Under the pieces are notes generated by a model that was not told where the DNA came from, made no database searches, and was given only the letters and a program-made list of their open reading frames with translations. The position numbers and the translations under genes were made by a program. From contig JAADCZ010000060.1 in the NCBI GenBank assembly GCA_013154175.1, positions 7,530 through 71,529 of the forward strand: 64,000 nucleotides of DNA. The letters run 5' to 3'. The DNA comes from Thermodesulfobacteriota bacterium (lineage in GTDB: Bacteria > Desulfobacterota > Dissulfuribacteria > Dissulfuribacterales > QOAL01). Positions 1 to 64,000 of the stretch are shown here, piece after piece (within the stretch, counting starts at the first letter, position 1; every line of letters starts with the position of its first letter).

Positions 1-2
1 CT

Positions 3-671
3 GCTCGAGATGCCCGGGGCAAAGGGGTCCGAATCGCTGTTGCCTGGGACAAGGCCTTTTGTTTTTACTACAGGCGCAACCTTGACTTGTTGGAAGAGCT
101 TGGCGCCAGACTGTCTTTTTTCTCCCCCCTGGAAGATTCCCATTTGCCAGAGCCTGTTCACGGGCTTTACCTTGGAGGCGGTTACCCTGAGCTTTATGGC
201 CAAAGGCTTTCCCAGAACCATTCCATGCTCGGCACCATAAGGAATCTTGCCCTAAAAGGGCTTCCGGTCTTTGCCGAGTGCGGCGGATTCATGTACCTTG
301 GCAAGGGGCTCTTGGAAGATGATGGAAACTTCCATCCCTGGTGTGGTGTTCACCCTGCGGCCTTTGTAATGGAAAAGAGGTTTCAGGCCCTTGGATATAG
401 GGAAGTCAAACTCAAGGAAAGATGTTTGCTTGGCACTGCCGGAACCATATTTAGGGGCCATGAGTTTAGATATTCAAAACCCAGCACACCCCTTGTCTGT
501 TCTGGCTCCAAATTCGAGGCAGTGGATTCATTCCACTCCCAAGTGGACGTTCCCTGTTATGTGTGCAGAAATATTTTTGCCAGTTATATTCATGTTCATT
601 TCGACAGCAATCCCCTAGTTGCTGCAAGTTTTGTAGAAAGGTGCATGGAATATCAAGAAAGTGTTGGCTGA
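3..671 (+). CDS. cbiA: cobyrinate a,c-diamide synthase, C-terminal glutamine amidotransferase part (5' end outside window)
   Basis: The frame is open from base 3 (ARDARGKGVRIAVAWDKAFCFYYRRNLDLLEELGA...). Motifs typical of CbiA/CobB are present: FCFYY, GGGYPELY and the AECGGFMYL nucleophile-Cys motif. The track ORF 87..671 is the in-frame distal part. Confidence 0.85.
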   Translation, partial: ARDARGKGVRIAVAWDKAFCFYYRRNLDLLEELGARLSFFSPLEDSHLPEPVHGLYLGGGYPELYGQRLSQNHSMLGTIRNLALKGLPVFAECGGFMYLGKGLLEDDGNFHPWCGVHPAAFVMEKRFQALGYREVKLKERCLLGTAGTIFRGHEFRYSKPSTPLVCSGSKFEAVDSFHSQVDVPCYVCRNIFASYIHVHFDSNPLVAASFVERCMEYQESVG

Positions 672-3336
672 GATAAAATCTCGAATCAGGCAGCTGGTTA
701 TCCTCTGGGTGCAGATGGTGACCAGGCGGCCACTTCTTGTGGCCCTAGTTGGGGTGGTTTTGGGCCTGGCAGCAGGTGTCTATTCGGCACGAAATCTTGG
801 AGTCATAACTGATACGTCGGTTATGTTGTCCAAGGATCTAGGTTATCTGAAGGTTTACCGGCACTTTAAAAAGGAGTTCCCCCATTCCTACAACCAGATT
901 GTAATTCTGATCAAGGGGATAACCCCGGACCTCGCCATGGATGGCAGGGACAGGCTCGCCAAGGCCCTTAGGTCAAAACCTGCTCTTTTCCCATGGGTTT
1001 ATTTACCTGGTGATGACACCTTTTTTAAAAAGAATGGTTTGCTGTTTCTCTCAGTCGACGAACTCGAGGAACTTGCTGACAATCTGGCAAAGGCCCAACC
1101 AATTCTTGCAAGACTCGTGGAGGAGCCCAATCTTGCCGGTTTCTTTTCCATCCTGTGTGACGCCTTGAGCGCTGGCAGAAATGGACAGAAAATTAGTCTC
1201 CTAACCCTCTTTGAGGAGCTGGATACAACCTTTAAAAGGCTGGAGCAGGGTAAATTCTACCAGATGTCATGGGTAAGGCTCATGACGAGTGACAAGGCTA
1301 CAAAGGCCACCCATGAGTTGATATTGGTTCAGCCCAGGGTCAACTATGAGTCCATGCTCCCTGGCAAGGAGGCAATCAAGACCATAAAGGAGATGGCAGC
1401 CTCATTGGGGCTCGTTCCAGAAAAGGGCATAACCGTAATGCTCACCGGGGACATTCCCATGCAGTACGACGAGCTCAGGAGCGTTACCCAAGGGGCCAAG
1501 CTTGCAGGCATACTGTCCCTCATCATGGTGAGTATTGTTCTTCTAACCGGCCTTGGCTCCTTTAGGCTCATGTTCGCAACACTTTTTCCCCTTGTGTTGG
1601 GCCTCTTGTTTACGGCAGCCTTTGCAGCCTGGGCCATTGGCCACCTAAACATGATATCAGTGGCCTTTGCAGTGCTCTTCATAGGGCTAGGTGTCGACTA
1701 TGCCATTCATTACTGCCTTCGCTACAGAGAGCTCCTTCTTGGCGGCTCTCAATCCACTTCCGCCCTCATCGAGGCAGCAGGGGATGTAGGCCCATCCCTT
1801 GTCCTTTGTGCAATAACAACAAGTATCGGATTTTACAGCTTCATTCCCACAGACTTTTCAGGTGTGGCAGAGCTTGGGCTTATTTCGGGGACAGGCATGT
1901 TTATAGCCCTTTTTTGTAACTTCACCTTTTTGCCTGCGCTCATTTCCCTATTTCCCCTAAGGCCCCATGCCAGGCAGCCATATTTTCTAACCTCTGACAG
2001 CCATCCATTTTTCAAGGCCCTGATTGCCTTGCCCTACCGCCACTCGCGACTGATAAGGGTTGTTGCAATCGCCTTGAGCCTTGTTTGCCTATTTTTGACT
2101 TTAAAGGTGCGTTTTGATTCAAACCCCATAAATTTGCGTGATCCTGATGCAGAGTCCATCCGGGCATTCAAGGAACTTTTAAAGGACCCAAACGGCTCAC
2201 CCTGGAGTCTAGAGTCCCTTGCCCCTAACAGGGTGGCAGCCAGGCAGAGGAAAGAGGCCTTTGAAAGGTTGCCCCTTGTGCGCCACGCCATTTACCTGGA
2301 ATCCTTCGTTCCTACCCAACAGGAAGAAAAGCTTGAAGTCATATCCGATATGGAACTTATGCTCGGCTCCTTGTTAAATGCGCCTATCAGGCTGGATACC
2401 ACCAATTGGCCCAAAGAGTTTATGTGGCTCGAAAGGTTTGACAGGGAGCTTGGCCAGTCACTTTCAATCCTTGATCCAGAAGAAAGAGAGGTGGCAAGGG
2501 AGCTCGATGTCAGAATGACAAAGTATGTCTCAAGGCTCAAGGGCCTCGACGATGAAGAAAAGGCCAAGAGCATGAATGGTCTTCGCAAAGCCATACTTGG
2601 GGCCTTTCCTGGCCGTATGGAGGCCTTGAGACTTGCCTTGTCACCATCCAGGGTAACCCTGGCTTCCTTGCCCAAGCAGCTTGTTTCCCAGTGGATAGGT
2701 CTTGACGGAAGCTGGCGTATTCAGGTCGTTCCTGCCAAGAATCCTGAAAACGATCAGGAGATAATGAATTTTATAAATGAGGCCAGAAAGGTTGATAAAA
2801 ACGTGACAGGCTATCCGGTCTTGATCATCGAAGGGGGTAGGGCAGTGGTTCGGGCCTTTAAACAGGCATTTGGCTATAGCCTCATCTCCATACTGGTGTT
2901 GCTCGTGGTGTTGATGCCGCGGATGCGGGATGCCTTTGTCATACTTTACTCCCTGATTCTTGCAGGCCTTTTGAGCGGTGCCATAATGGCCTTGATAAAT
3001 ATGCCCCTCAACTTTGCAAACATCATTGCACTGCCCCTGATACTTGGTATCGGTGTGGACAATGGCATTCATATTGTTCACAGATATCGGCAGGGCCTTC
3101 ATACATCTGGTTCAATCTTACGAACCAGCACTGCAAGGGGTATATTTTTCAGCACCCTCACCACCATTTGCGGCTTTGGCAACCTGGCAGTCTCGTCCCA
3201 TGTGGGAATGGCCAGTATGGGAAAACTGCTAACCATTGGCATCACCATGACGCTTATCACCTCTGTAATCGTGATTCCTGCGTTTTTGTCTCTCACCGAT
3301 TCAAATGGCGTAGGAAAAGGGCAAGGTCCAGGGTAA
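661..3336 (+). CDS. MMPL/RND-superfamily exporter (HpnN-like, two 6-TM bundles with large periplasmic loops)
   Basis: 891 aa. Two hydrophobic blocks resemble MMPL/sterol-sensing domains (GLGVDYAIHY..., GIGVDNGIHIVHRY), each after a large soluble loop. GTG start at 661 overlaps the cbiA stop by 11 nt; ATG at 715 is an alternative start. Confidence 0.8.
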   Translation: MLAEIKSRIRQLVILWVQMVTRRPLLVALVGVVLGLAAGVYSARNLGVITDTSVMLSKDLGYLKVYRHFKKEFPHSYNQIVILIKGITPDLAMDGRDRLAKALRSKPALFPWVYLPGDDTFFKKNGLLFLSVDELEELADNLAKAQPILARLVEEPNLAGFFSILCDALSAGRNGQKISLLTLFEELDTTFKRLEQGKFYQMSWVRLMTSDKATKATHELILVQPRVNYESMLPGKEAIKTIKEMAASLGLVPEKGITVMLTGDIPMQYDELRSVTQGAKLAGILSLIMVSIVLLTGLGSFRLMFATLFPLVLGLLFTAAFAAWAIGHLNMISVAFAVLFIGLGVDYAIHYCLRYRELLLGGSQSTSALIEAAGDVGPSLVLCAITTSIGFYSFIPTDFSGVAELGLISGTGMFIALFCNFTFLPALISLFPLRPHARQPYFLTSDSHPFFKALIALPYRHSRLIRVVAIALSLVCLFLTLKVRFDSNPINLRDPDAESIRAFKELLKDPNGSPWSLESLAPNRVAARQRKEAFERLPLVRHAIYLESFVPTQQEEKLEVISDMELMLGSLLNAPIRLDTTNWPKEFMWLERFDRELGQSLSILDPEEREVARELDVRMTKYVSRLKGLDDEEKAKSMNGLRKAILGAFPGRMEALRLALSPSRVTLASLPKQLVSQWIGLDGSWRIQVVPAKNPENDQEIMNFINEARKVDKNVTGYPVLIIEGGRAVVRAFKQAFGYSLISILVLLVVLMPRMRDAFVILYSLILAGLLSGAIMALINMPLNFANIIALPLILGIGVDNGIHIVHRYRQGLHTSGSILRTSTARGIFFSTLTTICGFGNLAVSSHVGMASMGKLLTIGITMTLITSVIVIPAFLSLTDSNGVGKGQGPG

Positions 3337-3971
3337 TGAAGACATTTAGAAGAAGATATTATGACTTTTTTTCCAACTTTTACGACAAGATCATTGCCCT
3401 TCACAGCAAGGACAAGAGTGCCAGGCTAAGGCGTTTTCTCCTGGCAAAGAGTGGTTTTCGTCCGGGCCAGTACCTCTTGGACGTATGCACTGGTACAGGT
3501 GCAGTGGCCCTCGAGGCGGCAAGCCTCGCCAAGGGCCAGGGCTGTGTGACAGCAGTGGATTTTTCCCATGGCATGTTGAGCCGTGCCAGGGCCAAGGCAA
3601 GCTCCAGGGGCCTTCAGGTTCATTTTGCCTTGGCAGATGTCTCCATGCTTCCCTTCAAGGATGAAGTTTTTCATGTGGTAACCTGTTCCCATGCCATGTA
3701 TGAACTAAAGGCTAAGGTGCGCACCAAGGCTCTGGGTGAGTTTCGACGGGTGCTGAAAAGGGGCGGCATTTTCATCATGATGGAGCACTCGGCTCCTGAA
3801 TCTCCATTTATCAAGTTCCTGTACAACCTCCGGATAATGACAATGGGTTCGTGGGAGAACAGGCGTTTTGCCCTTGATGAAAGAGGGGAGCTTTCAAGAT
3901 TTTTCGAAAATGTCCGTCTTGAGCCAACACCCTCTGGAAGGTCGAAGGTGGTGTATGGATTTAAGGCCTAG
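3336..3971 (+). CDS. class I SAM-dependent methyltransferase
   Basis: SAM-binding motif LDVCTGTGAVALE and the downstream acidic/hydrophobic motifs of the Methyltransf_11 type. ATG at 3336 overlaps the MMPL stop (TAATG). The track ORF start at 3168 is an upstream extension inside the MMPL gene. Confidence 0.75.
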   Translation: MKTFRRRYYDFFSNFYDKIIALHSKDKSARLRRFLLAKSGFRPGQYLLDVCTGTGAVALEAASLAKGQGCVTAVDFSHGMLSRARAKASSRGLQVHFALADVSMLPFKDEVFHVVTCSHAMYELKAKVRTKALGEFRRVLKRGGIFIMMEHSAPESPFIKFLYNLRIMTMGSWENRRFALDERGELSRFFENVRLEPTPSGRSKVVYGFKA

Positions 3972-4779
3972 CTCCCTTGGCGGCCATGTTCCCGTTGCCG
4001 CCAATCTGAAGCTCGATTCCCCTGTTGGAAACGAGCCGTCTGGCCGCCAGTGTGGCAAAGAGCATGGAACCCAAGGCATTTGAGGCGGCTATCATGAACA
4101 TGATGACAATTTGATAGGCCACGGCCTGTACAGGCGATGCCCCGGCCACTATCTGGCCTGTCATCATGCCTGGAAGGGAGACTATGCCTGCCACGGTCAT
4201 GTTGTTAATTATTGGAATCATGCCGGTTCTCACCGCCTGTCTTGCCCCTTCCAGCACAGCTTCCTGTCTGGTTGCTCCAAAGCACAAGGCTAGTTCCACC
4301 TCCCTTTGTCTGGACCTTAAATATTCGAGGAACCGGTCGAGGCACAAACAAATGCCATTGAGGGAGTTTCCAAATATCATCCCAAAGATTGGAATTACAT
4401 ACTGAGGGTCATACCAGGGCCTTACCTTGATTATCACCTGTGTGACAAGCAGCCCCACGGTCAAGCTGGTAAATGTCATGGTGGCCAGGGCGTCGAGATT
4501 TATGCCCTTGTATTTGCTTTTGGCACGTCTGACTGCCTCTCTCGAGGCCATGAAGAGCATGAAGGCAAGCCATGCCAGCACCAGATAGGGCGAGTTTATC
4601 TGGAAGATCTTCTTTAAAATGAGGCCAATTGCCCCTAGCTGGAGCATGCAGCGGGTTGCAGCAATGGCCAAGGAACGGGTGAGCCCGAGCCTGAGGGCCA
4701 GTGAAATGCTCGATGCGATAACGATTAGTCCAACTGCCAGTAATAAATCAAATGTGGTCAGCTCTATGTAGTGTCCCAT
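3961..4779 (-). CDS. fetB: iron-export ABC transporter permease FetB (YbbM/UPF0014 family)
   Basis: 272-aa polytopic membrane protein with YbbM-like sequence. It lies immediately downstream of, and overlaps, a YbbL-like ATPase gene. Confidence 0.75.
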   Translation of the reverse strand: MGHYIELTTFDLLLAVGLIVIASSISLALRLGLTRSLAIAATRCMLQLGAIGLILKKIFQINSPYLVLAWLAFMLFMASREAVRRAKSKYKGINLDALATMTFTSLTVGLLVTQVIIKVRPWYDPQYVIPIFGMIFGNSLNGICLCLDRFLEYLRSRQREVELALCFGATRQEAVLEGARQAVRTGMIPIINNMTVAGIVSLPGMMTGQIVAGASPVQAVAYQIVIMFMIAASNALGSMLFATLAARRLVSNRGIELQIGGNGNMAAKGARP

Positions 4780-5449
4780 CCTTAAGCCTCAGTGAAATGT
4801 CCGCCTGTTTGGCAAAGCGTTCCTCATGAAGTACACAGATAACGGTGTTTGGGCCTTGTCGGGCATAGTCTTTGAGTAGTTCGAAGCACTCCTGGGCAAG
4901 CTCCGGCTCCAGGCCAGAAAGGGGTTCGTCTGCCAGAAGGACTGGAGGGGCCCACAAGAGCCCTCGCACAAGGGCGAGCCTGTGTCGTTCCCCGCCGCTC
5001 AGGCCATCAACCTGGTGGTCCAAATGGAATTGGGAGAGTTTGACCCTTTTGAGGAGCCTCATGGCCCGGTCTGGCTCAAAGACCCTGCCAGGGTTGTTTT
5101 TGAATGAAAAGGGAAAGGAGAGATTGTCCCTTATGGAGCCTGGAAGGCAAGGTGCGTCCTGTAACAAGAGGGTGACCTGGGTGCGCCAATGGGGAAGTTT
5201 CTTGGGACTATAGGTGGTATCTCCTATCCGTCGCACGCCAACAGAGGCGTTATTGAGGCCACAGACTGCCCTAAGGAGTGAGGTCTTGCCAGAGCCGGAA
5301 GGCCCTGAAATTACACAAAGACATGGCGGAGACAGGGCAAGGGTTACATGCCTGAGCAGGTGTCTTCCCAAGGGGTCAATGTAGTCGATAGGGCCGCAAT
5401 AGAAGTCCTTCGAGGCCTTTGGTGCTGTTCTTGACGGGTCCTTTTCCAT
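4748..5449 (-). CDS. fetA: ABC transporter ATP-binding protein FetA (YbbL-like)
   Basis: Walker A GPSGSGKTSLL, signature LSGGERHRLAL and Walker B LLADEP. The 32-nt overlap with fetB implies an operon. Confidence 0.75.
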   Translation of the reverse strand: MEKDPSRTAPKASKDFYCGPIDYIDPLGRHLLRHVTLALSPPCLCVISGPSGSGKTSLLRAVCGLNNASVGVRRIGDTTYSPKKLPHWRTQVTLLLQDAPCLPGSIRDNLSFPFSFKNNPGRVFEPDRAMRLLKRVKLSQFHLDHQVDGLSGGERHRLALVRGLLWAPPVLLADEPLSGLEPELAQECFELLKDYARQGPNTVICVLHEERFAKQADISLRLKDGTLHRADHI

Positions 5450-5491
5450 ACTTATCTTTTTAACAAAAAAGATGCCAAGGAGGTATTAAAA

Positions 5492-5935
5492 ATGTTTGAA
5501 ATTGCTCCGTGGAAACCAGTTTCGGAGCTTTCAAATCTCAAACGCGAGATGGATAAGCTCTGGTCAGAATTTTTCGGACAGGGAGAGATTGCACCAAGAA
5601 CAGAGACTTGGGTTCCAGCCGTGGACGTTTCCGAGACCAAAGATGCAGTTATAGTCAAGGCTGAAATTCCTGGCATGGACCCAAAGGATATCGATGTCTC
5701 CCTTTCCGGCGACACCCTGATAATAAAGGGTGAGAAGAAGGTTGAAAAGGAAGAAAAGGACGAGAATTTCTACAGGATCGAAATGAGAAGGGGAAGCTTT
5801 CAGAGGGCCATTCCCATTCCTGTTCCAGTGGACAAGGACAAGATCGAGGCCAAGTATGAAAATGGAATTTTGAAGATCAAGCTTCCCAAGACAGAAGAGA
5901 CGAAACCCAAGCAGATAGAGGTGAAGGCATCCTAA
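5492..5935 (+). CDS. Hsp20/alpha-crystallin family small heat-shock protein
   Basis: 147 aa with an alpha-crystallin domain (PAVDVSETKDAVIVKAEIPGMDPKDIDVSL..., ENGILKIKLPK). Strong SD AAGGAGG at 5477-5483. Confidence 0.9.
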   Translation: MFEIAPWKPVSELSNLKREMDKLWSEFFGQGEIAPRTETWVPAVDVSETKDAVIVKAEIPGMDPKDIDVSLSGDTLIIKGEKKVEKEEKDENFYRIEMRRGSFQRAIPIPVPVDKDKIEAKYENGILKIKLPKTEETKPKQIEVKAS

Positions 5936-5972
5936 TGCCTTCATAGGAAGTGGAGCAGGAACGTTTTGAAAA

Positions 5973-6000
5973 AGCGGCAGGGGTGCCGCTTTTTTGTTTT
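5973..6000. terminator. bidirectional rho-independent terminator between hsp20 (+) and rpoD (-)
   Basis: Perfect 7-bp stem AGCGGCA/TGCCGCT with a GGGG loop. It is flanked by an A-run upstream and a T-run downstream, so it can act on both strands. Confidence 0.75.
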
Positions 6001-6054
6001 TAGGCCCAAAGAGAAGTCATAAGTGGGCCAGGGTTTTTGGATTCGAGCCCTTTT

Positions 6055-7539
6055 TCAGCCCTTTATCAGGCTTCTTAGGAGCTTGCTTTTGCTCGGATGT
6101 CTCAGCTTTTGCAGGGCCTTTGCCTCGATCTGACGAATTCTTTCCCTGGTAACGGCAAAATCCCTTCCCACCTCTTCCAGGGTCTTGTCCGAGTCTTCGC
6201 CTATTCCAAATCTCATCCTGAGAATCTTTTCCTCCCTGGGAGTCAGGGTGGACAGGGCAAGGCGTACCTGCCTGGTGAGGTTGGTCAGGATTGCCTGCTC
6301 ATCTGGCGGAAGAGCGTTTTTGTCTTCTATGAAATCCAGAAGTTCGCATCCGTCCTCGTCGCCCACAGGGCTCTCCAGGGACAGGGGCTGATTTATTAGC
6401 CTGAGTATGTTTACCAGCTTTTTCTCTGGTATCTTCATGATGGAGGCAAGTTCTGTTGGTGTGGGCTCGCGCCCCTTCTCGGCTATGAAGGCCTTGGTGA
6501 CCTTGGCTATGCTGTTCAGGGTTTCCACTGTGTGTACAGGGATGCGAATTGTCCGTGACTGGTCGGCAATTGCCCTGGTGATTGCCTGTCTTATCCACCA
6601 GGTGGCATAGGTGCTGAATTTATAGCCCTTTTTGTATTCAAATTTTTCAACGGCCTTGATGAGTCCTATGTTTCCTTCCTGAATGAGATCTAGAAGGTGC
6701 AGGCCTTTGTTGACGTGGCGTTTTGCAATGCTTACAACCAGGCGCAGGTTTGCCTTTACGAGTTTTTCCCTAGCTTGGTTTGTTCGTTGCAAGGCATTGT
6801 AGTAGCTCCTTACAACCTCGTTTAGCGCCTCTTCCGAAAGGCCTGTGGCAAAGAAGAGGCCTTCCATGTCCTCGTTGGCAGCATCCCGAATGAATTGCTC
6901 AAAGGCTGTGCGAACAATTTGGAGAAATGTCTTTTCAATGCGGCCCTTTCCCAAGACCTCGATTATTTCAGAAGGGATGCGTCTTATTTGCTCAGCTATT
7001 TCCTGCATCTTGTCCGGATCCGACGCAGAGTCTTTGAGCTCCTCGAGTAACCTTTTCCTCTTTTGCTCTATGGCGCGAATTCTTTTGAGCAGGCTCTTGG
7101 TGGTCTTGTAGCCGGCGAATCTTTCCTCCTGGGCAGTGCGTTCACTGTCCTCGGCCTCTTCATCCTCAGAGTCTTTGGAGAGCTTTTTTATTATCTCATC
7201 TACCACCTGAGGAATGTGAAGGGCGCAGAAGACATAGTTCCTCTCTCCTTCCTCCAGCAGGTGAGCAACCTCTGCCTCCTCCTTTCTTGTCAGGACCTTG
7301 CCAGCGCTCATTTCCTTGAGATAGAGCCGGACAGGGTCTGTCACCGCCTTTGGAGGCAATTCGCTTTGACTAGTTTCGTTTACACTATCCAGCAGCTTTT
7401 CAGATTCTGGCAGAAGGGGTTCAGTATCAAAGATTAAGTCAGAGGTATCCTCACCATTGTTGGCAACCCCGACATCACTATCGAAGCCTTGATGCTGTTT
7501 TGCCTTGAGCCTGTCCTTTTCCCCGTTTTTCAGGGTCAT
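6055..7539 (-). CDS. rpoD: RNA polymerase primary sigma factor RpoD
   Basis: Region 2 to 4 motifs: LIQEGNIGLIKAVEKFEYKKGYKFSTYATWWIRQAITRAIADQSRTIRIPVH and a C-terminal region 4.2 (TLEEVGRDFAVTRERIRQIEAKALQKLRH). It directly follows dnaG. Confidence 0.95.
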   Translation of the reverse strand: MTLKNGEKDRLKAKQHQGFDSDVGVANNGEDTSDLIFDTEPLLPESEKLLDSVNETSQSELPPKAVTDPVRLYLKEMSAGKVLTRKEEAEVAHLLEEGERNYVFCALHIPQVVDEIIKKLSKDSEDEEAEDSERTAQEERFAGYKTTKSLLKRIRAIEQKRKRLLEELKDSASDPDKMQEIAEQIRRIPSEIIEVLGKGRIEKTFLQIVRTAFEQFIRDAANEDMEGLFFATGLSEEALNEVVRSYYNALQRTNQAREKLVKANLRLVVSIAKRHVNKGLHLLDLIQEGNIGLIKAVEKFEYKKGYKFSTYATWWIRQAITRAIADQSRTIRIPVHTVETLNSIAKVTKAFIAEKGREPTPTELASIMKIPEKKLVNILRLINQPLSLESPVGDEDGCELLDFIEDKNALPPDEQAILTNLTRQVRLALSTLTPREEKILRMRFGIGEDSDKTLEEVGRDFAVTRERIRQIEAKALQKLRHPSKSKLLRSLIKG

Positions 7540-7560
7540 AAACCCTCCCCCTAAAATACT

Positions 7561-9345
7561 TTATCTAAGGCTGAGGAGATCCCTTAGCAGATGCTCGCAA
7601 TCTCCTTCTTCCCCTTGCTCCCTAATCTGTTGGATGAGCTGCATCCTAAGTGCGCGTTTTTTTCGCTCCATACAGCTCTTTTCCAAATCTTTTACCATGC
7701 TTTCAATATCGCTGCACGGCGGAAATGCCGATGCCAGGCGCATTGCAGTGGAGCGAAGCTCTGGTGCATGCTCCAACCTTTCATAAAGTTCACTGAGACT
7801 TAGCCGACCTGTAAGTGAGTGCAAATGGACCATTGCATCCCATAGCTCCGCAAGGTCCCTATCTTCAAGCCAAAGTTCCAGCCCAAGATCGAGAAATCTG
7901 TCCATGTACTGGGGGTAACTGAGCAGAAACCCCAAAATTTTTTCCTCTGCCCTGTTTTTCCTTTTGGCCAAGACCTTTGGCTTGGCCTGCGCATCATTGC
8001 CCTTGTCTTTGCTATAGGCTACCCTTAGGGGCTTGTTCCGTTCCCTGCGCTCAAGGTTTTGCCACAAACTTTCTTCCCTGACCCCAAGTTTTCTGGAGAT
8101 GTGCCCCACGAAGAGGGATTTTCGCACAGGGTCCTGGACTTGGCTGATGGCGTCCAGGGCCGACTCTATGGTCTTGAGGGTTCCTTCCGTATCTGTGCCA
8201 AAGTGGCGTTTGCCCATGTCAATCAGGTAGTCCAGGCCAGACTGGGCTGTGGAAACGAGTTCAAGAAGTTTGTCCGGGCCATTTTTTCTGACGAAACTGT
8301 CCGGGTCCTCACCTTCTGGCAGTACCAAGACCTTTGGGCGCAGGTCCACCTTGTAGCATATTGGAAGGGCCCTGGTTGCTGCCTTGAGCCCTGCCTCGTC
8401 TGCATCGAAAAGGAGCACCCATTCCTTGGTAACTCCCTTCATACGTCGGCCATGGTCCTCGGTCATGGCTGTGCCAAGGCTGGCAACGGCCTGGCGTATG
8501 CCAAATTGCCAAAGGCTCACCACATCCATATAGCCTTCGACCATTAGGCCATATCCAGCCTTCCTTATGGCCCCCTTGTTCTGGTAAAGCCCATAGAGGA
8601 TCTTGCCCTTTTTGTAGATTGGCGACTCTGGAGAGTTTATATACTTGGGCTGTTCTTCCTGGCCTGGAAGGCCCACTGTTCGGCCGCCAAAGGCAACGAT
8701 ATTGCCCTGATGGTCGTGGATGGGAAATATTATTCTTCCCCTGAACCTGTCATACCAGCCAGGGGCATTTGCGCGTTTTATGATGAGGCCAGCCTGTTCG
8801 GCAAGTTCGAGATCCAGCCCCTTGGATTCGAGATGGCTGGTCAGGCCATCCCATGAATCCTCTGCCCATCCCAATTGGAACGTCTTTATGGTTTCATCAT
8901 CAAGGCCGCGAGATTCCAGATAGTTCCTTGCAAGCTCGGCGGTTTTTGAGCTTTCAAGTTGCGAGGTGAAGTAATGACTCGCCTCGAGGGTCAGCTCAAG
9001 AAGCTGCTCTTTCAGCTCTTTTTTCTTTCGTTCATGGGCAGAGACGGGCCTTTCTGGGATGGTGATTCCATAACGCTGGGCCAGGGCGCGGGCAGCTTCA
9101 GGAAATGAAATTCCCTGAATTTTCATTAAGAACTTGAAGACATTGCCCCCTTCACCACATCCAAAACAGTAGAAAATCTGTTTGTCTTCGTTAACGGTAA
9201 ATGAAGGATCCTTGTCTGAATGGAAGGGGCAAAGTCCCACCCAGTTTTTGCCCCTTTTTTTTAGAGGTACGAATTCCTGAACAACCTGCCTTATGTCGGC
9301 GGTTTCCCGAATGGTTTGAAGGATGTCTTCAGGGATGTATGTCAT
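7561..9345 (-). CDS. dnaG: DNA primase DnaG
   Basis: Zinc-finger CPFHSDKDPSFTV...CFGCGEGGN and TOPRIM region (VEGYMDVV..., LLFDADEAG). Classic dnaG-rpoD order. Confidence 0.95.
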   Translation of the reverse strand: MTYIPEDILQTIRETADIRQVVQEFVPLKKRGKNWVGLCPFHSDKDPSFTVNEDKQIFYCFGCGEGGNVFKFLMKIQGISFPEAARALAQRYGITIPERPVSAHERKKKELKEQLLELTLEASHYFTSQLESSKTAELARNYLESRGLDDETIKTFQLGWAEDSWDGLTSHLESKGLDLELAEQAGLIIKRANAPGWYDRFRGRIIFPIHDHQGNIVAFGGRTVGLPGQEEQPKYINSPESPIYKKGKILYGLYQNKGAIRKAGYGLMVEGYMDVVSLWQFGIRQAVASLGTAMTEDHGRRMKGVTKEWVLLFDADEAGLKAATRALPICYKVDLRPKVLVLPEGEDPDSFVRKNGPDKLLELVSTAQSGLDYLIDMGKRHFGTDTEGTLKTIESALDAISQVQDPVRKSLFVGHISRKLGVREESLWQNLERRERNKPLRVAYSKDKGNDAQAKPKVLAKRKNRAEEKILGFLLSYPQYMDRFLDLGLELWLEDRDLAELWDAMVHLHSLTGRLSLSELYERLEHAPELRSTAMRLASAFPPCSDIESMVKDLEKSCMERKKRALRMQLIQQIREQGEEGDCEHLLRDLLSLR

Positions 9346-9373
9346 TACAAAAAATCGTTTCTATTCCACGGGG

Positions 9374-9802
9374 TCAGTCCATTGTCAGCCTGCTCAGTGC
9401 ATCTGAAAGCTCCTTTGGTATCCTGGTGAGCCTGCCTGTGGTGTTAGCTGCTGCATGTTTTGTGCTCCCTGTTACCAGTATCTTGCCGTCTCTTTTGATT
9501 TCGTAACAAAAGGTCAGGGTTACAGGAGACCACTCACTAAGGCCGGTGCTTATTTCGAGGAGGTCATCATAGCCTGCCGGTGCCTTGTATCTTACATGGG
9601 CCTCCACGACGGGAAAGAGTACTCCCATGCCTTCAAGTTCCCGATATGGGGTTCCAAGTCTGGCCCTCATCCATTCAGTCCTACCCATTTCAAAGAGCCT
9701 CAGATAGTTGGCGTAATATACAACCCCGGCCCTGTCAGTGTCTCCATATATGACCCTGTACCGGATTGGATCACTCCATATTGGTCGTTTCTCGTTACTC
9801 AT
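9374..9802 (-). CDS. YbgC/4HBT-family acyl-CoA thioesterase
   Basis: 142 aa with the hot-dog thioesterase pattern VIYGDTDRAGVVYYANYLRLFEMGRTEWMR. Confidence 0.8.
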   Translation of the reverse strand: MSNEKRPIWSDPIRYRVIYGDTDRAGVVYYANYLRLFEMGRTEWMRARLGTPYRELEGMGVLFPVVEAHVRYKAPAGYDDLLEISTGLSEWSPVTLTFCYEIKRDGKILVTGSTKHAAANTTGRLTRIPKELSDALSRLTMD

Positions 9803-9822
9803 GAAGGCTATTAATTAGGATG

Positions 9823-11136
9823 CTACTTTTTTTTCTTCGGGTCAAGCTCCACATAGCGAGGCTCGGCGCCGATGAAATGGGGAAACAGCTTGTGGCCGTG
9901 GTCAAAGAGTAATCCAGACTTCTCTGCCCATTCTTCGTCAAAGAATGCACCTGGATTGTCCTTCACATCGAGGCTGTCATAGATGACAAAGGGCACGGGC
10001 CCCCTCGCATGGGTCCTGATGGACACTGGCGTATAGTGGTCGGTTACGACCATAAGCCTGAAGGAACAGTCCATGTTCTTCATTCCATCAAATACAGTGC
10101 CCACGACCTCTTTGTCGAAGCGTTCAATAGCCTTTATCTTTTCCTGAATGTCTCCCATGTGGCCTGCCTCGTCTGGAGCCTCCACATGAACCACGACTAT
10201 ATCGTTCTTTTCTATGGCCTCTAGGGCTGCCTGGGCCTTGGCATGATAGTCTGTATCAAGAAATCCCGTGGCCCCTTCAACCTTGGGTGTCGCAAGGCCT
10301 GCCCACGTCCCCAGGCCCTTTATGAGGTCAACTGCGGCAATCACCGCGCCCTCGAGGTCATACTGTTCCGGAATGGTTGCCATTACGGGCTTCCTGCCCT
10401 GACCCCATGGCCAAATGGCATTGGCCGGCCTTTTGCCCTGTTCCATGCGTTTCTGGTTGATTGGGTGTCTGTGAAAAAGGTTGATGGCCTTTTTCAGAAC
10501 CTCGTAAAGGAGAGGTTCCTCTTCATAGACACGCCATGCCTCTGTAACATCGTGGCCCGTGTAGTCGTGGGGCGGGACGGTTGCAAGCCCCTCTGGACCT
10601 CCCCGCCAAAGCAGGAGGTGACGATAACTGATGCCTGGAAAGAGCTCAAAGGACCTGTTCTTCACTATTTCGGCCAGCTCCTTTACGAGCACCAGGGCCT
10701 CCTCTGTCGATATGTGGCCTGCGCTGTAGTCCTCCATGAAAACCCTGCCGTCCCTGAAACCGAGGGTTACGAGGTTACACCTGAAGGCCACATCTTCGGG
10801 ATTCATGCTAATGCCCATTGCAGCGGCCTCCAGCGGCCCTCTGCCTGTGTAGTACTTGTGAGGGTCGTAGCCCAGAAGGCTCATGTTGGCGACATCACTG
10901 CCAGGAGGAAGTTCGTCGGGGATGGTCTTGACCAAGCCGAATTCACCAAGCCTTGATAGAAGATCCATGAAAGGGGTCCTGGCGGCCTGGAGAGCGGTTT
11001 TGTTGTCTATGTCCTTGACGGGAAAGTCAGCCATCCCGTCACCAATGAGAATCACGTATTTGTCAACTGGATGTGAAATAGGTTCAGAATCTTCCTGCAA
11101 GACCTGTTTTTCCTTGTTGGTTGCTGCATCCGTCAT
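9823..11136 (-). CDS. ApgM-family (COG3635) cofactor-independent phosphoglycerate mutase homolog; candidate non-canonical homoserine kinase
   Basis: 437 aa with an alkaline-phosphatase-superfamily metal-site pattern (LIGDGMAD..., VEAPDEAGHMGD..., TDHYTP). Its start lies 2 nt after the hom stop. Confidence 0.7.
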   Translation of the reverse strand: MTDAATNKEKQVLQEDSEPISHPVDKYVILIGDGMADFPVKDIDNKTALQAARTPFMDLLSRLGEFGLVKTIPDELPPGSDVANMSLLGYDPHKYYTGRGPLEAAAMGISMNPEDVAFRCNLVTLGFRDGRVFMEDYSAGHISTEEALVLVKELAEIVKNRSFELFPGISYRHLLLWRGGPEGLATVPPHDYTGHDVTEAWRVYEEEPLLYEVLKKAINLFHRHPINQKRMEQGKRPANAIWPWGQGRKPVMATIPEQYDLEGAVIAAVDLIKGLGTWAGLATPKVEGATGFLDTDYHAKAQAALEAIEKNDIVVVHVEAPDEAGHMGDIQEKIKAIERFDKEVVGTVFDGMKNMDCSFRLMVVTDHYTPVSIRTHARGPVPFVIYDSLDVKDNPGAFFDEEWAEKSGLLFDHGHKLFPHFIGAEPRYVELDPKKKK

Positions 11137-11138
11137 GG

Positions 11139-12470
11139 TTACGATTCCTCCAATGCCTTCATGTCTTCTATACGAATAATCATGGTTTCGTCCAGAATGA
11201 AGTCCTGCGAGTCGATTTCTTTGAGGGCCTTCTTGACCTGACCTTCCCTTGCCTCATGGGTGAGCATTACAATTGGAACCGAAGAGGAGCGATGGGCCCT
11301 GCCTTTTTGCACGACAGAATGGATGCTTATATCCTCTTTGCCCAGGATGCCAGAGATCTTTGCGAGAACCCCGGGTTTGTCCTTTACGGAGAACCTGAAG
11401 TAGTATTTGCACAAGACCGATTCTACAGGCTTGATCGAGGCTGGGCCTATGGAGTCAAAGGGTTGTGACAGGGCAGGGACCCTGCCAATACAGCCCCGTA
11501 CAAGGTCTCTGGCAATATCCACAACGTCTGCCACTATGGCGCTGCCCGTTGGCATTTGGCCTGCGCCCATGCCATAGAGCATTACCTTGCCCACGGAATC
11601 TCCCACGAAATAGACTGCATTGAATGCCCCATTTACCTGGGAGAGCAGATGATCCTGGGGAATCATTGTGGGATGGATGCGAACATCGATGGTTTCCTGG
11701 CTGTTCTTCTTGCCAATGGCCAGGAGCTTGATGCTGTAGCCAAGTTCGGTGGCAAAGGAGATGTCCATGGGTTCTATCTTGGAAATGCCCTCGGTGTAAA
11801 TGTCTGAAAGTTCAATCTTTTTGCCAAAGGCAAGGGTAGACATGATGGCAAGCTTGTGGGCAGTGTCTATGCCTTCGACGTCGTAGGTGGGGTCTGCCTC
11901 GGCATAGCCAAGTTCCTGGGCCTGTTTTAGCACCTCCTGAAAGGGCAGGCCTTCCTGGGTCATCCTTGTAAGAATGTAGTTGGCAGTGCCGTTCATTATG
12001 CCAAGAACCGTATTTACGTTATTGGCAACGAGCCCCTCCTTCAGGGCCTTGATGCAGGGAATGCCACCACCAACACTTGCCTCTATGCCTATCTCGACCC
12101 CTTTTTTGGCAGCTGCCTCGAATATTTCAAATCCGTGGGTTGCAAGCAGGGCCTTGTTGGCAGTGACTACGTGTTTGCCCTTTTCTATTGCCTTCAGGAT
12201 GAATGTCTTGGCAGGCTCTATGCCACCGATTAGCTCCACGAAGATGTCGAGTTCCGGATCATCCAGCAAGGTGTTTATATCTGTAGTGAGGATATTCTCT
12301 GGTACTGGAAAGCCCCTGTCGGTGGTGATGTCCTTGTCACAGATCCACTTGAGATTTATTGCCGTGGATGCCCTTTGTTCCAAAAGGTGGCGCTGTTCCA
12401 GGAGAATTTTTGCAGTACCGCTTCCTACCGTACCAAAGCCAACGATGCCTACATTTACAACGTCTTTCAT
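11139..12470 (-). CDS. hom: homoserine dehydrogenase
   Basis: N-terminal Rossmann VGIVGFGTVGSG, catalytic domain and C-terminal ACT domain (YYFRFSVKDKPGVLAKISGILG). Confidence 0.95.
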   Translation of the reverse strand: MKDVVNVGIVGFGTVGSGTAKILLEQRHLLEQRASTAINLKWICDKDITTDRGFPVPENILTTDINTLLDDPELDIFVELIGGIEPAKTFILKAIEKGKHVVTANKALLATHGFEIFEAAAKKGVEIGIEASVGGGIPCIKALKEGLVANNVNTVLGIMNGTANYILTRMTQEGLPFQEVLKQAQELGYAEADPTYDVEGIDTAHKLAIMSTLAFGKKIELSDIYTEGISKIEPMDISFATELGYSIKLLAIGKKNSQETIDVRIHPTMIPQDHLLSQVNGAFNAVYFVGDSVGKVMLYGMGAGQMPTGSAIVADVVDIARDLVRGCIGRVPALSQPFDSIGPASIKPVESVLCKYYFRFSVKDKPGVLAKISGILGKEDISIHSVVQKGRAHRSSSVPIVMLTHEAREGQVKKALKEIDSQDFILDETMIIRIEDMKALEES

Positions 12471-12635
12471 TAGTCACCCCGTAAACCAGAATAAATATTG
12501 TCAAATAGCCGCCAAATTGGCTGAGTTACTCTAAACACTTATCAAAATGAGGGCAACCCTGCCATTGGCCAAAAATAGTCCATATCCAAAGAGATACTTA
12601 TTAAAAAATCAAGGGGAAATGTCGATAAATAGAGT

Positions 12636-13607
12636 GTGAACCCGCTTACCGAGATGCAAAAGACGAGGCCGGAGAAACGTGCGCTGTTACTGGCCATTGT
12701 GTGGCTGGTGGTGATAAGCCTTGCGCGTTTTCAGCTTACAAGCGGTGGTCAGACCAGCGAGCATCTCAAGATAGGTTACCTGCCCATCACGTGTCATCTC
12801 CTTCTGCCAATAGCAATGGAAAGGGACGAATTTTTTAAGAGACATGTTGAGCCAATCAAATTCACATCGTGGCCCGACATGATAGAGGCGGTGAAGGGGG
12901 GCAGGCTTGATTGTGCCCTCATCCTTGCACCAATAGCCATTTCCCTTGCTGCACAAAGGGTGCCCATAGAGGTGGCCCTCTTGGGCCACAGAAACGGAAC
13001 AGGTCTGGTGGTGGCAAGGGGTGGGCCCATTCATGGTCCAAGGGATTTCGAAGGCAAGACCGTAGCCATTCCCATAAGATTCAGCACACAGAATCTGGCT
13101 CTCTTGTCCTTTCTCGAGGATTCGGGTGTGGACATCCAGAAGGTTACGCGGGTGGAACTTCCGCCCCCAGACATGCCATCTGCCCTGGCTTCAGGTGCCA
13201 TTGACGCATATATCGTTGGTGAACCCTATGCCACCCAGTCGGTCTTGGCTGGCACCGGGGTAATCTTAAGGGATATTCGCGAAATTTGGCCAAACTTCAT
13301 TTCAAGTATCCTGATAGTGAGAAAGGATGCCCTTGATGGAAAACGAGCAAAGCTAGACACCTTGATTAGGGGGCTTTACAACCAAGGCAAATGGATAGAC
13401 AACCACCGGGCAGAAGCAGCCCGAATTGGTGCCAGATTTTTTGGGCTAAGCCCCAAACTCATAGGCGCGGTGCTTCTTGGGGGCAAGGTCAGCTATGAAG
13501 ACATCTTGCCCCGTGAAGAGGAGTTTTCACAGATAGCCTCGAGGATGAAAAGGCATCATCTGCTCGAGCACGTTCCCAGGCTAGAGATTTATAGGGGCTG
13601 GAAATGA
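12636..13607 (+). CDS. ABC transporter substrate-binding protein, NitT/TauT (nitrate/sulfonate/bicarbonate) family
   Basis: N-terminal TM/signal segment followed by an NMT1/NrtA-like fold (LKIGYLPITCH...). It precedes the cognate permease and ATPase. GTG at 12636 or ATG at 12654 is the start. Confidence 0.75.
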   Translation: MNPLTEMQKTRPEKRALLLAIVWLVVISLARFQLTSGGQTSEHLKIGYLPITCHLLLPIAMERDEFFKRHVEPIKFTSWPDMIEAVKGGRLDCALILAPIAISLAAQRVPIEVALLGHRNGTGLVVARGGPIHGPRDFEGKTVAIPIRFSTQNLALLSFLEDSGVDIQKVTRVELPPPDMPSALASGAIDAYIVGEPYATQSVLAGTGVILRDIREIWPNFISSILIVRKDALDGKRAKLDTLIRGLYNQGKWIDNHRAEAARIGARFFGLSPKLIGAVLLGGKVSYEDILPREEEFSQIASRMKRHHLLEHVPRLEIYRGWK

Positions 13608-14356
13608 AGAGATTTAAGCCGCTTCTAAGCTTTTTGGCCCTGATTGTCCTTTGGCAGGCTGGCGTCGTCTTGTTGAAGGTGCCAGATTTCATGTTCCCAA
13701 GGCCCTATGCAGTGGCCCAGGCCCTATATGAGATGTTGGTCGATGGCCAGCTTTACAAGAATGGGGTGGCCAGCCTCTTTCGGGTGACCTGGGGCTTTTA
13801 TCTGGCCCTGGTTACAGCCGTTCCCCTGGGACTATTCCTAGGGCGCCAAAGATCCATGCGCGATTTTTTAAATCCCCTGATCCAGTTTCTAAGACCCATA
13901 TCGCCCCTTGCCTGGATACCAGTTGCCCTCATGTGGTTTGGAATCGGTGACAAGCCTGCCATATTTCTCATCTTTCTTTCTTCTTTTTTCCCCCTGGTGG
14001 TATTCACTACCAGTTCTGTACTCAACATAAGGAGCACGTATCTGAGGGTGGCCAGAAACTTTGGATTCGAGGGGAAAGAACTCTATCTGAAGGTCATTCT
14101 TCCTGCAGTGTTGCCAGACATCGTAACGGCGATTCGAATAACCCTTGGCACAGCGTGGCTAGTCATCGTGGCTGCGGAGATGATTGCAGTGAAGTCTGGC
14201 CTGGGATACCTGATAATCGATGCGAGAAATTCCCTCAGGATGGACAGGGTGGTGGCAGGGATGGTTGCCATCGGGGTGATTGGTCTGGTGCTTGATTATT
14301 TGGTGAGGTTTTTGGAACGTATGCCAAGTGTCACATGGAGCAGGAGAAGACGTTGA
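13604..14356 (+). CDS. ABC transporter permease, NitT/TauT family
   Basis: 250-aa polytopic protein with a BPD_transp_1 EAA-like loop (VAAEMIAVKSGLGYLI). 4-nt overlap with the SBP gene. Confidence 0.8.
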   Translation: MKRFKPLLSFLALIVLWQAGVVLLKVPDFMFPRPYAVAQALYEMLVDGQLYKNGVASLFRVTWGFYLALVTAVPLGLFLGRQRSMRDFLNPLIQFLRPISPLAWIPVALMWFGIGDKPAIFLIFLSSFFPLVVFTTSSVLNIRSTYLRVARNFGFEGKELYLKVILPAVLPDIVTAIRITLGTAWLVIVAAEMIAVKSGLGYLIIDARNSLRMDRVVAGMVAIGVIGLVLDYLVRFLERMPSVTWSRRRR

Positions 14357-15138
14357 CAAAAATAGAGGTTAGGGAGCTAAAGAAGGCATATATCGAGCGG
14401 CGCACCAAAAAGCGGTTTTACTCCCAGTGTGGAGCCCATGAGTATTGTCCCGTCCTGGATGGCATCTCTTTTTCCATACCAACAGGCTGTTTTACATGTT
14501 TCATTGGTCCGTCTGGTTGCGGAAAGTCCACCATGTTCAGGATTATCTCAGGCTTTGAAGAGCCTACTTCAGGCAGTGTGCTCATCGATGGCAAAGAGGT
14601 TGAGGGGCCAAGCAGCAGACACGTGTGCGTGTTTCAGGAAGATGGGCTCTTCCCGTGGTTTACAGCCAGGGAAAATATTGGTCTAGGGCTGAAAGATGCC
14701 CGCTCCCCAGGGGCTCAAGAGGAAATAGAGGAATACCTGGAGCTCGTTGGTCTTTCAGGCTTTGGAGATCATTACCCCCATGAGCTGTCGGGAGGCATGA
14801 GGCGACGCGCCGAGGTTGCAAGGGCCCTTATAATGAACCCGGATATTTTGTTCATGGATGAACCCTTTGGTGCCCTAGATTTTGTCACAAGGCTCCAGAT
14901 GCGGGAGGAGATGGTGAATGTTCACCAGATGTTCGACATGACGATTCTGTTCATAACCCACGACATCGACGAGGCCCTTCAGTTGGGGGACAAGATAATA
15001 ATGCTCACTGACCGCCCTTCAAAGGTTGCATGGGATCTGGACCTCGATTTTCCCCATCCGCGCGATCTATCCGTTGGACCCTTGCGGGAGCTGAGACGAG
15101 AGATCTACCACCGAATGGGCCTTCATGTGGCGTTGTAG
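14335..15138 (+). CDS. ABC transporter ATP-binding protein, NitT/TauT family
   Basis: Walker A GPSGCGKST, signature LSGGMRRRAEVARAL and Walker B LFMDEP. Confidence 0.85.
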   Translation: MEQEKTLTKIEVRELKKAYIERRTKKRFYSQCGAHEYCPVLDGISFSIPTGCFTCFIGPSGCGKSTMFRIISGFEEPTSGSVLIDGKEVEGPSSRHVCVFQEDGLFPWFTARENIGLGLKDARSPGAQEEIEEYLELVGLSGFGDHYPHELSGGMRRRAEVARALIMNPDILFMDEPFGALDFVTRLQMREEMVNVHQMFDMTILFITHDIDEALQLGDKIIMLTDRPSKVAWDLDLDFPHPRDLSVGPLRELRREIYHRMGLHVAL

Positions 15139-15152
15139 AATGGGCATGTAAA

Positions 15153-15180
15153 GGGGCTTTTGGGACATTTCCCAGGCCCC
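15153..15180. terminator. possible terminator hairpin between convergent genes
   Basis: GGGGC-TTT-TGGGA-CATT-TCCCA-G-GCCCC (10 bp in two segments). There is no clean U-run on either strand. Confidence 0.3.
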
Positions 15181-15207
15181 ATGAGCCTTTGAGGGTTCGG
15201 GGAACAG

Positions 15208-15690
15208 TCAGCTTTGTGTGAGCCAAAGCTCTATCTCTGCCTTTGATGGAATCTTGCCACTGCTTACAAGCTTGTCTCCAATCATGAGGGCAGGGGTTTT
15301 CTCGACTCCGTATCTATGGATTTCGTCCCTGTCGGTTACATGGTAGATGTCTGCTGCAATTGCCTTTTCTGACATGATCTGCAAGACAAGCTCTTCTATC
15401 CGGTTACACCCAATACAGCCAGGTCCAAGTATCCGCACGGTAAGGGGGCCCTGCTCCTGCTGGCCTTTGACGTCACTTTCCTCTTTTAAGAGAAGCTCCA
15501 GGGCCTCCAAATAGTCACTTCGGACCGAGGAGGGGATGTAGTTTTTCCTTTGAATAATCTCCAGAAGTTTCCTTGCGCCCTCTTTGGCATCGAGCCCTTC
15601 CTCCTTCATGAGGGTGCGCACTTTGTTCAGGGCGAGCTCCAGCCCGAAAATCCCTATTGGTTTTCCCTTTATTTTTATAATGTTTGCCAT
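15208..15690 (-). CDS. thioredoxin-fold protein (MTH895/Thioredoxin_3-like C-terminal domain, CIGC redox motif) with an uncharacterised about 85-aa N-terminal domain
   Basis: The C-terminal half (VRILGPGCIGCNRIEELV...TPALMIGDKLVSSGKIP) matches small glutaredoxin-like Trx proteins. The ATG directly abuts the der stop (TAAATG). Confidence 0.6.
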   Translation of the reverse strand: MANIIKIKGKPIGIFGLELALNKVRTLMKEEGLDAKEGARKLLEIIQRKNYIPSSVRSDYLEALELLLKEESDVKGQQEQGPLTVRILGPGCIGCNRIEELVLQIMSEKAIAADIYHVTDRDEIHRYGVEKTPALMIGDKLVSSGKIPSKAEIELWLTQS

Positions 15691-17100
15691 TTACCTTGCC
15701 CTCAGCACGATTTTTATGGGAGTATGCGGTATGTTCAGCTCTTTTCTGAAAAAATTACTCAGATACCGCTTGTAATGGTCGGGAAATAGTTCCGGATAAT
15801 TGGCAAAAAAGGTGAAGGTAGGCGGCTTGGTATCGGTCTGGGTAACGTAGTAGAGCTTCAGATAGTGTCCCTTTGTCACAGGGGGATTCCTCCTGGCAAT
15901 GGCCTGGCGCAGAATACGGTTGAGTTTTCCTGTTGTTTCCTTGTAGTTGTAGTCATGGAAGACGTCGTCTATCAGGGGGAAAAGTTTGTCCAGGTTCTTT
16001 CCTGTCCTTGCCGATACATTCAGGTGCGGGGCATATGGGACGAGTTTTTTGAGAAACTTTGCCTCCTCATTCAAGATGCGCACCCGTGTCGGGTCAGACT
16101 TGACCAGATCCCACTTGTTGTAGAGGGTGATACAGCCCTTACCGAAGCGTGAGGTATAGCCAACGAGCCTCTTGTCTTGGTCGGTGATTCCTTCAGAGGC
16201 GTCAAATACGCAGATACAGATATCGCTGTCCTTGATGGAATCGAGGGATTTTATGGCACTGAATTTCTCTATCTTGTCCTTCACCCTGGACTTTCTTCTC
16301 ACCCCTGCAGTATCCACGAAGATGATGGGCCGATGACCTGGCCGTTCCACCAGGCAATCGATGGCGTCCCGGGTTGTCCCCGGAAGGTCGGAGACAACCA
16401 TCCTTGGCTCTCCAAGGATTCGGTTCAATATGGATGATTTGCCTACGTTTGGCCTGCCAATAATGCTCACCCTTATGGGGGTAAGCTCGTCTTCCCCTGC
16501 TTCGTCTTCAGTTAATGAAGCTTTGTCACCCTCGTCTTCACAAGGGGCGGTGACTTCAGCCCTGGGTTCCTTGAAGAGCAACTTTGACAGCACATCTTTG
16601 AGCTTGTTTAGACCACGGCCCGTTTTCACCGAGATGTCCACGATCTGGTCCAGACCTGTCTCATAGAATTCGGCAAGGTTTGCCAGCCTTTGGTCTGAAT
16701 CTATCTTGTTGACTGCGGCAACAAAGGGCTTTTTTGACCTTCGTACGAGGCCTAAAAGGTCCAGGTCGTCTGGTGTCAGACCTTCTGAGCCGTCGAAAAT
16801 CAGAAGCAGGGCGTCTGCCTCACTTATGGCCTGGTTTGTTTGGTTGACCACATCCTGGGCAAGGGGATCTTCCAGCCCCTGGGCGATTCCCCCTGTATCG
16901 ATGATGGTGACCTCGCCCTGTGGGAATGTGGCCTTGGCATAGCGCCTGTCCCGGGTAAGGCCCGGGGTTTCCGCAACTAGTGCTGCCTTTGACCTGGTGA
17001 GCTTGTTGAACAGGGAAGACTTGCCCACGTTTGGTCTGCCAATTAGCGCAAGCTTAGGCACTTTAGTATCTCCCCTTGAATTTTTTTCCTTTGTTAGCAT
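15691..17100 (-). CDS. der: ribosome biogenesis GTPase Der (EngA)
   Basis: Two tandem GTPase domains (GRPNVGKSSLFN...DTGG; GRPNVGKSSILN...DTAG) and a KH-like C-terminus. Confidence 0.95.
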   Translation of the reverse strand: MLTKEKNSRGDTKVPKLALIGRPNVGKSSLFNKLTRSKAALVAETPGLTRDRRYAKATFPQGEVTIIDTGGIAQGLEDPLAQDVVNQTNQAISEADALLLIFDGSEGLTPDDLDLLGLVRRSKKPFVAAVNKIDSDQRLANLAEFYETGLDQIVDISVKTGRGLNKLKDVLSKLLFKEPRAEVTAPCEDEGDKASLTEDEAGEDELTPIRVSIIGRPNVGKSSILNRILGEPRMVVSDLPGTTRDAIDCLVERPGHRPIIFVDTAGVRRKSRVKDKIEKFSAIKSLDSIKDSDICICVFDASEGITDQDKRLVGYTSRFGKGCITLYNKWDLVKSDPTRVRILNEEAKFLKKLVPYAPHLNVSARTGKNLDKLFPLIDDVFHDYNYKETTGKLNRILRQAIARRNPPVTKGHYLKLYYVTQTDTKPPTFTFFANYPELFPDHYKRYLSNFFRKELNIPHTPIKIVLRAR

Positions 17101-17107
17101 AAAAATT

Positions 17108-17136
17108 TTGTATTATCTCTTCAAATTTAATATAAT
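17108..17136 (+). promoter_or_regulatory. candidate sigma-70 promoter for the DJ-1/rpoH transcription unit
   Basis: -35 TTGTAT (17108-17113), 17-nt spacer and consensus -10 TATAAT (17131-17136). This would give a leader of about 145 nt. Confidence 0.4.
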
Positions 17137-17288
17137 TTTAAAGTGCTTTTTTCGATGCCTTTGAAAGATAGTGGTTTTCTCTCAGGCTTCAAGTAAATTG
17201 TAGTCTCTAGGGGCCACAGGGCAATCGCAACCCGTACCAGGCCCCAAATATTTTTTATCCTGAAACTTTGTTTGGGAGGTTTGTGGAA

Positions 17289-17840
17289 ATGGATAAAAGG
17301 GCTGTCATCATTCTGGCCCCAGGTTATGAAGAGTTGGAAGCAGTGGCTGTAGTGGACATACTTCGCAGGGCAGGTATAGACATAAAAATAGCGGGGGTGC
17401 AGGAAGGGCCTGTACCTTCGGCAAGGGATGTAAAAATCGTCCCTGATGTGACCTTGGATGAGATAAAGGATGAAAAGTTCGATCTTATAATACTGCCAGG
17501 TGGTCTGGATAGCACAGAGGCCCTTGCCAAGGATGACAGGGTGGTCGGAATGCTAAAACGTCAGCTTGACGAAGGCAGGATGGTTGGTGCAATATGTGCA
17601 GCCCCCACAATCCTGGACAGGCACGGGCTTAGTCAGGGTAAAGAGATAACTTGCCATCCTGTTTGCAGGGAGGCAGTAAAACAGTCCCAACTTTCAGATA
17701 ACAGGGTGGTTGCTGATGGCCTTCTTGTCACAAGTCAGGCACCAGGCACGGCCCTGGAGTTTGCCTTGAGACTTGTTGAGAAGTTAGCAGGAACAGAGAA
17801 GATGAATGAGGTTAACAAAGGCGTATTAGCCAAGATCTAA
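17289..17840 (+). CDS. DJ-1/PfpI (YajL/ThiJ) family protein
   Basis: Nucleophile-elbow Cys motif GAICAAP and LPGG motif. SD GGGAGG lies 9 nt upstream of ATG 17289. The track start at 17268 is TTG, upstream of the SD. Confidence 0.85.
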   Translation: MDKRAVIILAPGYEELEAVAVVDILRRAGIDIKIAGVQEGPVPSARDVKIVPDVTLDEIKDEKFDLIILPGGLDSTEALAKDDRVVGMLKRQLDEGRMVGAICAAPTILDRHGLSQGKEITCHPVCREAVKQSQLSDNRVVADGLLVTSQAPGTALEFALRLVEKLAGTEKMNEVNKGVLAKI

Positions 17841-17853
17841 GTTGGGGAGGTTT

Positions 17854-18837
17854 ATGACCCAAAAAACAGCCAAGAAAAAAAGAAAGCCAGGTCGGCCCAG
17901 GGGCAGAAAGAAGAAGGCAACAAAGGCGAAAAAAGAAATAAACAGCGTTCCCGCAGTGAGCCCTAGCAAGGATCTGCTTCCCCTCGAAGCGGATAACCTG
18001 CAGCGATACCTGGCGGAGATCAACAAGTACCCGCTTCTTAGCAAGGAGGAGGAAGAGGCCATAACCAAGGCCTACTATGAGACCAAGGACCCAGCCCTTG
18101 CCCATAAGATAGTTACATCCAATTTGAGGCTCGTGGTGAAGATTGCCTTGGATTTCCAGAAGTTTTGGATGCAGAATTTCCTGGATCTCATCCAGGAAGG
18201 CAATGTTGGGCTCATGCATGCCGTGAAGAAGTTCAACCCCTACAAAGGGGTCAAGTTTTCCTATTATGCATCCTTCTGGATAAAGGCATACATCCTCAAG
18301 TTCATAATGGACAACTGGCGGCTGGTTAAGATTGGTACCACCCAGGCCCAAAGAAAGCTCTTTTATAACTTGAACAAAGAAAAGGAGAGCCTCAGGGCCT
18401 TGGGTTTCGAGCCAGTGCCGAAACTAATTTCCAAGAGGCTCAATGTGTCTGAACAAGACGTGATAGACATGGAGCAACGGATGGGGTCTTGGGAGGTTTC
18501 CCTAGATGCCCCTGTAAAGCAGGATTCCGAAGACAGCTACATGGAGTTTCTGCCAAGCAAGGAGCCTGAGGTGGAGCAGGTATTGGCAAAGCAGGAGATG
18601 CAGGAAAAACTCCATGAAAAGCTTCAGGAGTTTGCCTCTACCCTCAAGGATAGGGAAAAGATTATATTTGAAGAAAGGCTTTTGGCTGAAGAGCCCAAAA
18701 CATTGCAGGAAATCGGAGAACGGTTTGGGGTTTCAAGGGAAAGGGTGCGTCAGATAGAGTCACGCCTCAAAAAGAAGCTAGGCAAGTTCCTTGAGTCTCA
18801 ACTTCCGGACATCGTTCCTGGTGCCTCTCCTGTCTAA
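17854..18837 (+). CDS. rpoH: RNA polymerase sigma-32 (heat-shock) factor RpoH-like, with basic N-terminal extension
   Basis: Regions 2 to 4 plus an RpoH-box-like segment (TTQAQRKLFYNLNK). SD GGGGAGG lies just before ATG 17854. Confidence 0.85.
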   Translation: MTQKTAKKKRKPGRPRGRKKKATKAKKEINSVPAVSPSKDLLPLEADNLQRYLAEINKYPLLSKEEEEAITKAYYETKDPALAHKIVTSNLRLVVKIALDFQKFWMQNFLDLIQEGNVGLMHAVKKFNPYKGVKFSYYASFWIKAYILKFIMDNWRLVKIGTTQAQRKLFYNLNKEKESLRALGFEPVPKLISKRLNVSEQDVIDMEQRMGSWEVSLDAPVKQDSEDSYMEFLPSKEPEVEQVLAKQEMQEKLHEKLQEFASTLKDREKIIFEERLLAEEPKTLQEIGERFGVSRERVRQIESRLKKKLGKFLESQLPDIVPGASPV

Positions 18838-18924
18838 ATGTCTTGAAGTCATATTCCATTTGGTTGTTACTGTGATACGTTATGGAATCTATTATTTGCT
18901 AGGTTGGTACGGCGGGTTATGTAA

Positions 18925-20622
18925 ATGAGCTTACGTCTCTTTGTCCTTATTCCACTTATAGTTGCACTTTTTATCGCCCCTGCAATGGCCCTTCCCCTGG
19001 AGTCCAAGTCTGGGTCCTATGCCGCCTACATGATGGGGTTGAAGAAAGAGTTGGATGGCAATCTCCTGGAGGCCAGGACTTGGTACAAGAAGGCCTATGA
19101 GCTCGATCCAGGTTCTGTGGATGTCTTAAAGGCCCTTGCCAAGATATCCATCAGACTTGGAAAGCTCGATGAGGCACAGGAATGGATTCAGAGGGCCTTG
19201 GAGCATGATCCAGACGATCTGGATCTAATGTTGCTCCTTTCCAAGATATTGATCCACAAGGACAAGACCGATGAGGCAACAGAGGTCTTGGAACAGGTAA
19301 TTGCCAAGGACCCGAAAAACCAGCAGGCCCTTCTGGTTCTTGGAACCCTCTATGCAGAAAGGCACCAGTGGGACAAGGCAAAGGCCATCCTGGAAAAGGC
19401 TGCAAGGCTCGACAGGCAAAAGGCCTTCATGGCCTACTACTTCCTGGGCAAGATGGCCAAGGACAGGGAGCGTTACAAGGAAGCAGAGCGGTACTTCAAA
19501 AAGGCCCTTGAAAAAAACACCTTTTTCACCCCGGCCCTTTTTGAACTGGCCGATGTCTATGAACGCCAGGGCAAGGTTAAAAAGGCAATAGAGACCTATC
19601 AATCGGTCATACGCAGGCAACATGACAACATAAAGGCCAGACAAAGGCTGCTGTTTCTCCTGCTGGAAAATGGGAAGCAAAAAGAGGCCCTCAAGCAGAT
19701 AGAGATTCTGAAGCAGATTGCCTCTTCAGATGCAAATGTCCAGTTCAGGCTGGCACTCGTGCTCCTTGAGCTAGACAGACCCCATGAAGCCCTGGACATT
19801 CTTCAGGCCTTGAGGGAGCGCATGAAGGACAATGTCCAGGTGAATTTCTACCTTGGTCTTGCCCTTGAAAGATGCGGCAAGGAGATGGAGGCCCTTTCAG
19901 TCTACCGTTCGATACCCCTAGATAGTGAAGTGGGAGTGGATGCTGCCATCAGGCTTGCACGGCTTCTTCAAAAACAGGGGAACGTCTCTGAGGGGGCAGA
20001 TCTGCTCAAGAAGGCGATCAAGAAATACCCCCACAGGGTGGACATCTACAACGCCCTTGCCTCACTGTATGAAAAGGCCAATATGCCGGATAAGGCAATC
20101 GAGGTCCTGAAGAAGGGAATCAAGGACAATCCAGACAGCAAACCCCTGTTGATGAGCCTTGTGATGCTCCTGGATAAGCTTGGCAAAAAGGATGAGGCCA
20201 TTTTTTATGCCAAAAAGGTGCTCAAGATAGATCCCAACTATGTTCCGGCACTGAACTATGTTGGCTACACCTATGCAGAGCTAGGACAGCACCTGAATGA
20301 GGCAGAGAGGCTTCTCAAAAAGGCGGTGAGCCTCGTACCCAAGGATGGGTTCGTTCTGGATAGTCTCGGCTGGCTTTATTTCAAGAAAAAGAATTACGCA
20401 AAGGCATTATTTTACATACAGAAGGCACGGAAGCTCGTTCCTGATGACCCAATAATCGCAGAGCATCTGGGGGATGTCTATTTTGCGCGTCAGGAATTCA
20501 AGAAGGCCCTCGAGCAATATTCCTGGGGGCTAAAAAAGGCGAAAGACAAGGCAGATAAGAGACGGATTAAAAGAAAGCTCCAAAGGGTCAAGGAAGCCGC
20601 CTCCGACATGCCAGACTTCTGA
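18925..20622 (+). CDS. secreted tetratricopeptide (TPR) repeat protein
   Basis: N-terminal signal peptide (LFVLIPLIVALFIAPAMA) followed by many 34-aa TPR-like units (A..Y..AL..DP...). Confidence 0.8.
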   Translation: MSLRLFVLIPLIVALFIAPAMALPLESKSGSYAAYMMGLKKELDGNLLEARTWYKKAYELDPGSVDVLKALAKISIRLGKLDEAQEWIQRALEHDPDDLDLMLLLSKILIHKDKTDEATEVLEQVIAKDPKNQQALLVLGTLYAERHQWDKAKAILEKAARLDRQKAFMAYYFLGKMAKDRERYKEAERYFKKALEKNTFFTPALFELADVYERQGKVKKAIETYQSVIRRQHDNIKARQRLLFLLLENGKQKEALKQIEILKQIASSDANVQFRLALVLLELDRPHEALDILQALRERMKDNVQVNFYLGLALERCGKEMEALSVYRSIPLDSEVGVDAAIRLARLLQKQGNVSEGADLLKKAIKKYPHRVDIYNALASLYEKANMPDKAIEVLKKGIKDNPDSKPLLMSLVMLLDKLGKKDEAIFYAKKVLKIDPNYVPALNYVGYTYAELGQHLNEAERLLKKAVSLVPKDGFVLDSLGWLYFKKKNYAKALFYIQKARKLVPDDPIIAEHLGDVYFARQEFKKALEQYSWGLKKAKDKADKRRIKRKLQRVKEAASDMPDF

Positions 20623-20694
20623 ATCAACTCCAACCTTGATTGCCTCGAGTATATTTGTTATCACTTGTCACGTTCAATCAATTAAAACAAACTT

Positions 20695-21465
20695 GTGCCT
20701 GGTCCAACCTTTTTGAAAGGGAGGCTAATAATTAAGCAGAGAAACGGCAGTGCCGCAGTAGAGGTCAGGTCGCTAAAAAAGGCCTATCGTCTTGAAGGAA
20801 AGCCCTTAGAGGTGCTCAAGGACGTATCTTGCACCTTTTATGAAAATGAGTCTGTTTCCATTGTCGGGGCGTCTGGAGTGGGAAAGACCACCCTTTTACA
20901 CATTATCGGCACATTGGACAGGCCTACCAGCGGGACGATTCTCCACTTTTCACAGGATGTTTTTTCGTGGCCAGACAAGCGGCTTTCCTGTTTCAGAAAT
21001 GAGGAGATTGGGTTCGTTTTCCAGTTTCATCATCTTCTGCCTGAATTCAACTGTCTGGAAAATGTTATGATGCCATGTCTTCTTGCAGGCGAGGGGCAAA
21101 GACATGCAATAGACAGGGCGAGAGAGCTGCTTGACTATCTGGGACTCGGCGGCAAAGAGGAGCTAAACGTGAAGAAACTTTCTGGTGGAGAACAACAGCG
21201 AGTGGCCCTTGCCAGGGCGCTCGTCAGGAATCCACGTCTGATACTGGCAGATGAGCCAACGGGGAATCTCGATGAAAGGAGTGGCCAGAAGGTTGCGCGG
21301 CTCCTGTTCAAGATTAGGGAGGAGGTCAAGGCCACTTTGATAATTGTTACCCATAATCTCAACCTTGCCGGAATGACAGACAGGTGCATCGGACTGAAAT
21401 CAGGTAGGGCCTATGAGCTGGCAAAGGAAAGGTTGGCCGAATTTGTAATGGATGAGGCGGCTTAA
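20695..21465 (+). CDS. lolD: lipoprotein-releasing/ABC transporter ATP-binding protein (LolD-like)
   Basis: Walker A GASGVGKTTLL, LSGGEQQRVALARAL and ILADEPTGNLD. The start is uncertain: GTG 20695 has no SD, and a strong SD at 20717-20724 precedes only ATA/ATT codons. Confidence 0.75.
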   Translation: MPGPTFLKGRLIIKQRNGSAAVEVRSLKKAYRLEGKPLEVLKDVSCTFYENESVSIVGASGVGKTTLLHIIGTLDRPTSGTILHFSQDVFSWPDKRLSCFRNEEIGFVFQFHHLLPEFNCLENVMMPCLLAGEGQRHAIDRARELLDYLGLGGKEELNVKKLSGGEQQRVALARALVRNPRLILADEPTGNLDERSGQKVARLLFKIREEVKATLIIVTHNLNLAGMTDRCIGLKSGRAYELAKERLAEFVMDEAA

Positions 21466-24166
21466 CATGGTGTACAAGGGATTTAATACTTTTGGTTTGC
21501 TCCTTTTTTTTGTGGCACTCTGGGTTGGTTTCGTGGCCAATGCTCGTGGCTCCATCGATGCCTCCATCGATGATATTTCTGTACGTCCTTCCTCTATCGT
21601 GCTGTTTCAGCCTTCCTACATCGGGCCCAAGGGGGGAGAGGCGATTACCAGCGATGTTAAGGAGTTGCTGGTCTCGGAGCTTGAGTCCCAGGGGCACAGG
21701 GTGGTCGTGGCAAGTGATTCTCCAGAAACTCCTGCCCAGGCAAGGGCCATTGTGCAAGATGAGGGGGCGGACTATGGCATCTATGGAACTGTGTCCAGGC
21801 TTGGAGATGTGGTAAGCCTGGATTTTTTTGTGGTCAGCAAGGCAACTGAGGAAAAAAAGCCCTTTGTGGCCTTTGTTCAAGGGCCAGAGTCAAAGCTCAG
21901 GAATCTTGTAAAACTCCTTGCTCTTAAAATCAATCAGGATTTTTCAATCCCGTACAGGGTGGCAGAGGTTCAGGTTGAAGGCAACAAGAGGGTTGGCACC
22001 GATGCCATATTGCAAAACATCCATACGGAAAAGGGTTCGGTCTATGACCCTGCCACAATAGCCGAGGATATCAAATCCATATACAAGATGGGCTACTTTG
22101 ACGACGTTGAAGTGGACGTTCAGGACACCCCCGAAGGCAAGGTCGTCACCTACATGGTCAGGGAAAAGCCAGCCATCAGAAAGATAATATTCGAGGGCAA
22201 CAAGGAGATAGCAGACGACAAAATAAAGGATGTGCTGGATCTCAAGCCCTATACCGTTATCAAGGACAAGAGCCTGCAGGAGAACGCCGAGAAGATAAAG
22301 GCCCTCTATGCAGAAAAGGGTTATGCAGGCACCACTGTTACAGTATCCGTTAGGCCTGTTTCGAATCAGGCCGCTGACGTGATCTTTGAGATCAACGAAG
22401 GAGAGAAGGTCCATATAAAGTCCATCAAGATAGAAGGGGCCAAGGCATTTTCCCAGGATGACCTCAAAGACATAATGGAAGTCACTGAGAAAAAGCCGTG
22501 GTGGACCCCAAGCCTTCGCAACTTGATCGGCATGGTCAAGGGGAATGCCGGCGTCCTCAAATGGGACGCACTGGAGCGCGACCAGGGCAGGCTCACGGCC
22601 TTTTACCACAATCACGGTTACGTAGATGCCAAGGTTGGGCAGCCCAGGGTGGAGAGGAAAGGTGCCGATATCTACGTCACCATCCCTGTCCATGAAGGGG
22701 AGCGCTATGGTGTTGGCAAGGTAGACATAGAACAGGACTTCTTCCCAGACGAATACAAGCTGTTGAGCCATCTCGAGATAAAGAATATGGACTACTTCAG
22801 CCAGGAAGTCCTGCGAAAGGACATCATGACCCTCACCAATATGTACGCCGATGAGGGTTTCGCCCACTGCACAATAACCCCGAAGATTACCAAGGACCCA
22901 GAAAAGAAGGTGGTCAACATCACCTTTGTGGTCAACAAGGGACCAAAGGTCTATTTCAACAGGATCAATATCACAGGCAACACCCGGACAAGGGACAAGG
23001 TCATCAGGCGAGAGCTGAGGGTCATGGAGTTAAAGCCCTTTAGTGCAACTGGCCTAAAGAGGAGTAACGACAGGCTGAGACGCCTTGGCTACTTCGAGGA
23101 CGTGGACATCACCCCCAAGCCGGCCCAGGACGAGTCCCACATGGATCTGGATGTAAAGGTAAAGGAGAGGCCAACTGGAACCTTCAGTATCGGCGCAGGC
23201 TACAGCTCTGTGGACAAGCTGATACTCATGGGCGAGATAAGTCAGAGAAACTTCCTCGGCAAGGGCCAGACCTTGAGCTTCAAGGGAATAATAGGCGGCA
23301 GTACACAGCGGTTCTCACTGAGCTTCTTTGAGCCCTACTTCCAGGATACCAGGTTGTCCCTGGGAGTCGATTTATACAACTGGCAGTATGATTACTCTGA
23401 CTACACCAAGGATAGTGTTGGTGGATCCTTGAGGTTTGGCTACCCCCTGACGGATAATCTTAGCTTCTTCTTTGGTGGCAGAATCGATAACACCGATCTT
23501 TCAGACATAGATGACAACGCCTCATACATCATCAGGAGTTCTAGGGACATAAAATCGACCAGGTCATTGAGCGCAGGGTTGACCTATGATTCCAGAAACC
23601 GCTACTTCAACCCGACCAGGGGTTGGAGAAGCAACATATCAATGGAATGTGCAGGCGCATTCCTTGGCGGGGATGCATCCTTTGTCAAGTTCAGGGGGGA
23701 AGTGGGCTATTATCACCCAATCTGGCACTTCATAACGGGTCATGTGAGGATCGGTGCAGGCTACGTGGTTGATGGGCCTGGCGGAGACCTGCCTGTTTAT
23801 GAAAGATTCTTCCTTGGCGGTCTCGATTCGGTCAGGGGGTACAAATATGGAGATGTCAGCCCCAGGGACCCAGAGACAGACGAGAGAATTGGTGGCGAGT
23901 ACATGGGTTTTATGCAGAGCGAACTCATATTCCCGCTTCTCAAGGAGATGGGCCTCAACGGGGTCGTCTTCTTCGATATGGGAAATGTCTGGGGCAAGGA
24001 TACAGACGAAGGCTTTGACATAACCGATCTTCGAAAATCCGCAGGAGCCGGTGTAAGATGGCTTTCTCCCATGGGGCCCCTAAGGGTTGAATGGGGATAT
24101 AACTTTGACAGAAAGCCTGGAGACGACAAGAGCAACTGGGAGTTCCGGATGGGAGGAAACTTCTAG
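21452..24166 (+). CDS. bamA: outer membrane protein assembly factor BamA
   Basis: Signal peptide, five recognisable POTRA units (starting [54 protein letters not shown]) and an Omp85 barrel ending ...WEFRMGGNF. Alternative start ATG 21467. Confidence 0.9.
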
Positions 24167-25212
24167 TGGATACCAAAGACGGTGTAACCTTAAAGGCCCT
24201 AGCAGAATATCTGGGTGGTGAGTTCCAGGGGGACCCTTCCCTCGAGATTCGTGGCATTTCCAGCCTGGAAGATGCGGGCCCTGATGAGATAAGTTTCGCA
24301 GTAAGCCAGTCCCTGGCAGACAAGGTGGCAGATTCAAGGGCGTGTGCCTTCATCTTGCCAAAGGGTTGGAAGGCCCAGCCAGTGGAAAACGCCATCTTCG
24401 TCAAGGACCCTTACCTTGCCTATGCGCAAACGGCAAAGCTTTTCTGGGAAAAACCCTTTGATGCCAAGGGCATAGATGAAAGGGCAGTGGTTGGCCCGGA
24501 TTGTCAAATAGACAGCGAGGTCACCATAGAGGCAGGGGCCGTTTTGGGGGCTAATTGCAAAATCGCCAAGAAGGTCCATATCCATCCAGGTGTTGTACTT
24601 GGTGACAATGTGGAGATCGGGGAGGGAAGCGTACTCTTCCCCAATGTGGTCGTTTATGAAGGGTGTCGCATTGGACGCCGCGTTAGAATTCATGCAGGGG
24701 CCATCATAGGTGCAGATGGTTTTGGCTACGCCCCTGGGCCCGAGGGCATGGTAAAGATCCCCCAGACAGGGATAGTTGTAATTGAGGACGATGTGGAAAT
24801 AGGGGCCAATACCACAATCGACAGGGCTGCCATAGGCGAGACACGAATAGGGCAGGGGACCAAGATAGACAATCTCGTTATGATTGCCCACAATGTGAGC
24901 CTTGGCCCCCACTGTGTCATCGTCAGCCAGGTGGGCATCTCTGGCAGCACCAAGGTTGGGGCAGGCGTGATGATGGGTGGCCAGGTAGGCGTCGTTGGCC
25001 ATATCCAGATAGGGGACGGGGCCCGGATTGGTGCAAAGTCTGGGGTGCCCCATTCCATTGGACCCGGTGAGACGGTCTCTGGAATCCCGGCAATGCCCCA
25101 TCTTAAATGGCTGAGGATGGTCAATGTGCTCAAAAAGTTGCCAGATCTTTTCAAGGAATTGAAACAGCTCAAGAAAAGGATAGAAAGGCTAGAGGGAGAT
25201 GGGAAAGGGTAG
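24166..25212 (+). CDS. lpxD: UDP-3-O-acylglucosamine N-acyltransferase LpxD
   Basis: N-terminal LpxD domain followed by a long left-handed beta-helix of hexapeptide repeats. GTG start overlaps the bamA stop (TAGTG). Confidence 0.9.
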
Positions 25213-25645
25213 TACAAACGATATATTTGAGGTGCTGAATCTGCTGCCTCACAGGTATCCGTTTCTGCTTGTGGACAGGATTGTCGAGTTTGAGCCTGAT
25301 GAGTATATAAGAGGCTACAAGAATGTGACCATAAACGAGCCCTTTTTTCAGGGTCACTTTCCTGGAGAACCCATAATGCCTGGCGTACTGATACTAGAGG
25401 CCATGGCACAGCTTGGCATTTTGTTTGCGAAAAAGACAGCGCCAGAGGAGCTGGAAGACAAGCTCTTTGTGTTCGCAGGCATGGACGGCGTCAGGTTCAG
25501 ACGGCCTGTCAGGCCTGGGGACAGGCTCGACATGGAGCTTAGGCTTGTGAAGAAAAAGAGACTCGTGTGGAAAATGGAAGGAACTGCGTCAGTGGATGGA
25601 AAGACCGCTGTCGAGGCGATTCTCATGGCAGCAGTTTCCAGATAG
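25199..25645 (+). CDS. fabZ: 3-hydroxyacyl-ACP dehydratase FabZ
   Basis: [13 protein letters not shown]...[19 protein letters not shown] signature. Confidence 0.95.
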
Positions 25646-25703
25646 TAGGTTGATTCGAACAAGGTTCAGGGAACAAGGCCAGTTGGCCACTTAATAAAAA
25701 TTT

Positions 25704-26516
25704 ATGTCAGCACAGAACAGTACAAACAACATTCATCCTACAGCAGTGGTGGACCCTGCCTGTAGGCTAGGCAATAACGTGACTGTCGGCCCCTACACAG
25801 TTTTGGGGCCGCACGTCGAGGTGGGCGACAACTGCTGGTTGGGGCCCCATGTAGTCATAGACGGAAAGACCACAATAGGTGCAAATTGCCAGATTTTTCA
25901 GTTCTCATCCATAGGTGCAGCGCCCCAGGACATCACCTACAAGGGTGAGCTCACCTCGGTGGAGATTGGCGAATCTACAATCATCCGCGAAAGCGTCACC
26001 ATTCACAGGGGCACGCCCAAGGGTGGTGGGCTCACCAAGGTGGGCAAGCAGTGCATGATCATGGCATACTGTCACATTGCCCATGATTGCAAATTGGGTG
26101 ACGGGGTAATCATGGCGAATGTGGCAACCCTTGGTGGCCATGTGGAAATTGGTGACCATGCAGTAATCGGCGGGCTTTCTGCAATCCATCAATTTTGTCA
26201 CATTGGGAAATATGCCTTCCTAGGGGGCATGTCTGGTGCCAACAAGGACATTCCACCCTTTGTGAAGTACCAGGGGCAGAGGTCCAACCTTCATGGCATA
26301 AACGTGCTTGGGCTAAGAAGGGCAGGATTCTCCAAAGAGACCATAGAAATGCTGCGGGAGGCCTACAGGATAGTGTTCAAAAAGGCGGCCACAATCACCG
26401 AGGGGCTCGATCTTGCTGACGCCGCGTTTCCCGACAGCCCAGAGGTCAAGGAATTCACTGATTTTATAAGAAATTCAAAAAGAGGCGTGCCTGCCGGGGA
26501 ATGGAATCAGGATTAA
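25704..26516 (+). CDS. lpxA: acyl-ACP--UDP-N-acetylglucosamine O-acyltransferase LpxA
   Basis: Hexapeptide-repeat N-terminal domain and helical C-terminal domain (NLHGINVLGLRRAGFS). Confidence 0.9.
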   Translation: MSAQNSTNNIHPTAVVDPACRLGNNVTVGPYTVLGPHVEVGDNCWLGPHVVIDGKTTIGANCQIFQFSSIGAAPQDITYKGELTSVEIGESTIIRESVTIHRGTPKGGGLTKVGKQCMIMAYCHIAHDCKLGDGVIMANVATLGGHVEIGDHAVIGGLSAIHQFCHIGKYAFLGGMSGANKDIPPFVKYQGQRSNLHGINVLGLRRAGFSKETIEMLREAYRIVFKKAATITEGLDLADAAFPDSPEVKEFTDFIRNSKRGVPAGEWNQD

Positions 26517-27331
26517 CGGACAAAGGCTCTGTTGGAATAGTGGCAGGCGGTGGGCAGTTTCCTGTGCTGTGCGCCCAGGCAGCATCCCGCAAGGGCTATA
26601 GGGTCTATGGTCTGTGCCACAAGGGCGAGACTTCAAAGGAGCTGGAAAAATATTGTGTCAAGACCAAGTGGATTCATCTTGGTCAGTTGGGCAAGCTCAT
26701 ATCCTTTTTTAAAAAGAACGGGGTTACCAAGGTCTTTTTTGCTGGCACCATAAAAAAGACCAGGCTTTTTGTGGATGTAAGGCCCGATATGAGGGCCCTT
26801 GCCCTTTGGCGTAGCATGGATGGCCACTTGGACGATTCCATTTTGCGCCTCGTTGCCGCCGAGCTCGAAAAAGAGGGTCTCGAGGTTGTATCACCAACCC
26901 TATTTTTGGAAAATCTCCTTTTCCCCCAAGGCATCCTTACCAAGAAGCAACCCACGCAAGAGCAGATGGAAGACGTGCGCTTCGGGTTTGAGATCGCAAA
27001 GCGTATAGGCGACCTTGACATAGGCCAATGTATAGTTGTGAAAGATAAGGTAGTCTTGGCCGTGGAGGCCATCGAGGGAACCGATGAGACGATAAGGCGC
27101 GGTGGAAGGCTGGCAAAAGGGGGGGCCGTGGTGGTAAAAATCTGTAAGCCCAATCAGGACAGACGCTTCGATCTTCCTTCTGTTGGCCTGAAAACCATTG
27201 AGACCATGATAGAGGCAGGGGCGGACGTCCTGGCTGCAGAGGCAGGGGTATCACTCTTTTTTGATATGTCAGAAAGTCTTGCCTTGGCAGACAGGGCGGG
27301 AATCTGTGTTATGGGAATAAAACAGCCATGA
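26501..27331 (+). CDS. lpxI: UDP-2,3-diacylglucosamine diphosphatase LpxI (DUF1009) family
   Basis: 276 aa. GIVAGGGQFP N-terminus and the ...IEGTDETIRRGG... motif typical of LpxI. Located between lpxA and lpxB. Confidence 0.8.
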   Translation: MESGLTDKGSVGIVAGGGQFPVLCAQAASRKGYRVYGLCHKGETSKELEKYCVKTKWIHLGQLGKLISFFKKNGVTKVFFAGTIKKTRLFVDVRPDMRALALWRSMDGHLDDSILRLVAAELEKEGLEVVSPTLFLENLLFPQGILTKKQPTQEQMEDVRFGFEIAKRIGDLDIGQCIVVKDKVVLAVEAIEGTDETIRRGGRLAKGGAVVVKICKPNQDRRFDLPSVGLKTIETMIEAGADVLAAEAGVSLFFDMSESLALADRAGICVMGIKQP

Positions 27332-28287
27332 AAGTAGCAGTTATTGGAGCGGGATACCTAGGGCGGTTTCATGCCCTGAAATATGCTGCAATGGAAGATG
27401 TGGATCTCGTTGCAGTGGTGGATGTGGATAGGGAACGGGCAGAGGCTGTAGCCTTGGAGACTGCCTCCAGGGCATATTCAGATTACCGCGACGTGATACC
27501 ACAGATCGATGCCGCATCGGTGGTGGTCCCCACTACTGCCCACTATGAAGTGGCCAAGAATCTTCTCGAGGCCGGAGTTCATGTGATGGTGGAAAAGCCC
27601 ATAACAACCACCACAGAGGAGGCCCAGGAGCTTGTGGACCTGGCTGAGGCCAAGGGCCTTATCATGCAAGTTGGGCATCTTGAGCGGTATAATCCAGCCA
27701 TTGTCACCCTGATGGATAGGGTGACGCACCCGGTGTTCATCGAGGCCCACAGGCTTAGCGGTTTCAAGGGCAGGGCCACGGATGTGGACGTCGTCCTGGA
27801 TTTGATGATTCACGACATAGACATAATGCTCTCCATGGTGAAGAGCGAGATAAAGGAAATTCGTGCCTCCGGGGTGCCTGTCTTGACTCCACGCATCGAT
27901 ATTGCAAACGTGCGGGTGATTTTTGAAAATGGTTGTACGGCAAATCTTACTGCCAGCCGCATTTCCCTTACTGATTTGAGGCGCATCAGGGTATTTCAGC
28001 CTGGCTGCTATCTGTCTGCAGACTGTACTGAGAAAAACAACCTCATTGTCACTGCTGACAGGAATGCCCCTGACCCGGTCAGTTCCATCCGGCCAGAGTA
28101 TATTCGCCATGAGGATGCGGACATCCTGGATCTGGAGCTCAGGGACTTCGTAAAGAACGTCCGGGAGAAAAGGCGCCCAATGGTTGACGGCAGGGCAGGT
28201 ATGGCAGCCCTGGATCTTGCCTTGCGGATTAACAAGGCCATCGATGAGGCCTTATCCCAGGCCAATATCAAAGATGTCTGGAAATAG
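27328..28287 (+). CDS. Gfo/Idh/MocA-family NAD(P)-dependent oxidoreductase embedded in the lipid A cluster
   Basis: N-terminal Rossmann MKVAVIGAGYLGRFH and the EKP motif (VMVEKPI). 4-nt overlap with lpxI and 14-nt overlap with lpxB. Confidence 0.75.
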   Translation: MKVAVIGAGYLGRFHALKYAAMEDVDLVAVVDVDRERAEAVALETASRAYSDYRDVIPQIDAASVVVPTTAHYEVAKNLLEAGVHVMVEKPITTTTEEAQELVDLAEAKGLIMQVGHLERYNPAIVTLMDRVTHPVFIEAHRLSGFKGRATDVDVVLDLMIHDIDIMLSMVKSEIKEIRASGVPVLTPRIDIANVRVIFENGCTANLTASRISLTDLRRIRVFQPGCYLSADCTEKNNLIVTADRNAPDPVSSIRPEYIRHEDADILDLELRDFVKNVREKRRPMVDGRAGMAALDLALRINKAIDEALSQANIKDVWK

Positions 28288-29431
28288 GATCTTTGTCATT
28301 GCCGGCGAGGCATCTGGAGACCTGCATGCCTCACACCTTGTCAGGGAGATAAGGAAGAGACGTCCAGACATTGAGATAAGCTGCGTAGGCGGTCAACACC
28401 TTGCAGAGGCCGGATGCGAAGTGGTTGTCTCGAGTGATACCATCTCTGTGGTTGGTATCTCCGAGGTCTTTTCCCATGCCATTCCCATTGTTTCCGCCTT
28501 CCTTAAGACCAGGCAATGGCTGCGAAGCAAACGGCCAGACTTGCTCATCCTAGTGGACTTCCCGGAGTTCAATCTGCTCATGGCCAGATATGCAAAGTCC
28601 CTTGGGATTCCGGTATTTTACTATATCAGCCCCCAGGTGTGGGCATGGCGTCAGGGCCGTGTAAAAAAGATTGCCAAGGTCGTGGACAAGATGGCCGTCA
28701 TTCTTCCCTTTGAGGAAGAGTTTTACAAACGCTTTGGCATAGATGCCAGATTTGTGGGCCACCCCCTCCTGGATTCCCTGGATCCTGACTCCATTGATGG
28801 CAAGGGGCTTAGAAGGGCACTGGGCCTTTCAGACAGCGACACCATCATCTGCCTCCTGCCTGGGAGCAGGAAAGGGGAGATAGAAAGACATCTTCCCATA
28901 ATGCTGGATGCAGCCTCGAAAATTGGTGCTAAAAGCAAAGGAGTCCGCTTTCTGGTTGCCCTTGGAGAGTCCACAGCCAGCCATAATCGTGACTTTGTGG
29001 CAAGCCTTCTTTCCCAGGCAAGATGTGACGTTAAACTCGTTGAAGGCAAGACCTATGAAGCCATAAAGGCGTCTCAGTTGTGCATTGCAGCATCTGGCAC
29101 CGTAACCCTTGAGGTGGGCATTATTGGCACACCCCTCGTTGTCATCTATAAGGTTTCATCACTTTCCTATTTTCTGGGGAAAAGACTCATAAGGGTGCCC
29201 TGGGTGAGCCTCATAAACCTCATTGCCCAAAAAGAGGTTGTTCCAGAACTCCTCCAGGATGATGCCAACCCAGAAACGATAGCTTCAAAGGCCCTGGAGC
29301 TCTTGGAATCTGATTCTGCCAGAAGCAAGATGCAGAAGGAGCTTGCTGCCCTCAGAAAGAAACTTGGGTCCCAGGGTGCATCGAGCCAGGCAGCAGAGCT
29401 TGCCCTGGAGTTACTTGACAGTCGTGTATGA
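28274..29431 (+). CDS. lpxB: lipid-A-disaccharide synthase LpxB
   Basis: Starts MSGNRIFVIAGEASGDLHASHLV (typical LpxB N-terminus). The track start at 28184 is an upstream in-frame extension inside the oxidoreductase gene. Confidence 0.9.
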   Translation: MSGNRIFVIAGEASGDLHASHLVREIRKRRPDIEISCVGGQHLAEAGCEVVVSSDTISVVGISEVFSHAIPIVSAFLKTRQWLRSKRPDLLILVDFPEFNLLMARYAKSLGIPVFYYISPQVWAWRQGRVKKIAKVVDKMAVILPFEEEFYKRFGIDARFVGHPLLDSLDPDSIDGKGLRRALGLSDSDTIICLLPGSRKGEIERHLPIMLDAASKIGAKSKGVRFLVALGESTASHNRDFVASLLSQARCDVKLVEGKTYEAIKASQLCIAASGTVTLEVGIIGTPLVVIYKVSSLSYFLGKRLIRVPWVSLINLIAQKEVVPELLQDDANPETIASKALELLESDSARSKMQKELAALRKKLGSQGASSQAAELALELLDSRV

Positions 29432-29433
29432 TT

Positions 29434-30669
29434 TTATGAACCAGAGTTAAGTTTTAAGATCCTGTCAAAAATTCTCTCGGCAACCTCTTCCTTGTGGAGC
29501 AAGGGCAGCTCTTCTATATTTTTGTCCGGATCTATCAGATACACCTTGTTGGTATCCCAATCGAACCCGGCTCCAGGTTCAGTGATATTGTTGGCAACTA
29601 TCAGGTCCAGATTCTTTTGTTCAAGCTTTTTGAAGCCATTTTCAATGAGATCTTCAGTCTCGGCACAAAAACCAACAAGAATCTGGCCTGGTTTTTTCCT
29701 GGCACCAAGTTCCTTCAGGATGTCTGTTGTCTTTTCGAGTCGGATGGTCATCTCCTGGTCAGACTTCTTTATCTTTGAGGCAGAATATGTCACAGGTGAA
29801 TAATCCGCCACTGCAGCAGCCATGATGATGATATCTGCCGCCTCTGCCTCCCTGAAGACTTCCTGGGCCATTTCATTGGCTGTTTCCACCTGAATGGAAC
29901 CAAAATAGGGCGGGGGTTCCATGCAGGTTGGCCCAGTTACGAGGCGTACCCTGGCCCCCCTGATAAAGGCGGTCTTGGCGATGGCAAGGCCCATTTTGCC
30001 AGATGAGCGGTTTGAGATGAATCTTATTGGGTCAATGGGTTCCCTCGTGGGGCCTGAGGTTACGAGGATATTGAGCCCCTTGAGGTCTTTGTGGGCCAGG
30101 GCCTTTCGTATCTGGACAAGAACGGTGTCAAACCCTGGCAGCCTGCCCCTTCCCTTGGCTCCACAGACGACAGTGCCCTCTTCAGGTTCCACTACGACAA
30201 CCCCTCTGTCCCTCAGGCGCTGGATATTGTCCTGAACCGCCGGATTTTCATACATTGCAGGGTTCATCGAGGGAAAGACAAGTTTTTTGGAGTCGAAGCT
30301 TAAGAAGAGTGTGGTGAGGAGATCATCGGCGATACCATTTGCGGTTTTGCCAATTATGTCTGCGCTGGCAGGCAAAATAACGAGAACGTCTCCCCAGTTT
30401 GCCAGTTCGATATGGGGCATGAAACTGGGGTTGTTTTGGTCAAACATGGAGTGGAAGCAAGGGTTTCCAGTGAGGGCCGAAAAGGTCAGGGGAGTTACGA
30501 ATCTGGCCCCATTTTCAGTCAGAACAACCTTGATGTTTGCCCCCAGTTTCTTAAGGCCCCTTATGTAATCCGCGGCCTTGAAGGCGGCAATACCGCCGCT
30601 TATGCCAAATACGATGTTTTTCCCCTCCAAGGGTCTAAAGACGTGTGGCTCTTTGCAATGATTTGTCAT
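29434..30669 (-). CDS. coaBC: bifunctional phosphopantothenoylcysteine decarboxylase / phosphopantothenate--cysteine ligase
   Basis: N-terminal flavoprotein domain (GISGGIAAFKA) and C-terminal DFP ligase domain (VTSGPTREPIDPIRFISNRSSGKMG). Confidence 0.95.
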   Translation of the reverse strand: MTNHCKEPHVFRPLEGKNIVFGISGGIAAFKAADYIRGLKKLGANIKVVLTENGARFVTPLTFSALTGNPCFHSMFDQNNPSFMPHIELANWGDVLVILPASADIIGKTANGIADDLLTTLFLSFDSKKLVFPSMNPAMYENPAVQDNIQRLRDRGVVVVEPEEGTVVCGAKGRGRLPGFDTVLVQIRKALAHKDLKGLNILVTSGPTREPIDPIRFISNRSSGKMGLAIAKTAFIRGARVRLVTGPTCMEPPPYFGSIQVETANEMAQEVFREAEAADIIIMAAAVADYSPVTYSASKIKKSDQEMTIRLEKTTDILKELGARKKPGQILVGFCAETEDLIENGFKKLEQKNLDLIVANNITEPGAGFDWDTNKVYLIDPDKNIEELPLLHKEEVAERIFDRILKLNSGS

Positions 30670-30670
30670 T

Positions 30671-31183
30671 TTAACCCTCGAAGACTATGAGCTCTTCCAT
30701 TGGTTTTCTGCGGGATTTTTGATCCTTCCTGGCTGGATGCCCCAGGGCGATGACTGCCATGAGTTCCAGGTTGTCCCCAAGTCCAAGGAGTTCCCTTATC
30801 TCCTTGTCGCTCTTCAATATTTCCCCAAGCCAGACACCACCAAGTCCCAGGCTGTGTATTGCCAAGAGCATATTCTCCAGACAGGCACCTATGGCCTGAT
30901 GGTCTTTGACCGGGTGGTACATTGCCTCCTTGTCGATAAAGACAGGCAGGAGCACTGCTGCACCCTTGATTATTCGCGAATATTTTGTGAGGGGTTCAAA
31001 TTTTGCCTTGAGATCTGGAGATTTGACTATTGCAAAACGCCAGGGTTGATTATTCAGCCCAGAGGGCGCCCACATCCCTGCCTTTATTATCTCGCGGATG
31101 AGACTGTCGTCTACCGGCTCGTCTGTATATTCTCTTACGCTCCTTCTTGAATAAATTGCTTCAAGTACTGGATTTTCTGCCAT
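30671..31183 (-). CDS. nitroreductase family protein
   Basis: RRSVREY...WAPSGLNNQPWRF motif. ATG 31183 is preceded by SD AAGGAG. The track start at 31207 is TTG, upstream of the SD. Confidence 0.85.
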   Translation of the reverse strand: MAENPVLEAIYSRRSVREYTDEPVDDSLIREIIKAGMWAPSGLNNQPWRFAIVKSPDLKAKFEPLTKYSRIIKGAAVLLPVFIDKEAMYHPVKDHQAIGACLENMLLAIHSLGLGGVWLGEILKSDKEIRELLGLGDNLELMAVIALGHPARKDQKSRRKPMEELIVFEG

Positions 31184-31288
31184 TTTTACTCCTTCCTCAC
31201 TGTGCAAATAGATCCTCTTCTGTCTCTATTTTAACATCCACCAATAGCCGGCGAAATAGATTAAATTCCTTAGTTGCAAGTTAAAATT

Positions 31289-31307
31289 GATAATTAAAGT
31301 TATAATG
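31289..31307 (+). promoter_or_regulatory. Fur-box-like AT-rich element overlapping a TATAAT hexamer upstream of the TonB-dependent receptor
   Basis: GATAATTAAAGTTATAATG matches about 13/19 positions of the classical GATAATGATAATCATTATC box. TATAAT at 31301-31306. Confidence 0.3.
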
Positions 31308-31386
31308 CTTGTCTTTTTTAGGTTAATATAAGTAAAATGTAAAATAATTTCAAAGAAACTGGCAAAACAGCGAGGTTTCTTCCATC

Positions 31387-33453
31387 ATGCAGATTCCATC
31401 CACTTTATGTTCAAAGGGCCGTCTGGCCGTCTTTGTTGGAGTTTTTGCCCTGATTTCACTCTTCGTAGCCTTTACCCCTACGTTGACACTGGCTTGTTCC
31501 GGCAAGGAGGACAAGCTTGAGGGCTTGTTGTCAATGGACCTCGAGGAGCTGATGAATGTGGAGGTGACGTCTGCATTCAAAAAGCCGCAAAATTTTCGGA
31601 ATATTCCTGCTGCTGTTTACGTTATCACTTCTGAAGACATTCGTCGTTCTGGTGCAGAGACGATTCCCGAGGCACTCAGAATGGTTCCTGGAGTGAATGT
31701 GGCAAAGCTGGACAATGGGAATTGGGCTGTATCCATCAGGGGGTTCAATGGGCTTTTTTCAGACAAGCTCCTTGTCTTGATGGATGGAAGAACCCTCTAT
31801 GACCCCCTGTTTTCAGGGGTGTTTTGGGACGTTCAGGATACTGTACTAGAGGATATCGAACGAATAGAGGTGATAAGGGGCCCTGGAGCGAGTATCTGGG
31901 GAACAAACGCTGTAAATGGCGTAATTAACATAATCACAAAGAATGCATCAGATACAGTGGGGGGGATGGTGAGTGTTTCTGGAGGTAATCAAAATCGAGG
32001 AACCCTGTCGGCCAGATATGGTGTTCGCATGGGCGATGTTGGTGCCACAAGATTTTATGTAAAGACCTTTAAGCGTCATCAACAGGTGCAAAGTGATGGA
32101 TCAACGGCCTGGGATGACTGGTTCATGGACAGGGTAGGGTTTCGTTCTGATCTCAAGTTGCCCGAGGCAAACACAGTCTCCCTGAAGGGGGAGATGTACA
32201 CTGGAAGGGGTACGAACAAGCTTGTCGGGCTAGATCGCACATATTCAAAGCATGTAATCCAGAAGAATAACGTGCCTGTCTCAGGCGGTTATTTAGTCAG
32301 CGACTTCGGTCATAGGTTCAGGAAGGGCCTGGATCTGTTCTTCAGGTTTTACTACGACCATACAGAGCGCAAGTTTTCAAAGCTTACATCCCAGACCAGG
32401 GACACAATCGATTTTGAGTTCAAGAATCACTGGTGTGTAGGCGAGCTCGTGGATTTTGTATGGGGTGGAACGTACCGGCATACCAGCGATGACATTCCTA
32501 TGAGTCATGGCCACACTGGCTATGGTTCATTCATACCCAGAAGGCGTAAGGATGATCTTTTCAGCCTTTTTCTCCAAAATGAATTCAAATTCTGGCTTGA
32601 AAGGCTCCGGTTCATAACTGGAGTGAGGTTGGACCATTACAACTACTCGGGTCTAGAGGCACAGCCAACCTTCAGGTTTCTCTATTCCCTAGGCTCTCAT
32701 CAGGATTTGTGGATGGCAGTATCCAGGGCGGTCAGGAGCCCTAGCAGATACAACCGGGATGCAATTTGGATCCTTGGGCCTCCTGCCAACGACATTCCTG
32801 CCCCAGGCGCCATTATGGTTTTCAGGGGAAGTGACGATTATAAGAGCGAAAAGGTTTGGTCGTATGAAATGGGATACAGATGGAGATCGGGCAAGAATCT
32901 CACGGTCGATGTAACGGGTTTTGCAAATTTTTACACGGATCTCTTTTCAGGTACAGTGGGAACTCCTTTTGAACATCACGGATATGAGATAACCCCCATA
33001 GACCCAGGAAATCATGGAGAGGGTAACACCTATGGTGTGGAACTGACCTCCAATGTAAAACCCTTCAAGTGGTGGAGGGTTGAACTTTCCTACTCCTATT
33101 TGGATTGCAACTTCTGGGTGAAATCCAAATATCGGAACAATACCGAGTTGACTGTGCATTACATGGCTTCGCCTCACCACAAGGTCTCGGTGAGATCCTA
33201 TATGGACCTGACATCCAGCATGGAACTGGATGTGTGGCTTCGTTACACCTCGAGTCTTTCACGCTTGGATATCCCGGCCTATACAGGTCTGGACATCAGG
33301 TTCGGATATCACCCGTCCAAGCAATTGGAATTTTCAATCGATGGCAAGGACCTCCTGGATCCTTATCATCCTGAATTTCGCGACGAGTTCTTGCACGTTG
33401 TGGACACAGAGGTTCCCCGTTCCGTAAATGCCAAGATTACGTGGCATTTCTAG
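31387..33453 (+). CDS. TonB-dependent outer-membrane receptor
   Basis: Signal peptide and plug domain (IPAAVYVITSEDIRRSGAETIPEALRMVPGVNV...IRGFNG...VLMDGRTLY...IERIEVIRGPGASIWGTNAVNGVINIITK). Beta-barrel ends in ...ITWHF. Confidence 0.9.
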   Translation: MQIPSTLCSKGRLAVFVGVFALISLFVAFTPTLTLACSGKEDKLEGLLSMDLEELMNVEVTSAFKKPQNFRNIPAAVYVITSEDIRRSGAETIPEALRMVPGVNVAKLDNGNWAVSIRGFNGLFSDKLLVLMDGRTLYDPLFSGVFWDVQDTVLEDIERIEVIRGPGASIWGTNAVNGVINIITKNASDTVGGMVSVSGGNQNRGTLSARYGVRMGDVGATRFYVKTFKRHQQVQSDGSTAWDDWFMDRVGFRSDLKLPEANTVSLKGEMYTGRGTNKLVGLDRTYSKHVIQKNNVPVSGGYLVSDFGHRFRKGLDLFFRFYYDHTERKFSKLTSQTRDTIDFEFKNHWCVGELVDFVWGGTYRHTSDDIPMSHGHTGYGSFIPRRRKDDLFSLFLQNEFKFWLERLRFITGVRLDHYNYSGLEAQPTFRFLYSLGSHQDLWMAVSRAVRSPSRYNRDAIWILGPPANDIPAPGAIMVFRGSDDYKSEKVWSYEMGYRWRSGKNLTVDVTGFANFYTDLFSGTVGTPFEHHGYEITPIDPGNHGEGNTYGVELTSNVKPFKWWRVELSYSYLDCNFWVKSKYRNNTELTVHYMASPHHKVSVRSYMDLTSSMELDVWLRYTSSLSRLDIPAYTGLDIRFGYHPSKQLEFSIDGKDLLDPYHPEFRDEFLHVVDTEVPRSVNAKITWHF

Positions 33454-33464
33454 AGGTTTGAGCC

Positions 33465-34043
33465 ATGTCAGGACCACCCTACAAACATAAAATTCTGCTC
33501 AGCCGCCTGGTGCATGGGAGTTTTTTGGTGTCCTTGATGGCGTTGATCTTCCTGTTTCCTTTGTCAGTCACCAAGGGAAAGGAATCCTTTGTCAGCACAG
33601 AATGTGAACTGAAGACGGCCTTTATTTACCAATTCACCAAATATGTCAGCTGGCCAAAGTCCAAAAAGGACAAGGATCGCCTCATAATTGGGGTAATAGC
33701 CCGTGAACATATGTTCAATGCAATAAAGAAGCTCGATGGGAAACTAAGTCAGGGCATGAAAATTTCGGTAATATCCATGAAGGATTATTCACAATTGGAT
33801 GGTATCGATATACTATACATTGAAAGTTGGTTTCCCATTAAAGAGGAGTTGGTAAAAAAGGCTGTAAAGCATCATGTCCTGACCATATCAGACCGTAATG
33901 ATGCCGCTGAAAAGGGCATTATAATAGCTCTATATATGGCTGATTCCAGGCTTAGGTTTGATGTTAACCTGAAAGTGGCAGATGCTAGCAGTCTTAGGCT
34001 CAGTAGCAGATTGCTCAGGTTGGCACACAAACTTATTATATGA
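33465..34043 (+). CDS. YfiR-family (DUF4154) periplasmic protein
   Basis: Signal/TM segment followed by [19 protein letters not shown], which I recognise as characteristic of DUF4154/YfiR. 4-nt overlap with the downstream kinase gene. Confidence 0.7.
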
Positions 34044-36835
34044 ACATTTTTACCTCGATTGAGCATAAAATTGCCTTTTTCATGGGGCTAGTTGCGGTAT
34101 CTGTGCTCTTTGCATGTGCTCTTTTGTTTCTTGGCTATTACTTTTGGGACAGCCAGGTTCAGCATCGTCTTCAAACCTCTGTGCTCACCAGGGTCATTGG
34201 GTCAAACTGTGCTGCAGCCATCAGCTTCAAAGATGACGAGGCTGCCAGGGAAACTCTCTCCCCCCTAATGTCCATGACGGACATAAGTCAGGCGTGTCTC
34301 TTCTTTAAGGACGGCACCCGTTTCGTGTGTCTGTACCGTCCGAAATTTATAAACAGTTTGAATGACTTGAGACTTGAATCTTCCCATAGAGACAAGGGAA
34401 CCTTCAGCCTTTCCTCACTTTTTACAAACTATCACGACTGCCTAGAAGAGATTACCTGGAAGGGGGAAAAGGTCGGATATATCTGGGTAAGAAAGGACCT
34501 TTCCCATTTTTACGAGGCATTTAAGTCCACGGCCATTTTAGTTGGATTCGTCACGATGGTCATTGCACTCATTTGTCTTCTCATTGCCGGATACCTGGGA
34601 AATAGACTTGTTCGGCCAATTAACAAACTCATAGCCTCGGTGCAAGAGATAGCCAATGCAGGGGACTATTCCCACCGGGTGGAAAAGACCTCAGAGGATG
34701 AGCTTGGACTGCTTATTGAACAGTTCAATCTCATGCTGGATAAGATTCAAAACAGGGATACCCTGTTGAAAAAGAGCCAGCAGGATCTCGAGCAGAAGGT
34801 GGCCGACAGGACTAAAGAGCTTTCCCGCATCAATAGGGAACTCGAAAGTCTCGTCATCAAATATAAGGAAGCCAAGGACAAGGCAGAAGAGGCCAACAAG
34901 GCCAAGAGTCGTTTTCTTGCAAATATGAGTCATGAGATCCGGACCCCTATGAATGGTGTCCTGGGCATGGCGGAAATCCTTTTGAATACAGATCTCACCC
35001 CAAGGCAGCGCCAGCTAGTCGAGTCCATCTTGAAGTCGGGTGAAATCCTCTTAAGCATCATCAATGACATTTTGGATTTTTCCCGCATGGAAGCCGGGAA
35101 GATCATGTTAAAGGAGGAACCCTTCTGCATTCTCGATCTTGCCAAGGAAATTATAGAGTTGTTCCAGATTCAGGCCCAGAAGAAAGGGGTGAATATATAT
35201 CTTGCGTGGGATAAGGAGATTCCCCGGACAATCCTTGGTGATGCTGACAAACTGAAGGAGATTTTGATTAATTTGGTTGGCAATGCAGTCAAGTTCACAG
35301 AAAACGAGAATATCATCATTCGCATAAAGATGGGTGGCTCTAGCAGCTGCGGCAGGGGCAAAGTGCTACTCTTTTTGGAGGTGGAAGACAGGGGGATTGG
35401 AATCTCCAAGGATAGACAATCTGCCATATTCAACGCCTTTTCCCAGGCGGATCAGTCCTCCTCGAAATCCTACGAAGGAACAGGCCTTGGCCTTGCCATA
35501 GTAAAGGGCATCATTGAGAGAATGGGTGGCTCCATCGAGGTCAAGAGCGAACTAGGGTATGGCTCCCGCTTTATCTGCCGTATACCCTTTGACCTGCCAG
35601 AGGACGTCCCTGCTATCCACGAGCCTGAACCAAGGGCAAGTCAGAGGGCTTTGGTCCTTGCCTTTGAACCATTCCTGAGGGAACAGATTGAGTCGGTTCT
35701 GGAAGAACTTAACTTCGACTATACCTTTATGGAAGAAGTGAATGATCTTTGGAAATCCCTGTCAGAGGATCCCACTCCTCAATGGATAATAGTTGATGTG
35801 GATGGTCTTGAGGAAAAGGAGCTAAAGTCCCTTGAGCGATTAACTGATAAAGGCTCCTTTGTTTGTCTCATTGGTCAGAACGAACCCCAGGGCATAGATG
35901 GAAGAAGATGTACCTTTGTAAAAAAGGCCGATGCTTACGTCAAACTTGGCGAGGTTCTGGCAAAGACCAGTGCCGAAGAAGAAAGGGAAGCGGTACAAGC
36001 AAAGGATGTCGCAAAGCCCAGTGAGCCCAGCGACAAGTTCAGGGGCATTCGTGTACTAGTGGTCGAGGATAATCCCATCAACCGCCAGCTATGTTTGGAG
36101 ATGTTTTCTTCCCTTGGGTGCGATACCGCCATCGCTGCAGACGGTAATGAGGCCCTGGATATCCTTGAAAAACAACGCTTTGACATCGTTTTCATGGATT
36201 GTCAGATGCCAGTTCTCGATGGCTACAAGACAACCGAGATTTACAGGAGCAAGGAAAAGGAAGGTCATTTGCCAATAGTAGCCCTTACTGCCTATGCCAT
36301 GGAAGAGGATAGACAAAAGTGTTTGGCTGCGGGAATGGACGACTATCTGGCCAAGCCCTTCAAACTTAGTCAGCTAAAAGAGATGTTGATGAAATGGGTT
36401 TGTCGAGATGGTGATGGAAAGGAGGTTCCCTCATTTCAGGAACATCAGCAACCTGTCGACCCGCCAGCCACAGATTCAATTGTGGATCTCACCGTGGTTC
36501 AAGAGCTCATATCTTTGGAGAAAGCTTCTGGCAGAAGGGTCTTTTCAAAGACACTCGAGACCTTTTTTGAGAAGAGTCCCAAGTATATCAAGGCAATGGA
36601 GCAGGCACTGAAAAACCGCGACCACAAAAGCCTCGCATACAATGCCCATACCTTCAAGGGCACAACTGGTTTTCTGGGTGCCCTGAACCTTAGCAGACTC
36701 TGTTATCAAATGGAGTCCAAGGCCAAGGAAAAGGCCCTTGATGGACTTGATAAGCTGCTGGCACAAATAAAGGAAGAATATGAAAAGGTTGAGGGCTTTT
36801 TGTCTGACCTCCTTGAGAAACAGTTCCAGGTATGA
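34040..36835 (+). CDS. hybrid sensor histidine kinase / response regulator (periplasmic sensor-HAMP-HisKA-HATPase-degenerate REC-REC-Hpt)
   Basis: Two TM segments flank an about 140-aa periplasmic domain. HAMP and coiled coil follow, then H-box [15 protein letters not shown] boxes ([23 protein letters not shown]), REC ([11 protein letters not shown]...[11 protein letters not shown]...KPF) and Hpt ([14 protein letters not shown]). Confidence 0.9.
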
Positions 36836-37060
36836 GGTGTCTGCCTAGGAGGTGTATGGGAAAATTTCCATTATAAGTGAACAATAGTCATTGTCGAAAA
36901 TGTGGGGCCCACTTCAAAGGTCGCTCTTCGAGCCACTCGCTAATCGCCCTTTTAATCCTGCCAAAATAAATTTATCTTAAAACCAAAGCAGTCTCAGGTA
37001 ATTCTTTCATCGGTTTTACTTATTGATTTCCGGAAGTTAAATGGCATCTTAAAATATTCT

Positions 37061-37792
37061 ATGACACCAAGATACAGAATCGGGACAAGTGGCTGGAATT
37101 ACGAAACTTTTATAGGCAGCATATACACCAAGGATACCCCTAAAAGGCGTTATCTGGAGGTCTATGCTGAATTTTTCGACACAGTTGAATTAAATGCAAC
37201 CTTCTACAGGTCCTATCCAGAAAAGACTTGGCTTGGCTGGTACAATCGCACTCCAAAGGATTTTCTCTGGTCGGTCAAGGCCCCAAGGCTCATCACCCAT
37301 GTAAAGCGTCTCGATGTGGAAAAAGATTCCATAGACATGTTTTTTGATAGGGCGCGCATCCTCAGGGAAAAGCTAGGGGTCGTGCTTTTTCAGCTTCCTC
37401 CAAGCCTTGAATATCAGGGGGATATATTTCGTTCCTTCCTTTTAAAGTTGCCGGATGATTGCAAGATGGCCCTTGAGGCCAGAAATGAATCGTGGTTTTG
37501 CCAAGAGGTTTTCTCCGAGCTTTCGGCAAGAAATATTGCCTGGGTGATTAGCCATAGCTCTGGAAGATATCCCATGAAAGAGATATTTACGGCTGATTTC
37601 ACTTACTTGCGTCTTCATGGCGCAAGCGGACTTTACAGGGGTGCCTATGGCCAGCAGGGGCTAAAGCACTGGAGAGATCTCCTTTTGGATTTTGGAAAGG
37701 ATGCCTTCGTATATTTTGACAATACGGAAGATGGCAGTGCCCCAAGGGATGCCTTGCTATTTAAGGAAATGATGCAAAATGGAGTGGTCTAA
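37061..37792 (+). CDS. DUF72 (YecE-like) domain protein
   Basis: IGTSGWNY...YAEFFDTVELNATFY...VLFQLPPS pattern typical of DUF72. Confidence 0.8.
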   Translation: MTPRYRIGTSGWNYETFIGSIYTKDTPKRRYLEVYAEFFDTVELNATFYRSYPEKTWLGWYNRTPKDFLWSVKAPRLITHVKRLDVEKDSIDMFFDRARILREKLGVVLFQLPPSLEYQGDIFRSFLLKLPDDCKMALEARNESWFCQEVFSELSARNIAWVISHSSGRYPMKEIFTADFTYLRLHGASGLYRGAYGQQGLKHWRDLLLDFGKDAFVYFDNTEDGSAPRDALLFKEMMQNGVV

Positions 37793-39623
37793 GAGGGCTC
37801 TTAAATACGATCTAAGTAGCGGGTTTGATGCGTCTTTTCTGCCAAAAAGCCCGGGCGTCTACATCTTTCAGGATGACTCTGGCAAATATCTCTATGTGGG
37901 AAAGGCCAAGAGCCTGAGAAACCGGGTTTCATCCTACTTCCGACAAGGTGCTCAACATGCCCCAAAGACGGCCTTGATGCTCAAAAAGGCCCGCTATCTG
38001 GACATTGTGGTAACGGCATCGGAAAGGGAGGCATTGATTCTTGAGGCCGAGCTCATAGGTGAGCTCAAGCCCCGCTACAATATTCGACTTCGGGACGACA
38101 AGGCATATCCCTTTCTCAAGATAGGTGTCAGATCACCCTTTCCACGCATTAGCCTCGCTAGGAAAAGGCAAAGGGATGGAGCGATTTATTTTGGTCCATA
38201 TACTTCCGCAAAGGAGTTGCGGCGTACCCTGGACCTAATTACCACCCTTTTTGGAATACGGACCTGCACGGACTCAATTATGAAAAACAGATCGCGGCCT
38301 TGTCTCAAGTTTCAGGTGGGCAAATGTTCTGCACCATGTACCGGGCAGGTGACCAAGGATGAGTACCAGAACGAAATAAAGAGGGTCAGGGCATTTCTCG
38401 GGGGTAAGACCAGGGGGATAATCGCGGATTTGAAAAAGGAGATGGAGAAAGCCGCCCAGGAGCTTGATTTCGAAAGGGCTGCCCTCTTGCGTGACAGAAT
38501 ACAGGCCATAGAGGGTGTCGTTGGTGAGCAGGTGGTTGTCTCTTCCCAGCGTTTTAGTGCAGACATCATCTTTTTGGAAGAGCATGGGGATATTGCCCAG
38601 GCGGCTGTACTCAAGGTCAGGGAGGGCATCCTCAGGGAGAAGCACGCCTTTGGTCTTGAAAAGGGGCTTCAAGAAGGGGGGCAGCGGTTATACTCGCAGT
38701 TTCTGCGCCTTTATTATTCAGGAAACGAGATCCCTCGTGAGGTGGTGTTGCCAGATTCCCTTTCTCCGCAGGTCCTCGAGGAGCTTGGCAATTTCCTTAC
38801 TGAATTAAAGGGCCGGGAGGTTTTGGTAAGGACTGCAAAGTCAGGGGTGAGGAGGCGGCTTCTCGATACGGCACGGCTAAATGCTGTTCAGACCCTGGGT
38901 CTTGAGCTATCTAGGCAGAAACAGTGGGATGAGCTTTCAAAGGAGCTCAAGTCCTGTTTTCAGCTAAAAAAGGTGCCATATCACGTTGAGGGTGTGGACA
39001 TTTCAAATACCTCTGGCCTCGATTCCATTGGAAGCCTCGTGTGTTTCAAGGGGGGAAAGTCTTTCAAGGCGGGGTATCGCCACTATAACCTTTCTGCTCC
39101 TGGGCCAGATGACTATGCCATGATACATGAGGTGGTGATGCGAAGGCTAAAAAGTGGCATATCAAAGGAAGACCTGCCGGATCTTCTAATAATTGACGGG
39201 GGAAAGGGCCAGCTCTCCATGGCCCTTCAGGCTGCAAAAGACCTTGGGGTTGAAGACAGCCTTGATCTGATTTCCATTGCAAAGGACAGGGGAGGGGAAG
39301 GGGAGAAGATCTATCTCCCTGGGGTTGAGGAGCCCCTTTTTCTTGCTAGAGAGAGTAGGGTGTTGAGGTTTTGCCAAAGGGTAAGGGATGAGGCCCACAG
39401 GTTTGGCCTTATGAGGCACAGAAAGAAGCGTTCAAAAAAGACCCTTACGTCTCATTTGGATAATGTGCCAGGTATTGGGCCAAAGAGGAGGCGCAAGCTT
39501 CTGGAGCATTTTGGCAGTGTCAGGGCGATCAAATCGGCAAGTCTGCAAGAGATCGAGTCTGTGCCAGGTCTTCCAAAAAGCGTGGCAAGGGCCCTTTATA
39601 ACGCGCTTCAGCAAGAGGCATAA
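37779..39623 (+). CDS. uvrC: excinuclease ABC subunit C
   Basis: GIY-YIG domain (GVYIFQD...YVGKAKSLRNRV), UVR domain, RNase H-like endonuclease domain and C-terminal (HhH)2 (VPGIGPKRRRKLLEHFGS). Confidence 0.95.
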   Translation: MEWSKRALKYDLSSGFDASFLPKSPGVYIFQDDSGKYLYVGKAKSLRNRVSSYFRQGAQHAPKTALMLKKARYLDIVVTASEREALILEAELIGELKPRYNIRLRDDKAYPFLKIGVRSPFPRISLARKRQRDGAIYFGPYTSAKELRRTLDLITTLFGIRTCTDSIMKNRSRPCLKFQVGKCSAPCTGQVTKDEYQNEIKRVRAFLGGKTRGIIADLKKEMEKAAQELDFERAALLRDRIQAIEGVVGEQVVVSSQRFSADIIFLEEHGDIAQAAVLKVREGILREKHAFGLEKGLQEGGQRLYSQFLRLYYSGNEIPREVVLPDSLSPQVLEELGNFLTELKGREVLVRTAKSGVRRRLLDTARLNAVQTLGLELSRQKQWDELSKELKSCFQLKKVPYHVEGVDISNTSGLDSIGSLVCFKGGKSFKAGYRHYNLSAPGPDDYAMIHEVVMRRLKSGISKEDLPDLLIIDGGKGQLSMALQAAKDLGVEDSLDLISIAKDRGGEGEKIYLPGVEEPLFLARESRVLRFCQRVRDEAHRFGLMRHRKKRSKKTLTSHLDNVPGIGPKRRRKLLEHFGSVRAIKSASLQEIESVPGLPKSVARALYNALQQEA

Positions 39624-39626
39624 AGA

Positions 39627-41459
39627 GTGATGAGAAAGATAAGAAGGCTACCAACACACATTGCCAATCAAATAGCAGCAGGCGAGGTGGTCGAGCGTCC
39701 AGCCTCTGCCCTCAAAGAGCTTGTTGAAAATGCCCTCGATGCAGATGCCAGCTCCATTGAAATCTCCCTGTTGAGGGGTGGCAAGGAGTTAATCGAGGTC
39801 AAGGACAACGGTGTTGGCATGTCTCGGGAGGATCTTGAGCTTTGTATCGAGCCCCATGCAACTAGCAAGATAGACTCTGAGGAGGATCTTGCTGCCATAA
39901 CCACCCTTGGTTTTAGGGGGGAAGCCCTGGCCAGCATCGCAGCGGTTAGCAGGCTGACCGTGGCCTCGAGGCAGAAAGGAGCAGAGGGTGGCTGGAAACT
40001 TCAGGTGGATTTTGGAATGGTTGGCCCGGTTCTCCCTGAGCCGTGCCCCCAAGGTACGGTTGTGAGGGTTCAGGACCTGTTCTTGAAGACCCCTGCCAGG
40101 GCAAAGTTTTTAAAGTCGGATCAAACTGAGTACGCAAGGTGTCTGAAGGTCGTTCAGCTTTTTTGTGCCGCGTTCCCAGAAGTTGGCTTCAGGCTCAAGC
40201 GACAGGGGCGGCATGTCTTGTCCTGCAGGGCAGGTGCCCCCTTAAAGGAGCGCATAGAGCCTCTTTTAGGCAAACAGGCTATGGAGCATTTAAGAGAGGT
40301 GAAACGCACATATGCAGGCATGGAAATCTCAGGTTTTGTGGCAGACCCAGGAGGTCTGAGGCTTACTAGCAGGCACCTTTATTTCTTTTTGAATCGCAGG
40401 CCAGTTTCGAGCCCGGTCCTGTGGAAGGCCGTAAAGGATGCACTGGCAGGCTACCTGGTAAAGGGCAACCAGCCTGCAGGGGTTCTGTTTCTTGAATGCC
40501 CGCCTGAAACAGTGGATGTGAATGTGCATCCAACCAAGCTAGAGGTGCGTTTTCAGGACCCAGGCCATATCTACAGGTTGGTGTTTCATGGAGTAAGGGA
40601 TGCCTTGGAGAATCAGCAAGAGGCCTTCCACCTTGGCCCTTTAAGTGAGGTCTCTAATGTTGAAAAAGAGGTGGAAGGTGAACCAGATCGATCTGCCAGT
40701 AGTACATCCTCCTTTGACCTAACACTTCCGCCGTCATGGTTTGAAAAGGATGAGGCACAGGCCCCTTCAGCCTTTGTGCAGGAATCGTCAGACGAATCGG
40801 TCCCCTATGTTACCCAAACCAATAAGGATGATGAAAGATCGGAGGTTTCTGATGTAACTACCGAGGCCAAGGCCGAGGCAAGCTCAGGTGTTGAGATAAT
40901 AGGTCAGTTTGCCAAGAGTTACATACTTTTTGAACGAAATGGCAAGTTGACAGTCCTTGATCAGCATGCAGCCCATGAGGCACTTTTGTTTCAGGAATTC
41001 ATGGAAGAGCTCAAGACAAGAGGGGTCCTTTCCAGGCAGAACCTTCTGATTCCAAAGGTCATCGATGCGAAACCAGAGTGGATGGAGGGTATCGAGCTTG
41101 CCTTCCGCGTGCTTCAGCAAATAGGTATTGAAGCAGAAAGTTTTGGAGAGTCCCAAGTGGTTGTAAGATCGGTTCCTGCCCTTTTATCTGGCGCCAAACA
41201 GCGTGGGGATACAGTTGAGGAAACCGTCATAGAGGTTTTGAAAAATCCCCACTTGGATAGTAGTGAGCTTTTGAGGTCTTGTCTCAGTCGCCTGTCATGC
41301 TCCCTTGCAACCAAGGCTGGCAAAAGGCTTGCAAGGGCAGAGATGGAGGCCCTGGTGAACCAGTGCCTCGGTAAGGGTGTTACCAATTGCCCCCACGGAA
41401 GACCAATAATGGTTGAGATAGGCCTGGACGAACTGCACAAGAGATTTTTCAGAAAGTGA
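39627..41459 (+). CDS. mutL: DNA mismatch repair endonuclease MutL
   Basis: GHKL ATPase N-terminus (IAAGEVVERPASALKELVENALDA) and C-terminal endonuclease motif DQHAAHEALLFQE. This points to the MutH-independent type. Confidence 0.95.
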   Translation: MMRKIRRLPTHIANQIAAGEVVERPASALKELVENALDADASSIEISLLRGGKELIEVKDNGVGMSREDLELCIEPHATSKIDSEEDLAAITTLGFRGEALASIAAVSRLTVASRQKGAEGGWKLQVDFGMVGPVLPEPCPQGTVVRVQDLFLKTPARAKFLKSDQTEYARCLKVVQLFCAAFPEVGFRLKRQGRHVLSCRAGAPLKERIEPLLGKQAMEHLREVKRTYAGMEISGFVADPGGLRLTSRHLYFFLNRRPVSSPVLWKAVKDALAGYLVKGNQPAGVLFLECPPETVDVNVHPTKLEVRFQDPGHIYRLVFHGVRDALENQQEAFHLGPLSEVSNVEKEVEGEPDRSASSTSSFDLTLPPSWFEKDEAQAPSAFVQESSDESVPYVTQTNKDDERSEVSDVTTEAKAEASSGVEIIGQFAKSYILFERNGKLTVLDQHAAHEALLFQEFMEELKTRGVLSRQNLLIPKVIDAKPEWMEGIELAFRVLQQIGIEAESFGESQVVVRSVPALLSGAKQRGDTVEETVIEVLKNPHLDSSELLRSCLSRLSCSLATKAGKRLARAEMEALVNQCLGKGVTNCPHGRPIMVEIGLDELHKRFFRK

Positions 41460-42400
41460 TTGCCAAGGACAATTTTCCCAAGCCCTTTCCCATTGTTTCA
41501 GTTGTCGGGCCAACTGCCACTGGCAAGACGGCAGTGGCAATAAAGCTGGCAAAGAGGATAAAGGGTGAAATAATCAACCTTGATTCCGTCCAAATCTATC
41601 GGGGTCTAGATATTGGTTCTGCCAAGCCAACCAGGCAGGAGCTGGCAGAGGTGCCCCACCACTTGATTGACATTCGCGATCCCTGGGACGTTATGGATGC
41701 CCCATCCTTTGCTCGCATCGCAACAATGGCAGTTAAAAGGGTGATGGCAAGGGGGCGGGTTCCCGTGCTGGTAGGAGGCACTGGCTTTTATTTGAAGGCC
41801 CTGGAAGAGGGGCTTTCGACGCTTCCTGGCACCATGCCCGCCTTGAGAGACCAGGTTAAAGAGATGATAAGGCTAAAGGGGCACGAGGAGATTCATAAAA
41901 CTTTGCAGACCCTGGATCCCCAGCGTGCATCACAGATCCACCCTAGAGACACCTACAGGCTTGCACGGGCCCTCGAGGTCCTTTTGTCTGGCGGAGGGGC
42001 CAGCTATCAAGAACTTTGTCAAAGACATCGCTGGAGGCCCTTGGAGGAGGGGATGTACATCTTCAAAATAGGACTTATTTTTTCAAGACACAAATTATAC
42101 AGTCGCATAGACAAACGGGTGGACATGATGCTTGAGCAAGGTTTTTTGGAAGAAGTTATCCAGCTATTAAAAAAGGGGTTGAGTCCGGCCTTAAAGCCCT
42201 TGCAATCCATAGGGTACCGACATATTATCTCGTACCTTTTAGGTGAAAAGGAGTTGAGTCAGGCCATTTTTGAAATGAAGCGGGATACGCGAAGGTATGC
42301 CAAGAGACAGATTACATGGTTTAGAAAGGATCCAAGCATAAAATGGTTTAATCCGGAGCAGCTAATGAATGCATCCGATATCTGGAAGGCTGTGAATTGA
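41456..42400 (+). CDS. miaA: tRNA dimethylallyltransferase
   Basis: P-loop GPTATGKT, LDSVQIYRGLDIGSAKP and HHLID motifs. Confidence 0.95.
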   Translation: MIAKDNFPKPFPIVSVVGPTATGKTAVAIKLAKRIKGEIINLDSVQIYRGLDIGSAKPTRQELAEVPHHLIDIRDPWDVMDAPSFARIATMAVKRVMARGRVPVLVGGTGFYLKALEEGLSTLPGTMPALRDQVKEMIRLKGHEEIHKTLQTLDPQRASQIHPRDTYRLARALEVLLSGGGASYQELCQRHRWRPLEEGMYIFKIGLIFSRHKLYSRIDKRVDMMLEQGFLEEVIQLLKKGLSPALKPLQSIGYRHIISYLLGEKELSQAIFEMKRDTRRYAKRQITWFRKDPSIKWFNPEQLMNASDIWKAVN

Positions 42401-42930
42401 ATCTACCCAATCTTTTAACTATACTTCGGATTCTTCTAACTCCGCTTCTCGTAATCTTCCTTATCAATAAACGTTTTGAGCTTGCCTTCGCGGTTTTTGT
42501 AGTGGCAGGGCTGTCCGACGGTCTTGATGGCCTTCTGGCCAGGGTGATGAAACAGAAGACAAAGATAGGTGCCATCCTGGACCCTATAGCAGACAAGGCC
42601 CTCCTTGCCTCGGCCTACATCACACTGGCAGTGATTGGTCTTTTGCCCAACTGGCTGGCAGTGACGGTCATAAGTCGGGACATAATAATTGTCTTTGGGG
42701 TCCTGGTGCTGCTACTCTTTCACTCTGGAATTGAGATTCATCCCACCATCATCAGCAAGCTTACGACCCTGTTCCAGTTGCTCACGGTCTTCATTGTTTT
42801 GTTCTCAACGGTGACTCTTATAGACCTTGAAAGAATGAAATTTTGCTGCTATGTGGTCACGGCAATTCTTACGGTGGCCTCTGGGCTGGACTACCTCTAC
42901 AAGGGTATTTTGATGTTGGGCAACGAATAG
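42397..42930 (+). CDS. CDP-alcohol phosphatidyltransferase family protein (PgsA-like)
   Basis: Motif DGLDGLLAR-x8-G-x3-DPIADK in a 177-aa polytopic protein. TTG start overlaps the miaA stop (TTGA). Confidence 0.8.
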   Translation: MNLPNLLTILRILLTPLLVIFLINKRFELAFAVFVVAGLSDGLDGLLARVMKQKTKIGAILDPIADKALLASAYITLAVIGLLPNWLAVTVISRDIIIVFGVLVLLLFHSGIEIHPTIISKLTTLFQLLTVFIVLFSTVTLIDLERMKFCCYVVTAILTVASGLDYLYKGILMLGNE

Positions 42931-42984
42931 CTTGAACTGCTGGAAAATGTATGGTAAATAGGACGCGTTTTGCAGAAGTGGCAG

Positions 42985-43061
42985 CGGGGCGTGGCGCAGT
43001 CTGGTAGCGCATCTGCTTTGGGAGCAGAGGGCCGGGGGTTCAAATCCCTCCGCCCCGACCA
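42985..43061 (+). tRNA. tRNA-Pro (anticodon TGG), CCA encoded
   Basis: The cloverleaf folds by hand: acceptor CGGGGCG/CGCCCCG, D arm GCGC..GCGC, anticodon arm TCTGC-TTTGGGA-GCAGA, T arm GGGGG-TTCAAAT-CCCTC, then discriminator A and CCA. Confidence 0.95.
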
Positions 43062-43149
43062 TTTCCTTCATCCTTCCAAGTTGTAACTGTCTTAAATCCT
43101 TCTAGGTCCCATCACGTGTGGTTTCCTTAGAGTGCTTACATAAAAAGTG

Positions 43150-43179
43150 TTTGACATTTCTAAGAAGTAAAAGGTATCC
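43150..43179 (+). promoter_or_regulatory. candidate sigma-70 promoter for ispA-dxs
   Basis: -35 TTGACA (43150-43155), 18-nt spacer and -10 TATCCT (43174-43179). Confidence 0.35.
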
Positions 43180-43236
43180 TAGTAGGTCTAATCTTTTTCC
43201 AATTTGCTAATTTTTCCAATAGTTTTCCACAGTAAA

Positions 43237-44136
43237 ATGAGTGAATTTCATCTCAAAGAATATATCCAAAAACGCAAGCAACTGGTTGATGAGCACCTAG
43301 ACAGACTTCTTCCGCAACCTGAAGGGCCATCTGGAAAGGTGGTCGAGGCCATGAGGTACAGCATTTCTGCCGGGGGCAAGAGGGTACGCCCCATCCTCAT
43401 GATGGCAGCGTGCGAGGCTGTCGGAGGCGATTTTTCCACCATCCTGCCTGCTGCATGCGCCATGGAGTGTGTTCACACCTATTCCTTGATACACGACGAC
43501 CTGCCAGCCATGGACGATGACGACCTGCGCCGTGGCAAGCCCACATGTCACAAGGTCTTCGGAGAGGCGATAGCAATACTGGCAGGAGACGGGCTGTTGA
43601 CCTATGCCTTCGAGCTCATGACCCATCCGGAGTTGACCTCCTATGTGGGAGGGCGCATACTGAACCAGGCAATCTCCATATTCGCCAAGGCCGCGGGCGT
43701 CGCGGGCATGGTTGGAGGGCAGACTGCAGACATTTTGTTCGAAGACAAACCGGTTGATGCGCAAACCCTTGCCTATATTCATCGACACAAGACAGGGGCA
43801 CTGATAAGGGCATCCGTTGAGATGGGAGCTCTTCTTGGCGGGGGGACCCCTGAACAAGTGGAACGCCTGTCTAACTATGGAACGGCCCTTGGGCTCGCCT
43901 TTCAGGTGGTTGATGACCTGTTGGATGTAATCGGGGACGAGAAAAAGCTTGGAAAACCTGTTGGTTCTGACGAGAAGAACAAGAAAGCCACATATCCAGC
44001 GCTGTTTGGTATCGAAGAGACAAGGAAGCGGGCTCAGGATCTAAAAATGGAGGCCCTTGATGCACTTTCTGGATTTGGGTCTGAAGCAGAGCCTCTGAGG
44101 GCCATTGCCATCTATGTTGTCGAAAGAGACAGGTAA
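43237..44136 (+). CDS. ispA: (2E,6E)-farnesyl diphosphate synthase / polyprenyl synthetase
   Basis: FARM motif [20 protein letters not shown] and [16 protein letters not shown] 43237 (MSEFHLKEY...) is the likely start rather than the track's 43204. Confidence 0.9.
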
Positions 44137-44152
44137 AAGGAGTTTAAATAAT

Positions 44153-46078
44153 ATGTCAGGCATATTGGATAAAATAAATAGTCCGCAGGATTTAAAAAAT
44201 CTCAGCCAAAAGGAGCTTAATGAGCTCGCTAAAGAGATTAGACATACCATAGTGACGACAGTTGCGGAAAAGGGCGGTCATCTGGCTCCAAGCCTCGGGG
44301 TTGTGGAGCTCACCCTTGCCCTTCATTACTGTTTCGAATCCCCCAAAGACAAAATCATCTGGGACGTTGGCCATCAGGCCTATGCCCACAAACTGATTAC
44401 AGGCAGGAGGGACCGTTTTTCCACCTTGAGACAGCAGGATGGAATCAGCGGCTTCCCAAAGAGGTCCGAGAGTGAACATGACATTCTGGATACCGGGCAC
44501 AGTAGTACATCCATATCTGCCGCACTGGGTATCACCACGGCCCTGTCCCTCCTGGGCAAGGAAGGTAAGGTCGTGGCTGTGATCGGGGATGGTTCCATGA
44601 CTGCAGGCCTGGCATTTGAGGCCCTAAACAATGCAGGCCACTTGCGCAAGGATCTGATAGTCGTCCTAAACGATAATGAGATGTCGATATCCCCCAATGT
44701 GGGTGCCCTTTCCTCCTTTCTAAGCCGAAAGCTCACAAGCAGGCTGGCAACCAAGCTGAAGCGGGACCTCGAATCGTTCTTGAAGCGTTCAGAGGTTGGT
44801 GAAAACATTTGGCAGGTGCTGAAAAAGAGTGAGGATTCCCTGAAAAGTCTCTTGACCCCTGGGATGCTCTTTGAAGCCTTGCAGTTTGAGTATGTGGGGC
44901 CAATTCCGGGGCATCATATAGATACCTTGATCGAGACCTTTGAAAACGTGAAAAACGTTCCCGGGCCGGTTTTGGTGCATGTTCTTACCAAGAAGGGCAA
45001 GGGATATCCGCCTGCAGAGGAACATCCAGACCTGTTTCATGGCCTTGGTCCCTTTGACATCAAGACTGGCAAGCCCAAGAAATCCTCTGCCCCTAAGCCG
45101 CCGTCCTACACCGAGATCTTTGGGCAAACAGTGGTGAGACTTGCCAAGGAAGACTCAAAGATAGTTGGCATTACTGCGGCAATGCCAGCAGGCACGGGTC
45201 TTAAGGCCCTTCAGGAGGCGGTGCCAGACAGATTCTTTGACGTGGGTATCGCAGAGCAGCATGCAGTGACCTTTGCAGCGGGCATGGCCCTGGAAGGGCT
45301 CAAGCCAATTGTCGCTATCTATTCCACGTTTCTCCAAAGGGCCTTCGATCAGATAATTCATGACGTGTGCCTTACCAATCTTCCTGTGGTCTTTGCCCTC
45401 GATAGGGGAGGCCTTGTAGGGGATGACGGGCCAACCCACCACGGCGTCTTTGACCTGTCTTATCTGAGAATGATACCAAATATGGTTGTAATGGCCCCGA
45501 AGGATGAGAATGAGCTTCAGCACATGCTCTTTACTGCAGTCAAGCACAATGGGCCAGCAGCTGTTCGTTACCCCAGGGGCAATGGAGTGGGGGTAAGCCT
45601 CGACTGGCAGCTAAAGGAACTAGAGATTGGCAAGGCCGAGCTTCTAAGAGAGGGGAAAGACGTGGCCATCTGGGCCATTGGACATCATGTCCAGACTGCC
45701 ATGTTGGCAGCCGAGGAGCTAGAAAAGGAAGGAATAGAGGCAGCTGTGATAAATGCACGGTTTGTCAAGCCCCTGGATGTCAAGTTGCTTGACAAGACTG
45801 CCAAGGAATGTGGCAAGGTCGTCACCATTGAAGAAAACGTTTTGAAGGGTGGTTTTGGCTCTGCCATTTTGGAGGAACTGTCCAACATGGGTCTGGAGCA
45901 GGTAAAGGTGAAACGTCTGGGGCTTCCTGACAGGTTCGTTGAGCATGGAAGCCAGGAGCTTTTGAGGAAACAGGTTGGTCTGGACGTGGATTCGGTGGTT
46001 AAGGCCAGTAAGGAGCTCGTCAAAGGCGAAAAGGGCGAAGGAGTAGGGCAGACAAAGGTGCATTCCCTTTCTGTCTAA
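44153..46078 (+). CDS. dxs: 1-deoxy-D-xylulose-5-phosphate synthase
   Basis: [16 protein letters not shown]-terminus, [12 protein letters not shown], ThDP motif GDGSMTAG...NDN and a transketolase-like C-terminal domain. The start at 44153 avoids overlap with ispA. Confidence 0.95.
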
Positions 46079-46106
46079 CGTTCGTCTTCAGGCTTTGAAA
46101 TGCAAA

Positions 46107-46146
46107 ATGACGTGGCAGATGTGTCAAAATGCCACGTCATTTTTTT
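46107..46146 (+). terminator. rho-independent terminator of ispA-dxs
   Basis: Perfect 11-bp stem ATGACGTGGCA/TGCCACGTCAT with a 12-nt loop, followed by TTTTTT. Confidence 0.85.
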
Positions 46147-46345
46147 GACTGAATATTTTTTGTCACACTAAATTTCAAATAAGCAAATCATACTTTAAAT
46201 AGTTTTTCCCATGGATTAGGCGATGTTTGTTTATCTTGTCTAATTATGATTTAATTTCTCTTTTTTTTACTAAAAGCCACTTTTTTCCTCTTCTTTCACC
46301 CCTTTTATTAAAAAAATCAAAAGTAATTTTTATGTTTTTCGATTT

Positions 46346-46361
46346 TGGCATACTCGTTGCA
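46346..46361 (+). promoter_or_regulatory. near-consensus sigma-54 (RpoN) promoter
   Basis: TGGCAT-ACTCG-TTGCA versus the consensus TGGCAC-N5-TTGCW, with correct GG/GC spacing. It sits in an AT-rich intergenic tract about 70 nt upstream of an SD+ATG. Confidence 0.65.
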
Positions 46362-46429
46362 TTTATTAAGAATCAAACAGAGACGGAAACGTGGATTGGT
46401 TAATTCTGACCGAAAACAGGAGTTAGGCT

Positions 46430-46552
46430 ATGATGTACTGTCTTAAAAATCCCAATAGGCGCACGCAGCCAGCTATCTGTAACAACTGTAAGCGGAAATG
46501 TGAAAGGGCAGGTAAACGTCAAAACAAGGGTAAGACCAGGAGTACGCGATAA
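46430..46552 (+). CDS. hypothetical 40-aa cysteine-containing, highly basic micro-protein (below the ORF-track threshold)
   Basis: SD AGGAG (46418-46422) lies 7 nt before ATGATG. Translation: MMYCLKNPNRRTQPAICNNCKRKCERAGKRQNKGKTRSTR, stop TAA at 46550-46552. 4 Cys and 13 Lys/Arg. Confidence 0.45.
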   Translation: MMYCLKNPNRRTQPAICNNCKRKCERAGKRQNKGKTRSTR

Positions 46553-46602
46553 CTCATTGATTTTATGAAAACAAGCCGGGGAGTGGCCATCAGCCTCCTC
46601 CT

Positions 46603-47457
46603 TTAAGTCTTGGCACGGGTTTCCTTAGATTCAATTGCCAAAACAGCTTCTTCTCCGCCAGAAAAACTTTCTTCATTTGATGGAAACTTCCCGGCTTCTA
46701 CCTCTTCTTTGAAGGTCAAAAATGCCTCTTTAATCTGAGGTGCAAGATTTACATACTTTCTTACAAATTTTGGGGTAAATTTCTCGAATAACCCAATCAT
46801 GTCATGGGTCACCAGGACCTGGCCGTCACACTTGTCTCCTGCTCCTATGCCAATGGTTGGGATGTCAATGGAGCGCGTGATAAGGGCAGCCAGGGCGGTG
46901 GGCACACACTCGAGCACAATGGCGAAGGCCCCGGCATCCGCTACTGCCAAGGCATCTTCGTAGATGCGTTTGGCAGCATCGAAGTCTCTTCCCTGCACTT
47001 TGTAGCCCCCTAGGCTGGAGGCTGTCTGTGGTGTGAGACCTACATGCCCCACAACTGGAATACCAGCCGCTACGAGGCAGCTGATTGTTTCTGCAAAGTG
47101 GCTTCCCCCTTCGAGCTTTACTGCATCACACCCGGCCTCTTTGAGGAATCTGCCTGCATTCCTTAGGGCATCCTCTTTACTTGTCTGATAAGACATGAAG
47201 GGCATATCCCCGACTACCAGTGCATGTTCCACTGCACGACTTACTGCCCGGCAGTGGTGGAGCATCTCGTCCATTGTCACTGGTACAGTAGAATCATAAC
47301 CCAGGACAACCATGCCCAGGGAGTCCCCCACCAGTATCATGTCTATGCCGCATTGGTCGATTAGGCTTGCAAAGTGATAGTCATAGGCCGTAAGCATGGT
47401 AAGCTTTGGGCCCTTGGTCTTTCTTTCCTTGATGTCAACGGGAGTAAGTCTTGGCAT
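46603..47457 (-). CDS. panB: 3-methyl-2-oxobutanoate hydroxymethyltransferase
   Basis: MLTAYDY...LVGDSLGMV...VKLEGG motifs. SD AGGAG lies directly after the rnpB 3' end. Confidence 0.95.
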   Translation of the reverse strand: MPRLTPVDIKERKTKGPKLTMLTAYDYHFASLIDQCGIDMILVGDSLGMVVLGYDSTVPVTMDEMLHHCRAVSRAVEHALVVGDMPFMSYQTSKEDALRNAGRFLKEAGCDAVKLEGGSHFAETISCLVAAGIPVVGHVGLTPQTASSLGGYKVQGRDFDAAKRIYEDALAVADAGAFAIVLECVPTALAALITRSIDIPTIGIGAGDKCDGQVLVTHDMIGLFEKFTPKFVRKYVNLAPQIKEAFLTFKEEVEAGKFPSNEESFSGGEEAVLAIESKETRAKT

Positions 47458-47479
47458 GGCCGGACTCCTAAAATAAAAA

Positions 47480-47853
47480 GGTCCTCGAGAGGGCTATAAG
47501 CCGGGTTCTGTATTCCAGCACAAGCTGGAACGATGATCATTCATCTAGGATGTCGGTCGCCCGACACCTCAAGCAACCTACCCGGAGACTCGGACGGGCC
47601 GCCCTCGAACGTCTCCCTATTTGGTCTTGCTCCAGGTGGGGTTTACCAAGCCTGCAAGGTCACCCTTGCAGCTGGTGAGCTCTTACCTCACCTTTTCACC
47701 CTTACCACACTTGAGTGTGGCGGTCTGTTTTCTGTGGCACTTTCCCTGGGGTTGCCCCCGGTTCGTGTTACGAACCACCTTGCCCTGTGGAGCCCGGACT
47801 TTCCTCCTGCCCGTCAATGCGGGCAGGCGATCATCCACCCTCTACGAAGGACC
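47480..47853 (-). ncRNA. rnpB: RNase P RNA, bacterial type A
   Basis: The reverse complement contains the universal blocks GGAGGAAAGTCCGGGCTCCACAGGGCA, GGTAAGGGTGAAAAGGTGAGGTAAGAGCTCACC, GGTAAACCCCACCTGGAGCAAGACCAAATAGGG, CCGGGTAGGTTGCTTGAG, CCTAGATGAATGA and ACAGAACCCGGCTTAT. These are nearly colinear with E. coli M1 RNA. P1 pairs GGTCCTTCGTAGAGGG with CCCTCTCGAGGACC. Ends are accurate to a few nt. Confidence 0.95.
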
Positions 47854-47869
47854 ACTAATAAGTTAATTA

Positions 47870-48589
47870 CTATGTCCCAGTCTTCAATGCGTAAATTATC
47901 CTCTGGCAGGAGGGGCAGAAAAGTATCCTCTCCTCCCTAAGGAGCTCATTGAACATTTGGGGTGGAATGTTCATGTTGCAGGCACTGCAGACGCCCTCAT
48001 CGACAGCTGCCACCACAAGGCCTGCCCTCTTGTCTGCCAGGAACCTGTACTTGGCTAAGAGGTCTGGCTTCACTTCCTTTTCCACCTCGTTGCGTTCCTT
48101 TGTAAGGGCATCGATCTTTGCGTCGTATTCCTTTTCGGCAGCGGCGATTCTCTTCTGTTCTGCGTCAGCCTCCTTCTGGAAGCCCTCTATCTCAGCCTTT
48201 TTCTTGTCAATTTCGCCCTTGAGCTGCTCTATCTGTTCCTCAAGCTGGAGAATTTCATCCTCCCTGGCCTTGTTGGCCTTTTTAATCTCCTCGATTTCCT
48301 TGGAAAGGGCCTGGAACTCGCGGTTGGTCTTAACAGCTGTAAGTTTCTGCTGGGATTTTTTCAGCCGTTCAAGCTCGAGTTCCAGTTCGTCTTCCACCTC
48401 TGTCTTCCTGGTTCGTAGGTCGGCGAGCTTGTCCTTTAACTCTTCAATCTCCCTATTTTTTTCCTCGATTGTCTCATTAAGTGCGTTGAATCTCTCTGGA
48501 AGTTTCTCCTTTTCCGCCTTGAGCTTTCTGATCTCAAGATCGATTCCTTGTAGCCTAATGAGTACTGATAGTTCCGGTTTCAATGTCAC
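47870..48589 (-). CDS. coiled-coil protein with C-terminal C4 zinc ribbon (COG1579/DUF164 family)
   Basis: Long heptad-rich region, then CSACNMNIPPQ...CPSCQRII. Located next to the Nif3 gene, as is commonly seen. Confidence 0.8.
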   Translation of the reverse strand: MTLKPELSVLIRLQGIDLEIRKLKAEKEKLPERFNALNETIEEKNREIEELKDKLADLRTRKTEVEDELELELERLKKSQQKLTAVKTNREFQALSKEIEEIKKANKAREDEILQLEEQIEQLKGEIDKKKAEIEGFQKEADAEQKRIAAAEKEYDAKIDALTKERNEVEKEVKPDLLAKYRFLADKRAGLVVAAVDEGVCSACNMNIPPQMFNELLREERILFCPSCQRIIYALKTGT

Positions 48590-48609
48590 TCACCTCTTTA
48601 TTTGATGTT

Positions 48610-49428
48610 CTATGTCTTTTGTCTTGGCCAAAGGCCAAGCGGAGCAGTCTCGTTGTGGAAGATCTCCACACTGATATCCCATCCCTCCTCGAGCGCCCTC
48701 TTGCTCAGAAACTCCTTCAGGTCTTTGACAACAGGTCTTTCAGTGTGAAAGTGGCCTCCATCAATCACCAAGATGTCATAGGCTTGCGCCTTGATGGCTA
48801 CGCTATGTTTTATTTCCCCTGTTACAAAGGCCTGGGCTCCACTCTTCATAGCTTCCTCGAAAAGGGTGGAACCTGAACCAGAACACACAGCAACGGTGGT
48901 GATTGGCCCCTTGGCAGAGCCTGCGTAGGGCACATGGCCAAGGTTCAGCCTGTGGGCAACGTGTGAGAGGAGTTCCTCTTGCCGCATCTGTGTGGCCAGT
49001 CTTCCTACGCGCCCGAGTCCGCATTCCGGCATGTTCGGGTTTGGTAGAAGAGGGCGGGTATCTACTATGTCCAAAAGGCTGCAAAGCCTGTCGTTGACAC
49101 CTCCCTTGGCAGAATCAAGGTTTGTATGCATGGATATGACAGAGATGTCATGACGTAAAAAACCCGCCAACAGGCGGGCTGTATATTCTTTTAGATTTAA
49201 GGAACTAAGGGGTTTGAAAATGAGTGGGTGATGTGAAATTACCAGGTCTGCCTCGTTCTCCAGGGCAAATGCAAGGAGTTGTGGAGTTACATCCAGGGCA
49301 AGGACGATATTTTTGACCTTTTCATCTGGGTCTCCACATTGAAGGCCGACATTGTCCCATTCCTCAGCAAGGGGTTTGGGAGCCCAGTCAAAAAGGGCGT
49401 TTTCTATGTCTTGGACTGACGGTTCCAT
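48610..49428 (-). CDS. Nif3-like dinuclear metal centre protein (YbgI/GTP cyclohydrolase 1 type 2 homolog)
   Basis: NIF3 pattern WDNVGLQCGD...ISHHPLIFKP...SMHTNLD...VTGEIKHS. Confidence 0.85.
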   Translation of the reverse strand: MEPSVQDIENALFDWAPKPLAEEWDNVGLQCGDPDEKVKNIVLALDVTPQLLAFALENEADLVISHHPLIFKPLSSLNLKEYTARLLAGFLRHDISVISMHTNLDSAKGGVNDRLCSLLDIVDTRPLLPNPNMPECGLGRVGRLATQMRQEELLSHVAHRLNLGHVPYAGSAKGPITTVAVCSGSGSTLFEEAMKSGAQAFVTGEIKHSVAIKAQAYDILVIDGGHFHTERPVVKDLKEFLSKRALEEGWDISVEIFHNETAPLGLWPRQKT

Positions 49429-49458
49429 TCTTCTCTATGAGTGAAAATAAGCACCAAA

Positions 49459-49489
49459 AAAAGGTGCAACCTTTTAGATTGCACCTTTT
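49459..49489 (-). terminator. rho-independent terminator downstream of tRNA-Met
   Basis: Perfect 11-bp stem AAAAGGTGCAA/TTGCACCTTTT with a 9-nt loop. On the minus strand the 3' arm runs into a T-tract. Confidence 0.7.
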
Positions 49490-49582
49490 AAATACACACC
49501 ACGCTGTTATCTGCTGGATAATTGTTCATGGTTGTTGTCTCTAAAAGCCAAAGAGCTCTAATTTAATTAAAGATAACAGAAT

Positions 49583-49656
49583 TGGGCCCACCAGGATTCG
49601 AACCTGGGACCAACCGGTTATGAGCCGGTGGCTCTGACCAACTGAGCTATGGGCCC
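49583..49656 (-). tRNA. tRNA with CAT anticodon (elongator tRNA-Met, or tRNA-Ile2 if lysidine-modified); CCA not encoded
   Basis: Reverse complement GGGCCCA-TA-GCTC-AGTTGGTCA-GAGC-C-ACCGG-CTCATAA-CCGGT-TGGTC-CCAGG-TTCGAAT-CCTGG-TGGGCCC-A folds as a canonical cloverleaf. It is not initiator-like (1:72 is paired). Confidence 0.9.
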
Positions 49657-49835
49657 TGAACTGAAATCGTCAATATAAATGCAGTTGCAAAATTGTCAAG
49701 ACACCGATTCGGCCATTTATTTGGCCTTTTTATAAAGCTTTTGTGTGCATATTTGTACCATTAAGTTAATATCTACTCATCCATTGTCTAGTCAGGAATT
49801 TTTCAATTTTGGACCCTGGACTGTGAGATTTATCT

Positions 49836-51266
49836 ATGAAAAACTGCCTACAAATTACAAGGTCTTTAATATGGGCCATGATAGTTCTCGTCTCAATGGT
49901 CTCGGTTGGATGCCGCGGTTATCATGGGCCCAAGGAGGCTCCGCCAGTAAGCGTCCCCGCCGCCTTTTCCATGAATGGAACAGACCCTGTGACTTCACGC
50001 TGGTGGCGCAGGCTTCCAGACCCTGAAATGTGGGCCCTGGTGGAAAGCTCCTTGGATACCAATTTTTCAATAAGGTCAGCCTATGAAAGGGTGAAAAAGG
50101 CCTCGGCCCTGTTTGAGACAGAAAGGTCCTATCTCTTCCCCTGGATCCAGGCTGGTTCAGACCTTACCCACTGGACCAAGAAGATCGATGGCGACTACAT
50201 AAATGAGGACCAGATTTCCCTCGATATGGCAGTTAGTTATGAACTGGACCTGTGGGGCCGGTTGCGTGCAGGTGCAAAGGCAGCCAAGTTCGAATACCTT
50301 GCACAAAGGGCCGACTATGAGGCAGCCAGAATTTCCCTTTCATCACAAGTGGCCTCGAAGTATTACGAAATAGTGGCCCTTGAAGAGGAAAGGGCGATTG
50401 TCGAGCGCCAGATTGCCAGAAACAAGGCTTCACTCAGTATCATCGAAGAAAAGTATAATCTTGGTCAGACAGATGCCTTGGACCTTCTCCAGCAGACGCA
50501 ACTGGTGCAGCAGAATATCTCCATGGAGATAGGAATTCGCAAGTCCCTGGAGACAGCGAGAAAAGAGCTTGCCGTGCTGCTAGGGGTGACCCCTGGGGAG
50601 CTCCCCAAACTTACCAAAACAAAGGCCCAGGATAAGCTGCCTCCTCTTCCCCCGTTGCCAAGGGTTGGGGTTCCATCCACCTTGCTGAAACGCCGGCCAG
50701 ACTGTCAGAGGCTTTTTCTACGTCTCAAAGCGGCAAATTCCAGACTCGCCAAGGCCGTTGCCGACCAGTACCCCCAGATAAATCTCACTGGTGACATCAC
50801 CACAGCAGCATCTGCCACAAAGGATTTGTTCGAGAACTGGATAGCGACCCTGTCCGCCGGGCTACTGGCACCGGTTTTTGAAGGAGGTCGCCTGAGCGCC
50901 CAGGTCAAGGTGAAGGAGGCAGAGGCCTACGAGGCCCTGTATGACTATGGGCAGGCCCTACTTGTTGCTATTCAAGAGGTGGAAGATAGCCTGTGGGTGG
51001 AAAAACGCCAGAGACAGCTCATGGAGAATCTAAGCTCTAGGCTCGAGCTTGCCAGGAATACCAGTCTGCTCCTCAAGGACAAATACCTGGCAGGAGAGGT
51101 AGAGTATCTGAGGTTTCTGACCGCAGAACTGAGTGTGGATGACCTAGAAAGACAGCTCGTGGAAGAGCAACTCAAGCTAATTCTCAACAGAATCCGCCTT
51201 TACAAGGCCATAGCCGGCCCTGTAGAGACCACGGCCACTAGTGATAACAGGAAGGTGGAGCCATGA
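49836..51266 (+). CDS. efflux outer-membrane factor lipoprotein (NodT/TolC family)
   Basis: Lipobox ...VSVGC, followed by two OEP repeats rich in coiled-coil segments. Confidence 0.85.
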   Translation: MKNCLQITRSLIWAMIVLVSMVSVGCRGYHGPKEAPPVSVPAAFSMNGTDPVTSRWWRRLPDPEMWALVESSLDTNFSIRSAYERVKKASALFETERSYLFPWIQAGSDLTHWTKKIDGDYINEDQISLDMAVSYELDLWGRLRAGAKAAKFEYLAQRADYEAARISLSSQVASKYYEIVALEEERAIVERQIARNKASLSIIEEKYNLGQTDALDLLQQTQLVQQNISMEIGIRKSLETARKELAVLLGVTPGELPKLTKTKAQDKLPPLPPLPRVGVPSTLLKRRPDCQRLFLRLKAANSRLAKAVADQYPQINLTGDITTAASATKDLFENWIATLSAGLLAPVFEGGRLSAQVKVKEAEAYEALYDYGQALLVAIQEVEDSLWVEKRQRQLMENLSSRLELARNTSLLLKDKYLAGEVEYLRFLTAELSVDDLERQLVEEQLKLILNRIRLYKAIAGPVETTATSDNRKVEP

Positions 51267-52507
51267 ATCGCAAGCTCATATACGGGGTGGGCATTGTCCT
51301 TTTGTTGGCCATATTGTTTGGCATCTTTAGGGTCTTCAAGGGGAAAAAAGAGGAAAAAGGGTTCAAGGAATTCAGTGTGAGACTGGGCCAGGTCAGCGAG
51401 GTGATTACTGCCACCGGTGAGATAAAGGCCGCCACAGGGGCCCAGATAAGTCTTGGAGCCAGGGTTACGGGTATGGTCGTCAAGGAGCCCATAAGCGTTG
51501 GAGACCATGTCAAGAAAGGGGATCTCATTGCCATCATCGACAACAGGGAGCTGAAGGAGGATGTCAATCGTACAGAGGCAGAGCTTGAAAGGGTAAAGGT
51601 CCATTTCCAGAAATCCATTCGGGAACAGGAGCTCGCAGTCAGGGAGCTTTTGAATCAGTTCAAAAAGGCGGAGCTCGAAGTCAAGAAGGCAAGTGCCGAG
51701 TATGAGTTTAGAAAGTGGAATTATTCCAGTCTAAAGAGGCTCTTTGAAAGCAAGAATCACAGTGTCTCTGAAAGAAGTTATAGGGAGGCCAAAAACGCCC
51801 TACAACAGGCAAGGGCGGGCCTGGAGCAGGCAAAGTATGGGCGAAATGCAGCGGAGGCTGCACTCAACAAGGCAAGAACTGCACTCGATAGGCTCAAGAA
51901 GGAATATAAACAGGAGCTCTTAAAGGCAGAGGCCGAATATAAGAAGGCACAGATAAGGTTTTCATATTCAATACTCAGGGCACCCTTTTCCGGTGTAATC
52001 ACCTATGTTTCGACCCAGGAGGGCGAGACGGTAGTTGCCGGTCTAAATGCCCCACAGTTTGTAAAGATTCTCGATGAATCCAGGGTGGAAAACTGGATAT
52101 ACGTGGATGAGACAGACATTGGCCGCGTAAAACATGGCATGGAGGTGACCTTTCACGTGGATGCCTATCCAGATAAGCCATATCATGGCAAGATAGACCA
52201 GATTTACCCGGCCCCGGTGGTGCAGAACAACGTGGTCTATTACATCGCTGTCATGAAAATATATCAGAAAGACGCCACCCTTCATCTCAAGATGACCACC
52301 CATAACAAGGTTCACATCAGGACGATCAAGGACGTTCTCGTGGTCCCAAACAGTGCGGTGAAATTTCTGGATGGGCACTATGTGGTGAGGTTGAAAGGTG
52401 CCCCAGGGGATGGATTCGTAAAGGTGGTTCCTGGGGCGAGTGATGAATCCTTCACTGAGATAAAGGAGGGGCTGCATCAGGGCGATGTGGTGCTCTACAG
52501 ACCATAA
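51263..52507 (+). CDS. efflux periplasmic adaptor (HlyD/MacA-type membrane fusion protein)
   Basis: N-terminal TM, lipoyl-like halves flanking a long alpha-hairpin, and a beta-barrel domain. 4-nt overlap with the OMF gene. Confidence 0.85.
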   Translation: MNRKLIYGVGIVLLLAILFGIFRVFKGKKEEKGFKEFSVRLGQVSEVITATGEIKAATGAQISLGARVTGMVVKEPISVGDHVKKGDLIAIIDNRELKEDVNRTEAELERVKVHFQKSIREQELAVRELLNQFKKAELEVKKASAEYEFRKWNYSSLKRLFESKNHSVSERSYREAKNALQQARAGLEQAKYGRNAAEAALNKARTALDRLKKEYKQELLKAEAEYKKAQIRFSYSILRAPFSGVITYVSTQEGETVVAGLNAPQFVKILDESRVENWIYVDETDIGRVKHGMEVTFHVDAYPDKPYHGKIDQIYPAPVVQNNVVYYIAVMKIYQKDATLHLKMTTHNKVHIRTIKDVLVVPNSAVKFLDGHYVVRLKGAPGDGFVKVVPGASDESFTEIKEGLHQGDVVLYRP

Positions 52508-52530
52508 GAAGAAGGCTTCAACCGAAATCA

Positions 52531-53199
52531 ATGGCCATTATCGAACTTAGAGATATAACGAAGACTTACCGTCAAGGCGAGCTTGAGGTAAAGGTCCTGA
52601 AAGGTGTGAATCTTGAGGTGGAAAAGGGGGATTTTCTGGCAATCATGGGGGCGAGTGGAAGCGGCAAGTCCACCCTGCTCTATATAATCGGATGTCTTGA
52701 GAGCCCAAGCAGCGGCACATACCGTCTGGCTGGGGCAGAGGTTTCAAAGCTCGAAGACGATGAGCTCTCCAGGGTTCGTAATGAAAGGTTGGGCTTTGTC
52801 TTTCAATCCTTTTATCTCATCCCATATCTGACTGTGGAGGAAAACGTCCTGGTGCCCACGATTTATTCCAAAAAGAGAAGGGATTACAAGGCTAGGGCGA
52901 GGCATCTGTTGGAACAGGTGGGGCTTGGTCACAGGGTATCCTTCCTTCCCTCTGAGTTGTCAGGAGGCCAGAAGCAGCGCGTGGCCATTGTCAGGAGTCT
53001 CATTAATGACCCAGACATCGTGCTGGCAGATGAACCTACGGGTCAGTTGGACTCCCACAGCTCGGCGCAGGTCATGGAGATACTGTCTGATTTGAACAAG
53101 CAGGGCAAGACAATAATCGTGGTAACCCATGATGAACAAACGGCCGATTATGCCAGTCGGCGCGTCATAATGAAAGATGGACTTCTCTATTCTGCTTAG
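52531..53199 (+). CDS. ABC transporter ATP-binding protein (MacB/LolD-type)
   Basis: GASGSGKSTLL, LSGGQKQRVAIVRSL and VLADEPTGQLD. Confidence 0.9.
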   Translation: MAIIELRDITKTYRQGELEVKVLKGVNLEVEKGDFLAIMGASGSGKSTLLYIIGCLESPSSGTYRLAGAEVSKLEDDELSRVRNERLGFVFQSFYLIPYLTVEENVLVPTIYSKKRRDYKARARHLLEQVGLGHRVSFLPSELSGGQKQRVAIVRSLINDPDIVLADEPTGQLDSHSSAQVMEILSDLNKQGKTIIVVTHDEQTADYASRRVIMKDGLLYSA

Positions 53200-54388
53200 G
53201 GGCCTGTTTCTTGCCTCGGTTGTCAAGGCATTGAGGCACGGGGCCATGAAGACGGTATTTGCCCTGTTTGCCATCAGTTTTGGCATTTCATCCATAGTAT
53301 TCATTGTTGCCGCCATAGAGGGGAGCAACCTCCAGGCAAAGAAGATCATAGAGCTTCTAGGCCCCGGGAGTATCTTTGTAAGATCTGGCTTTGGTGGCAA
53401 GGGAACCGTCAGGAGACTGGGCAACAGGCTAGATATTCAGGACTTTAAGGCCCTGAAGAAGGTCGTGGGAGTGGAAAGGGCTGCATATCTCGTTCTAAAA
53501 CGTGTGGACATGTCCAGTCTAAACCGTCATGTAAAGGCATATGTGGTTGGGGCAATGAAGGACTTTCTCTATGTTTTCGACTATAAGATAGCCCAGGGTC
53601 GGCCTTTTCGCCCAAGGGAGTACCTAAGTGTCCCAAAGGTGTGCATCATCGGAACGGAGCTTGCCCAGGAGCTCTTTGGCAATGCAAGCCCCTTGGGAAA
53701 GAGTATCAGAATCAACAAGACAAGTTTTGAGGTCATAGGGGTCTTTGCCAAAAAGGGGAAGCTTCCAAGTGGCAGGAGCCTGGATAACCGGGCAATACTT
53801 CCAATCAATACCTACAGAAAGTTTATAGAACCGGAATACAAGAGGTTTTTTGCAATAAAATTGAAGGTGGCAAGTGATGTTTCCTATAACCTGATAGTGA
53901 AACAGGTGAGGCAGCTCCTTCTTAGGCGTCACGACCCCCACGATTTTGTGGTGATCACTCCTGAGACCATCAGGAAGTTTCTGAATATTTTTAACTTTAC
54001 CCTATCCATTTATCTTGGCCTCGTAAGCATGGCAGCACTTTTCATAAGCGGGTTTGTGATGTCCAACATATTTTCCATAAACGTTAAGGTTCGTGCCTGG
54101 GAAATTGGTATCAGAAGGGCAATGGGGGCAACCAGGAGCCACATCATCCTGCAGTTCCTGTGTGAGGCAGTTATGATTTCCCTTCTGGGTGCCGTGTTTG
54201 GCAGCATTCTGGGGTTTTTGGGAATACGCTTTCTCATGCCCCTTTTGAACATTCCAACGGTCTATCCCACAGCTTCCTATGTGGCAGCCGTGGTATTTTC
54301 CATAGGAACGGGTATTGCCTCTGCCCTTTTGCCAGCCAAGAACGCTGCCCAGTGGGAACCTGTCCGGGCATTGAGGTCTAGACTGTGA
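53177..54388 (+). CDS. ABC transporter permease (MacB periplasmic domain + FtsX)
   Basis: TM1, a large periplasmic domain and three C-terminal TMs, with the FtsX-type motif IGIRRAMGATRSHI. Confidence 0.85.
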   Translation: MDFSILLRGLFLASVVKALRHGAMKTVFALFAISFGISSIVFIVAAIEGSNLQAKKIIELLGPGSIFVRSGFGGKGTVRRLGNRLDIQDFKALKKVVGVERAAYLVLKRVDMSSLNRHVKAYVVGAMKDFLYVFDYKIAQGRPFRPREYLSVPKVCIIGTELAQELFGNASPLGKSIRINKTSFEVIGVFAKKGKLPSGRSLDNRAILPINTYRKFIEPEYKRFFAIKLKVASDVSYNLIVKQVRQLLLRRHDPHDFVVITPETIRKFLNIFNFTLSIYLGLVSMAALFISGFVMSNIFSINVKVRAWEIGIRRAMGATRSHIILQFLCEAVMISLLGAVFGSILGFLGIRFLMPLLNIPTVYPTASYVAAVVFSIGTGIASALLPAKNAAQWEPVRALRSRL

Positions 54389-55593
54389 GGGTACCTTTAA
54401 GGGAGCTTATAGCCTACTTCAAGGTAGAGCGCAGGCGCACCATGGTTGCCATCCTGGGGATTGCCATTGGGGCAACGTCTCTGGTGCTCATGGACACCAT
54501 CAGCGGTGCCATGAAGAAGAAGGTGGAGGCTGAGCTTGGTCGGCTGGGTGCCCTTCTCATAATGGTGGTTCCAGGGGATGTCAGGGCAGTGGGGCAGAGG
54601 AGGTTCCAGTTTTCCAGATATACCACCTTGAAGCTCGAGGATGTGGAATACATACGGCAGAAGGTCCCCTTTGTGGAAGGGGGGAGTGCTGTCAAGAAAA
54701 AGGCGCTGTCTGTAAAGAATCGTATGAACGAATCGCACCTTACGGTTACAGGTGTGGAGACGGACTACTTCAGGCTCCTTGACTACAGATTGGCACAGGG
54801 CAGGCTTTTTGTGAAAAAGGATATCGAGCGAATGCGAAAGGTGGTTGTAATCGGCTCAAAGATACCAGAAAAGTTTTTTCCAACGGGAGAAAGCCCAGTG
54901 GGTAAGACCCTTAACCTGGGCTCGACACCCTTTAAGGTGGTAGGTGTTCTGGAAAAGCGGGGCAGTTTCAGCGACGAGGATTTTGATGAAACACTCTTCA
55001 TTCCCCTTTCGACCCAGATGAGGGTCATTGAAAACCTGGACTTTCTGGACGGAGCGGTATTTCAGGCCACCTCCAGAGACGAGTTACCAAGGGCCATTAG
55101 GGACATTCGCTCCCTTCTAATTGAAAGGCATGGCAAGGAGGATTTTACCATCAACACCTACCAGGAGGTCCAGGGCACGGCATCCAAGACATTGCGCCTC
55201 TTTTCTGTGCTCAGCCGGATAGTGGCATTTGTCGCCTTTTGCGTGGGTACCCTTGGTATCTTGGCAGTGATGTCGCTATCCATTTATGAGCGTCTCCTGG
55301 AAATTGCTATCAAGAGGGTGGTGGGGGCCAGAAAGGTGGATATCTTCCTGCAGTTTTTGGCTGAGTCTATGGTGCTTAGCATTGTCGGGTCTGTAGCGGG
55401 TGTGGTGTTTTCAATAATCATTGGCCTTCTGGTTCAGCTAGTTGCCAAGTGGCCATTTTTCATCCCGCTACAAACCATTGCCATTTCCATAGGTCTTTCT
55501 GCCATGACGGGAATTGCTGCAGGGGTTTACCCGGCCATAAAGGCCCTGGAGTTTGAACCAAGAAAGATACTCAAGATATTCGAAGAGCAATAG
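54385..55593 (+). CDS. ABC transporter permease (MacB periplasmic domain + FtsX), second paralog
   Basis: Same architecture as the preceding gene (IAIKRVVGARKVDI). 4-nt overlap. Confidence 0.85.
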   Translation: MRVPLRELIAYFKVERRRTMVAILGIAIGATSLVLMDTISGAMKKKVEAELGRLGALLIMVVPGDVRAVGQRRFQFSRYTTLKLEDVEYIRQKVPFVEGGSAVKKKALSVKNRMNESHLTVTGVETDYFRLLDYRLAQGRLFVKKDIERMRKVVVIGSKIPEKFFPTGESPVGKTLNLGSTPFKVVGVLEKRGSFSDEDFDETLFIPLSTQMRVIENLDFLDGAVFQATSRDELPRAIRDIRSLLIERHGKEDFTINTYQEVQGTASKTLRLFSVLSRIVAFVAFCVGTLGILAVMSLSIYERLLEIAIKRVVGARKVDIFLQFLAESMVLSIVGSVAGVVFSIIIGLLVQLVAKWPFFIPLQTIAISIGLSAMTGIAAGVYPAIKALEFEPRKILKIFEEQ

Positions 55594-55613
55594 GCGTGGA
55601 GAAATAAAGAGAG

Positions 55614-57710
55614 CTAGTGCAGCTTTCCCTTCAAGTTGAAGTTGCGCCCCCTGAATCTGTTCTTGAGGGTCTTTCTGGAAGAGGGCAGCCTTGGAAGTCG
55701 TTTATTTTTGGAGGGCAGGAAGCGAAGGTCGATTATGAACCTGCTTACACCCAGTTGGGCAAGATGTTGCCCCATTTCCAGAAATGATACCGGGGCGCTG
55801 GGGTAGAGGTAGCCTATCTGCCCATCGTGTTTCCAATGGAATCTTTCTCCCTTGAGGCTTTCCACCATCTTCTTTGGGTTGTAGGAGCTGTGTTTCACCC
55901 TTGTTGTGAAAAGGGGAATAAACCCGTAGGCAGTCAGGGAGACCTTGAAGGGAACATGGGCAAGGGCAGACTCGAGATTTTCCATGTCTGTTTCTATGCT
56001 GAATTGTGGCATCACAACCCCCAGTTCCCTTATTGCCCGAAGTGCCTGGGAGTTTAGGAGATTTAGCTCAAAGGAGGACGTCATTTTCACCCGGTGTTGA
56101 TTGAGGGAAAGATGGCCCAGGTTTGATGCCTGAAATTCACTGAAGCCCATGGCCTTGGCCCTTTGGTAAAGCTCCAGGAGGTTTTCTTCCTGGCGCCCAA
56201 AGCTAAGTGGAGGCAGATGCCAGATAATCCTCTTTTTCCTGAGTTCCTTCCCCTTAAGCCTCGAGATGCCAGAGAGGTTCTTTCTGGTAAGTGGCAGGAT
56301 GAAACAAGATGCCAGCCTGGATTTGAGAAAGTCCTTCAAGGCCCAGGGTTCACTTAGAAAAATGGCTATTTCAAACTCCTGATCCTTTTTGCTCACCTGA
56401 CCCGTCTTTCCCTTTTTGGGCTGCAATTTAAGAAGCACGTTTTTGGCCTTGATCTCGGCCTGTTCCATGATTTTTTCAAAGGAATCGGTTTTGATACCAG
56501 GGGCTTTTGACTGAAACTCCAAATCTTTCCCGGATTGACCACTGTCCGTCTTAAACAACAGGGCTCCCTTGAGGCGTGATTCCAACTCCCTGGCCACAGA
56601 ATTTGGGGGAATTGTTATCTGCCCCGGGCCTTGCACGGATTTTACCCGTGTGGCGATCTGTTTATCCAACTTTTTGATGACGATACGTATCCTGTCGCCA
56701 GGGTCAATGTCGCACTCTGAGGAAAGATTGAGGATTCCATTTCTATAGCTGTCGATTTTTGACAGGAAGATGCCGGTATTTGCTGTACGTGTTGGTGATA
56801 CGAGATCCTTTCTGTTGGTTCCAAGGAAAAATCCCTTGGTGGTTGGCCGGCCCATTGCCTTTTTTAGCTCATCGAGGGCAGATTCATACTTGGCTGGATC
56901 TTCATCTTTCAAATGGTCTAGGGCCATGCGATAGGCCTTGACCACATGATAGATATAATTTGCAGGCTTCAGCCTTCCTTCAATCTTTAGGGATGTAACC
57001 CCGATTCTGGCAATGTCTTTCAATAGATCGATGGCGCACAGATCGTCCATGGAAAAGAACGTTCCATATTTGTTGTCCCAGCGGTACTGCCTACGGCAGG
57101 GCTGGACACAGCGGCCCCTGGTGCTGGATTTGCCTCCGTAGAAGCTGCTAAATCTGCAAAGCCCGGAGACGGAGAAACACATGGCTCCATGGACAAAGAT
57201 TTCTATTTCGAGGTTGCTCTTTCTTACTATCTGGCCGATTTCCTGTAAGGTAAGTTCTCGTGCAAGTACAACCCGTGAAAATCCAAGACTTTCACACGTT
57301 TTCACCCCAAGGGAGTTGTGAATGGTCATGAGGGTGGAGGCATGAAGGCGTAAACTTGGAAAGTAAAGCCTTGCTATTCGGGCAATTCCAAGGTCCTGGA
57401 CGATGAGTGCGTCGACTCCGATCTCTTCCAGCTGGGCAAGGAGTCGGACGCAGTCTGCTATCTCCCTTTCCTTCATTACGGAGTTTAGGGCGATGAAGGT
57501 TTTGACCCCCTTGCCCCTGGCTGTTTCCGTAAGGGAGGCTATTTGTTTTATTGAAAAATTTTTGCCATAGGCCCGTGCATTTAGAATTTGCGGGCTTATA
57601 TAGATTGCATCTGCACCGGCTTCCAATGCGGCATGGAAGGCCTCGACAGTTCCTGCAGGCGCAAGAAGCTCGGGTATATTTCTGACTCCGCCTTTGTTTC
57701 CTATCTTCAT
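55614..57710 (-). CDS. U32-family peptidase-like protein (probable Fe-S enzyme), long form
   Basis: U32 signature EIFVHGAMCFSVSGLC plus a downstream Cys cluster (RGRCVQPCR). 698 aa with a large C-terminal extension. Confidence 0.8.
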   Translation of the reverse strand: MKIGNKGGVRNIPELLAPAGTVEAFHAALEAGADAIYISPQILNARAYGKNFSIKQIASLTETARGKGVKTFIALNSVMKEREIADCVRLLAQLEEIGVDALIVQDLGIARIARLYFPSLRLHASTLMTIHNSLGVKTCESLGFSRVVLARELTLQEIGQIVRKSNLEIEIFVHGAMCFSVSGLCRFSSFYGGKSSTRGRCVQPCRRQYRWDNKYGTFFSMDDLCAIDLLKDIARIGVTSLKIEGRLKPANYIYHVVKAYRMALDHLKDEDPAKYESALDELKKAMGRPTTKGFFLGTNRKDLVSPTRTANTGIFLSKIDSYRNGILNLSSECDIDPGDRIRIVIKKLDKQIATRVKSVQGPGQITIPPNSVARELESRLKGALLFKTDSGQSGKDLEFQSKAPGIKTDSFEKIMEQAEIKAKNVLLKLQPKKGKTGQVSKKDQEFEIAIFLSEPWALKDFLKSRLASCFILPLTRKNLSGISRLKGKELRKKRIIWHLPPLSFGRQEENLLELYQRAKAMGFSEFQASNLGHLSLNQHRVKMTSSFELNLLNSQALRAIRELGVVMPQFSIETDMENLESALAHVPFKVSLTAYGFIPLFTTRVKHSSYNPKKMVESLKGERFHWKHDGQIGYLYPSAPVSFLEMGQHLAQLGVSRFIIDLRFLPSKNKRLPRLPSSRKTLKNRFRGRNFNLKGKLH

Positions 57711-57761
57711 GACTACTGTTCAATCTTTCCTGGGTGAGCTGGTTTAAAAACGAAAAAACCC

Positions 57762-57799
57762 CTGCCACACCTGTTGGGTAGGGCAGGGGGATGAGGTTG
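57762..57799 (-). terminator. rho-independent terminator downstream of the SYLF gene
   Basis: On the minus strand: CCCCTGCC, a 15-nt loop, GGCAGGGG, then TTTTTT. Confidence 0.75.
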
Positions 57800-57819
57800 T
57801 GACTATTTTTGTGAAAAGG

Positions 57820-58392
57820 TTATTTTTCCTGTTCCGGGTGGAAGGGAGTGATTTTTGTGCCCTGTAGTCCAAGGCCGGCCATGAGGCCCTTTTGGCTGAA
57901 GATGAATGCATAGATATCCTTTTTGGCCGTTGTGGTAGTGATGTTCTTTGCCTTTCCAGCATCGACTATCACTATACTCGGGCCGACACCAATTTCCCAC
58001 CCATTACTGTTTAGCACATACTTGAGTGCCTTGTCTGTCATGAGGAACAGGGCATATCCAAAGGACTGTACCCCTGCCTGCAGACCATATGAGGCACCCA
58101 CACTTTTATAATAGGCTACACTGTGGCCATTGACCCTGAGGGCACCTTCTCCGTACTGGCCACCAACGATGAAGCCTGCCTTGTAGATTTTGGGAAACAC
58201 CAGTATCCCCTTTGCCATCTTTGCAAGTTGGCGTGCCTCTGGGGATTTTTCAAAGAGTTCCTGAAGGGCCTTGTCCACGGCCCTGTCTATTTCCTGGGCT
58301 GTGGCCGCATACGCCTTTATGGAACCAGCAAAAAGCAACATGATGGTGCAAAGATATGTAATTAGGGCCTTTGATAGCGTCATTTCTTTCAT
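57820..58392 (-). CDS. SYLF (DUF500/Ysc84-like) lipid-binding domain protein, secreted
   Basis: Signal peptide, then GGQYGEGAL...SYGLQAGVQSFGYALFLM...GWEIGVGPSIV, typical of SYLF. Confidence 0.75.
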   Translation of the reverse strand: MKEMTLSKALITYLCTIMLLFAGSIKAYAATAQEIDRAVDKALQELFEKSPEARQLAKMAKGILVFPKIYKAGFIVGGQYGEGALRVNGHSVAYYKSVGASYGLQAGVQSFGYALFLMTDKALKYVLNSNGWEIGVGPSIVIVDAGKAKNITTTTAKKDIYAFIFSQKGLMAGLGLQGTKITPFHPEQEK

Positions 58393-58418
58393 GATTTCCT
58401 CCTTGTTGGTGACTAACC

Positions 58419-59261
58419 TTACCAGCTATAGGCAAGTCCGATGCCGCCCAGCCACTGGTTGGACGAGCCCCTATCGTCAACCACCGGGCTGTCGTCGGCA
58501 TCGCCCACGAGCCGTCTGTACTGGATACCGGTAGCGAGGTGCCAGTTCATGTTGAGATGCATGACAAAGACAGTGTTGACCCGCACGTCCTTGACACCGC
58601 TGTCGGCATCGAAGACAGGTAGCCCGGTTCTCAAGGAGTCCTTTTTGCTAACCCCAAAGTAAGTGGACATATAGTTGTCACTGGCGTAGCAAAGCCCAAG
58701 ACCAAAGCCAAAATCGAACATTTGGGACAGTGGATACCAGACCCTGCCGCTGGCCTTTACGTAGTAGCCGTCATATTCGTTGCCTACATCCGTGAGGAAA
58801 TCGATGTCTGCCAGGAACCGCTTTCTGGGGTTTTGCTTGTCTATGAATTCGACCCCGACAAACCCACCTGCCTCTATGGTGTCATCGATTTTCTTCATCT
58901 TTTTCACCACAGAGTCATCCACATCGTGGTCACGGCCAAAATGGTAATTGACCGAGGGGCCTAGACGGAACCATGAGTGGTCAATGAGGTTTATCTGCAG
59001 TTCATAGCCTTTGAGCAACAGGTACTGTTGATGCCCTTTGAACTGAAACCTAGCAAATGGCGCAACACCGAACATGTAGTCGTCTGAGCCTTCATAGTCG
59101 GGCGCAAAGCCCACTCCAAGGCCAAATATGCGTGGCATGTTGTCAATAACGAGATTCATGTCGGCTGCTGATGCCTTCTGAAACGATGCACCCAGGAGGA
59201 GCACCACGGAGACAACCATTACGGTGATGAATAGGGTTAGTTTTTTTCTGACTGGTAACAT
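58419..59261 (-). CDS. MipA/OmpV-family outer-membrane protein
   Basis: Signal peptide, alternating beta-strand pattern and an aromatic C-terminus ...GIGLAYSW. Confidence 0.7.
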   Translation of the reverse strand: MLPVRKKLTLFITVMVVSVVLLLGASFQKASAADMNLVIDNMPRIFGLGVGFAPDYEGSDDYMFGVAPFARFQFKGHQQYLLLKGYELQINLIDHSWFRLGPSVNYHFGRDHDVDDSVVKKMKKIDDTIEAGGFVGVEFIDKQNPRKRFLADIDFLTDVGNEYDGYYVKASGRVWYPLSQMFDFGFGLGLCYASDNYMSTYFGVSKKDSLRTGLPVFDADSGVKDVRVNTVFVMHLNMNWHLATGIQYRRLVGDADDSPVVDDRGSSNQWLGGIGLAYSW

Positions 59262-59584
59262 TTACACCTCCATTCCCTTTTAATTTTTAGAAGAGTATAT
59301 ATTTCACCTTAATCTAAGGCGTCGCTAAATGCAAGAAATATCAAGGGGTTAGTTGTGTTACTTGCCCTGTTAGGCAAAGTTATAACTGCTTATTATCATA
59401 TCAAAACTTACTGAATAACAATTCAATTACAATGGAAACTTATAAATCTTAAATAAGAGTTTTTGATAAGTTTAGGGAAGCTGCATGTCATTATAGCTAT
59501 AAAAAATTCTTTTCTAACTACTTGTCATTTAAAAAAATATAGTATAGCCTAAAAATTAGCTGTATTACAGCCGGGAGGGGAAAC

Positions 59585-60337
59585 ATGACGGGTTTAGGAA
59601 CGAGGGCAGCGCCCTATCTCTTGCTCTTTTTTGCAGCATTTTTGGTGACTGGCTGTGGTGACAAAGAGCGGAAGATACCAAAATACACTTTTCACCCCGC
59701 ACCGCCCTTTGATCTCTCTTTATCCTATAGCAATTACAAGTGGCAGAGTAATTTGAAATATCTTTATCAGCCCCTGCCAAAACCCCTCGATGATCCAAAA
59801 ATCGTCATAAACAAGAAAAAACATATTCTCTACCTCTTTTCAGGTGAGACCCTGATGAGGATTTACCCTGTCAATCTTGGGCCCGACCCCCTCAACGACA
59901 AGATTCAGGAAGGAGATGGCAGGACTCCCGAGGGCCAATTTTTCGTATGCACCAAAAACCCCAAGTCAAAATATTATAAGGCCCTTGGAATAAGCTATCC
60001 GTCAAAGGAAGATGCCCTTCGCGGTTTGAAGATGGGGTTTATCACCAAAAAGGAATACGATGCCATTGTCTATGCCATCGATCATGGCAAGAGGCCTCCT
60101 TGGTTTACCAAACTAGGCGGTGCCGTTTGTATTCATGGCGGAGGAATAGGCTGGGACTGGACAAGGGGATGTATCGCCCTAAGGAATGCAGATGTCCAGG
60201 AACTCTTCGAGGTTACTCCAGTGGGTACCCCTGTGACCATCATAAGCGGTGTATCCAGGCCCAGGAAAAGGGTCGTCCCTGTGCCGTCTCTTCTAACGAA
60301 GGTTAATGATGAACGTAAACGTAGGTCCCTGGATTAG
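59585..60337 (+). CDS. L,D-transpeptidase (YkuD domain) lipoprotein
   Basis: Lipobox LVTGC. Catalytic motif HGG...TRGCIALRNADVQELF. Confidence 0.85.
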   Translation: MTGLGTRAAPYLLLFFAAFLVTGCGDKERKIPKYTFHPAPPFDLSLSYSNYKWQSNLKYLYQPLPKPLDDPKIVINKKKHILYLFSGETLMRIYPVNLGPDPLNDKIQEGDGRTPEGQFFVCTKNPKSKYYKALGISYPSKEDALRGLKMGFITKKEYDAIVYAIDHGKRPPWFTKLGGAVCIHGGGIGWDWTRGCIALRNADVQELFEVTPVGTPVTIISGVSRPRKRVVPVPSLLTKVNDERKRRSLD

Positions 60338-61466
60338 CTGGGGTTGATTTTACAAACTTGTCCCTTGGGGCCCTGGGCGTCGTCCAGTTGAAGAGCCAGA
60401 AGGCATCTCTCGGGGCAAGATTTACGCAACCGTGGGACTGTTTCATTCCAAAGTTGTTGTGCCAATAGGCCCCATGAAGGGCAATTCCATTAAAGAAGTA
60501 CATGTGATAGGGCACGTCTTCCAGGAAATAGTAATCTATGCCCTTAGTTCCCCCACTCATTTTTGCCATGGCCCTCTTACCCCAGATGCGGAAGAGCCCG
60601 GTGGGGGTTTCAAACTCTGGTAGCCCAGAGGAAATAAGGGTCGCATATACCATTCTATCCCCTTCAAAGGCCTCGAGTACCTGCTCATAAAGGTTTATGT
60701 CCACCCACTTGGCATCTTCAGGGATCTTTGCAGGTCGCTCAGGGTGGGTGATGAGGGCAACCCTTCTGCCATCAACCCATTTGCCCTTGGCGAGCTTCAG
60801 CCACTTCTGCCCCTTGACGAATTTTATTTCCAATATCTTGACAAGGGTATGCTTATCAAGAAGTTCTCCATCTAGATATTCCTGTTTACCAGGCACTGCT
60901 GATGTGTATGTATCCAGGACGAGCCAACCATAGATGCCGTCCAGGGGTTGTTGTGCTAGATCCACCCCTTTGAAAGTGGACACCTTGAAGAAGGACAGAT
61001 ACTTGCCCTGTAGAAATTCGTTGGGGTTGATGTAGTACCAAGTATATTTGCCAGATTTTATGGCAAGAGGACTTTCAAGGGACACCCAAATAAAGCCGCC
61101 ATCCAGGATTTTGACTGGCTTTTTGCCTTCAAGGTTGTTCCATGCTCCCTTGTAAACGGGGGCAGGCTGCTCAGTCACCTGGGCGTAGTTGTAGGGAAGG
61201 ATGTCCCTGTGCTCAGGCCATTTGAACGATGTGTCTGGAAGTATCTTTATGACCTTGTCGCTTGCATTTGAATCTGTTGCGTTTGCGCCAGTCTTTTCCG
61301 GAGGCGGTTTTGCCAGATCCTGCACGGTTGCAGTACTGTTTCCTTGGGAAGTCTCGTTTTTACCTAATTCACCACCGTGGGAATTTTGAGTAACCAAGGG
61401 AAGAAGAAAAAAGCAGAAGATGAACAGACAGACTTTCACAAGAGTTGAGTGCAATTTCCCAGACAA
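60303..61466 (-). CDS. L,D-transpeptidase family protein with N-terminal accessory domains
   Basis: YkuD catalytic motif ALHGAYWHNNFGMKQSHGCVNLAPRDAFWLFNW. N-terminal signal peptide. Confidence 0.85.
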   Translation of the reverse strand: MSGKLHSTLVKVCLFIFCFFLLPLVTQNSHGGELGKNETSQGNSTATVQDLAKPPPEKTGANATDSNASDKVIKILPDTSFKWPEHRDILPYNYAQVTEQPAPVYKGAWNNLEGKKPVKILDGGFIWVSLESPLAIKSGKYTWYYINPNEFLQGKYLSFFKVSTFKGVDLAQQPLDGIYGWLVLDTYTSAVPGKQEYLDGELLDKHTLVKILEIKFVKGQKWLKLAKGKWVDGRRVALITHPERPAKIPEDAKWVDINLYEQVLEAFEGDRMVYATLISSGLPEFETPTGLFRIWGKRAMAKMSGGTKGIDYYFLEDVPYHMYFFNGIALHGAYWHNNFGMKQSHGCVNLAPRDAFWLFNWTTPRAPRDKFVKSTPANPGTYVYVHH

Positions 61467-61470
61467 TTTT

Positions 61471-62901
61471 TTAACCCTTTATCACTGCCAATGGTTTTAG
61501 TAATGCCACCTTTTTGGCCAGACCAGCTTCGTGGGTGACCTCTACAACCTTCCTCACATCCTTATAGGCATCGGGGGCCTCTTCAGCCGCTCCTCTAAGA
61601 CTTGCTGCCTTGAGGATTATTCCCTGTTTCCTAAGGGCGTTTATGACCCCTTTGCCCTTCCACCGTTTCAAGGCTGCCCGGCGGCTCATGGATCTGCCAG
61701 CACCATGACATGCGCTGCCCCAGGCCAGCTCTTCACCACTTTCGGTTCCTGCCAAGATGTATGAGCAGGTTCCCATGGTGCCGCCTATAAAAATTGGTTG
61801 ACCTACATGTTTGTATTTCTTGGGAAGCTCCCTGTGACCCGGGCCAAAGGCCCGTGTCGCCCCCTTCCTGTGCACAAAAAGTTTGCGCATTTTACCACCA
61901 ACTTCATGCTTTTCAACTTTACACGTATTGTGGCTAACGTCGTAAATAAGCTCAAACTCTGCACTGGGAATAACCCTCTGTACCGCCAGCCTTGCAAGAT
62001 GCCCCAGCACCTGCCTGTTGGCTAAAGCACAGTTTATGCCACATGCCACGGCCTTCATATAGTCGCTGCCCTCTGGGGATTTGATTGGGGCACATACCAG
62101 TTCCCTTTCCCTGATGGGGATGGCGTACTTCTTGGCAGCGGCTCCAAGTATTTGAAGATAGTCTGTGCCAATCTGGTGCCCAAGGGCCCTGGAGCCACAA
62201 TGTATGGAAACAACTACATCGTCCTCTTCCAGACCAAAGGCAGAGGCGCACTCCTTGTCATAGATTTTTTCAACGTATTGGACCTCGAGATAGTGGTTGC
62301 CTGAACCCAGTGTGCCTATCTGTTTCTTTTGTCTATCCTTGGCTAGTTTTGATACCTTGGAAGGGTCTGCATCCTTTATGCGGCCCCGTTCCTCGATGTA
62401 TTCCAGTTCGTCCTTGGTCCCATAGCCTTTGTCGATTGCCCACAAGGCGCCATTTCTCAGTACGTCGTCTAGTTTTGAGGCGGAAAGTTTGATCTTTCCT
62501 GTTGAGCCAACTCCAGCCGGTATGGAACGAAACAGCTCGTCCATGAGCTCATCCAACTTTGGCAGCAGCCTCTGCCTTTTGAGCCCGAGCCTGTGGCATC
62601 TGACCCCGCACGAGATGTCGTAACCCACTCCGCCCACGGAAATCACACCGCCCTGGTCTGGGTCGAAGGCAGCAACTCCGCCAATGGGGAATCCGTAGCC
62701 CCAGTGGGCATCTGGCATTGCCATCGCCCCCTTAACGATCCCTGGCAGGGAAGCCACATTGGTAAGCTGCTGCATGACCTTGTCATCCATTTCTGTGAGC
62801 AGATCGTTGTTTGCAAAGATATATCCAGGCACGCGCATTGTGCCTTCTTGGGGAATCTCCCATATGCAGCTTGAAATCCTTTTTAGTTTGCCTTTGTCCA
62901 T
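61471..62901 (-). CDS. rtcB: RNA 3'-phosphate ligase RtcB
   Basis: Metal/GMP-site motifs MPDAHWGYGFPIGG, GYDISCG, HCGSRALGHQ and GSACHGAGR. Confidence 0.95.
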   Translation of the reverse strand: MDKGKLKRISSCIWEIPQEGTMRVPGYIFANNDLLTEMDDKVMQQLTNVASLPGIVKGAMAMPDAHWGYGFPIGGVAAFDPDQGGVISVGGVGYDISCGVRCHRLGLKRQRLLPKLDELMDELFRSIPAGVGSTGKIKLSASKLDDVLRNGALWAIDKGYGTKDELEYIEERGRIKDADPSKVSKLAKDRQKKQIGTLGSGNHYLEVQYVEKIYDKECASAFGLEEDDVVVSIHCGSRALGHQIGTDYLQILGAAAKKYAIPIRERELVCAPIKSPEGSDYMKAVACGINCALANRQVLGHLARLAVQRVIPSAEFELIYDVSHNTCKVEKHEVGGKMRKLFVHRKGATRAFGPGHRELPKKYKHVGQPIFIGGTMGTCSYILAGTESGEELAWGSACHGAGRSMSRRAALKRWKGKGVINALRKQGIILKAASLRGAAEEAPDAYKDVRKVVEVTHEAGLAKKVALLKPLAVIKG

Positions 62902-62916
62902 ATCAACCTCTTGAAT

Positions 62917-63360
62917 TCATACATCTACCACACACTGGGCTATCCAGACCCCATCCTGGAACTCAACCTTTGCCTCGGTAAAGGTTGCTCCCTTGACTTC
63001 AATGCCCAGCTGGTGGATAGCCCTTGTCCATCTTTCGCCTTGGGCCAACCCTGACAGGGTGTGATCATCTATTGTCACGCTGAAGGAACTAAAGAGCATC
63101 TGTTCTATGTCCGCCAGGGCTATCAGACTGTTTATCCAGGCCACAAATAGCCCGGTAAGATCGTATGAGGAGCAATTTACCTCTTTTTTATGGACTGGTC
63201 TTACGAGGGAGAGATCCTCCACCATGAGGGAGAACAGTGCCCGTGCACCGTTTTCAAAGGCCTCCTCCAGGGTTGTACCAATGCCCCTTATTCCTATATC
63301 GGCAATATGGTCAAAGGTCTCCCAGCCACTTTTCAGGTTGGCCATTTCCTTTTGCCCCAT
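62917..63360 (-). CDS. archease (RtcB activator)
   Basis: WETFDHIADIGIRGIG N-terminal motif and about 140 aa in size. The start is ambiguous (ATG at 63345, 63360 or 63369). The track start at 63450 is unlikely because it overlaps the upstream membrane-protein gene by more than 100 nt. Confidence 0.8.
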   Translation of the reverse strand: MGQKEMANLKSGWETFDHIADIGIRGIGTTLEEAFENGARALFSLMVEDLSLVRPVHKKEVNCSSYDLTGLFVAWINSLIALADIEQMLFSSFSVTIDDHTLSGLAQGERWTRAIHQLGIEVKGATFTEAKVEFQDGVWIAQCVVDV

Positions 63361-63587
63361 TCTATCCATCCCCAGGTTGAAAGGCCTGTAAACACGACAA
63401 AGAGTGCAGCTTGGGCGTAGATCTTGTGATAGATGTTGACGGCAATCCAACCGATGTTTGCCAGAGTGTAGATGGCAAAACTGGCCCTCTTTTTCTTGAT
63501 ATTCAACACGGCCGCATAGATGCTTATGGCCGTAAGGGTCCAGGGCAGATAAATGGTCATTATTTCATGGACCAAGGTTTCTCTCAT
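63333..63587 (-). CDS. 84-aa three-TM membrane protein resembling the N-terminal triple-helix bundle of PnuC-type vitamin transporters
   Basis: MRETLVHEIMTIYLPWTLTAISIYAAVLNIKKKRASFAIYTLANIGWIAVNIYHKIYAQAALFVVFTGLSTWGWIEWGKRKWPT. Three hydrophobic helices. The end of helix 3 (IYAQAALFVVFTGLSTWGWIEW) parallels the PnuC motif ...LYA..LLQ.FF....IYGWY.W. Its ATG overlaps the upstream stop (ATGA). Confidence 0.55.
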   Translation of the reverse strand: MRETLVHEIMTIYLPWTLTAISIYAAVLNIKKKRASFAIYTLANIGWIAVNIYHKIYAQAALFVVFTGLSTWGWIEWGKRKWPT

Positions 63588-64000
63588 TTCAGATACTCTA
63601 GCAGTGCTTTGAATTGGGGAGTTCCTGCCTTTTTGATGATTTGATAGATTATCGTCTCGGTGGGAGCGCAATATATGCCGTTGGTATTCATAAGGGATCT
63701 TGCAAGCTTGATGTTTTTCTTGTTCCTGGAAGAGGTTGCGTCAATGGCGACCCAGGTGTTAAAGCCCCTTTCAACTGAGGCCACAGCGGTTTGAAAGACA
63801 CAGATGTGCGTCTCCACACCGGCCAATATCAAGGTGTCCATGGAAGCAGGCAGCTGCGATATCACCCTTTGAAACTCCTGGTTGTAAAAGCAGTTGAATT
63901 CGGTCTTGTCCACGTGATGGACACCTGTTTCTGGCAACTTAATGTCATCCACTATTGGGCCAAGGCCCTTCTTGTACTGGGTGGTTGCAATGACAGGGAC
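63584..64000 (-). CDS. isochorismatase-family cysteine hydrolase (5' end outside window)
   Basis: The frame is open to the window edge (VPVIATTQYKKGLGPIVDDI...). Catalytic-Cys motif LAGVETHICVFQTA. Confidence 0.8.
   Translation of the reverse strand, partial: VPVIATTQYKKGLGPIVDDIKLPETGVHHVDKTEFNCFYNQEFQRVISQLPASMDTLILAGVETHICVFQTAVASVERGFNTWVAIDATSSRNKKNIKLARSLMNTNGIYCAPTETIIYQIIKKAGTPQFKALLEYLK

What the first reader, a model, noticed from the sequence alone, without database searches (positions are those of the whole stretch)
31387..36835. TonB-dependent receptor / YfiR-like / hybrid histidine kinase: a YfiBNR-style periplasmic relay wired to a phosphorelay
Three co-directional genes lie 12 nt apart and then overlap by 4 nt. 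They encode an outer-membrane TonB-dependent receptor, a DUF4154/YfiR-type periplasmic protein, and a kinase whose about 140-aa periplasmic domain (between TM1 and the TM2-HAMP) looks like the sensor domain I recall as CHASE8, found in YfiN-type diguanylate cyclases. In the characterised YfiBNR system, periplasmic YfiR represses YfiN and is sequestered by the OM lipoprotein YfiB. Here the output is a HisKA-HATPase-(degenerate REC)-REC-Hpt phosphorelay instead of a GGDEF domain, and the OM partner is a 22-strand receptor instead of an OmpA-like lipoprotein. No cognate DNA-binding response regulator is encoded nearby. The module is bracketed by AT-rich intergenic regions and by eye is more AT-rich than its neighbours, which hints at accessory status. 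To my knowledge the ligand and output of this arrangement are uncharacterised.
Basis: partly seen in the sequence, partly recalled or inferred. Interest (0 to 1): 0.6.

Follow-up and report, generated by a model that had tools for sequence, protein, structure and literature searches.

The report
TonB receptor–YfiR-like–sensor kinase module

Summary
Window 31387-36835 carries three co-directional genes. They encode a TonB-dependent receptor (688 aa), a DUF4154/YfiR-fold periplasmic protein (192 aa) and a CHASE8-HAMP-HisKA-HATPase-pseudoREC-REC-Hpt hybrid kinase (931 aa). The genes are 11 nt apart and then overlap by 4 nt. No other receiver, kinase, GGDEF or OmpA-like ORF was found in the 64 kb.

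The trio is not peculiar to this genome. Among 80 metagenomic DUF4154 loci, the receptor lies directly upstream in 60 of 68 testable cases. A CHASE8-HAMP protein lies directly downstream in 59 of 68. The full trio occurs in 46 of 58. Distant copies pass the NCBIfam cut-offs for the "TOL_0244 family TonB-dependent receptor" and the "TOL_0243 family YfiR-like periplasmic protein". The window copies are a divergent branch just below both cut-offs.

Across trios the YfiR-like protein diverges in step with CHASE8-HAMP (r = 0.79), as closely as those two domains track each other. The kinase core is swapped (r = 0.29).

The "accessory island" idea fails: the trio sits in conserved synteny among core genes, and its slightly low GC is shared by relatives.

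It is not a YfiBNR member, because it has no YfiB, no GGDEF and no YfiR cysteines. It most likely works as a YfiR-type periplasmic relay whose outer-membrane partner is the receptor. The protein contacts, ligand and output are untested.

The parts
31208..31386 (.). Upstream intergenic spacer, probable promoter region of the trio
   Evidence: GC 0.296, the lowest of 14 intergenic gaps. Promoter-like matches are no more frequent than in shuffles. One 13/19 Fur-box-like match at 31289 is at chance level for the window. No such matches occur upstream of 40 family receptors.
31387..33453 (+). TonB-dependent receptor, 688 aa, a divergent member of the TOL_0244 family
   Evidence: Pfam Plug and barrel. 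NCBIfam NF053590 scores 590.6 bits (cut-off 645), and the next family scores 108.6. It is 100% identical to an NCBI protein from a 'Thermodesulfobacteria bacterium' MAG. The nearest solved structure by sequence is CirA, E 2e-23.
31516..31584 (+). Conserved N-terminal cap plus TonB-box-like strand (aa 44-66, LEGLLSMDLEELMNVEVTSAFKK)
   Evidence: In 44 family receptors the pattern L..LSLEELMN.EVTS.SKK follows the signal peptide. Its role as TonB box and as a possible docking site is inferred.
31597..31923 (+). Plug domain (aa 71-179)
   Evidence: Pfam PF07715, E 1.5e-23. It is the most conserved part of the family alignment.
32215..33342 (+). Beta-barrel region matched by Pfam (aa 277-652); the protein ends in ...TWHF
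   Evidence: PF00593, E 1.3e-24. C-terminal W.F is conserved. The 22-strand count is inferred from the family and was not modelled.
33465..34043 (+). YfiR-like periplasmic protein, 192 aa (N-terminal hydrophobic helix about 10-30, DUF4154 domain 48-187)
   Evidence: PF13689 115.5 bits. NF053591 104.6 bits (cut-off 125) and NF053586 'sequestration protein YfiR' 46.8 (cut-off 85). AlphaFold2 pLDDT 89.7. Foldseek top 15 are YfiR, TM 0.69-0.77. It has a single Cys (C47).
34040..36835 (+). Hybrid sensor histidine kinase, 931 aa
   Evidence: Pfam domains. Catalytic residues H298, N-box 411, G1 450, G2 480, D720, T750, K772 and H870 are all present. The best NCBIfam hits, BarA and TorS, are far below their cut-offs.
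34172..34489 (+). CHASE8 periplasmic sensor domain (aa 45-150), between two hydrophobic segments
   Evidence: PF17152 40.6 bits, cut-off 27. 24% identity to E. coli DgcN across CHASE8, TM2 and HAMP, E 6e-7. Hydropathy.
34595..34750 (+). HAMP domain (aa 186-237)
   Evidence: PF00672, E 4.7e-13.
34901..35593 (+). Kinase core: HisKA (aa 288-353) and HATPase_c (aa 400-518)
   Evidence: motifs.
35606..36043 (+). Pseudo-receiver domain (aa 523-668)
   Evidence: No Pfam hit at E <= 10. hhalign against REC gives 5-7% probability. The AlphaFold2 model is beta-alpha repeats. Foldseek hits are REC domains. D586 and K629 are invariant in 23 orthologues, but the acidic pair and the Thr/Ser are missing. Relatives carry a true REC or Receiver_CRE1 here.
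36053..36388 (+). Receiver domain (aa 672-783), phospho-acceptor D720
   Evidence: PF00072, E 2e-30.
36554..36793 (+). Hpt domain (aa 839-918), H870
   Evidence: PF01627, E 6.4e-15.
36836..37060 (.). Downstream spacer before the DUF72 gene
   Evidence: GC 0.387. No terminator-like site was found there.

Best explanation
The three genes form one co-expressed sensory module that spans the cell envelope. [quoted passage not shown]

By homology with YfiR-YfiN, the YfiR-like protein binds the CHASE8 domain and holds the kinase in one signalling state.

The receptor takes the place of YfiB. When it is loaded with its unknown ligand and its N-terminal segment is released into the periplasm, it captures the YfiR-like protein and frees the kinase.

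The kinase then autophosphorylates on H298 and passes the phosphate to D720 and H870. From there it goes to a response regulator encoded elsewhere. In related loci that regulator is usually a single-domain or c-di-GMP-linked one.

Shown here: the domain identities, the YfiR fold, intact catalytic residues, the conserved gene trio, and the joint evolution of the YfiR-like protein with CHASE8-HAMP.

Inferred: every protein-protein contact, the direction of regulation, the ligand and the output.
For: - Domains and fold.
- E. coli yfiR-dgcN is the same DUF4154-then-CHASE8 pair with overlapping genes.
- Trio conservation: four syntenic relatives. Five of five receptor homologues at about 40% identity, from Geobacter, Verrucomicrobia, Thermodesulfovibrionales and others, have DUF4154 next door, and four of five are followed directly by a CHASE8 kinase. 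In metagenomes the counts are 60/68, 59/68 and 46/58.
- Distance matrices over 29 trios: YfiR-like vs CHASE8 r = 0.79 and vs HAMP 0.78, equal to CHASE8 vs HAMP at 0.80. YfiR-like vs kinase core is 0.29 and vs receptor barrel 0.54. Mantel p = 0.0005, and the pattern is stable without the window's clade.
- The most conserved part of the YfiR-like family (LT.SD...G...F..N...LSS.LL.LA) aligns with the YfiR strand-helix region that carries the YfiB/YfiN-binding residues and the hydrophobic pocket (PMC4655355, PMC4887326).
- The receptor family has a conserved N-terminal cap before the TonB-box-like strand.
- It shows no hallmarks of a nutrient-uptake locus: an ABC ATPase is present in only 3 of 34 loci of at least 9 kb, and there is no Fur-box enrichment.
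- The phosphorelay residues are all intact.
Against: - No interaction was predicted or measured.
- Correlated divergence is also expected for genes simply inherited as one cassette.
- The receptor lacks the N-terminal signalling domain of known TonB-dependent transducers.
- The YfiR cysteine pairs and several YfiB-contacting residues are replaced, so the YfiR precedent may not transfer.
- YfiR-fold proteins resemble one lobe of solute-binding proteins, which also fits a ligand-binding role.
- The only functional datum for the family is that T. oleivorans TOL_0244 rose sevenfold on n-C28 alkane (PMC6304351). That says nothing about signalling.
Confidence: 0.42

Rival explanations
1. Import and sense. 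The receptor is a true transporter that brings a small molecule into the periplasm. The YfiR-like protein binds that molecule, as TorT does for TorS or LuxP for LuxQ, and in its liganded form switches the CHASE8 kinase. No receptor-to-YfiR-like contact is needed.
For: - TonB-box-like strand, plug and barrel are all conserved, as in working transporters.
- The fold neighbours after YfiR are small substrate-binding proteins and a Trp-bound ABC-type binding domain.
- YfiR itself binds vitamin B6 and L-Trp in its partner pocket (PMC4887326).
- Established knowledge: receptor genes next to two-component systems that sense the imported ligand are known, for example PfeA with PfeS/R and Bacteroides SusC-like proteins with hybrid two-component systems.
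Against: - The YfiR fold is a single lobe without a hinge cleft, and its measured ligand affinities are about 10 mM (PMC4887326).
- One receptor subfamily stays locked to one YfiR-like subfamily across phyla. The YfiR-like protein tracks the receptor barrel (r = 0.54) at least as closely as CHASE8 does (0.52 in all 29 trios; 0.47 vs 0.34 without the window's clade). This is more than a generic importer would need.
Confidence: 0.28
2. Co-regulation only. The YfiR-like protein and the kinase form an envelope-stress or redox sensor of the YfiR/YfiN kind. The receptor is merely a co-transcribed cargo or target gene with no part in sensing.
For: - The YfiR-like/CHASE8-HAMP unit is much more tightly coupled than the receptor is to either.
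- A few loci have DUF4154 plus CHASE8 with no receptor, e.g. L013. Others have receptor plus DUF4154 with no adjacent CHASE8, e.g. L025, L058, L070.
Against: - The receptor is directly upstream in 88% of testable loci, in the same order and usually within a few bases.
- The redox-sensing cysteines of YfiR are absent.
- NCBIfam curators define the receptor and the YfiR-like protein as a named pair.
Confidence: 0.15
3. Recently acquired accessory island, as the first reader hinted from the AT-richness.
For: The trio is 2-8 GC points below the window's mean gene GC (0.502), and the upstream spacer is very AT-rich.
Against: - Same position and same neighbours in four relatives whose YfiR-like proteins are only 51-61% identical to the window's.
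- The same GC dip is present in three of those genomes, whose loci have overall GC of 0.43-0.48.
- GC3 is within 1 SD for the receptor and the kinase.
- The flanks are core genes: the bamA-lpx cluster, coaBC, uvrC, mutL, miaA and dxs.
- No mobility genes were seen.
Confidence: 0.03

Closest known systems
YfiBNR (TpbB / HmsCDE / AwsXRO) of P. aeruginosa, E. coli and Y. pestis
   Same: - A periplasmic DUF4154/YfiR-fold protein is encoded immediately before, and overlapping, an inner-membrane protein with a CHASE8 periplasmic domain.
- Both have three-part outer membrane / periplasm / inner membrane logic.
   Different: - The outer-membrane partner is a TonB-dependent receptor encoded upstream, not an OmpA-like lipoprotein encoded downstream.
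- The output is a His-Asp-His phosphorelay, not GGDEF.
- Both YfiR cysteine pairs are missing.
- Only about 20% identity to YfiR, and below the NCBIfam YfiR cut-off.
NCBIfam pair NF053590 'TOL_0244 family TonB-dependent receptor' and NF053591 'TOL_0243 family YfiR-like periplasmic protein'
   Same: - These are by far the best-scoring models for both window proteins.
- Distant trios with the same gene order pass both cut-offs.
   Different: - The window proteins score below both cut-offs (590.6 vs 645; 104.6 vs 125), so they form a divergent Desulfobacterales-like branch.
- The models carry names only. The only experimental datum I found is alkane-induced abundance of TOL_0244 (PMC6304351).
TonB-dependent transducers (FecA-FecR-FecI cell-surface signalling)
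   Same: [quoted passage not shown]
   Different: - No N-terminal signalling domain; only about 25 residues precede the TonB-box-like strand.
- No anti-sigma or ECF sigma gene is adjacent.
- A soluble YfiR-fold protein and a histidine kinase take their place.
Binding-protein-dependent hybrid kinases (TorT-TorS, LuxP-LuxQ) and BarA/GacS-type phosphorelays
   Same: - HAMP-HisKA-HATPase-REC-Hpt architecture with an accessory periplasmic protein.
- TorS and BarA models are the top NCBIfam hits for the kinase.
   Different: - The scores are far below those cut-offs.
- The sensor domain is CHASE8.
- The accessory protein is a single-lobe YfiR fold and not a two-lobe binding protein.
- An extra pseudo-receiver sits between the kinase core and REC.

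Membership tests
YfiBNR system | Periplasmic YfiR (DUF4154 fold) | tested here: met
   PF13689 115.5 bits. The AlphaFold2 model matches YfiR structures, TM 0.69-0.77.
YfiBNR system | Equivalog-level similarity to YfiR (NCBIfam NF053586, cut-off 85 bits) | tested here: not met
   46.8 bits. PDB YfiR E about 1e-3, 19-20% identity.
YfiBNR system | Two conserved cysteine pairs of YfiR (C71-C110, C145-C152; PMC4655355) | tested here: not met
   Only one Cys (C47). The C145 and C152 positions align to Ala.
YfiBNR system | Inner-membrane partner with a CHASE8 periplasmic domain | tested here: met
   PF17152 40.6 bits, above 27. Aligns to DgcN, E 6e-7.
YfiBNR system | GGDEF diguanylate cyclase output | tested here: not met
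   No GGDEF in the kinase or in any window ORF of at least 70 aa.
YfiBNR system | OmpA-like outer-membrane lipoprotein YfiB | tested here: not met
   No OmpA-like ORF in the window, using a Pal probe at E <= 1. Among the 90 related loci scanned, only one had an OmpA-like hit, about 4 kb away on the opposite strand.
YfiBNR system | YfiR binds the sensor domain and is sequestered by the outer-membrane partner | not testable with these tools
TOL_0244 / TOL_0243 pair (NCBIfam) | Receptor scores at least 645 bits on NF053590 | tested here: not met
   590.6 bits, with the next family at 108.6. Distant trios score 703-728.
TOL_0244 / TOL_0243 pair (NCBIfam) | YfiR-like protein scores at least 125 bits on NF053591 | tested here: not met
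   104.6 bits. Distant trios score 141-156.
TOL_0244 / TOL_0243 pair (NCBIfam) | Receptor gene immediately followed by the YfiR-like gene | tested here: met
   11-nt spacer. The same adjacency holds in 60/68 related loci.
TonB-dependent receptor | Plug plus barrel, TonB-box-like N-terminal strand, C-terminal aromatic residue | tested here: met
   The 22-strand barrel itself was not modelled.
TonB-dependent transducer (FecA type) | N-terminal signalling (STN) domain and adjacent anti-sigma/ECF sigma genes | tested here: not met
   No such Pfam hit and only a short N-terminus. The neighbours are a nitroreductase and the YfiR-like gene. The only sigma gene scanned (17842-18837) has regions 1.2, 2 and 4 and lies 13 kb away.
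Hybrid histidine kinase phosphorelay | H-box His, N/G1/G2 boxes, receiver Asp/Thr/Lys, Hpt His | tested here: met
   H298, N-box at 411, G1 at 450, G2 at 480, D720, T750, K772, H870; Pfam.
Receiver domain (for aa 523-668) | REC fold with acidic pair, phospho-Asp, Thr/Ser and Lys | tested here: inconclusive
   The fold is met. D586 and K629 are conserved. The acidic pair and Thr/Ser are absent and the Pfam REC model is silent. I therefore call it a pseudo-receiver.

The most novel reading that the evidence does not exclude
A dedicated subfamily of TonB-dependent receptors acts as ligand-gated outer-membrane sensors. They signal by capturing and releasing a soluble YfiR-fold protein. That protein in turn gates CHASE8 kinases or, in other lineages, cyclases. 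This would be a route of TonB-dependent trans-envelope signalling distinct from the FecA/anti-sigma route. It would be present in many phyla, and YfiBNR would be one derived offshoot.
Probability: 0.35. Interest if true: 0.8.

Novelty: new variant of a known kind. Interest (0 to 1): 0.52.

Why it matters
YfiBNR is the textbook case of a periplasmic repressor shuttling between outer- and inner-membrane partners, and it is known mainly from a few Gammaproteobacteria.

The data here show that the YfiR-fold/CHASE8 pair is far more often joined to a TonB-dependent receptor and to a histidine kinase. This holds across Desulfobacterota, Geobacter/Geomonas, Nitrospirota, Verrucomicrobia and others. 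The DUF4154 family as a whole has 13,412 50%-identity representatives matching the window protein.

If the receptor really is the sensor, this is an unstudied way for bacteria to read the outside world through a TonB-gated protein without an anti-sigma factor. It would also give testable functions to thousands of receptors annotated only as "iron complex outermembrane receptor".

For annotation, the result is practical. The trio should be read as one signalling unit and not as an iron-uptake gene plus an orphan kinase.

Tried and rejected
That rules out paired or fused input, so no complex model could be made.
- A Fur-box scan gave one 13/19 match upstream of the receptor. Fifteen such matches exist in the window and none in 40 family promoters, so I dropped iron regulation.
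- Promoter and terminator scans were at shuffle level.
- Pfam and hhalign failed to recognise the middle domain as REC. Only the structure model did.
- My recollection that P. aeruginosa PA3268-PA3271 is such a trio was wrong. The titles and abstracts returned concern PA3270 as part of a toxin-antitoxin system and PA3271 in a CrbS/R paper.
- A regex test for whether the N-terminal receptor motif is specific to DUF4154-linked receptors was uninformative: the pattern and the adjacency logic were poor, and too few unlinked receptors were sampled.
- P0249 looked like a DUF4154-kinase fusion, but only the last 28 DUF4154 residues are present and a real fusion would invert the membrane topology. I treat it as a gene-call or assembly artefact that merely confirms the adjacency.
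- The genome-collection scan returned only 5 loci because its patterns were narrow. Its 80 loci are the best matches to the query, so the percentages describe this subfamily and not all DUF4154 proteins.
- Six literature searches found nothing linking a TonB-dependent receptor to a YfiR-like protein.

Full report
**What is in the window**

Three + strand ORFs occupy 31387-33453, 33465-34043 and 34040-36835. The first pair is separated by 11 nt. An AGAGG lies about 10 nt before the second ATG. The second pair shares ATGA.

Pfam assigns:
- the 688-aa product to Plug plus the TonB-dependent barrel;
- the 192-aa product to DUF4154 "YfiR/HmsC-like" (115.5 bits);
- the 931-aa product to CHASE8 (40.6 bits, cut-off 27), HAMP, HisKA, HATPase_c, REC and Hpt.

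Hydropathy gives one N-terminal hydrophobic segment in each of the first two proteins. In the kinase it gives two, within about 6-37 and 159-192, flanking a stretch of about 125 aa.

All phosphorelay residues are present: H298, the N, G1 and G2 boxes, D720, T750, K772 and H870.

NCBI annotates the kinase from Met15 (917 aa). Homologues share a S-I-x-x-K-[IL] motif before the first membrane helix, and the window has it only in the longer ORF. I therefore keep the 931-aa reading and the 4-nt overlap.

**The middle domain of the kinase**

Residues 523-668 give no Pfam hit even at E = 10 and only 5-7% hhalign probability against REC profiles. An AlphaFold2 model built with 23 orthologues (pLDDT 78.6) is a beta-alpha repeat fold. 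Its PDB neighbours are nearly all receiver domains: RpfC REC, CheY, PhoB, MtrA and Spo0F, TM 0.62-0.76.

D586 at the end of strand 3 and K629 after strand 5 are invariant in the orthologues. The acidic pair after strand 1 and the Thr/Ser after strand 4 are missing. More distant relatives have a true REC or a "Receiver_CRE1" match at this position. "Degenerate REC" is therefore right.

**The YfiR-like protein**

Sequence similarity to solved YfiR is weak (E about 1e-3). A model built from 83 family sequences (pLDDT 89.7) has P. aeruginosa YfiR as its top 15 PDB matches, with TM 0.69-0.77, about 3 Å rmsd and 18-20% identity. Small substrate-binding proteins follow.

Both cysteine pairs that define YfiR redox control and stability (PMC4655355) are absent. 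The window protein has a single Cys.

The most conserved block of the family is LT.SD, G, F..N and LSS.LL.LA. It aligns with the YfiR region that holds the YfiB/YfiN-contact residues and the hydrophobic pocket that accepts YfiB Phe57, vitamin B6 or Trp (PMC4655355, PMC4887326).

**Is the trio conserved?**

Yes, strongly.

- *Close relatives.* The window comes from a "Thermodesulfobacteria bacterium" MAG. Four related MAGs have YfiR-like proteins only 51-61% identical to the window's. They keep the block coaBC, nitroreductase, receptor, YfiR-like, kinase, DUF72, uvrC, mutL as far as their contigs extend.
All have DUF4154 immediately downstream. Four are followed directly by a CHASE8-HAMP kinase, and the fifth has one just upstream.
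- *Metagenomes.* In 80 DUF4154 loci, the receptor is directly upstream in 60/68. A CHASE8-HAMP protein is directly downstream in 59/68. Both are present in 46/58.

Outputs vary: 18 classic kinases, 13 hybrid, 4 hybrid with Hpt, and one CHASE8-HAMP-GGDEF. Nearby regulators are mostly single receivers, REC-GGDEF or HD-GYP proteins, with one NarL type. Some kinase relatives are fused to GGDEF-EAL.

E. coli yfiR-dgcN-yfiB scans as DUF4154, CHASE8 + GGDEF and OmpA, with yfiR and dgcN overlapping. The window sensor aligns with DgcN at 24% identity.

**Who evolves with whom**

Pairwise distance matrices were computed over 29 complete trios.

| Pair | r |
|---|---|
| YfiR-like vs CHASE8 | 0.79 |
| YfiR-like vs HAMP | 0.78 |
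| CHASE8 vs HAMP (same protein) | 0.80 |
| YfiR-like vs kinase core | 0.29 |
| CHASE8 vs kinase core | 0.35 |
| Receptor barrel vs YfiR-like | 0.54 |
| Receptor barrel vs CHASE8 | 0.52 |
| Receptor barrel vs kinase core | 0.24 |

Mantel p is 0.0005 for the strong pairs. The pattern holds without the window's clade.

So the YfiR-like protein and CHASE8-HAMP are one evolutionary unit. The receptor is attached more loosely, and output modules are exchanged. This fits physical partnership. It is also what inheritance as a cassette would give, so it is supportive and not decisive.

**Is it already known?**

NCBIfam release 20 has NF053590 "TOL_0244 family TonB-dependent receptor" and NF053591 "TOL_0243 family YfiR-like periplasmic protein". 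These are the top hits for the window proteins but fall below cut-off (590.6/645 and 104.6/125). The distant trios pass both. The pairing has therefore been noticed by curators, and the window carries a divergent branch of it.

In the literature library, DUF4154 appears in one paper, the YfiR structure. TOL_0244 appears in one proteomics paper, where it rose sevenfold on n-C28 alkane and was assumed to be an uptake protein. No paper links a TonB-dependent receptor with YfiR-type proteins.

**Accessory island?**

No.

- The flanks are core genes. Upstream are a sigma factor, a TPR protein, an ABC ATPase, bamA, lpxD, lpxA, lpxI and lpxB. Downstream are DUF72, uvrC, mutL, miaA, a CDP-alcohol phosphatidyltransferase, a polyprenyl synthetase (ispA-like) and dxs.
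- GC of the trio is 0.482/0.418/0.472 against 0.502 +/- 0.022. GC3 is within 1 SD for the two large genes.
- The same dip exists in the syntenic trios of three relatives whose loci have GC of 0.43-0.48.

**Mechanism**

I commit to a YfiR-type relay in which the receptor replaces YfiB (confidence about 0.4). The general statement that the three proteins form one envelope-spanning input device for a phosphorelay deserves about 0.75.

Points favouring sequestration over simple import:
- The YfiR precedent is protein-protein switching on the conserved face.
- The fold has a single lobe, and YfiR's measured ligand affinities are millimolar (PMC4887326).
- One receptor subfamily is locked to one YfiR-like subfamily across phyla.
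- A conserved cap (LSLEELMN) sits just before the TonB-box-like strand. It could become exposed on ligand binding, much as the stretched YfiB N-terminus reaches YfiR.
- ABC importers are absent from the loci (3/34), and there are no Fur boxes.

Import-and-sense remains a serious rival (about 0.28). Co-regulation without a sensing role for the receptor is less likely (about 0.15).

The output in this genome is unknown. No receiver, GGDEF, kinase or OmpA-like ORF other than the kinase itself lies in the 64 kb.

**Verdict**

This is a real, intact and well-conserved module. It is not a YfiBNR member. It is a receptor- and kinase-coupled variant of the YfiR/CHASE8 relay that databases already name but nobody has characterised. 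Interest is moderate: the instance is ordinary for its family, and the family itself is an open and testable problem.

Noticed in passing
window 34040-34084: NCBI annotates the kinase as 917 aa starting at Met15 (P0130). That would remove the 4-nt overlap with the YfiR-like gene. A conserved S-I-x-x-K-[IL] motif before the first membrane helix in homologues supports the longer 931-aa ORF.
   Followed up: partly
window 31516-31584; L003-L090 receptors: The receptor family has a conserved N-terminal cap (DLT.LSLEELMN) directly before the TonB-box-like strand (IEVTSVSKK). This region is usually not conserved in TonB-dependent receptors. It is a possible docking site for a periplasmic partner.
   Followed up: partly
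window 31387-31500: The receptor signal peptide ends ...TLTLA-C, a loose lipobox-like pattern. The Cys is not conserved in the family alignment, so it is probably not a lipoprotein.
   Followed up: partly
window 35606-36043: The pseudo-receiver keeps an invariant Asp (D586) and Lys (K629) at the canonical phospho-acceptor and Lys positions, even though the Pfam REC model cannot see it. Whether it can still be phosphorylated is open.
   Followed up: partly
window 20695-29431: An outer-membrane biogenesis cluster lies just upstream of the trio: an ABC ATPase, bamA, lpxD, a 491-nt unscanned gap at 25213-25703, lpxA, lpxI, an oxidoreductase and lpxB. The link to an envelope sensor may be coincidental.
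   Followed up: no
L025 5899-12378: A DUF4154 gene is followed by three tandem receptor paralogues, and no CHASE8 protein was detected within the 6 kb held on either side. This suggests the receptor-DUF4154 link can exist without the kinase.
   Followed up: no
L070/L073 and L058: Receptor-DUF4154 pairs occur with no CHASE8 gene in the 3-6 kb downstream. The ORFs there were not identified.
   Followed up: no
P0249 (965 aa, 92 kb contig): A CHASE8 hybrid kinase has the last 28 residues of a DUF4154 domain in frame at its N-terminus. This is probably a lost stop codon or a gene-call artefact, because a true fusion would invert the topology.
   Followed up: partly
P0257, P0258, P0349: These proteins carry two or three tandem DUF4154 domains (342-543 aa). 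Single-domain proteins dominate the 150 best matches listed for this family.
   Followed up: no
P0194, P0198, P0203: CHASE8-HAMP hybrid kinases of about 1,500-1,600 aa also carry GGDEF and EAL domains. They join the phosphorelay and c-di-GMP outputs in one protein.
   Followed up: no
window 31289-31307: GATAATTAAAGTTATAATG matches the E. coli Fur box at 13/19 positions in the very AT-rich upstream spacer. This is at chance level for the window and is not seen in the family.
   Followed up: yes
L005 (Rickettsiales MAG contig, 2.4 kb): A DUF4154 gene followed by a CHASE8-HAMP kinase occurs in a contig binned as Rickettsiales, an unexpected lineage. The contig is too short to see whether a receptor lies upstream.
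   Followed up: no

What the first reader, a model, noticed from the sequence alone, without database searches (positions are those of the whole stretch)
46147..46602. AT-rich gap with a near-consensus sigma-54 promoter driving an unannotated 40-aa Cys4, highly basic micro-ORF
The 456-nt dxs/panB gap is visibly much more AT-rich than the surrounding genes. It contains TGGCAT-N5-TTGCA (46346-46361), an almost perfect -24/-12 RpoN promoter. About 55 nt downstream of the expected start site there is a canonical SD (AGGAG), then 7 nt, then ATGATG, opening a 40-codon frame (MMYCLKNPNRRTQPAICNNCKRKCERAGKRQNKGKTRSTR). The peptide has four cysteines (C4, C17-x2-C20-x3-C24) and 13 of 40 Lys/Arg residues, which resembles a small metal-binding or nucleic-acid-binding peptide. 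I recognise no family. It is invisible to a 60-aa ORF cutoff. No enhancer-binding protein gene is adjacent, and about 200 nt of AT-rich DNA lies upstream where an activator/IHF site would sit. The transcript could instead be a sigma-54-dependent sRNA with an incidental ORF.
Basis: partly seen in the sequence, partly recalled or inferred. Interest (0 to 1): 0.7.

Follow-up and report, generated by a model that had tools for sequence, protein, structure and literature searches.

The report
Conserved sigma-54-driven Cys4 microprotein gene
The AT-rich gap between dxs and panB holds a real, unannotated gene for a 39-40-residue, four-cysteine, very basic protein. It comes with its own sigma-54 promoter and an upstream activator-binding box, and the whole unit is conserved in about 30 related uncultured sulfur bacteria, but its function is unknown.

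Summary

- **Promoter.** TGGCATACTCGTTGCA (46346-46361) is the only TGGCAY-N5-TTGCW match in 64 kb.
- **Coding gene.** The 40-codon ORF (46430/46433-46552) recurs in 31 distinct sequences from Thermodesulfobacteriota metagenomes and MAGs. All 28 third codon positions of the core vary, against 11 first and 12 second positions. pN/pS is 0.11, and Arg codons switch between AGR and CGN. This is a protein-coding gene, not an incidental ORF in an sRNA.
- **Promoter conservation.** 26 of 31 loci carry a ≥9/11 sigma-54 element 40-140 nt upstream of the ATG; shuffles give 0.23.
- **Upstream box.** An unbiased dyad scan found GTCA-N6-TGAC 96-348 nt upstream of the promoter. In the window it is at 46136-46149, the only copy in 64 kb. 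It matches published FleQ/FlrA-type activator boxes.
- **Protein.** C3, K5, R9, C16, C19, R21, C23, A26 and G27 are invariant, including in longer homologues in phage-like replication modules. Pfam, NCBIfam, PDB and Rfam give no match.

Function is inferred only: probably a metal-stabilised, nucleic-acid-binding regulator in a sigma-54/FleQ-like regulon.

The parts
46104..46143 (+). dxs intrinsic-terminator hairpin (AAAAUGACGUGGCA...UGCCACGUCAUUUU) followed by a T-run. Its 3' arm overlaps the activator box.
   Evidence: dG -20.7 kcal/mol, z -3.85. The stem sequence is conserved in close relatives, with one G-C to A-T compensatory change in L089.
46136..46149 (.). Candidate upstream activator sequence GTCATTTTTTTGAC (GTCA-N6-TGAC palindrome, FleQ/FlrA-type box), 197 nt upstream of the -24 element.
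   Evidence: It is the only GTCA-N6-TGAC in 64 kb. The dyad is present in 14 of 23 representative upstream regions; the next best dyad is in 6, and shuffles give a mean of 0.055. Alignment. Literature match: yGTCA-N6-TGACr for DVU2894 (PMC4641369) and GTCaNTAAAtTGAC for FleQ (quoted in PMC6120874).
46150..46168 (.). Remnant of a second conserved site. Relatives have TGTGAC-N6-GYCACA 3-4 nt after the first box; the window keeps only the right half, GTCACAC, at 46162-46168.
   Evidence: alignment (L004, L086-L089, L098, L104).
46169..46345 (.). AT-rich spacer (about 78% A+T in the 120 nt before the promoter) between the activator box and the promoter. A DNA-bending role is presumed.
   Evidence: No E. 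coli-type IHF consensus was found.
46346..46361 (+). Sigma-54 (-24/-12) promoter TGGCATACTCGTTGCA. GG is at 46347-46348 and GC at 46359-46360. The predicted transcription start is near 46372 (inferred).
   Evidence: In 29 distinct orthologous promoters GG is 29/29, the A after GGY is 29/29, TTG is 29/29 and the C of GC is 27/29. The base before GG is variable, which fits sigma-54 rather than a sigma-70 -35 element.
46372..46429 (+). Predicted 5' UTR with Shine-Dalgarno AGGAG at 46418-46422.
   Evidence: All orthologues have a purine-rich SD 5-10 nt before the ATG. The whole transcript is not unusually structured (z +1.1).
46430..46552 (+). Microprotein CDS of 40 codons from 46430, or 39 from 46433, which is the family's start. 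Conserved 29-residue Cys4 core (C-x12-C-x2-C-x3-C) plus a variable Lys/Arg-rich tail.
46578..46603 (.). Weak hairpin (GGGGAG...CUCCUU) shared with convergent panB; a likely bidirectional terminator.
   Evidence: dG -11 kcal/mol, not better than shuffles. The element occurs only in loci where panB is the convergent neighbour. On the minus strand it is followed by a U-rich run.

Best explanation
The gap holds a self-contained small gene with four parts: an upstream activator box (GTCA-N6-TGAC, 46136-46149), about 200 nt of AT-rich DNA, a sigma-54 -24/-12 promoter (46346-46361), and a leader of about 60 nt with a Shine-Dalgarno site feeding a 39/40-codon ORF. The product is a microprotein with an invariant C-x12-C-x2-C-x3-C core and a Lys/Arg-rich tail.

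Shown by comparative analysis:
- The ORF is translated and under purifying selection.
- The promoter and the box are conserved with it.

Inferred:
- Transcription needs RpoN and an enhancer-binding ATPase bound at the box. Because the box matches published FleQ/FlrA/DVU2894-type sites, the activator is most likely a FleQ-like motility/biofilm master regulator encoded elsewhere in the genome.
- The four cysteines hold a metal (most likely Zn) that folds the 29-residue core.
- The basic surface and tail bind a nucleic acid or a nucleic-acid machine (RNA, DNA, ribosome or RNA polymerase), so the protein acts in trans as a small regulator of that regulon.

My probabilities for the separate steps:
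- Real coding gene: 0.95.
- Sigma-54/EBP dependence: 0.85.
- FleQ/FlrA-type activator: 0.4.
- Metal-stabilised nucleic-acid binder: 0.35.
For: **Coding.**
- In 12 distinct sequences, the 29-codon core has variable columns 5/5/28 by codon position, with AGA to CGN arginine switches.
- In 31 distinct cores, the counts are 11/12/28, with mean pS 0.89, pN 0.10 and pN/pS 0.11. Each of the five other reading frames contains a stop in 12-27 of the 31 sequences.
- The peptide core is better conserved than the neighbouring panB, which is 71-79% identical.
- Gene callers independently called the ORF on other contigs (P0001, P0002, P0003, P0004, P0013).

**Promoter.**
- A ≥9/11 match with GG-N10-GC lies 40-140 nt upstream of the ATG in 26 of 31 loci; shuffles give a mean of 0.23 and a maximum of 2.

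**Activator box.**
- An unbiased scan of all 4-mer dyads put GTCA-N6-TGAC far ahead of every other dyad (14 of 23 regions).
- It is the single copy in the window.
- In 924 kb of fetched loci, every pairing of this box with a sigma-54 element lies upstream of the micro-ORF. About 70 panB loci without the gene gave no such pairing.

**Literature.** The same motif is predicted for the FlrA/FleQ-like DVU2894 (PMC4641369) and proposed for FleQ (PMC6120874 quoting Baraquet & Harwood 2016).

**Protein.**
- Invariant C3, K5, R9, C16, C19, R21, C23, A26 and G27 extend to distant homologues.
- Longer homologues sit next to SSB, DNA ligase and helicase genes in phage-like replication modules.
Against: - There are no expression, TSS, rpoN or proteomic data. 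The one proteomics paper on a cultured carrier has no supplementary files held.
- No EBP, rpoN or flagellar gene lies in the window or in any fetched locus. The FleQ link therefore rests on motif similarity across phyla. The Pseudomonas ChIP-seq study found that the proposed FleQ consensus predicts binding poorly genome-wide (PMC6120874).
- Only 14 of 23 representative loci have the exact box. L095 and L097 carry different repeats.
- Dissulfuribacter thermophilus has the gene without a sigma-54 element.
- The AlphaFold model is low-confidence (pLDDT 61), so neither fold nor metal site is supported structurally.
- The Cys spacing has only one CxxC knuckle, unlike a classical zinc ribbon.
Confidence: 0.7

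Rival explanations
1. The transcript is a sigma-54-dependent non-coding or dual-function sRNA, and the ORF is incidental or secondary.
For: - It is a stand-alone short transcript with its own promoter and no co-directional downstream gene.
- Sigma-54-dependent sRNAs are known, for example glmY and the ncRNA target of DVU2359 listed in PMC4641369.
Against: - The codon-position pattern is 11/12/28, pN/pS is 0.11, and synonymous AGR-to-CGN switches occur.
- The 5' UTR and 3' region diverge freely while the peptide is kept.
- The transcript is no more structured than shuffles (z +1.1).
- Rfam gives no match.
- A secondary base-pairing role cannot be excluded.
Confidence: 0.05
2. The gene is real and sigma-54-dependent, but the activator is not FleQ-like. 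The box would belong to another EBP, so the regulon would not be motility or biofilm. One example is a NifA-type site, since TGTCA-N6-TGACA also fits TGT-N10-ACA. Another is a lineage-specific one-component EBP.
For: - Six of 23 sites extend to TGTC-N8-GACA, which is compatible with TGT-N10-ACA.
- No flagellar genes are nearby.
- The FleQ consensus is a weak predictor of binding in Pseudomonas.
- L095 and L097 carry different upstream repeats.
Against: - The conserved core is GTCA/TGAC with an A/T-rich spacer. This matches the FleQ/FlrA/DVU2894 motif exactly.
- The outer T and A needed for a NifA site are not conserved; yGTCA is seen.
Confidence: 0.3
3. The microprotein is a ribosome-associated or ribosomal-protein-like factor: a small basic Zn protein in the manner of bL36, bL31 or bS22, made under a specific condition.
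For: - It is 36-40 residues long with about one third Lys/Arg, and its local ICxNCK string recalls bL36 (own knowledge).
- Its extreme conservation, higher than that of neighbouring enzymes, suggests a conserved macromolecular partner.
Against: - No hit to Ribosomal_L36 or any Pfam or NCBIfam ribosomal family, even at E ≤ 10.
- No PDB sequence hit, although the PDB holds many ribosome structures.
- The Cys spacing differs from bL36's C-x2-C-x12-C-x4-H.
- Homologues sit in phage replication modules.
Confidence: 0.12
4. The main role of the promoter is to drive antisense or convergent transcription into the 3' end of the opposing housekeeping operon (panB, or tsaD-rseP-dxr), with the ORF as a passenger.
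For: - The ORF always converges tightly on another gene: 50 nt stop-to-stop here and 6-19 nt in L107, L111 and L117.
- The 3' hairpin is weak.
Against: - The convergent partner differs between lineages (panB versus Zn_ribbon_3/tsaD) while the peptide is invariant.
- Purifying selection acts on the peptide.
Confidence: 0.05
5. It is a precursor of a modified or secreted peptide (RiPP-like), with the conserved N-terminal part as leader and the variable tail as core.
For: - It is a short Cys-containing peptide with a conserved N-terminal block and a variable C-terminus.
Against: - No maturase, radical-SAM enzyme, protease or transporter gene is a conserved neighbour.
- The cysteines lie in the conserved block, not in the variable part.
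- The tail is merely basic.
- There is no signal sequence.
Confidence: 0.03

Closest known systems
FleQ/FlrA-type sigma-54 promoters (Pseudomonas FleQ box GTCaNTAAAtTGAC; Desulfovibrio DVU2894 predicted site yGTCA-N6-TGACr)
   Same: The 14-bp inverted repeat is the same, with an A/T-rich spacer. It lies upstream of a GG-N10-GC sigma-54 promoter, and activation would occur from a distance.
   Different: The target here is a stand-alone 39-aa gene amid housekeeping genes, not a flagellar or exopolysaccharide operon. The activator has not been identified. The phylum is different, and no experiment exists.
glmY/glmZ-type stand-alone sigma-54 genes with GlrR/QseF sites (TGTC-N10-GACA) (own knowledge)
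   Same: Both are short, orphan transcription units driven by sigma-54, with palindromic TGTC/GACA-like activator sites upstream and AT-rich bending DNA in between.
   Different: Those products are non-coding RNAs. Here the product is a protein under amino-acid selection, and the half-site spacing differs (N6 between GTCA and TGAC).
Small Cys4/Cys3His zinc-binding basic proteins (ribosomal bL36, zinc-ribbon microproteins)
   Same: Similar size (36-40 aa), four invariant metal-ligand-type residues, and a very high Lys/Arg content.
   Different: No sequence-profile match to any such family. It has only one CxxC knuckle, with spacing C-x12-C-x2-C-x3-C. No confident structure is available.
phrog_5259 and unnamed 51-83-aa homologues in phage-like or mobile elements
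   Same: They share the CxK..R.T.P.IC.NC.R.C..AG core. Several members give weak, recurrent hits to phrog_5259 (E 0.005-0.07).
   Different: These homologues have N- or C-terminal extensions and are embedded in operons (SSB, ligase, helicase, TnpB neighbours) without a sigma-54 promoter. Their function is also unknown.

Membership tests
Sigma-54 (RpoN)-dependent promoter | Invariant GG and GC doublets exactly 10 nt apart within a TGGCAC-N5-TTGCW context | tested here: met
   TGGCATACTCGTTGCA scores 10/11. In 29 distinct orthologous promoters GG is 29/29, TTG is 29/29 and C is 27/29.
Sigma-54 (RpoN)-dependent promoter | Conserved in orthologous regions beyond chance, at a consistent distance from the gene | tested here: met
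   26 of 31 loci against 0.23 in shuffles. The -12 element lies 36-104 nt from the ATG, median 65.
Sigma-54 (RpoN)-dependent promoter | Upstream enhancer-like binding site for an AAA+ activator | tested here: met
   A GTCA-N6-TGAC box lies 96-348 nt upstream. That an EBP binds it is inferred.
Sigma-54 (RpoN)-dependent promoter | Transcription abolished without RpoN or the EBP; start site about 12 nt after the GC | not testable with these tools
   No expression data are available.
FleQ/FlrA regulon member | FleQ-type box (GTCA, A/T-rich 6-mer, TGAC) in the promoter region | tested here: met
   GTCATTTTTTTGAC at 46136-46149. Relatives carry GTCAATTTAATGAC, GTCAAAATTTTGAC and similar. These were compared with the motifs in PMC4641369 and PMC6120874.
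FleQ/FlrA regulon member | A FleQ/FlrA orthologue is present, and the same box is found upstream of flagellar operons in the same genomes | not tested
Zinc ribbon / zinc-finger microprotein | Four invariant Cys/His ligands | tested here: met
   C3, C16, C19 and C23 are invariant in 21 and in 14 aligned sequences, including distant homologues.
Zinc ribbon / zinc-finger microprotein | Two CxxC/CxxH knuckles, or a profile or fold match to a known zinc-binding family | tested here: not met
   There is only one CxxC. No Pfam, NCBIfam or PDB match was found. The AF2 model has pLDDT 61.
Ribosomal protein bL36 | Match to PF00444 and the C-x2-C-x12-C-x4-H motif | tested here: not met
   No Pfam hit at E ≤ 10, and the Cys spacing is different.
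Non-coding sRNA (any Rfam family) | Covariance-model match, or conservation without codon periodicity | tested here: not met
   No meaningful Rfam hit (best E 0.19-0.35, all to eukaryotic families). Codon periodicity is strong.

The most novel reading that the evidence does not exclude
The microprotein defines a new minimal Cys4 nucleic-acid-binding module. It is shared between phage replication modules and a chromosomal gene that a clade of Thermodesulfobacteriota has placed under a FleQ-like/sigma-54 switch. On this reading it would be a previously unknown output or feedback regulator of the motility/biofilm decision, for example by binding sigma-54 RNA polymerase, its activator, or flagellar mRNAs.
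Probability: 0.15. Interest if true: 0.75.

Novelty: new member of a known kind. Interest (0 to 1): 0.55.

Why it matters
Proteins under 50 residues are routinely missed. The JGI annotation of this contig calls nothing in the gap, and only about a dozen family members exist in a 5.8-billion-protein collection.

This microprotein is more conserved than the essential enzymes beside it. It also comes with a complete, readable regulatory module of activator box, sigma-54 promoter and SD. That gives a testable handle on what a sigma-54/FleQ-like regulon controls in poorly studied hydrothermal sulfur bacteria. It also defines a new small Cys4 domain that is shared with phage replication modules.

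The regulation itself is textbook sigma-54 architecture. The novelty lies in the protein family and its unknown role.

Tried and rejected
- **Rfam.** Permissive search of the gap and gathering-threshold search of the whole window gave only noise in the gap.
- **Protein libraries.** Pfam, NCBIfam and PDB sequence and profile searches on the peptide and on 8 distant homologues gave nothing. PHROGs gave only a weak, recurrent hit to phrog_5259, of unknown function.
- **Structure.** AlphaFold2 with a 14-sequence alignment gave pLDDT 61, so I ran no fold search.
- **Phage collections.** An IMG/VR scan with the family alignment and a tblastn of P0009 against GenBank phages both found no relatives.
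- **Exact-sequence lookup.** The window peptide is not on record in the contig collection.
- **IHF site.** The E. coli IHF consensus WATCAANNNNTTR occurs between box and promoter in only 3 of 28 loci, and not in the window.
- **Motif grep for related genes.** EBP (GAFTGA plus Walker A), RpoN-box and flagellar rod motifs were absent from all 118 fetched sequences.
- **3' element.** The GCCGGGGAG...CCTCCTCC sequence first looked like a gene-specific element or an anti-SD mimic. It is confined to loci where panB is the convergent neighbour, and it folds no better than shuffles. I read it as a shared bidirectional terminator.
- **Sigma-70 reading of TTGGCA-17-AAGAAT.** Rejected. In orthologues the GG, A and TTGC positions are invariant while the -35-type leading T and any -10 hexamer are not.
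- **Literature.** Strings of the peptide give no hits. FgrM papers give no motif. The Dissulfuribacter proteomics paper has no held supplements.

Full report
**1. What is in the sequence**

The window matches a JGI metagenome contig (3300005095, Ga0072504_107595), whose annotation calls no gene between dxs and panB.
- dxs (+) ends at 46078. panB (-) occupies 46603-47457.
- GC drops to about 0.30 across 46100-46400, against 0.50-0.57 in the flanking genes.
- TGGCATACTCGTTGCA lies at 46346-46361. AGGAG is at 46418-46422. ATGATG opens a 40-codon frame at 46430 that ends at 46552.
- The promoter string is the only TGGCAY-N5-TTGCW match in the window (0.25 expected).
- With a relaxed ≥9/11 criterion the window has 15 matches, mostly inside genes. 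The single match therefore proves little by itself.

**2. The ORF is a real gene**

A search of 5.8 billion proteins found two called homologues of 37-38 aa. tblastn of panB-anchored loci from 80 genomes found the ORF beside panB in all nine closest relatives (L002-L010; panB 71-79% identical), and in no more distant locus. A metagenome scan added 22 loci.

Codon-level evidence on the 29-codon core:
- In 12 distinct sequences, variable columns by codon position are 5/5/28, with arginine switching between AGA/AGG and CGN.
- In 31 distinct sequences the counts are 11/12/28, with mean pS 0.89, pN 0.10 and pN/pS 0.11. Each of the five other reading frames contains a stop in 12-27 of the 31 sequences.

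It excludes an incidental ORF. All orthologues begin M-x-C, so 46433 corresponds to the family's start. The window has one extra in-frame ATG with better SD spacing.

**3. The promoter is conserved**

In 26 of 31 loci, a ≥9/11 match with the GG and GC doublets in place lies 40-140 nt upstream of the ATG. Shuffles give a mean of 0.23 and a maximum of 2.

In 29 distinct promoters GG, the A after GGY, and TTG are invariant, and the C of GC is 27/29. The surrounding sequence and the base before GG vary. That pattern fits sigma-54 and not the sigma-70-like TTGGCA-17-AAGAAT reading from the simple scan.

Exceptions:
- L006 and L007 carry TTGT in place of TTGC.
- Dissulfuribacter thermophilus DBT_0496, the only cultured carrier found, has no -24/-12 element. 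It has a TTGACA-like hexamer and a non-basic tail.

**4. An upstream activator box**

I scanned every 4-mer inverted dyad with spacers of 0-12 nt in 23 representative upstream regions.
- GTCA-N6-TGAC stood out: 14 regions, against 6 for the next dyad. Shuffles give 0.055 for this dyad and at most 8 for any dyad.
- The box lies 96-348 nt upstream of the -24 element and occurs in lineages whose flanks are otherwise unalignable.
- Several lineages carry a second palindrome, TGTGAC-N6-GYCACA, 3-4 nt further on.
- In the window the box is GTCATTTTTTTGAC at 46136-46149. It is the only copy in 64 kb. It overlaps the 3' arm and T-run of the dxs terminator hairpin.
- Across 924 kb of fetched loci, every pairing of this box with a sigma-54 element within 420 nt lies upstream of the micro-ORF: 24 hits in 16 distinct loci, and none elsewhere. 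This includes about 70 panB loci that lack the gene.

**5. Which activator**

Kazakov et al. (PMC4641369) predicted yGTCA-N6-TGACr as the site of DVU2894. They describe this EBP as FlrA/FleQ-like and co-expressed with flagellar genes, and they note a related repeat in the Vibrio FlrA-bound region. The FleQ consensus proposed for Pseudomonas aeruginosa is GTCaNTAAAtTGAC, and for P. putida GTCAaAAAAtTGAC (quoted in PMC6120874). The boxes here also have A/T-rich spacers and match.

This is a lead, not proof:
- The Pseudomonas ChIP-seq paper stresses that the consensus predicts binding poorly genome-wide.
- No EBP, rpoN or flagellar gene lies in the window or in any fetched locus.
- L095 and L097 carry GGTTCA/TGAACC repeats in place of the box.

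**6. The protein**

Profile searches of 1.84 billion representatives and of the 5.8-billion set found 13 family members in all. C3, K5, R9, C16, C19, R21, C23, A26 and G27 are invariant.

The chromosomal form:
- It is 35-49 aa long, with a conserved core and a tail that is basic in all but the Dissulfuribacter member.
- It usually sits just downstream of ispA-dxs, converging on either panB-rnpB-CT398-NIF3 or Zn_ribbon_3-tsaD-rseP-dxr.
- It has no conserved functional partner.

Longer forms (51-83 aa):
- Some lie inside phage-like replication modules, between DNA ligase and a helicase or directly before SSB.
- Others lie in small-ORF elements that carry an IS605-type TnpB.

No Pfam, NCBIfam or PDB match exists. 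Only a weak, repeated hit to phrog_5259, of unknown function, was found. AlphaFold gave pLDDT 61. Metal binding and nucleic-acid binding are therefore inferences. They rest on four invariant cysteines, one third Lys/Arg, conservation exceeding that of the neighbouring enzymes, and the phage replication context.

**7. RNA-level features**

- The predicted transcript is not unusually structured (z +1.1).
- The 5' UTRs diverge.
- The 3' hairpin (46578-46603) is weak and is seen only where panB is the convergent gene. It is probably a shared bidirectional terminator.

**8. Verdict**

This is an unannotated, strongly conserved gene for a Cys4 basic microprotein. It has a sigma-54 promoter and a FleQ-type upstream box. 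It is restricted, as far as these searches reach, to some Thermodesulfobacteriota lineages, with relatives in phage-like and other mobile elements.

- The regulatory architecture is standard. The protein family is new, and its function is open.
- I rate it a new member of a known kind (a small cysteine-rich protein gene under sigma-54/EBP control), with interest 0.55.
- The most novel reading not excluded is a new minimal nucleic-acid-binding module recruited as an output or feedback element of a FleQ-like switch. I give that about 0.15 probability.

Noticed in passing
window 47481-47847 (-): A bacterial class A RNase P RNA (342 bits) lies between panB and the next gene. The order NIF3 - CT398-like - rnpB - panB is kept in about 15 related loci.
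   Followed up: partly
window 47870-48589 (-): A CT398-like coiled-coil plus C4 Zn_ribbon_9 protein. From my own knowledge, members of this family (Chlamydia CT398, Helicobacter HP0958/FlgZ) bind RpoN. It lies 1.3 kb from the sigma-54 promoter. The synteny is widespread, so this may be coincidence.
   Followed up: no
window 25414-25429 (+): A second intergenic sigma-54-like element, TGGCATTTTGTTTGCG (9/11), lies about 290 nt upstream of ORF 25704-26516. No GTCA-N6-TGAC box accompanies it.
   Followed up: no
window 61471-62901 (-): An RtcB RNA ligase gene. It is often RtcR/sigma-54-controlled in other bacteria, but I saw no RtcR or strong sigma-54 element in the window.
   Followed up: no
L004, L086-L089, L098 and L104 (alignment); window 46162-46168: A second conserved palindrome, TGTGAC-N6-GYCACA, follows the GTCA-N6-TGAC box by 3-4 nt in several lineages. 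The window retains only the right half (GTCACAC).
   Followed up: partly
L095 and L097, about 20-110 nt upstream of their sigma-54 elements: These two loci lack the GTCA box. They carry tandem or inverted GGTTCA/TGAACC repeats instead, which suggests rewiring to a different activator.
   Followed up: no
L108 6001-6189; L109 2196-2393; L114 1180-1431: Homologues of 51-83 aa with the same Cys4 core lie in phage-like replication modules (DNA ligase/helicase, SSB, ParB, DnaB) and in small-ORF elements with an IS605 TnpB. P0008 adds a C-terminal double zinc ribbon.
   Followed up: partly
L107 5899-6150 (Dissulfuribacter thermophilus MAGO01000002.1): The cultured species carries the gene (DBT_0496, 49 aa). 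It has no -24/-12 element, a TTGACA-like hexamer in its place, and a non-basic C-terminal tail.
   Followed up: partly
5' UTRs of L002-L005 and L088: A shared block, TTTGGRCAAAGACATTA-like, lies between the promoter and the SD in the closest relatives. The window has only a loose counterpart (GGATTGGTTAATTCTGACC, 46392-46410). It remains unexplained.
   Followed up: no
window 42985-43058 (+) and 49583-49656 (-): Two tRNA genes flank the ispA-dxs ... NIF3 block.
   Followed up: no

Follow-up and report, generated by a model that had tools for sequence, protein, structure and literature searches.

A predicted three-helix, single-repeat homologue of PnuC encoded between a cysteine hydrolase and archease-rtcB in a Thermodesulfobacteriota lineage

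The stretch of DNA analysed here (the window, 64,000 nucleotides) carries at its far end, on the minus strand, a compact run of genes in which a small predicted membrane protein, referred to below as SemiPnu, is encoded between a cysteine hydrolase and the RNA-repair pair archease and RtcB. In the direction of transcription, the genes and their junctions are:

63584..64000, minus strand: isochorismatase-family cysteine hydrolase of the ISOC/YcaC type, C-terminal 138 codons of 186 aa
63333..63587, minus strand: SemiPnu ORF, from ATG 63587-63585 to TGA 63335-63333, 84 aa
63560, minus strand: ATG of Met10, the conserved and likely true start of SemiPnu, 75 aa product
63333..63345, minus strand: SemiPnu/archease overlap, 13 nt from the archease ATG at 63345-63343, or 28 nt from the ATG at 63360
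62917..63345, minus strand: archease, 142 aa (147 aa from 63360); PF01951, E=4.5e-36, positions 1-136 of 136
61471..62901, minus strand: RtcB RNA ligase, 476 aa; PF01139, E=2.3e-168, positions 1-426 of 426
60303..61466, minus strand: YkuD-type L,D-transpeptidase, directly 3' of rtcB, with no intervening terminator-like site

A first-pass annotation of this DNA had placed the small ORF in one operon with archease and rtcB, and this assignment holds: the four genes form a compact unit, and the order hydrolase-SemiPnu-archease-rtcB is kept in 31 (+2) of 51 related genomes. The annotation had also looked to the sequence beyond position 64000 for a promoter and for the remainder of the hydrolase gene, which runs past the end of the window. 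The whole 186-aa gene was recovered at positions 3467-4027 of locus L001, with a GGAGG ribosome-binding site and a preceding terminator with a 15-bp stem. No convincing sigma-70 promoter was found above shuffle expectation. In the Thermodesulfobacteriota/SEEP-SRB2-like lineage, SemiPnu would thus be transcribed together with the upstream hydrolase. At the other end of the unit, the overlap of SemiPnu with the archease start, also reported at first pass, proved to be a conserved feature that measures 13-17 nt in about 35 related loci. The AGGA ribosome-binding site of archease sits within the K-R-K codons of SemiPnu. Conservation of the overlap implies that the two proteins are translated in a coupled manner, and SemiPnu would be linked to archease-rtcB through an overlap that holds both the ribosome-binding site and the start codon of archease. 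The YkuD gene may be co-transcribed with rtcB, and it is probably functionally unrelated. None of the four operon proteins matched the PADLOC defence-system models at E<=0.01.

The junction with the hydrolase is of a different kind. The hydrolase TGA (63586-63584) shares an ATGA with the first SemiPnu ATG, from which translational coupling of the two genes had been proposed. The overlap is present in the window, but the codon of Met10 is the likelier start. Met10 is encoded by ATG in 41 of 53 related genome loci (L003-L055), in many of which it is the sole possible start, and in the window this codon sits 23 nt 3' of the hydrolase stop. The corresponding distance is 17-36 nt in related loci and 85-173 nt in some, and the ATGA or GTGA overlap is confined to the window and its nearest relatives. 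Because the conserved start lies downstream of the hydrolase stop, neither the overlap nor a coupling through it counts as conserved.

SemiPnu itself is a real gene under strong purifying selection, far beyond what chance would give. Close homologues of 50-95 aa number 54. Values of dN were 0.04-0.15 with dS saturated, which corresponds to a dN/dS of about 0.05. Loss or disruption of the ORF in close relatives would have spoken against the first-pass reading; the frame was unbroken in all 53 genome loci. Identity among relatives is 65-89% for SemiPnu, as compared to 40-65% for the flanking hydrolase and 45-67% for archease. No second copy of SemiPnu lies within the 64-kb window.

A resemblance of the ORF to PnuC had been proposed from the letters alone, and profile searches bear it out. 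SemiPnu matches PF04973 (NMN_transporter, PnuC) with E=2.1e-8 and 34.8 bits, above the gathering score of 27.3, and the same model matches every one of the 27 close and 119 diverse short relatives. A profile built from the close family alone found nothing among PDB sequences; the broader profile of 119 short relatives reached Neisseria mucosa PnuC (4QTN) with E=2e-10 and in two stretches, of which residues 159-240 (THB2, TM5-7) scored 36 bits and residues 44-120 (THB1) 17 bits. SemiPnu is therefore a genuine single-repeat homologue of PnuC that is related to both repeats and nearest to TM5-7, so that the proposed parallel with PnuC stands while its assignment to the first bundle gives way to the second. 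The protein is not a PnuC orthologue, since it scores 14.9 bits against the NCBIfam equivalog TIGR01528, far under the cutoff of 42.45. Nor does it have the two bundles and linker (7-8 TM in one polypeptide) that mark the Pnu family; it consists of a single bundle of 75-84 aa, and the genes close by on either side leave no space for additional ones.

The single bundle could in principle be what is left of a decaying full-length pnuC, or a spurious ORF, and the PF04973 match does span the C-terminal bundle part alone (positions 109-175 of 175). This reading is ruled out by the low dN/dS at saturated dS, by the intact frames, and by the abundance of short relatives, and the lack of space for missing helices also tells against it; the probability left to it is negligible. 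An exhaustive search (E<=1e-3) returned 1218 clusters (50% identity); the top 150 were without exception 67-155 aa long, with a single matched stretch.

Homology extends to the signature residues of Pnu carriers. Ligand binding in this family involves the motif WxxW(x)3D/N in TM6 of PnuC and PnuT, and these carriers are gated by an outer-gate Tyr and by inner-gate Trp residues that end TM3 and TM7 (PMC5749112). The equivalent stretches of SemiPnu are:

63456..63479, minus strand: ligand-binding motif F37-A-I-Y40-T-L-A-N44 in TM2, placed by hmmalign on 4QTN W-A-L-W-I-V-V-N
63357..63392, minus strand: TM3 stretch from F66 to W77, including G73, aligned to both 4QTN repeats

The motif is present as a conservative variant, F37xxY40xxxN44, of the family consensus FxxWxxxN. 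W77 falls on the Trp in each of the two 4QTN repeats, and F66, 11 residues earlier, on the outer-gate Tyr, so that SemiPnu holds one copy of each Pnu signature. Across the 119 relatives, conservation reaches 93% at F37, 86% at W40, 94% at N44 and 85% at Q59 on the one hand, and 91% at Y/F66 (Tyr in 69%), 99% at G73 and 99% at W77 on the other. The conserved positions form faces on TM2 and TM3 (p about 0.015).

The three transmembrane helices claimed for the 84-aa ORF were likewise upheld. Hydrophobic segments span about residues 12-30, 36-52 and 56-75, and the AF2 model (mean pLDDT 87.3) contains helices at residues 2-30, 35-53 and 57-79. When this model was searched against the PDB with Foldseek, chains 4qtn_A and 4qtn_C took ranks 1-2 (probability 1.00, TMq 0.67-0.72), with an rmsd of 2.6-2.9 A over 73-75 residues; the small size of the domain explains why the accompanying E-value is no better than 0.3. 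An N-out/C-in topology is consistent with the KKKR loop and the KRK tail. The first-pass annotation had also likened the protein to SemiSWEETs, for which no family relationship was found. SemiPnu had no match to MtN3_slv (PF03083) or PQ-loop (PF04193) at E<=10, the 119 relatives had none at E<=0.01, and the SemiSWEET 4qnd ranked 14th in the structural search, with a TMq of 0.41 and an rmsd of 7.3 A (5uhq, TMq 0.42), as compared to about 0.7 for PnuC. Pnu and SWEET bundles differ in the way their helices are connected (PMC7176098), with which the poor fit of 4qnd agrees. SemiSWEET homology is thus ruled out on both sequence and fold.

The family to which SemiPnu belongs is large, single-repeat and common in phages. 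In addition to the best 150 of the 1218 clusters, 54 of 55 IMG/VR contigs, a set drawn from one search pattern, carry the relative in a short single-repeat ORF. Many BFVD (phage) structures of 68-100 aa match the fold with TM 0.7-0.9, and relatives occur in PHROG families 1880, 2421, 19093 and 14697, with phrog_1880 matched by 94 of the 119 short relatives. The neighbourhood of the phage members was surveyed as the 25 commonest neighbour families around 41 distinct phage relatives, and consists of generic phage genes (terminase, HTH, sigma factors, methylases). Such neighbours would also suit a membrane role other than transport. Short phage proteins of this kind are named PnuC-like by annotation transfer, and no experiments on them came to light. 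Numerous short proteins of phages and bacteria carry the automatic name PnuC without being full transporters.

Abundance in IMG/VR, BFVD and PHROG, together with these generic surroundings, raises the alternative that SemiPnu is a phage-derived small membrane protein that keeps the Pnu bundle fold in a holin-like, superinfection-exclusion or membrane-perturbing role. In size, three TM segments, predicted N-out/C-in orientation and basic C-terminal tail it would resemble class I holins. Yet the positions under strongest conservation, among them N44, Q59 and W77, are Pnu ligand and gate residues and lie on single helix faces, no endolysin family is among the 25 commonest phage-neighbour families, and the chromosomal clade is syntenic over many species and lies outside prophage. 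We regard a non-transport role of this type as quite improbable.

The nature of the upstream hydrolase bears on what SemiPnu might transport. As first annotated, the gene encodes an isochorismatase-superfamily cysteine hydrolase (PF00857, E=2e-20), whose D18-K80-C114 triad aligns with that of 8rkz and 2b34. What had been proposed is an uptake module of two genes, in which SemiPnu would bring in nicotinamide, nicotinamide riboside or a related amide and the co-translated hydrolase would deamidate or hydrolyse the substrate and so trap it. An intact catalytic triad and the overlapping ATGA/GTGA codons in the window and its nearest relatives are compatible with such a pair, as is the position of the hydrolase directly upstream of SemiPnu in 38-40 of 51 related loci; moreover, characterised Pnu carriers reach net uptake by intracellular metabolic trapping (PMC5749112). 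The hydrolase, however, is an ISOC/YcaC-type enzyme. Its closest PDB entries are ISOC-like, 'MAR1' and YcaC proteins (8rkz at 1.4e-23, 2b34, 1yac) of unassigned substrate, as compared to 8.6e-4 over a partial region for the PncA-type structure 3s2s. Its top NCBIfam models (YcaC, PRK11440, BiuH, RutB) all score far under their cutoffs, no nicotinamidase model in NCBIfam matches it, and BLASTP against M. tuberculosis PncA, with a PncA sequence not drawn from a database record, gave E=33. With no nicotinamidase model matched and PncA-type structures at about 1e-3, a nicotinamidase identity is ruled out.

Gene distribution points the same way. Short PnuC-like ORFs do co-occur with isochorismatase genes in the related chromosomal loci, a point that the first-pass annotation had wished to see surveyed, but next to the phage relatives the hydrolase family is absent from the 25 commonest neighbours. 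Seven loci keep SemiPnu-archease without the hydrolase, six of them with rtcB in view, and the variable gap between hydrolase stop and conserved SemiPnu start is a further point against co-translation as a conserved arrangement. The ISOC/YcaC type of the enzyme, its absence from the seven loci and its absence from the top phage neighbours leave the idea of a trapping amidase without support, and we consider the two-gene uptake module unlikely. No trapping kinase (NadR, thiamine or nucleoside kinase) was present in the operon or among the 25 commonest phage-neighbour families, and no Rfam riboswitch was found in the extended locus, where two sub-threshold snoRNA-like hits were chance matches.

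The junction with archease raises a second question, which is whether SemiPnu belongs functionally to RNA repair. It might tether or regulate archease and RtcB at the membrane, or, with the hydrolase, supply or remove a nucleoside-like metabolite for RtcB repair. The archease overlap conserved in about 35 loci would fit such a role, as would the persistence of SemiPnu-archease(-rtcB) in the seven loci that have lost the hydrolase and the historical 'MAR1 ribonuclease' label borne by the nearest solved relatives of the hydrolase. That the coupling to archease is both tight and conserved could in itself signify a real functional link, which an explanation by operon packaging underplays. Against a repair role stands the distribution of the genes as seen from the archease side. 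In that sampling, rtcB was present at 60 of 65 loci with archease directly before it, whereas SemiPnu was found at 7 of 73 archease loci, all in or near this clade; the remaining 66, in other lineages, lack it. Upstream of archease in other lineages, on the same strand, a radical SAM gene is the commonest (9 of 40 scanned) among otherwise varied neighbours.

Separation also occurs within the related genomes, where hydrolase-SemiPnu occurs without archease or rtcB in four loci and SemiPnu stands by itself in three. L016 and L023 have the YkuD gene immediately 3' of SemiPnu and lack archease-rtcB at precisely this point, as would be expected for a movable two-gene cassette. A literature search found no paper linking RtcB with PnuC or with isochorismatases. 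A general functional linkage of RtcB and Pnu proteins is ruled out as a rule by the 7 of 73 count, and a functional part for SemiPnu in RNA repair is unlikely. Most likely, the linkage to RNA repair reflects lineage-specific packaging of the operon, locked in by the overlap, rather than a general functional dependency, and the joining of SemiPnu to archease-rtcB is a curiosity confined to one lineage.

Taken as a whole, the data make it probable that SemiPnu is a natural stand-alone three-helix Pnu bundle that works as a parallel oligomeric facilitated-diffusion carrier and owes its place beside archease-rtcB to lineage-specific operon packaging. Three helices are too few to enclose a path for a substrate, and the charge distribution predicts that the protein lies N-out/C-in like both PnuC bundles, hence a parallel assembly of two or more protomers is probable; dimerisation, which the first-pass annotation had required by analogy, is a reasonable inference. 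Such an assembly would form a parallel six-helix bundle resembling the PnuC core and would be expected to carry, by facilitated diffusion, a vitamin- or nucleoside-type substrate that is small and either uncharged or cationic. Points against this reading are that the operon and the commonest phage neighbours include no trapping kinase, that no riboswitch names a ligand, that the motif and the outer gate are altered in this clade, that a homodimer would have two binding motifs, and that the phage relatives have generic surroundings.

PnuC is a reference case for the evolution of 7-TM carriers, in which it is debated whether the repeat has 3 or 4 TM and whether Pnu and SWEET proteins arose by divergence or by convergence (PMC7176098, PMC7162841). 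Half-size SWEETs exist in nature as the SemiSWEETs, and these made structure and mechanism tractable. No description of natural half-size Pnu proteins was found in the open-access literature, although brief mention in subscription papers is possible. The existence of a large, strongly conserved single-bundle Pnu family supports a 3-TM repeat unit and would provide, in a protein of about 75 aa, a minimal and symmetric model in which to study the structure and transport mechanism of Pnu carriers. The stronger likeness to THB2 fits either an ancestral origin or secondary derivation from a C-terminal bundle. A more ambitious reading, which we consider improbable, makes SemiPnu the present-day form of the half-transporter that gave rise to PnuC by duplication, a parallel homodimer that was wired into RNA repair in hydrothermal sulfate-reducer lineages and that, with the ISOC-type hydrolase, handles a nucleoside-like metabolite needed for archease/RtcB recovery. 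If that were true, the wiring would account for the fusion of the SemiPnu frame onto the archease start.

Among known systems, SemiPnu is closest to PnuC (Neisseria mucosa, 4QTN; TC 4.B.1), PnuT and PnuX, with which it shares significant sequence homology. Those carriers have 3+1+3 or 8 TM, about 190-240 aa and the linker helix TM4, whereas SemiPnu has one 3-TM bundle of about 75 aa and no TM4. The three-helix-bundle fold is common to both, and the predicted N-out/C-in orientation is that of each PnuC bundle. Binding motif and gates occupy equivalent positions, although this clade has Tyr for the second Trp of the motif (FxxYxxxN) and Phe for the outer-gate Tyr, and a SemiPnu homodimer would carry two binding motifs where PnuC has one. 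The short phage proteins called 'PnuC-like nicotinamide riboside transporter', such as Arthrobacter phage Hankly gp93 (85 aa) and that of Gordonia phage Avazak (84 aa), share the single-repeat family, size and three-helix fold with SemiPnu at about 30-40% identity; they are phage-borne and, unlike the protein described here, have no hydrolase, archease or rtcB as neighbours. In archease-RtcB operons elsewhere archease precedes rtcB as it does here, and this clade alone adds SemiPnu, usually with the hydrolase, on the 5' side and overlapping the archease start. With the SemiSWEETs (4QND) the likeness is one of design logic by analogy: a 3-TM half-unit of a 3+1+3 carrier that acts, or in the case of SemiPnu would act, as a parallel homodimer. 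Finally, a 3-TM 'semiPnu' ancestor of PnuC has been put forward as hypothetical by Jaehme, Guskov and Slotboom in 2015, as described in PMC7162841. SemiPnu, a stand-alone Pnu protodomain of three TM helices, matches that architecture exactly, but is extant and widespread.

The genes at the right end of the window all lie on the minus strand. They are given here with the genes past rtcB and with those found on L001, a public contig (6.8 kb) that carries the same locus and is 100% identical to the window across 3219 shared nt.

L001 1272-3420, 3.6 kb beyond the window's right end: VC_2705-family (VC_2705-type) Na+/solute symporter (591 aa) and DUF4212 small subunit (83 aa)
63584-64000, cut by the window end (full gene L001 3467-4027), minus strand: isochorismatase-family hydrolase, upstream of SemiPnu (PF00857, E=2e-20)
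ATG 63587 to TGA 63335-63333, minus strand: SemiPnu, small ORF of 84 aa
Start ATG 63345 or alternatively 63360, minus strand: archease, downstream of SemiPnu (PF01951, E=4.5e-36)
Downstream of archease, minus strand: RtcB (PF01139, E=2.3e-168)
60303-61466, minus strand: YkuD L,D-transpeptidase, downstream of rtcB
59585-60337, plus strand: second YkuD L,D-transpeptidase
58419-59261, minus strand: MipA-family outer-membrane protein, in the region 58419-61466 past rtcB

The sequence past the window end, recovered on L001, supplies the complete hydrolase (186 aa), a GGAGG ribosome-binding site and a very strong intrinsic terminator with a 15-bp stem (L001 3386-3420) that closes the preceding symporter operon. 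The transcription unit therefore comprises hydrolase, SemiPnu, archease and rtcB. It may extend into the YkuD L,D-transpeptidase gene, since between rtcB and this first YkuD ORF, which starts no more than a few bases from the rtcB stop, nothing like a terminator was seen. The closest relatives keep the symporter/DUF4212 pair in synteny with this operon (91-97% identity).

The small ORF is a real gene. A search of 5.8 billion proteins returned 54 homologues, all of 50-95 aa, and all except a 50-aa partial (53/54) carry a precomputed PF04973 call. The frame is intact, rather than absent or disrupted, in 53 species-representative genomes. Comparison of 15 close relatives gives a dN of 0.04-0.15 with synonymous sites saturated (median dN/dS 0.05), and across loci SemiPnu is 65-89% identical, as against 40-65% for the hydrolase and 45-67% for archease. 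One homologue, P0023 (95 aa; MAG Deltaproteobacteria), has an internal 15-residue tandem duplication, IIVNIYHGIYAQAAR / IIVNIYHGIYAQAAL, across the TM2-TM3 junction, which could be genuine or an artefact of assembly.

The first-pass annotation had described translational coupling to the hydrolase at the 5' end of the gene and an overlap with the archease start at the 3' end. At the 5' end, the hydrolase stop codon (63586-63584) does share ATGA with the first ATG of the ORF, but such ATGA/GTGA overlap is restricted to the nearest relatives. The codon matching Met10 (63560) reads ATG in 41 of 53 loci, in many of them the sole possible start, and the nine residues ahead of it are not conserved, which points to a likely product of 75 aa that begins 23 nt past the hydrolase stop. 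At the 3' end the overlap is conserved: the archease start lies inside the last SemiPnu codons (13 nt for ATG 63345, 28 nt for ATG 63360), its ribosome-binding site, AGGA, falls in the K-R-K codons of the SemiPnu tail, and an overlap of 13-17 nt is kept in about 35 loci.

The earlier reading of the ORF as a stand-alone, three-helix "semi-PnuC" is well supported. The protein has three hydrophobic segments, modelled by AF2 as three helices (mean pLDDT 87.3), and an N-out/C-in topology is predicted from its KKKR loop and KRK tail. Against PF04973, the PnuC family, it scores 34.8 bits (curated threshold 27.3; E=2.1e-8) over profile positions 109-175 of 175, the C-terminal bundle. A profile of 119 diverse short relatives reaches the PnuC crystal structure 4QTN at E=2e-10 in two separate stretches, residues 159-240 (TM5-7, 36 bits) and 44-120 (TM1-3, 17 bits), so that the SemiPnu unit is homologous to each internal PnuC repeat. 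The resemblance first noticed, to the first bundle, is thus present, but TM5-7 is the closer match. The top PDB matches of the AF2 model are 4qtn_A and 4qtn_C (probability 1.00, TMq 0.67-0.72, rmsd 2.6-2.9 A).

Each published Pnu signature maps once onto SemiPnu. The ligand-binding signature, WxxW(x)3D/N in TM6 (PMC5749112), has its counterpart in F37xxY40xxxN44; the inner gate, the Trp ending TM3 and TM7, in W77; and the outer gate, a Tyr 11 residues earlier (PMC5749112), in F66. Conservation among the 119 relatives is highest at the ligand-binding motif (F 93%, W 86%, N 94%), the outer gate (Y/F 91%), G73 (99%) and W77 (99%), with Q59 (85%) and N29 (84%) also conserved. In TM2 and TM3 it clusters on a single helix face (p about 0.015).

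The Asp-Lys-Cys triad is retained in the upstream hydrolase. Among solved structures it comes closest to ISOC-like proteins, namely 8rkz (at 1.4e-23), 2b34, 1x9g and 1xn4 ("MAR1 ribonuclease" structural-genomics entries) and YcaC (1yac); nicotinamidase-type proteins match it marginally or not at all. The proposal that it acts as an amidase trapping the imported substrate is therefore unsupported. That relatives of the gene at the head of an RNA-ligase operon bear a putative RNase label is a curious coincidence.

Arrangements were counted from the SemiPnu side in 51 related genome loci. Hydrolase-SemiPnu-archease-rtcB occurs in 31 (plus two truncated), SemiPnu-archease-rtcB without the hydrolase in six (plus one), and hydrolase-SemiPnu without archease/rtcB in four; archease alone is missing from one locus, and SemiPnu stands alone in three. 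The hydrolase thus lies beside SemiPnu in most of these loci. In phages (41 distinct relatives) the surroundings are generic phage genes, with no hydrolase, kinase or RtcB among the 25 commonest neighbour families. Two loci, L016 and L023, lack precisely archease-rtcB: SemiPnu is followed there by the YkuD gene that in the window comes after rtcB, which suggests that archease-rtcB is a two-gene cassette, inserted or deleted. These loci read PNP_UDP_1-like, hydrolase, SemiPnu, YkuD, RNase E/G (L016 4469-9209, L023 4285-9220), and the PNP_UDP_1-like (nucleosidase/phosphorylase superfamily) neighbour hints weakly at nucleoside metabolism.

The shared operon might signify that SemiPnu is truly linked in function to RNA repair. 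Sampling from the archease side (80 metagenome loci) was meant to remove ascertainment bias. There rtcB adjoins archease in 60 of the 65 loci with enough downstream sequence, and SemiPnu lies upstream of archease in 7/73, all in or near the SemiPnu clade. Among the archease loci L121-L192, outside the SemiPnu clade, the commonest gene immediately upstream of archease on its strand is a radical SAM gene (~340 aa; 9/40 scanned), the rest being varied. No PADLOC defence model matches any of the four operon proteins. Given the archease-side count and the generic phage neighbours, the link to RNA repair is confined to one hydrothermal/seep Thermodesulfobacteriota-type lineage (MAG labels such as Thermodesulfatator, Dissulfuribacter and SEEP-SRB2), and we regard a functional connection as improbable. 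The linkage is plausibly held in place by the overlap itself, since the SemiPnu coding sequence contains both the start and the ribosome-binding site of archease. L041, from a MAG labelled Candidatus Methanogaster (an ANME-2 archaeon), matches L042, from a SEEP-SRB2 bacterial MAG of the same sample, at 99.99% identity over 9772 nt; its archaeal label is therefore probably a binning artefact, the same sequence having been binned twice. The same may apply to L028, labelled "archaeon".

When 1.84 billion cluster representatives were scanned exhaustively with HMMER, 1218 proteins passed E<=1e-3, of which 244 reached E<=1e-10. The top 150 of the 1218 range from 67 to 155 aa (median 84), with one matched stretch each, and PF04973 is matched by 119/119 aligned members. 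Many members are viral. One peptide pattern recovered 55 IMG/VR contigs (L058-L112), in 54 of which a single-repeat ORF holds the profile match (median length 75 aa), and in BFVD the fold recurs in many viral proteins of 68-100 aa (TM 0.7-0.9). The three-helix fold also occurs in eukaryotic-virus proteins (Amsacta moorei entomopoxvirus AMV001, 80 aa; invertebrate iridescent virus 30, 101 aa). DNA ligase, a PD-(D/E)XK nuclease and a PolA-UDG fusion give two loci, binned as Micrarchaeota (L054) and Paceibacterota (L055), the look of phage replication modules.

A real gene, homologous to both PnuC repeats, with a single copy of every functional motif and only single-repeat relatives, forms the basis of a proposed mechanism. 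Three helices alone would be unable to form a substrate path, and the predicted orientation is that of both PnuC bundles, which makes a parallel homo-oligomer probable. The simplest case would be a dimer rebuilding the six-helix PnuC core, and such dimerisation is plausible. The 64-kb window contains no second SemiPnu copy, which favours a homomer. The putative oligomer would act as a facilitated-diffusion carrier. No riboswitch was found at the locus, and no trapping kinase was seen near the gene, here or among the 25 commonest phage neighbour families.

SemiSWEETs, to which the unit had also been likened, match it poorly: the PnuC profile is matched, but no SWEET or PQ-loop Pfam model is, even at E<=10, and the SemiSWEET structure 4QND ranks 14 in the PDB search with the AF2 model (TM 0.41). 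The name "semiPnu" has a single mention in the searchable open-access literature, in PMC7162841, which credits Jaehme et al. with proposing it as a hypothetical 3-TM ancestor. Whether the PnuC repeat unit has three or four TM helices, and how PnuC relates to SWEET, are still described as unresolved (PMC7176098). A 75-residue protein makes both the hypothetical semiPnu and the repeat-unit question directly testable. The system as such is not new in kind. The family phrog_1880 ("PnuC-like") is matched by 94/119 members, and Arthrobacter phage Hankly gp93 (85 aa) is labelled "PnuC-like nicotinamide riboside transporter" in GenBank; databases therefore already name such proteins, by annotation transfer. 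SemiPnu is a natural half-size Pnu protein, one of a large family borne mostly by phages.
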